A DNA stretch of 20,000 nt, from positions 102,173 through 122,172 of the forward strand of contig JBNGIO010005880.1 in assembly GCA_049999805.1 (NCBI GenBank), read 5' to 3'. Below, piece after piece: positions 1 to 20,000 of this stretch. Below the pieces are notes generated by a model. That model was given only the letters and a program-made list of their open reading frames with translations. It made no database searches and was not told where the DNA came from. How positions within the stretch are numbered: the stretch's first letter is position 1; every line of letters starts with the position of its first letter. Position numbers and translations under genes: made by a program. This DNA is from Folioceros fuciformis. Taxonomy: Eukaryota.

Positions 1-277
1 GTCGGGGTTAGGAAGAGTCCATCAAGGCTCAAACTCTTTCGTTGCAAATTGAATAATGCAGCATATCCTCAACGTCTTCCCTCTTTAGCATGTCACATCT
101 TTGATGATATAAAGCAATGCCATTTGCGTGGGCTCAGTCAAAAGCTGGCAGAAACGCATGCTCTAAACGACGCGGTCTCCCTATAAATTCAGGTCCGCCG
201 GTTTGCAGGTTTCGAGAGTGTCATCGTGGACTTTCATGTCGAGGAATGACAATAGGAAAGCAATTCGGCCCTTCAAA

Positions 278-319
278 TCAAGAACAACCATCAGTCCTCA
301 AGAACAACCATCGGTCCTC
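278..319. repeat. 20-bp tandem duplication (tcaagaacaaccatc[a/g]gtcc x2)
   Basis: Two adjacent copies at 278-297 and 298-317 with one mismatch, read directly. Confidence 0.9.
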
Positions 320-675
320 TCATGAGATGGCTGTAGGCATATCGAGTTCGCAGTTCGGCATATGATGCACTCTCAGCTTAGCAACCTACATTCTAACAAG
401 CATTGCAGCTCTGAGCTTCTCCCTTCAGCGATTACTAAAAATGGCCAACATTTGAGGGGGCAGATTATTTGATGATGTAGAAGACCTCCACCTTCAAGAC
501 CGCCTGTACGACTATCAGATGAGCTGATCTTTGCACAACAACATTGTGTAGGAAGCAGGGGCTGAACATGTCGATGCGAGATCCATCTCTCTTGAAACCT
601 CGTCATCATAGCAATGTATCGAATTTCACGTAGCGCCCTTGCATTTCATAGGCTCAGCGCTTGTTCCTACGGGCC

Positions 676-1020
676 ACGTTCTCTTGGAGGTCAAGAGGTA
701 TTCTAGGAAGAGTTCCTGCTTATCTGAATTCCAGGGAGCACGCTTTGGCACGCAAGCAAGCCGTCAGCATCAGAACGCAAGCCCGTCCAAGCGGATCCCT
801 GCCTGGAAACGGACCTTCCAGAAGGGTCAAGCCTGCAGAATACGAAAGGGTCGTAACAGCTGGAACTGTGAGAGAGCTGTGTCATGAGGGTCACCTTAGT
901 GATGCTGTTGAGGCTTTGGGAGCTCTTGCGCAGACAGATGGTTGTCTCTCCTCATCTATCTTTCTCACAGTCTTGTCGGACTGTGATGTAAACAAGGACC
1001 TCGTGCTGGGTCGCCGAGTC
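676..1020 (+). pseudogene. Truncated, degenerate paralog of the 5' end (transit peptide and first PPR-like motifs) of the downstream PPR gene
   Basis: ORF 661-1062 has GILGR...PSG...YERVVTAGTVRELCHEGHLSDAVEALGALAQTDGCLSSSIFLTVLSDCDVNKDLVLGRRV. This is colinear with the PPR protein's GILGR...PSG...YESVVTAEAVRELCHEGQFIEAVELLGILVQTDCCVSRSLFYTILKRCVETKDLVVGRRI. The position matching ATG 1313 reads ACG (676). Similarity is lost after ~1020 and a stop follows at 1060-1062. Confidence 0.8.
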
Positions 1021-1312
1021 GCGTCGCGAACCAGGGGCAAACGTCGATGCAAACTTTCTTGAGCTCAACCCATCATTTTGTGGTTGGTGATTCGCAGTCT
1101 CACTGTCAGTGTGAAAGGATTTGCATCCGGGTGGAGGCCGATCGCCTGCTCGGTTCACCGGGTCTGCTGCTCAGTTGGGAAGCCACGGACGGCCTCCGGA
1201 ATGTCCCTGACGGCTCGCTCGAGCTTCTTCTGCAACATGACAATTCTTGGTTTTTCAGGCAGTTCTTTCAGACGGGTCCGTAGCTATTACATCCGGCGTG
1301 CTCCTGCGAGAC

Positions 1313-4300
1313 ATGCCTGTGCCGAGGTTGACAGGCATTCTAGGAAGATCTCCCGCTCGGTCAAGGTATCAATTGTTGGCATTCAACCAAGCCGCCAGGT
1401 CTGCAAAAATCCCAGCCCTTCCAAGCGGATGTCTGGCTGGAGACGGACTTTCCACCTGGCCGGGCTATCTTGAGCCTCACAAGACCTCAGGCTACGAAAG
1501 TGTCGTCACGGCTGAAGCTGTGCGCGAGCTATGTCATGAAGGCCAGTTCATTGAGGCTGTTGAATTATTGGGAATTTTGGTGCAGACAGACTGTTGTGTT
1601 TCGAGATCTCTGTTCTACACTATCCTGAAAAGATGTGTGGAAACTAAGGATCTCGTGGTGGGTCGCCGTATTCATGCTTTAGCGGTATACAATGGATATC
1701 AAACGGACACGTTCCTCTGCAACCACGTATTGAGGATGTATGCTTCTCATGGCAGACTGGGAGATGCGATGGATGTGTTCACCATGGTTTCCGAACCCGA
1801 TTCTTACATGTGGTCCTCCATCATTTCTGCGAATGTAAAACATGGAGAAGCCAGACAGGTCACACAATTGTACAATCGGATGCGCAGGTCGAGTGTAAGG
1901 CCGGATGGGCATGTATTTGTGGCAGCCCTCCAGGCTTGTGCAAGGGGAGCAGACCTGAGAACTGGGAAGCAGGTGCATGCTGATTTGCTGGCCAGTGGGG
2001 TTGAGCCTGATTTGTTTGTCTGCAACGGGTTGGTGGACATGTATGCAAAGTGCGGTAGCTTGGAAGACGCTCAACGAGTGTTTGATGCACTCTGTGTTAA
2101 AGATGTTGTAACGTGGAGTACCATGATAGCTGGGTATTCTCAGCAAGGCATGGGAAAGGAAGCACTTGATCTGTACAGTATCATGCAAGAAGATGGCATG
2201 GCTGTGCCCAACTCGGTGACATTTGTGTGCCTCTTGCAAGCATGTGCAAGGTTGGGGACAGCCGCGTTGGACAACGGGAGGCAGCTGCATGCGCAGATCA
2301 AAGAACGAGGTCACGAAGCTGATGTCTTTGTAGCAAACAGTTTGGTCAACATGTATGCCAAGTGTGGCAGCTTAGAGGATGCCCACAGCGTGTTTGATGA
2401 ACTTGTTGGAAGAGATGTGGTGACTTGGAATGGCATGATAGCAGGGTATTCCCAACAGGGCATGGGGCAGGAAGCCCTTCATATGTACGGTGTTATGCAA
2501 GAAGAAGGCATATCTTTGCCCAATTCTGTGACATTTGTCTCTCTCTTGCAGGCCTGTGCAAGTTTGGGTACTGTAGCATTGGACAAGGGGAAGCATCTGC
2601 ATGCACAGATAAAGGAACTAGCACTTCAAGCTGATGTGGTTGTTGCAAGCAGTTTGGTGGATATGTATGGGAAGTGTGGCAGTCTAGAAGATGCTCGTGG
2701 CGTGTTTGACACCCTTGATAACAAAAATGAGGTAGTGTGGAGTGCCATGATAGCAGGATATTTGCAGCAAGGCATGGGCCAGGAAGCCCTTCGTCTTGAC
2801 ATTGATATGGAAAAGGAGGGCATTATTGCAGCCGATCCTGTGACATTAGCATCCCTTCTGCAGGCTTGTGCCATTGTGGGTGCCCCAGCTTTGGAGAAGG
2901 GGAAGCAGCTTCATGCACGGATTAGAGAACAAGGACTTGAGGCTAGTAACTCGTTAGCAAACAATTTGATCAACATGTATGCAAAGTGTGGCAGTCTAGA
3001 GGATGCTCAGAGCGTGTTTCAGGAACTTGGTGAAAAAGATGTGTTCACGTGGACTGCTCTAATTGCAGGATATTCCCAGCAGGGCATGGGGCGGGAAGCC
3101 CTCCGTCTCTACAGTCGTATGCAACAGGCCAGCAACATTACCCCTGATCATGTGACATTTGTTTGCCTCCTGCAGGCCTGCGCAAATGTGGGCACCCCAG
3201 CTTTGGAGAAGGGAAAGGAGCTTCATGCACAAATTAGCCAACGAGGACATCAGGCAGTTGTGGTTATGGCCGACTGTTTGATAGACATGTACACGAAGTG
3301 TGGGAGCCTAGGGGATGCTCAGATGCTGTTTGACGGACTTGGTGAAAGGGATGTGAAGACATGGAATGCTATGATTTCTGGATACTCCCAGCAGGGCCTG
3401 GGCCAGGAAGCCCTTCATCTCTACAATGCTATGCAAGAAGAAGGCATTGCGACACCCAGTCCCATTACTTATGTGTGCCTCCTGCAGGCGTGTGCAAGTG
3501 TTGGCAGCCCAGCTTTGGAGATGGGGAAGCAGCTGCATGTGCAAATCAGAGCACGTGGACATGAAGACGATTTGATTGTGGCAAACAGTTTGGTGAACAT
3601 GTACGCAAAGTGTGGCAGCCTAGAGCATTCGGAGCGAGTGTTTTACGGACTTGGACAGAAGGATGTTGTGACATGGACTGCGCTAATTGCAGGATATTCC
3701 CAGCAGGGCAGGGGCCTGGACGCCCTTGGGCTTTACATTTCCATGCAAGAAGATGGCATGGCTGTACCCGACTCTGTAACATTTGTGTGCCTCTTGCAGG
3801 CGTGTGCTAGTGTGGGTGCCCCAGCCTTGGAGAAAGGGAAGCAGCTTCATTTACAAGCCAGAGAACGAGGCCTTGAAGGCAATACATTTGTCGCCAACAG
3901 CTTGGTAAACATGTATGCAAAGTGTGGCAACGTGGAGTGCGCCCAGAGAGTGTTCGATGGACTCAGTCATAAGGATGTGGTGACGTGGAATGCCATGATA
4001 GCAGGGTATTCCCAGCAGGGTATGGGCCACGAAGCCCTTCAACTGTACAGTGCTATGCGAGAACAGAGCATAGGTGGACCTGATTCCTTGACATTCGTCT
4101 CCCTCCTGCAGGCATGTGCAAATGTCGCAGCCTTGCATGTAGGACGGAAGCTACATGCACAGATTGAGGAACAAGGGCTTCAGGCTGATGCGTTCATAGC
4201 AGGCAGTTTGATAAACATGTATGGGAAGTCCGGGAGCATGGTCGATGCACAGCAAGTGTTCGAGGCCCTGCCAGGCAGGGACGTTGTTGTCTGGAACGTG

Positions 4301-4936
4301 CTGTTTGCAGGGTACAGCAGCCAAGGAGACAGTGAAAAAGTCTTCGATTTGGTTCTCCGAATGTCAGAGGACGGAATACAGCCGAACGGCATCACCTTTC
4401 TCAGTATACTCGCAGCATGCAGCCATGCAGGTCTTGTGGACAAAGGGCAGGACTACTTCGAGCACATGAGAACAAAACACGGCATTACCCCAACTCTACA
4501 ACACTACACCTGCATGGTGGACCTTCTGGGCCGTGCAGGCCAACTGCACCAGGCTCTAGCATTGGTAAGCACGATGCCCACACTCCCAAGTTCCTCAATC
4601 TGGCACACTCTCCTGGCTGCCTGTCGAAAATGGAGCAACTTAGAGGTCGGTCAGCATGCCTTCGCCGAAGCAATCAAGCTAGACCAGAATGACGCAGCAG
4701 CATACACGCTGATGTCGACCATATACTGTACTGCCCAGATGTGGAAACAGGCCCAGGACATGCAGTCCAGGAGAATCCAAATCAGGGCATGGAAGCAGCC
4801 CGGCCAGAGCTGGTGGACAGACATGGCTGGACTGGTGCACAGTTTTCTGGTTGGAAATGAAAAACATCCCACGAGAAGAGCATTGTTGCTGCCCGGATGT
4901 GAGGAACAAGATGCTCCACATGCAGTCACGGAATAG
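1313..4936 (+). CDS. PLS-class pentatricopeptide repeat protein (L-S-[P-L-S]x8-P2-L2-S2-E1-E2 plus WW-type PG box), organellar RNA editing factor lacking an intact DYW domain; ~1207 aa
   Basis: Single 3.6-kb ORF. It has repeated motifs VVTWNAMIAGYSQQG (P), TFVCLLQACA (L) and NSLVNMYAKCGSLEDA (S). The end has L2 ITFLSILAACSHAGLVDKG, S2 HYTCMVDLLGRAG, E1 IWHTLLAACRKW, E2 AAAYTLMSTIY and PG box KQPGQSWWTD...VHSFLVG..HP. The first in-frame ATG is 1313 (the track's 1247 start is a TTG). It opens an R/S/L/A-rich, acid-poor N-terminus typical of an organellar transit peptide. Confidence 0.95.
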   Translation: MPVPRLTGILGRSPARSRYQLLAFNQAARSAKIPALPSGCLAGDGLSTWPGYLEPHKTSGYESVVTAEAVRELCHEGQFIEAVELLGILVQTDCCVSRSLFYTILKRCVETKDLVVGRRIHALAVYNGYQTDTFLCNHVLRMYASHGRLGDAMDVFTMVSEPDSYMWSSIISANVKHGEARQVTQLYNRMRRSSVRPDGHVFVAALQACARGADLRTGKQVHADLLASGVEPDLFVCNGLVDMYAKCGSLEDAQRVFDALCVKDVVTWSTMIAGYSQQGMGKEALDLYSIMQEDGMAVPNSVTFVCLLQACARLGTAALDNGRQLHAQIKERGHEADVFVANSLVNMYAKCGSLEDAHSVFDELVGRDVVTWNGMIAGYSQQGMGQEALHMYGVMQEEGISLPNSVTFVSLLQACASLGTVALDKGKHLHAQIKELALQADVVVASSLVDMYGKCGSLEDARGVFDTLDNKNEVVWSAMIAGYLQQGMGQEALRLDIDMEKEGIIAADPVTLASLLQACAIVGAPALEKGKQLHARIREQGLEASNSLANNLINMYAKCGSLEDAQSVFQELGEKDVFTWTALIAGYSQQGMGREALRLYSRMQQASNITPDHVTFVCLLQACANVGTPALEKGKELHAQISQRGHQAVVVMADCLIDMYTKCGSLGDAQMLFDGLGERDVKTWNAMISGYSQQGLGQEALHLYNAMQEEGIATPSPITYVCLLQACASVGSPALEMGKQLHVQIRARGHEDDLIVANSLVNMYAKCGSLEHSERVFYGLGQKDVVTWTALIAGYSQQGRGLDALGLYISMQEDGMAVPDSVTFVCLLQACASVGAPALEKGKQLHLQARERGLEGNTFVANSLVNMYAKCGNVECAQRVFDGLSHKDVVTWNAMIAGYSQQGMGHEALQLYSAMREQSIGGPDSLTFVSLLQACANVAALHVGRKLHAQIEEQGLQADAFIAGSLINMYGKSGSMVDAQQVFEALPGRDVVVWNVLFAGYSSQGDSEKVFDLVLRMSEDGIQPNGITFLSILAACSHAGLVDKGQDYFEHMRTKHGITPTLQHYTCMVDLLGRAGQLHQALALVSTMPTLPSSSIWHTLLAACRKWSNLEVGQHAFAEAIKLDQNDAAAYTLMSTIYCTAQMWKQAQDMQSRRIQIRAWKQPGQSWWTDMAGLVHSFLVGNEKHPTRRALLLPGCEEQDAPHAVTE
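2039..4216 (+). repeat. 312-bp internal tandem repeat (S-P-L triplets of 104 aa) within the PPR CDS
   Basis: The 'atgta..' (MY[A/G/T]K) anchor occurs at 2039, 2351, 2663, 2975, 3287, 3599 and 3911, exactly 312 nt apart, then at 4217 (306 nt). Confidence 0.95.
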
Positions 4937-5076
4937 ATGCTCCTCATGCAGTCAGGCAGTAGGTGCTCCCTCCACATGCAGTCACGTCACTAGATGCTCC
5001 ACATCTTTGTCATGAAAGAAACAACTACCATTTGCGTGAGCAAAGCAACACGCTGGCCACCGCATGGTCTGCCTAA
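4865..5076 (+). pseudogene. Probable decayed remnant of the E+/DYW deaminase domain of the PPR gene
   Basis: After PG box...HP, 'atg t gag gaa caa gat gct cca cat' (EEQDAPH) resembles MKEEGYVP. In another frame, 5032-5064 reads LREQSNTLATA, resembling LC.HSEKLAIA. I found no intact HxE, CxxC or terminal DYW. Confidence 0.5.
4909..5004. repeat. ~26-31-bp tandem microrepeat (agatgctccacatgcagtcacg), ~3.5 copies, containing the PPR stop codon
   Basis: Copies start at 4909, 4935, 4961 and 4992 (partial). The TAG at 4934-4936 lies at the junction of copies 1 and 2. Confidence 0.9.
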
Positions 5077-5504
5077 AAACCGCCCATGAATGATGACTAC
5101 AGTCCCTCCTTTGAGGCAGCTTGTCAGGCCAATTGGACACTCCGAGTAGCTAGTCTCACTTGGCACGTAGCTCCGTTCTTGAGTACCAAGTTCCACACCG
5201 GAAAACAGTAATAGGCTATGACTCGATTCGATATCATAAATTAACTACAAAAGAATTTCTATACACCAGCTTGGTCTATATTTGTCTACGACACCTGCTG
5301 TACTTCAACAACGTAAGTACCGTGTATATTGCAGATGTGGGGCAAGTTCCAGCGAGTGAACTCGCATGGAGGGAATGGTGAGCGGATTTGATCGTTGACC
5401 GCGTTGTATGAATCTTGCACGTCCCTTCATTGTTGCGCTGCTGGGGTGTGGACCCTTGAAATAATCCTGAAGACCTTGTGTGGAGCTGTCGGGTTTGGCG
5501 CATT

Positions 5505-6324
5505 ATGTCTCCGGTCGTGGGGCAGGGGAAGCATGGGGATCCTCTGAGCTCCTTTTTTGTGAGTGGTCCAATTATCAATGCGGGGCATGCGCAAGGAGCG
5601 GAAACAGCAGAGAGCAGGACTGAGCATCAGGGAGGTCCCCGCGCTGGCGCTTTTACTCTCAACAGGAACAATATTGGGTTCCAGGTGAGGCAGGTGTTGC
5701 TGATTTCAGGGTTTCAGGGGACCGCAGAGGGCTTGAGACTTGTCTGTAAGGAGCCTGACTCGTGTGGAGAGGTTGTAACCATGGGATGAATTGTCGGGTG
5801 ATTGGCAGCTTCTGAGGAAGTCAGGGTGGAAGGAGGGCTCGGGCCTTGGAGCAGCGGAGCAGGTTAGGGTTTTTCGTTGTGAAGAGTGTTGGGTCTGGTG
5901 TGACCTATGTTTCAGAATTTTTGAAGGGGCTGAATGGAGTGTTGGTTCTTTCTGCAGGGAATTGTTGCTCCGGTGGAGCCTCGAATCAAAACTGGACGGG
6001 AGGGGATAGGATCTTCGAAAGACGACACTAAGAACATTTATGTAGCGTCTACAAGACGGCCGCCGAACCTCCAGGTGAGGCTGTCGTTGCCCGGAGTACA
6101 ACTGGTGAGTGGCCGTGGCTTGTCATTTCTGTAAAGCCTTCGGTTCTTGTTCTGACCTCGAGATGATTGGTCCTCAGAGCCTGAAGAAGGAGAAGGAGAA
6201 GCAGCAGAAGCGGTCGAAACGGTCGAGGAAGAGAGCAAGAGAAAGTCTGGAAGAGGAGATGCGCATGAGGGCGGTGCAACAAGAAATTGATTTCCGAAGG
6301 GAATTCTGGCCTGACAACGTCTGA
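5505..6324 (+). CDS. Small G-patch (D111/G-patch) domain protein, 4 exons: 5505-5684, 5809-5862, 5958-6074, 6178-6324; ~165 aa
   Basis: Splicing three GT-AG phase-0 introns (124, 95 and 103 nt) rebuilds a complete G-patch: LNRNNIGFQ|LLRKSGWKEGSGLGAAEQ|GIVAPVEPRIKTGREGIG. A basic, charged coiled-coil-like tail follows and ends FRREFWPDNV*. I recall this tail from plant 'G patch domain and ankyrin repeat-containing protein 1 homolog'-type proteins (not verified). The start ATG is the least certain part. Confidence 0.88.
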
Positions 6325-7667
6325 TGAATCAAGGGGTCCCGACTCGCCTCAAAATCTATACGGATCTCTATCTGCTGTAAGCAACTGTTCTAGAACTAGC
6401 TGTCACCTCGATTTGTAACCATTTAACTGCTTGCCATGTTGCTGACTACGAGTTTATGCACAGGTGAGAGGATTCGCATACCGTGTTTATCTAAGTGACT
6501 GCCTTAGTCTGACAAGAACACCCGTGTCACGGTCGTCGGCGAATGTGGGTAGACTCTTGCATGGCCTTTCGCTTTCTTTCACTAGTCGGCTCAGTTTGCT
6601 CGACAATTTCCTCTCTGGGGTATTAATTTGAGTTCGTTGGTAAATCAGGTCCATACGAGATTCTAGGGACGGTGATTGAGGCAAAAGCATTTAGTTGGTG
6701 GGTTTGAAGGGAGTACCTTACGGCTACAAGTCCTCTGAGAGAACTTCCAGGTGGAGTTCCCCGCGAAGTGCCGCAAAGTGAGGCGGCAATAGTAGTAAGA
6801 GTCCAAAAAAGTTTAAATAAAAAGAAAGCCCGTCCTCCGACTGGGATCCGGTGGCCTAATCAAGGTAAAGCAGGATCTCCATCAAAGTGCCGTCGAATGC
6901 GGCGCAAGCTCAGGTTCAGTGACAACTGAGTACAGCATATGCTACCTGGAGAGTAACATAGGCGGCTCTCGAACGCGAACCAATGATTATCCCGTTTCCA
7001 AGTTACTGTTGGCGGCACCTGGCAGTTCAGAGGCCCCTGACTAGCGAACGCTGAGTGGACAGCACCATCCTGTTCCGCAGAAGCAGTCTTTTATGTACAT
7101 GTGTGGGTGGACAGCACTCATTCCAATGCTCGTGCCTTTGTAACTCGGGAACTGTCAACACTGGGTGTGTTTCTTTGTCCACCTCCTAGTGATGAGCATA
7201 ACTTGCAGCTGTCATCATTTCCACGGTTAGAAACCTAAGCTGGGATCCACTGGAAACACAACTTGGGGATCGAGATCAAGCAACTTGTGACCAAGATTCG
7301 AATGTACCCAATATGGATTGCACGTGGCCAAACAAATTGCAACTTGTATTGCTCTAAGGAGAAGACGGAGGCTCACCAGAAGATAGATTGTAAGCAAGCT
7401 AGGTTGTGTGATGCTTAAGCTCCTTAGAAGGTACATAATGTTTTGTGCAGGACAGTTGGATGCAATTTTGGTCATAGATGTGGTGTTGCCGCCAAGAATG
7501 AAACCAAGGAGGAAGGGTAGTGTGCTCCAATATCCCATGGTCCTTACAACTGAAGAGTACAAGGAGGCTTAAAAGGTGAGGAAAAAAATGGGCCACAACT
7601 GAAAGAGACAGCTTTAGAACTTGAGAGGTAAGATAGCTTTGACCATTTGGTACAGAAAAAGAAGAAG

Positions 7668-7753
7668 AAGATGAGGATTGAGGTTGTGATTCAAAAGGTG
7701 GAGGAGACTAAAGATGAGGATTGAGGTTGTGATTCAAAAGGTGGAGGAGACTA
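7668..7753. repeat. Perfect 43-bp tandem duplication
   Basis: aagatgaggattgaggttgtgattcaaaaggtggaggagacta at 7668-7710 and 7711-7753. Confidence 0.95.
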
Positions 7754-7842
7754 AGGGCACAACAACAAGGGCACCAAGAAATGATGACAAGAATGCAAGT
7801 ATAAAGAGAAGCAAGGAATGATGGCAAGGGTTGCAAAAGAGG

Positions 7843-7930
7843 TAGTTAAAACAAGTAAGTAATGTTATCAATCATCAAGCAGTCCTAGTTAAAACAAGTA
7901 AGTAGTGTTATCAATCATCAAGCAGTCCTA
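7843..7930. repeat. 43-bp tandem duplication (1 mismatch)
   Basis: tagttaaaacaagtaagta[a/g]tgttatcaatcatcaagcagtcc at 7843-7885 and 7886-7928. Confidence 0.95.
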
Positions 7931-8957
7931 ATTGAAGCTACTGCTTCACAAATGCAAGCATGTGAAGATTTTGGAAGTGTTTTGCCATGCTTTCTTATTT
8001 TACTATAGTAGGAGGGTAATTTGTTAGCAACTTCAATGCTTTGGTTTCTACTATGTATACCCTTTGCTATGTTCAAGCCCCAAGTCTAACTCCTTGATTT
8101 GTGGAATTGATTTTTCACTTTGCTAATTATCTTGTTCCACGTATGCGGAATTGTTGATTTCCAAGCATCTTGACTATGTTCCCTATGACTGCTAGTTTGT
8201 TGTCCTAAGCACCAGCTGGTCCATGTGCCAGCCGTCTTGCAAATGGAGCCCAAATGATTCTTCAAAAGATTAAAAAATATTTTACTTGTAATTAAATACA
8301 ATATAAAATATTCTGATATATCTGTGCGGAAGGTCTCATGACTTCCAGGTGGTGGCGTGACGCGAGTGAGTGATATATCTGACGCCCACGACTCAGAGCC
8401 TTTTATGCTCTTCACCTACCGACACCAGGTATTAATCGGACGCTGACCTCCTTATGTCATTTAAGGGTTGATGGGCGTGATAAAAGGGGTAGACGTCCAA
8501 TTCTTGCCGTGGTGGTAGTTTCGCTTTGCCCTTTTGAGTGCGATATGAAGCCCCTCTGTGGAACGGACTGGACGATGGTGAAAATGGCGGTAGAAACGAG
8601 AATTCGGCCGGCGTCACAAGTTCACGGAACGGGAAAACGATTCCACGGTACAATCTTGCTGGCCGGGCGGGGCAGGTGACTTGCGGGGTTGCCCCTTCTT
8701 GACAGCCCGACCTGGCCTGGCCTGTCGTGGCCTGGCCGGGCCAGCCCCGGCTTGATGCTGAGGCTGCCTTGGTACTTCCAGGCGGAGGCGGAGAAGAGAA
8801 GCCTCGGCGCTCCTGCCTGCGGCGCCGAGCTGGCTTGGGGGCTGGCTGCAGGCGATGCCAGGCCGCTTTGGCTGCACTGGTGGCTGCCGCGGACTGCACT
8901 TTTGGCGCCATCCTCGATCTTCTTGGCCGTCGTTTCGCGGATGGAGAGTGGCTTGCC

Positions 8958-9003
8958 GGTGAGGTGAGGTGAGGTGAGGCGAGGCGAGGGGAGGGGAGGT
9001 GAG
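8958..9003. repeat. (GAGGT/GAGGC/GAGGG)n pentanucleotide microsatellite in a GC-rich region upstream of the GT92 gene
   Basis: ggtgaggtgaggtgaggtgaggcgaggcgaggggaggggaggtgag, read directly. Confidence 0.85.
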
Positions 9004-9295
9004 TTGAGAGTTTTGCGCCATTGCGGAGCTGTAGCGGCTGGAGCTCGAGGCTCGTGTAGGGATAATTCTCTAGTTGGGGGGAGAGTCTGGCGGTGAGGAA
9101 TAAGAATCCGTGGATGCTGTAGGCAGTAGAACGTTTGGGAGCTGGCGGCGGCGAGAGTGCAAGGTTTGTGTGGAGTGGGAAGTTTCGTTTCACAGGTGTG
9201 AATTGCGCCCAATCCGCAAGATTGCTTCGGCTTTATGTGTTCGAGCGGATTGGAAGATTTGCCGCTCGGGCTGGTGTGGTTGGATTTGAGGCTTC

Positions 9296-11447
9296 ATGGG
9301 GGAGCCTGGTCTGAAGGACAGGTATAGTCNNNNNNNNNNNNNNNNNNNNNNNNNNNNNNNNNNNNNNNNNNNNNNNNNNNNNNNNNNNNNNNNNNNNNNN
9401 NNNNNNNNNNNNNNNNNNNNNNNNNNNNNCAGGTATAGTCATCGGGTCAAGGTGGATTCGGGGGTGGAGGTGGAGGATTTGGTAGAGCATCAGGGAATTG
9501 GAGTGGAGCAGCGCAAGAGAAAATTCCGAAATGTTTGCACGGCTTTCGTGTTCGCGTGCGTCGTGGCTGCGCTTTTGACAGCGAGGAGCTGGCAGGCATC
9601 TGGAGGTGCGTGTCTGATGTATCTCATGTTGTCCTGTGTGCAAAGCGGCATCGTTCCTTTCGGCCTGGGATTGAGGACACAATTTGTTTCGTGCTGTAGG
9701 CTCGGCGTATCCTCTCGCGATAAGCAGGGATCGGCTTGGAGAGAGGCTTCATATCACTCAGGACAACGACCTTGGACTTCCGCTAGATGAGGCAAGTCGC
9801 GACCCGGTAATTGAAAATGTGGTCGCGCTTCCCAACAAAGGTTTACTGCTGCTGCTCAGTTTGCCATACAGATTTCACCTCCCCCGAAAAGAACGACTCT
9901 CTTGCCGTTTCGGGAACCAGACCTTCACGGATGTCTTGAGCGCGGAGGTGTACAAGTCAAGGGGTGGTGTTGTTAGGTGTCCGTATCCGAGTGCGGGATC
10001 CGTGTGGACGGCTAGGAATGTGACGGTGGTGGTCGGCAATGGCCTCGCTTATTATCCAGCGAAATTGGCGTACAGGCAGCCACTGACATGGAACTTTCTT
10101 GTGTATGATATTTGGCCCACTCAAGTAGATGTCGTTCTGTTTGCGAAAGGCCTTAAACGTATCAGGGACAGTGAAGGCTTGCTGACCGTACAGTGCATTT
10201 ATGATAGAAAGGTCCATGTACCGGTCACAGACGCCGCCCAGGAGGTATTCAGGTGTCCACATCCAGATGCCTCCGAAAGAGAGGAACTTTTGGGTCAACC
10301 TGTGACACTCATGGTGAATGGCGTGCTTGTGCCGTCAGTCGTCAGGTATGAGTGTGATAACAATGTGCTCAAGCACGGTACTAAATCCCGGCACTCGGGG
10401 TCAGGCGTTGTGTCCCATGGCAACGACGAGTACGCCTCCCTTGCTGCAGCGGGGTGTCAAGATTATGTGCGAGGTGGTGCAGTATCGAGGGCTTTGCATA
10501 CTACAGAGAAGCACTTCCTCTGCTCCTGCAACCTCATTAGAGACGGAGCCAAGTTTCTCGAGGAGTGGGTTACGTACCACTCGCATCTGGGGGTAAGCAA
10601 GTTTTTCTTCTACGACAACAACAGTGACGATGAGATTGAGGACGTTATTGCAGGGTTGGTCTCAAGCAATTATCAAGTAACGAGAGTCATTTGGCCCTGG
10701 ATCAAAAACCAAGAAGCTGGATTTGGGCACTGTGCTCTTCTGGCAGCGCAGGAATGCACTTGGATGATGTATGCCGACGTGGACGAATTCGCTTTTCCCA
10801 AAATGTGGCTCAACTTATCTTCTCCTACATCCATCAGTGGAATGCATGAAGACAGCTGTTCGGAATCTAATGTCGGTCCTCGTGAGGGCAGCAGAAAAAA
10901 ACAGGAGGGACCTCTAATATCCCTCATCCAAGAGGCTGCTCCATATGGCAAGGGCTTGGAAAAGGTCGGACAAGTGTCGCTTTACTGCCGAGACTTTGGT
11001 CCATCGGGTCTGATGGCTCATCCTGTTCAGGGTGTAACAGTGGGGTACTCTTGCAGACTCAATGCTTCCCCTAGGCACAAATCCATCGTGCTCTTGGAGG
11101 CTATCGACAAATCACTGAGAAATGTGATCCACCATTTCGATTTGGGTTCTGGGTATCGCACTGTCAAATTGCTTACAAACAAAGCAGTGTTCAATCACTA
11201 CAAGTTCCAAGCATGGGATGAGTTCAAGTCGAAGTACAAGCAACGGGTGTCAGCTTATGTTCCAGATTGGACCGATTCCAAATCTTCTAATTCCCAAGAC
11301 AAAGTGTCTTTGCTTGGCAAAACAGCAGTGAGGCCTGATGATTGGGAAACGCAGTTCTGTGAAGTGGAAGACACTGCATTAAGAGACTATGTTCTGAAAG
11401 TATTTGTAGTTTGCAATGAGCCAGAGTCAAAAATGATTTGGCAATGA
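9296..11447 (+). CDS. Glycosyltransferase family 92 (DUF23) protein, type II membrane; exons 9296-9605 and 9700-11447
   Basis: Exon 1 encodes a basic patch and TM anchor (KRKFRNVCTAFVFACVVAALLTA). The GT-AG intron 9606-9699 (94 nt, phase 1) joins in frame to the 587-aa ORF. GT92 motifs present: AQEVFRCPHP, AKFLEEWVTYHSHLGVSKFFFYDNNSDD, WPWIKNQEAGFGHCA, DxD motif WMMYADVDEF, RHKSIV, NVIHHF and NHYKFQAWDEFK. The protein is ~648 aa if the N gap is collapsed. Confidence 0.92.
9330..9429. other. Assembly gap (100 N) flanked by an exact 11-bp direct repeat caggtatagtc
   Basis: caggtatagtc at 9319-9329 and 9430-9440. Confidence 0.97.
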
Positions 11448-11881
11448 CTGGCAGTTGCAGGCATGGCCCTCGGGTTTTCAATATGAGGAGGTAAAGGTCA
11501 CGCTGTTTTTCCGAGTGGTACGATTGTTTCCTTCCCACTTACAGAGGAACCAACATATGGAGTCTCACAGGCACTCGTGAACTGCTCAAATGCTGGCATG
11601 CTCGCGCCCTCTTAGGAATATTGGACAGTTCAGTTCACATCGTGTATTTGTACGGTTCGCACACACGCAAGTACAAGCAAAATGTCCCTCCACCAAAAGT
11701 GAGCCATGGCCACCTAGTGCCCCCAGCCTACTAGTATGGATATACCCTACACTTTTGCAACCAACCCGCATGGAGTGGTCATGACTCACGCTTAGCACCG
11801 CAAACTCTAACTTAAAATTTGTATGTAGCATTCCCTACAAACTAGGCTGGACATGGCCTTGCAACCGACGCATATCCCACG

Positions 11882-11918
11882 GTAGGAGTATAATGGGGAG
11901 TAGGAGTATAATGGGGAG
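11882..11918. repeat. 18-bp tandem duplication (gtaggagtataatgggga x2)
   Basis: Read directly. Confidence 0.9.
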
Positions 11919-12125
11919 ACCGTTGGAGTTTGGGTCACATCACAAGACATGCTTGTTTCTAGTCTAGCCGTGCGTAATCAAAACATTGTTCTTCTACAAA
12001 TTGAAAATGATCACTATCTTTAAAATCATTGCAAAATATAACTTTCATGAAAAGTGTGTGTACAACATTGCAGCCTACATATTTGATGACCTTGTTCTTG
12101 GGTTTCTAGACATATACCGCATGTT

Positions 12126-12211
12126 TCATGTGGGATTTGGAAATAAAGAATTTCTTAGATAAGGTTGTCATGTGGGATTTGGAAATAAAGAATTTCTTAG
12201 ATAAGGTTGTC
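12126..12211. repeat. Perfect 42-bp tandem duplication
   Basis: atgtgggatttggaaataaagaatttcttagataaggttgtc at 12128-12169 and 12170-12211. Confidence 0.95.
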
Positions 12212-12214
12212 CCG

Positions 12215-12520
12215 ATAATATTGAAGAAAGTCATGTTGTTTGCACCAACGTCGACCCATTTAGAACTTCGTCTAGAAGATTCTCCATTCGATGTTGCAAT
12301 CCTCTACTTCATTTTGCACTTTCTACATTTCATTTAACATATGCTCTCTCTCAAGAACAATACTTCTAAGTATCTCTTGTAAACTTTCAAGAATGTCTTC
12401 GATTCTAGGTCTCACAGTCAAAGTTTTGAGAAGATTAAGCCTATATCTATTTTATGGTGATGAGATTCTTATTTGGCCATATCTTGTTGATGAAATGATC
12501 CAATGGGCATAAAAGCTTTG
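12215..12520 (-). mobile_element. Possible highly degenerate LINE (L1-type ORF2 linker) relic
   Basis: The minus strand around 12270-12225 reads RRSSKWVDVGANNMTFF, resembling the RSRxxWxxxGDxNTKFF motif of plant L1 ORF2. An A-rich, charged stretch with stops precedes it. Boundaries are approximate. Confidence 0.3.
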
Positions 12521-13488
12521 GCTAGATAAGTTGACCACACCGCTGTTCTCTTCTTTTGTTTTTCATACTAGGATTTATTTAAACATGCTCTCACATAATG
12601 TGCTCATAAGCTTAGCTCATAAGTGACTTAACTTGTGCCTTAAGCCCTTTGAACAACAATAACTTATGGTTCACCTTGTTAGCCATGTTGACAATGAGAG
12701 CTATGATATACAGTTCAACTTGCCATTTACAGCGCTAGCTAGGCTTTAGTGTAGCTCTCTTCTGTAGATCTTTCTTTCATAGCTCACTTCTAATTTGACA
12801 TAATCAAAGTTATACTAGTCGTAAGGATCAAGTTGTAACACTGTTACAAGGATTTTTTTTTCCAAGACTACAATTAATTTAATGAACTTAAATTTAATTA
12901 CTTTAATTTTGTGCAACTTAATGTAAAAGAAAGTGTATGGGTCAACTCTACGAGACTGAATCAACCTTTGTGAAATGGGATTTTGTGTCTAAGGACACAA
13001 GGAGGTCCACATTCACTCTCTATGTCGATGCAGTCCTAGGATTCATTCCCAAGGGAATGGTTTGTGTCAAGATGTTCCAAATCTATAAATTCTAATCTTA
13101 CTACAATCAGTTCCTACCTAGACGTAATCAACCACCGTACCACTACCAAACTTGGCTTCACCACCATAGTGGATTTAGCTATCATGGTGGGACCCACCCG
13201 TTCGATACACGGGCATCACAGTCTCTAGATGGCACGGATTTTCCTACCATGTCTGTAAGGGAGCTATGGCCTGTGCATACTAATTCTCATGCACGCTAGG
13301 CCACACTAATGTAATTTCAATCCCAAATCTCACTGGTAGATGCACATTAGGGTCACACACGCCACAACACTTCCCTCTATCGCTGATTCTCACTAATTCC
13401 CCACACAATTTATACTCAATATTCCTCGGCACTCCACGTTTCCAGGTACTCACACTCCACCATGCACAAAATACCCACACAATTCTCA

Positions 13489-13660
13489 TCTCAGGTCACA
13501 CAGACCCTTCCTCAGGTCACACAAACCCCTCGCCACATCACACAAACCTCACCTTGGCTCACACAAACCCCTCCTCACGTCACACAACCTCACCTTGGGC
13601 CACATAGACCCCTCCTCAAGTCACACAAACCTCACCTTGGGCCAAACAACCCCTCCTTAG
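13489..13660. repeat. Degenerate ~20-21-bp minisatellite (consensus ~ctcaggtcacacaaacccctc), ~8 units
   Basis: Recurring [t/c]cacacaaacc cores. Two sub-types alternate (...cctcaggtc... and ...caccttgggc...). Confidence 0.85.
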
Positions 13661-14273
13661 AATTAAACACGATCTAGTTAGACATCGGGATGGAAAGGGG
13701 GAAAATTATATAGTTGATTTACTTCACAGGTGTTTCGCGAACTCGCATTCCCACCCCATCTCTTGTAGAAATTTTCCTCCCTTGCCAGGTGCTGAACACC
13801 CTTCACCACTTATCACCCCAGTCATGGAGCTTGGTCACATAGCTCTCGACCACCCATGGATCTCCCTGGTCCTCTTGTGACAAGAGGACAGCACACCAAA
13901 CCAAGCTATCATTGATCAGATGACTCCAACCCACAACAAACACAAATTCAACACACAAGAGCTTACACGTAAATTGTCTAAAGAGAGAGACGCAACAAGA
14001 TCTCTTGTACATCTAGAGTTGTAGCGCCATTACTCTCACAACTTTCCAAAGTCTAAAAACAACTAGCCTATCACGGCGCACCCCTAAATTCAGCATCAAC
14101 CAAGAGACCAAGGGAACCAAGGGATGCTGAATTTAGTCTTGTTTTTTTTTTTTTTTTTCCTATCCATTTTGGTATTAGAAGATAGTATCTTCTAATCCCA
14201 AAAGAAAATTCTGACCTATGATGCTTTCTGAATTAGCGTACTCGCCTCCATTGTGGCCACCTAGCCCTCTGGC

Positions 14274-14284
14274 CTCTGATACCA
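14274..14284 (-). promoter_or_regulatory. LTR-retrotransposon primer binding site (tRNA-iMet), TGGTATCAGAG on minus strand
   Basis: The + strand has ctctgatacca at 14274-14284. On the minus strand it follows ...CCATTGCA-tta, i.e. a CA LTR end 3 nt upstream (+ strand TG at 14288). Confidence 0.7.
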
Positions 14285-15629
14285 TAATGCAATGGAAGCC
14301 AACAAGTCGGGGGTACGACCACGAGCACGAGAAAGCTGATGGCTTGGAAATGAAAAGCGATTATTATCAGAATTGAATAATAAGTCATATATACCAAGGT
14401 CTGTTGGTGTTGGTTATAATTGATTATGAAACTAACACATATTTAACCTAAGTATTTATAACTTAATTTTCTTTACTCATGTCCCTAGCTTCTATTTGCA
14501 TGGTGAGCGGGTGCTCACTCCAAATGTATATGTGGTGGTTGGGATAGGAGGGGGTAGAGATTACTAGCTGCACATCTTAACAACCACTGGTCGTTATCAG
14601 TGGTTCCTTCGAATGGGAGCTGGGGCATATCCTTCACAAGTGATGCTGAAAGAAATGACTAAAGAGGAGGTTAGGACATGGGTGGAGGAGCGAACAATTT
14701 GGCTATGTAGTGATGAAGAACAAGGGGACTTACGCAAAGAATGTGGATGAAGGGAATCCCCTGGGAGGAGTGAAGGGACATTGGACAATAGGAGTGAGGT
14801 GGAGGTATTATAGGAAGACCTCCCGGATCAGTGGTGCAATAAGAGGGCAAGGGGAACGGCATGATTCTACCCACGAGCAATCTCTGCAGCTATTTTGACC
14901 CACTGATGAGGAGCACTTGAAGATGCTTAGGCGTAGGACAACCCCTCGCGCCCAACGGAGGATAGTTTGGTTTGAATCCTCCCCATCTCCTATACCGATT
15001 AGTGATGGTCTCTGCTCGGACTGCTACCTGAACGAAGTCCGCGCAAGACGATCCAGTGCATCAGCAACGTCAAGAGTGAATCGCACCTCGTTGCGCTATC
15101 CTACCTCACACCCTATGAGTTCTCATCCGATAAGGCGTTCAACTGCTCCTATTTCCCGACAGTTCCACCCTCAACAAGAGTAAGACGAGCTTTTGGCCGC
15201 CAGAGCGCAGATAAGAGGACTCCAAGATTTGCTCCGCACCCTCATGAGTGGAATCAAGTAGTTGTATCTCATTTCTACCAACTATGAAGAGGAAAAGCGC
15301 GCTTGCCTTGCAACCATCTTCTCGCAGGGACGCCAGGGCGTGCCTCCATACTAATCATCTTTCGGCTTTGATATGCGTCCAGGTGCGCCTTCTCCACATC
15401 TGTCCAGACCGGATGAAGAAGAAGACTTGGGCCTAGGAGGCTTGGAACAACAAGATGGAGTAGCTCAGCTAGGCCTCGGTTCCACACCTACAACCGATGA
15501 ATCACAAGCAGCCGCTCCAACCTTTGATTTTGAAGACTTCCATAATCGTTTGAGGAACTTCTGGAGCAATGTTTCTCCTTCCCTAGGTGGCACTACCAGT
15601 GTACATAGTTTGACAAGAATCCCTTCCCA

Positions 15630-15938
15630 ATAGTAGGTAGCCTTGCTGGTGAAGTTGGGAATGAAGGATCGCTAGGGGAGCCACATGATGAAGGAGGAGA
15701 GAAGAAAGCAAGGTCTCTCACACACTCTATGTCTCTATTGCAAGGGAGCTCAAGAGGGTATTTATACCCTCTAGAAGAGCTCCCAAGGAAGCTTCACAAG
15801 AAGCTCATAGGAAGCTGTGCAAGAAGCTTCCTGAAGATTAACTTAAGCTAAGCTAATCTAAACAAATGATACTTAACTAGACACTAATCTTAGACTAAAC
15901 ACATTAGTCTAAGCACATTGGGCTTTAATAACCCTACA
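15630..15938 (-). mobile_element. 3' LTR of the copia element (left boundary uncertain)
   Basis: On the minus strand, TGTAGGG begins at 15938, directly after a purine tract (AAGTAGGAGG, 15949-15940) that follows the pol stop. TATAAATA lies on the minus strand at 15766-15759. Confidence 0.6.
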
Positions 15939-15980
15939 ACCTCCTACTTAAAGGCCAATTTACCTTCATAGGAGAGTGGT

Positions 15981-18430
15981 TTACCTCATGCCCATGAGTG
16001 TCCGAGCTTGTGCGAATTGCTCCGTAGAGAGCCTCTTGGTAAGAATATCTGTAGGGTTCTAACTGGTGTGAACTTTGACAAGTTGTACCCTCTTGTCTTC
16101 CAACACCTTTCGGATGAAGTGATACTTCACTTCCACATGTTTGGTCTTCGCATGAAACACTGGATTCTTCGCCGATTGGATAGCATTATGGTTATCACAA
16201 TGCAACACTGGCAGCTCAACCTTAATCCCCAAGTCTCCCACTAAACGAGCAAGCCACATGGCTTCCTTGCAATCCTCAGTCGCTGCAACATACTCGGCCT
16301 CTGTGGTAGATAGCGTTATGCACAATTGCAAACGAGATCGCCATGAGATTGCCTCTCTAGTGCACATGAAGACATAACCTGATTATGGACCTCCTTTTGT
16401 CCATATCCCCTGCATAATCAGCATCCGTATATCCAACGACAGATGCATCTTCACTACCAAAACATATGCACAAAGATTTTATACCATTTAAATACATCAT
16501 AACTCCTTTTACTGCCTCCCAATGCTTCTTGCCAGGGTTTGACATAAACTTGCTAACCACTCCCACTGCAAAAGCAATGTTAGGACGTGTAGCAATCATT
16601 GCATACATCAAACTCCCTATAGCTAATGAGTATGGAACCTTTTCCATTTCAGCTTTGTCCTCCGCAGAGCTCGGGCAATCCTTGCTCGAAAGTTTCACAT
16701 ATGGAGGCAACGGAGTACTCAATACCTTCCCTTTCTCCATGTTGAAACGTTGAAGCACCCTGTTAATGTACTCAGTCTGAGACAAGTAAAGCAAATGTCT
16801 ATGTCTGTCTCGACGAATACGCATGCTAAGAATATGGTTGGCCTCTCCTATGTCTGTCATATCAAAGCAAGCATTCAACTTTGACTTCAATGCTGAAATC
16901 TCATCACTGCTATTCCTAGCAATTAGCATATCATCCACATAAAGGATCAAAATGAGCAAGCTTCCATCCTTAGCTTGCTTGTAGGCAATGATCCTCATCG
17001 CTACGTTTGTAGCCTTGAGAAAGCATAAATGAGTGGAACTTGTAAATACCACTCTTTGGGTGCCTATTTCAAACCATAAAGGCTCTTCTTTAACCTGCAC
17101 ACCATATTCTCTTTGCCCTTCCCACTGAAACCCTCTGGTTGCTGCATGTATACCTCTTCTTGGAGATCACCATGTAGAAATACCAACTTCACATCCATCT
17201 GGACAAGTTCCATGTCATTCCTCGCAACCAGAGCAAGAACACATCGCAAAGTGGTCATTTTGACAATTGATGAGAAAATCTCATCAAAGTCAATACCTTG
17301 CTATTGCTTAAAACCCTTAGCAACCAATTGTGCCTCATACTTGGGTTTGCCATCATGGGGTATGACCTTCATCTTATCCACCCATTTGCATGGCAATGCC
17401 TTCTTACTCCTAGGCAACTGAACCAACTCCCAAGTTTGGTTTTTATGGAGCGGATCCATTTGCGACTGCATCGCCTTCTCCCACTGTCCTTGTCAATCAC
17501 TAACATGGCCTCTTTGTAACAAGAGGGCTCTCCACAATCCGTCAGCATAACATAATCAAGAGATGCAACATACTTGTCAGGAGGACGTGAAATCCTTCTT
17601 GACCTACGAAGCACAGGCACCTCGATCGGAGCTGGTTGCACTCTCTTCTTCTACAAGTGGAGGAACGGGTTCCTGCACATCACAACGTTCAACTTGCGCG
17701 TGACGGTCAAATCCATCTTCTTGGAAGACCACTCGTCGCACTTCCACAATTGGAGTAGGCATCTTGTGCATTTTGTTCTCATTGAAGAACGCGTCATTGC
17801 TGCGAACAACCTTCTTGGCTTCTAGATCCCATAAACGGTATCCCATCTCACTAGAGTCACCATAGCCAAGAAAAATACATTTTTTGGACTTGGATGCCAG
17901 CTTGTCCCGAAACTCCTTTGGAACATGCTAGTATGCCTCGCAGCCAAATGCTCGTAGATGCTTGTAAGACGGCTTCTTTCCAGACCACAACTCTTCTGGG
18001 AACCTATTCATCCACAGCCTTATTAGGAGATCAATTAATAAGATGCACTGCAGTAGACACTGCTTCTGCCCAAAATCCGTTAAGCAATCCAGAGTTTGAC
18101 AACAAACTACGCATCCTCTCCTAGATGGTCCTGTTCATCCGTTCAGCCACACCATTATGGGGAGGAGTATATGGGAAAGTCAATTCTCTCTTGATTCCCT
18201 TGGAATCACAGAATGATTGGAAAGCCTTTGAAACGTACTCTCCAACATTGTCTGTCCTTAGATACTTTAGTCGGAGGCTAGACTGATTCTCCACAAGGGT
18301 GACAAATTTCTGAAACACTATCAAAACATCATCCTTTTTCCTCAAAGCATAAACCCACACCTTGCATGAGAAATCATTTATGAAAGTGACAAAATAGGAT
18401 GCACGGCCTAATGATGCAGTGGGCATAGGT
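15981..18430 (-). mobile_element. Degenerate Ty1/copia LTR retrotransposon pol (integrase-RT-RNase H), 5'-truncated pseudogene
   Basis: Integrase: YFVTFINDFS..VWVY, LRTDNVGEY, PYTPPHNGVAERMNRTI, GYRLWD. RT: QMDVKLVFLHGDLQEEVYMQQPEGF, LKKSLYGLK, LYVDDMLI, IGSLMYAMIATRPNI. RNase H: GYTDADYAGD, LSTTEAEYVA, CDN..AI...KNPVFHAKTKHVEVKYHFIR, NPTDILTK, with the stop at 15981-15983. The INT-RT-RH order defines copia. There are many stops and frameshifts. Confidence 0.97.
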
Positions 18431-18438
18431 TGGGTAGG

Positions 18439-18472
18439 GTTTTGAGTTTGGGCAAGGACCCAAACTCAAAAC
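18439..18472. repeat. Perfect 14-bp inverted repeat with 6-nt loop at the copia truncation point
   Basis: gttttgagtttggg-caagga-cccaaactcaaaac. Confidence 0.9.
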
Positions 18473-18623
18473 TAAAACTCATAGGGCCAAGGAGCTTTTA
18501 GGTATAATTACCTCAGCCTACTCACAACCAAACTCGATTTCACACCCAACTTAGCAGAAAAACAAAAAAAATCACCCAATCGCACACATGAGCAAGGAGT
18601 TCCCTAGTTATCAGGTAATTCAC

Positions 18624-18933
18624 ACACACCCTCTTTTTTTAATATTTTGATTTAATTTATATGTCAATATGAAGCAAGAATAGGTGAAATAAGGCCATTC
18701 GTGCCAAATTGTCGGACTTGATATAAAGCCAAAACCAGGTTGGGCATATGAGAATTCATGGATTTAGATTGTATTAAAACACACCCTCCTTTTCTAATAT
18801 TTTGATTTAATTTACACGTCAGTATGAAGGACGAACAGTTGAAATAAGGCCATTCGTGCCAAATTGTCGGACTTGATATAAAGCCAGAACCAGGCTGGGC
18901 ATATGAGAATTCATGGATTTAGATTGCATTAAA
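18624..18933. repeat. 155-bp tandem duplication, 2 diverged copies
   Basis: Copies start at 18624 and 18779. The anchor gaaataaggccattcgtgccaaattgtcggacttgatataaagcc is at 18686 and 18841. Confidence 0.95.
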
Positions 18934-19793
18934 CTTAGGTGACAGTAATTCGACAGAATGTTATTACAAGTATGTCAACAATGATGAGGCATGATGGGTT
19001 GGCAAACCAGCATAACAATACTAAAGTGACTCCAGTAGCATCAAATGACATTAGATAGAAGGAATGACTTACAAACTTACACATATATGGACTAATGTTA
19101 GTACCGTTGGGTGTTACAAGTCCTCTTCCCACACCTTTTCATTTATGCTCCTCTAGCAATTGTATTCTTCTAACTTTTGCAAGCTTCCTAATCCAATTGT
19201 CACTAAGCTTTTCAGAGTTCTAAGGTGGACTACCATCGTCATCACATCACTTTGTCACAATAATGGAGTCTACTTGTGTTCTAGATGCCAAAGAATCATA
19301 GAAGAAAATAAAGCATAACAGTCGGTTCAAAGATTATGTTGAGTTCATGGCCTAGATAGCGAAGGTAGGAGATTTGATGAAGAAGTGGGAATTGCAAATG
19401 TTCAACACCTATTGAAATCTCAATTCCAGAAGTTGGCATTTGAAGGAGTTTGCGTGTACCATGCAAGCCTTTGCACTCAAGATTGTTCACTGTTTACAAG
19501 TGAATAGTATTCAAGCCAGCTATAATAGCTGGCTTGAGATAATTTGATGATGTAAATGGTGAAGATGCTATACTAGGAGCTGTATGATAGGTTGCAACAA
19601 GAGGTGGGTAGTATTTCCTTGAGCGAACCCCACAAGGCAAGAAGACAACAGAGGCCTCTAAAGATGCCATCCTATTACATGATTCCTTCCAAACCTCAAA
19701 GGCTAAGGTATGATATTATCTTCCTCATATCTAAATGTTGCACCAGGGTGGTGGTTTAGGTAGCGGAATGCATAGGGAATTACCCTAAATGTA

Positions 19794-19955
19794 TGTGGCC
19801 TAAACCAGGTCCTGAAGGTTGGTACAACACTAAATGAGGGGGAATGGGCCGTGTGGCCTAAACCAGGTCCTAAAAGATTGGTACAACACTAAATGAGGGG
19901 GAATGGGCCGTGAGGCCTAAACCAGGTCCTGAAGGTTGGTACAACACTAAATGAG
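19794..19955. repeat. 58-59-bp tandem repeat, ~2.8 copies
   Basis: ggcctaaaccaggtcct...ttggtacaacactaaatgag starts at 19797, 19855 and 19914. Confidence 0.95.
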
Positions 19956-20000
19956 TAAAGAAATTAAAGTAATTAGGGTTGCATTACTTAAATTAATAGC

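Follow-up and report, generated by a model that had tools for sequence, protein, structure and literature searches.

The locus raises the question of whether a WW-type pentatricopeptide repeat (PPR) editing factor is seen here at the moment of losing its DYW deaminase, as the original prediction proposed, or whether it belongs to a kind of protein that parted with the enzyme long ago. The window, meaning the whole stretch of 20,000 nucleotides of hornwort DNA analysed here, holds a gene whose sequence points to the second answer, and we put the probability at roughly 75% that it encodes an editing specificity factor of the E+ type, one of a large clade in which deaminase activity was lost long ago.

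The frame of the PPR gene is open from position 1241 and closes with the TAG codon at the end of the coding region (Table 1). Pfam matches and the 104-residue period indicate P-L-S triplets, the E motif reaches 38.4 bits with PF20431 (cut-off 27.3), the PG box reads PGQSWWTD, and an HP pair follows at 4865-4870, bearing out the order of E motifs, PG box, HP and stop that had been described. Pfam, which does give the PPR repeats and the E motif, gives no DYW domain for this gene. Of the features of a catalytic PPR-DYW protein, the PGxSWW box is there and the in-frame HxE, CxxC and terminal DYW are missing; nor is the gene of the DYW:KP type, having a PG box and grouping apart from the KP rows. 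The stop codon lies 45 residues past the PG box. Because 4799-4933 yields no Pfam match and the extension past HP is not above shuffled sequence, the protein is, on its sequence, a short E+ form, like about half its paralogs. The N-terminus looks transit-peptide-like, as judged by eye.

Table 1. Features of the PPR gene, its 3' flank and its upstream neighbour (window positions)
Feature	Position	Strand	Basis or remark
3' end of the upstream tandem neighbour (L178), a DYW-less WW gene	1..186	+	In-frame HSEKLA remnant reading LSQKLA
PLS-class PPR gene, 1207 codons from the first ATG	1313..4936	+	Reading frame and Pfam
PPR array, about 29 motifs (L, 9 x S-P-L, S2), 312-bp period	1607..4573	+	Pfam and period; motif count and limits are our own reading
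E1 and E2 motifs	4574..4798	+	PF20431; dN/dS 0.18 against 132 paralogs
WW-type PG box, last conserved unit	4799..4855	+	dN/dS 0.16, codons 8-18
Degenerate in-frame tail, possible GYVP trace (not significant)	4871..4933	+	Shuffle tests
Tandem repeat, 26 bp x 3.5	4909..5004	+	Stop TAG 4934-4936 is the junction of copies 1 and 2
Decayed DYW segment around HSEKLA	4975..5072	+	Core 5024-5072; profile of paralog remnants

Two decayed DYW motifs, GYVP and HSEKLA, had been proposed for the DNA around and behind the stop. The letters LREQSNTLATA do lie at 5032-5064, out of the frame of the PPR gene. A DNA profile was made from the remnants of 11 paralogs that had been selected for similarity to intact DYW:WW, with the window gene and its neighbour left out. 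It matches 4975-5072 at 16.8 bits (E value 2.2e-7), a score that 0 of 500 shuffles attain. The match runs codon for codon across the HSEKLAIA segment and the H and E codons line up, the former reading Q at 5041 and the latter N (QSN), so the claim that both catalytic residues are lost holds. Pairwise comparison with paralog DNA likewise stands out for 5005-5110 (best score 51 against 31.3 +/- 2.8; 0/100 shuffles) and is at background level for 5111-5300 and 5301-5500. As for proteins, 124/300 shuffles over 4873-5110 and 38/300 over 5005-5110 do as well as the real sequence when aligned, with frameshifts allowed, to 14 intact DYW:WW domains, and 605/1000 equal it against an HMM of intact DYW:WW proteins. 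When 30 intact DYW domains of the genome (KP and PG types) are made into a profile, the remnant scores -3.0 bits, which 673/1000 shuffles reach, its best match still falling on the right columns. Similarity above shuffled background is therefore found with the DNA of paralog remnants and not with DYW:WW proteins; on the terms set with the original prediction, the protein result would have told against it. We regard the HSEKLA fossil as real at the DNA level, because the remnant profile matches codon for codon with none of its 500 shuffles as good; as a protein similarity it does not exceed chance. The fossil shows that full DYW proteins were the ancestors of the clade. Its own frame ends at 5074-5076, ahead of any CxxC.

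The GYVP motif fares worse. An anchored test finds 79 of 1000 shuffles as good, pairwise comparison 13/100 for the best score and 4/100 for the mean of the top ten, and the proposed trace sits inside the tandem repeat. Nor is the spacing roughly right, as had been suggested: the H-equivalent codon lies 242 nt past the start of the PG box, compared with 198 in intact DYW:WW proteins and 168-201 in seven in-frame remnants. Since the first and last repeat copies are 83 nt apart, the repeat explains both the excess and the change of frame. In the order of events that we infer, local tandem amplification would have displaced the DYW remnant, which extends to the HSEKLA segment, from the reading frame and cut it off.

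The relatives of the gene show how common such truncation is. The coding pattern PGxSWWT has 282 matches in the 87-Mb assembly and a control has 0; the best 30 DYW loci comprise 26 of the KP type and 4 of the PG type. From 139 PG-box matches examined, removal of the window gene, two with upstream stops and one unrelated match leaves 135 paralogs, a sample of the WW family made up of the best protein matches and the first 100 pattern matches listed. A catalytic DYW occurs in 0 of the 135, so intact WW-DYW members number zero in this sampled part of the family, and a rare one is possible. The paralogs stop 18-155 residues past the start of the PG box (median 44), and truncation extends to nine out of nine other distinct WW genes, those nearest to P0001, an intact DYW:WW protein, and to eight genes with a PGQSWIE-type box. 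One regular-expression match to HxE..CxxC among the paralogs (L024), lying in a tail of 67 residues, was discarded as due to chance. A remnant is detectable in a minority, 14 of 124 non-seed tails reaching 10 bits, and several paralogs (L008, L069, L124 and the upstream neighbour L178) keep better, in-frame remnants. A C-to-R codon change is common to L178, the window gene and L190. The paralog at L008:1816-2202 carries an in-frame DYW remnant of 129 residues that passes the Pfam cut-off, without HxE and CxxC.

In a 58-row tree of the E1-E2-PG region, the window gene falls within a clade of 29/29 DYW-less genes (support 100/96), and the intact WW proteins fall outside it. The tree has 115 columns, and the inside of the clade is mostly unresolved, as in a quick tree of 173 rows. 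One match from a named hornwort groups beside the clade, in keeping with a hornwort-like genome, as is the predominance of KP-type loci. Word-index searches among proteins gave no match to the E/PG region.

Comparison with 132 colinear paralogs, at a dS of about 1.4, indicates where selection ends. The dN/dS is 0.18 for E1/E2, 0.16 for the part of the PG box left free by the search pattern (codons 8-18), and 0.92 for the remnant, the last figure coming from the window gene against seven in-frame remnants (16 codons, seven non-independent pairs). Over all pairs, the same 16 remnant codons give 0.54 and the E1/E2 motifs of the same genes 0.23. Stops are found within PG codons 1-17 in 0/135 paralogs and within codons 18-45 in 70/135, and conservation drops directly after codon 19. 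By these measures purifying selection acts on the PG box, and the remnant appears to evolve near neutrally. The PPR array, E1, E2 and a PG box of 18-19 residues are kept by purifying selection, everything downstream drifting, and the sharp selection edge at codon 18 marks out the least that a guide must retain.

These results do not sit well with a working DYW lost recently by the window gene alone, the reading implied by the original prediction, which we consider very unlikely. It can draw on the detectable remnant, a state shared with the minority of paralogs mentioned above, and on the largely unresolved inside of the clade. However, all 135 sampled relatives are without a catalytic DYW, the intact DYW:WW proteins lie outside the 100/96 clade, L008, L069 and L124 hold better remnants, and the protein similarity of the window remnant is already at background; with the 29/29 DYW-less clade and the dS of about 1.4, the gene cannot well be described as caught in the loss. 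The conservation of the PG box bears on another proposal, that the protein is now a non-editing RNA binder (a stabiliser, splicing or translation factor) with the PG box as a bystander. The changed catalytic H and E, the lack of CxxC, the long array of about 29 motifs and the degenerate gating helix would all suit such a protein, yet a dN/dS of 0.16 over PG codons 8-18 and the lack of any stop before codon 18 in the 135 paralogs do not suit a bystander. We disfavour a non-editing role and hold it to be unlikely, since conservation of the PG box equals that of the E motifs.

A duplicate that has lost its function and is becoming a pseudogene would account for the broken C-terminus and for the partial 5' duplicate just upstream, yet 1207 codons have stayed open, E1/E2 keep their dN/dS of 0.18, and no differences appear over 4234-4810 in run X3, which has a spliced contig among its sequences; we give this reading very little credit. 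The most improbable alternative is a full DYW domain hidden by assembly error or splicing. Against it, a contig of X1 (4816-7697) and one of X2 (4816-6242) match the window with 0 differences and 0 gaps, none of the four runs has a listed indel, and CxxC, HxEKL and a terminal DYW are absent from all plus-strand frames of 4873-9600. The X1 and X2 contigs are DNA of one sample, and these two runs may be the source of the assembly; there are also 105 joints beyond those listed, which leaves this alternative some room. None of the runs is recorded as RNA; X3, which we take to be RNA from contig ends that fit splice sites, has no listed piece across 5226-5341. One X3 contig spans 5342-5681 and 6649-7697, with 454 letters between; a GT donor at 5685 and an AG acceptor at 6648 agree with the ends, suggesting a spliced plus-strand RNA just downstream of the PPR gene; no DYW similarity was detected in it (5342-7697).

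An E+-like factor with a deaminase supplied in trans, which the original prediction offered as one outcome, is thus the best-supported reading of the sequence. In the available text of PMC11897456, the E+ editing factors CRR4, SLO2 and CLB19 use DYW1 or DYW2 in trans, the pocket of DYW1 being completed by the E2 motif and PG box of CRR4 and DYW2 being borrowed by E+ proteins. The unit conserved in the window gene is this CRR4-type unit of E2 and PG box. The window gene shares with these factors the P-L-S array, E1, E2, the PG box and the truncated DYW; it differs in its WW-type PG box, in HSEKLA DNA still detectable downstream and in a degenerate gating helix. This last point counts against our reading, the gating-helix part being conserved in E+ proteins (PMC11897456, available text). 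The window protein would use a deaminase in trans and, we infer, enter an organelle, serve C-to-U editing and be bound by deaminase donors. Organelle genomes, as a source of editing targets, did not turn up in the assembly, which gave no match to a plastid and, of cox1, a single fragment of 61 residues.

Like its many sister genes, the window gene has a decayed enzyme half that survives as a faint trace in the DNA, so that within a class already known it is nothing out of the ordinary. Truncated WW-type proteins have reportedly been described by Gerke et al. and by Gutmann et al., both in 2020. The intact WW-type DYW proteins (Selaginella XP_024524782.1, XP_024521485.1 and XP_024534155.1, and P0001) share the PGxSWW box and related E motifs and come out as sister or outgroup to the window gene's clade; HxE, CxxC and the terminal tripeptide are all retained in them, and all are missing from the window gene. 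The hornwort E+ expansion offers the same picture of hundreds of truncated PPR genes, many DYW:KP and few canonical DYW proteins, and we found no difference from it, the window gene being typical. Because the exclusive enrichment of the E+ subgroup in hornworts is already published, as far as the available part of PMC13386178 goes, the gene adds to a known kind; by itself it has little import, truncated E+ guides being what its clade normally contains. Background on KP proteins and the PPR expansion is given in the accessible parts of PMC9478123 and PMC7027989. The literature searched yielded no paper on WW-type PPR editing in Anthoceros and, on atypical DYW proteins or donors in hornworts, a review of splicing.

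The available text of PMC12548569 leaves open the identity of the few DYW proteins that act in trans in the C-to-U editing of hornworts. Exact-pattern searches returned three loci, C1291, C2033 and C2365 (L191, L193 and L195), with an intact HSE-CxxC-DYW core and no PG box, which we propose as candidate trans-acting deaminase donors. More tentatively, the enzyme serving the window protein might be one of these or one of five full-length PG-DYW proteins (four among 25 matches, one among 30 of 41 matches examined). The core of the three candidates matches the DYW1 chain 7w86 (E value 4e-33). They resemble DYW1 and DYW2 in having this core without a PG box; they differ in showing no PPR match in the fetched DNA (one is cut by a contig end), in an RxYPRH motif of their own ahead of the core, also seen in P0158 from another source, and, in two, in a PDF-like motif upstream. 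A complex prediction of the window S2-E1-E2-PG region with the DYW core of C2033, in which alignments were not used, scored 0.00 and speaks neither for nor against the pairing. The three PG-less genes make the identity of the trans deaminase testable in a two-plasmid assay.

In two of the three candidates, splice-site reading joins an upstream exon to the PDF-containing stretch, which we take to resemble in sequence the PDF motif of OSB proteins. The latter motif binds single-stranded DNA, according to the available text of PMC6963530. The PDF-like motif occurs in at least 148 places in the genome (e.g., L280 and L282). With assignment by contig, strand and frame length, it stands at the N-terminus of many DYW:KP frames (42 of the best 150 DYW frames, 41 besides the donor itself) and in one of 149 WW frames, among the frames listed. 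An Atlas search with the stretch gave a score of at most 0.82 and was set aside. We found no paper linking the PDF motif with DYW pentatricopeptide proteins, two key hornwort papers lying outside the literature searched. Five further genes (C689, C5784, C1036, C5989 and C6255; L284-L288) have the donors' PDF variant, and no donor-type DYW occurs in their fetched DNA, which for three runs up to contig ends.

The rest of the window holds three further elements. A partial duplicate of the 5' end of the PPR gene (1296-1668) lies at 659-1016, with 253 of 383 columns identical. Pfam places a glycosyltransferase family 92 gene at 9675-11447, and on the minus strand, at 16059-18465, broken frames resemble, by eye, the pol gene of a copia-type retrotransposon.
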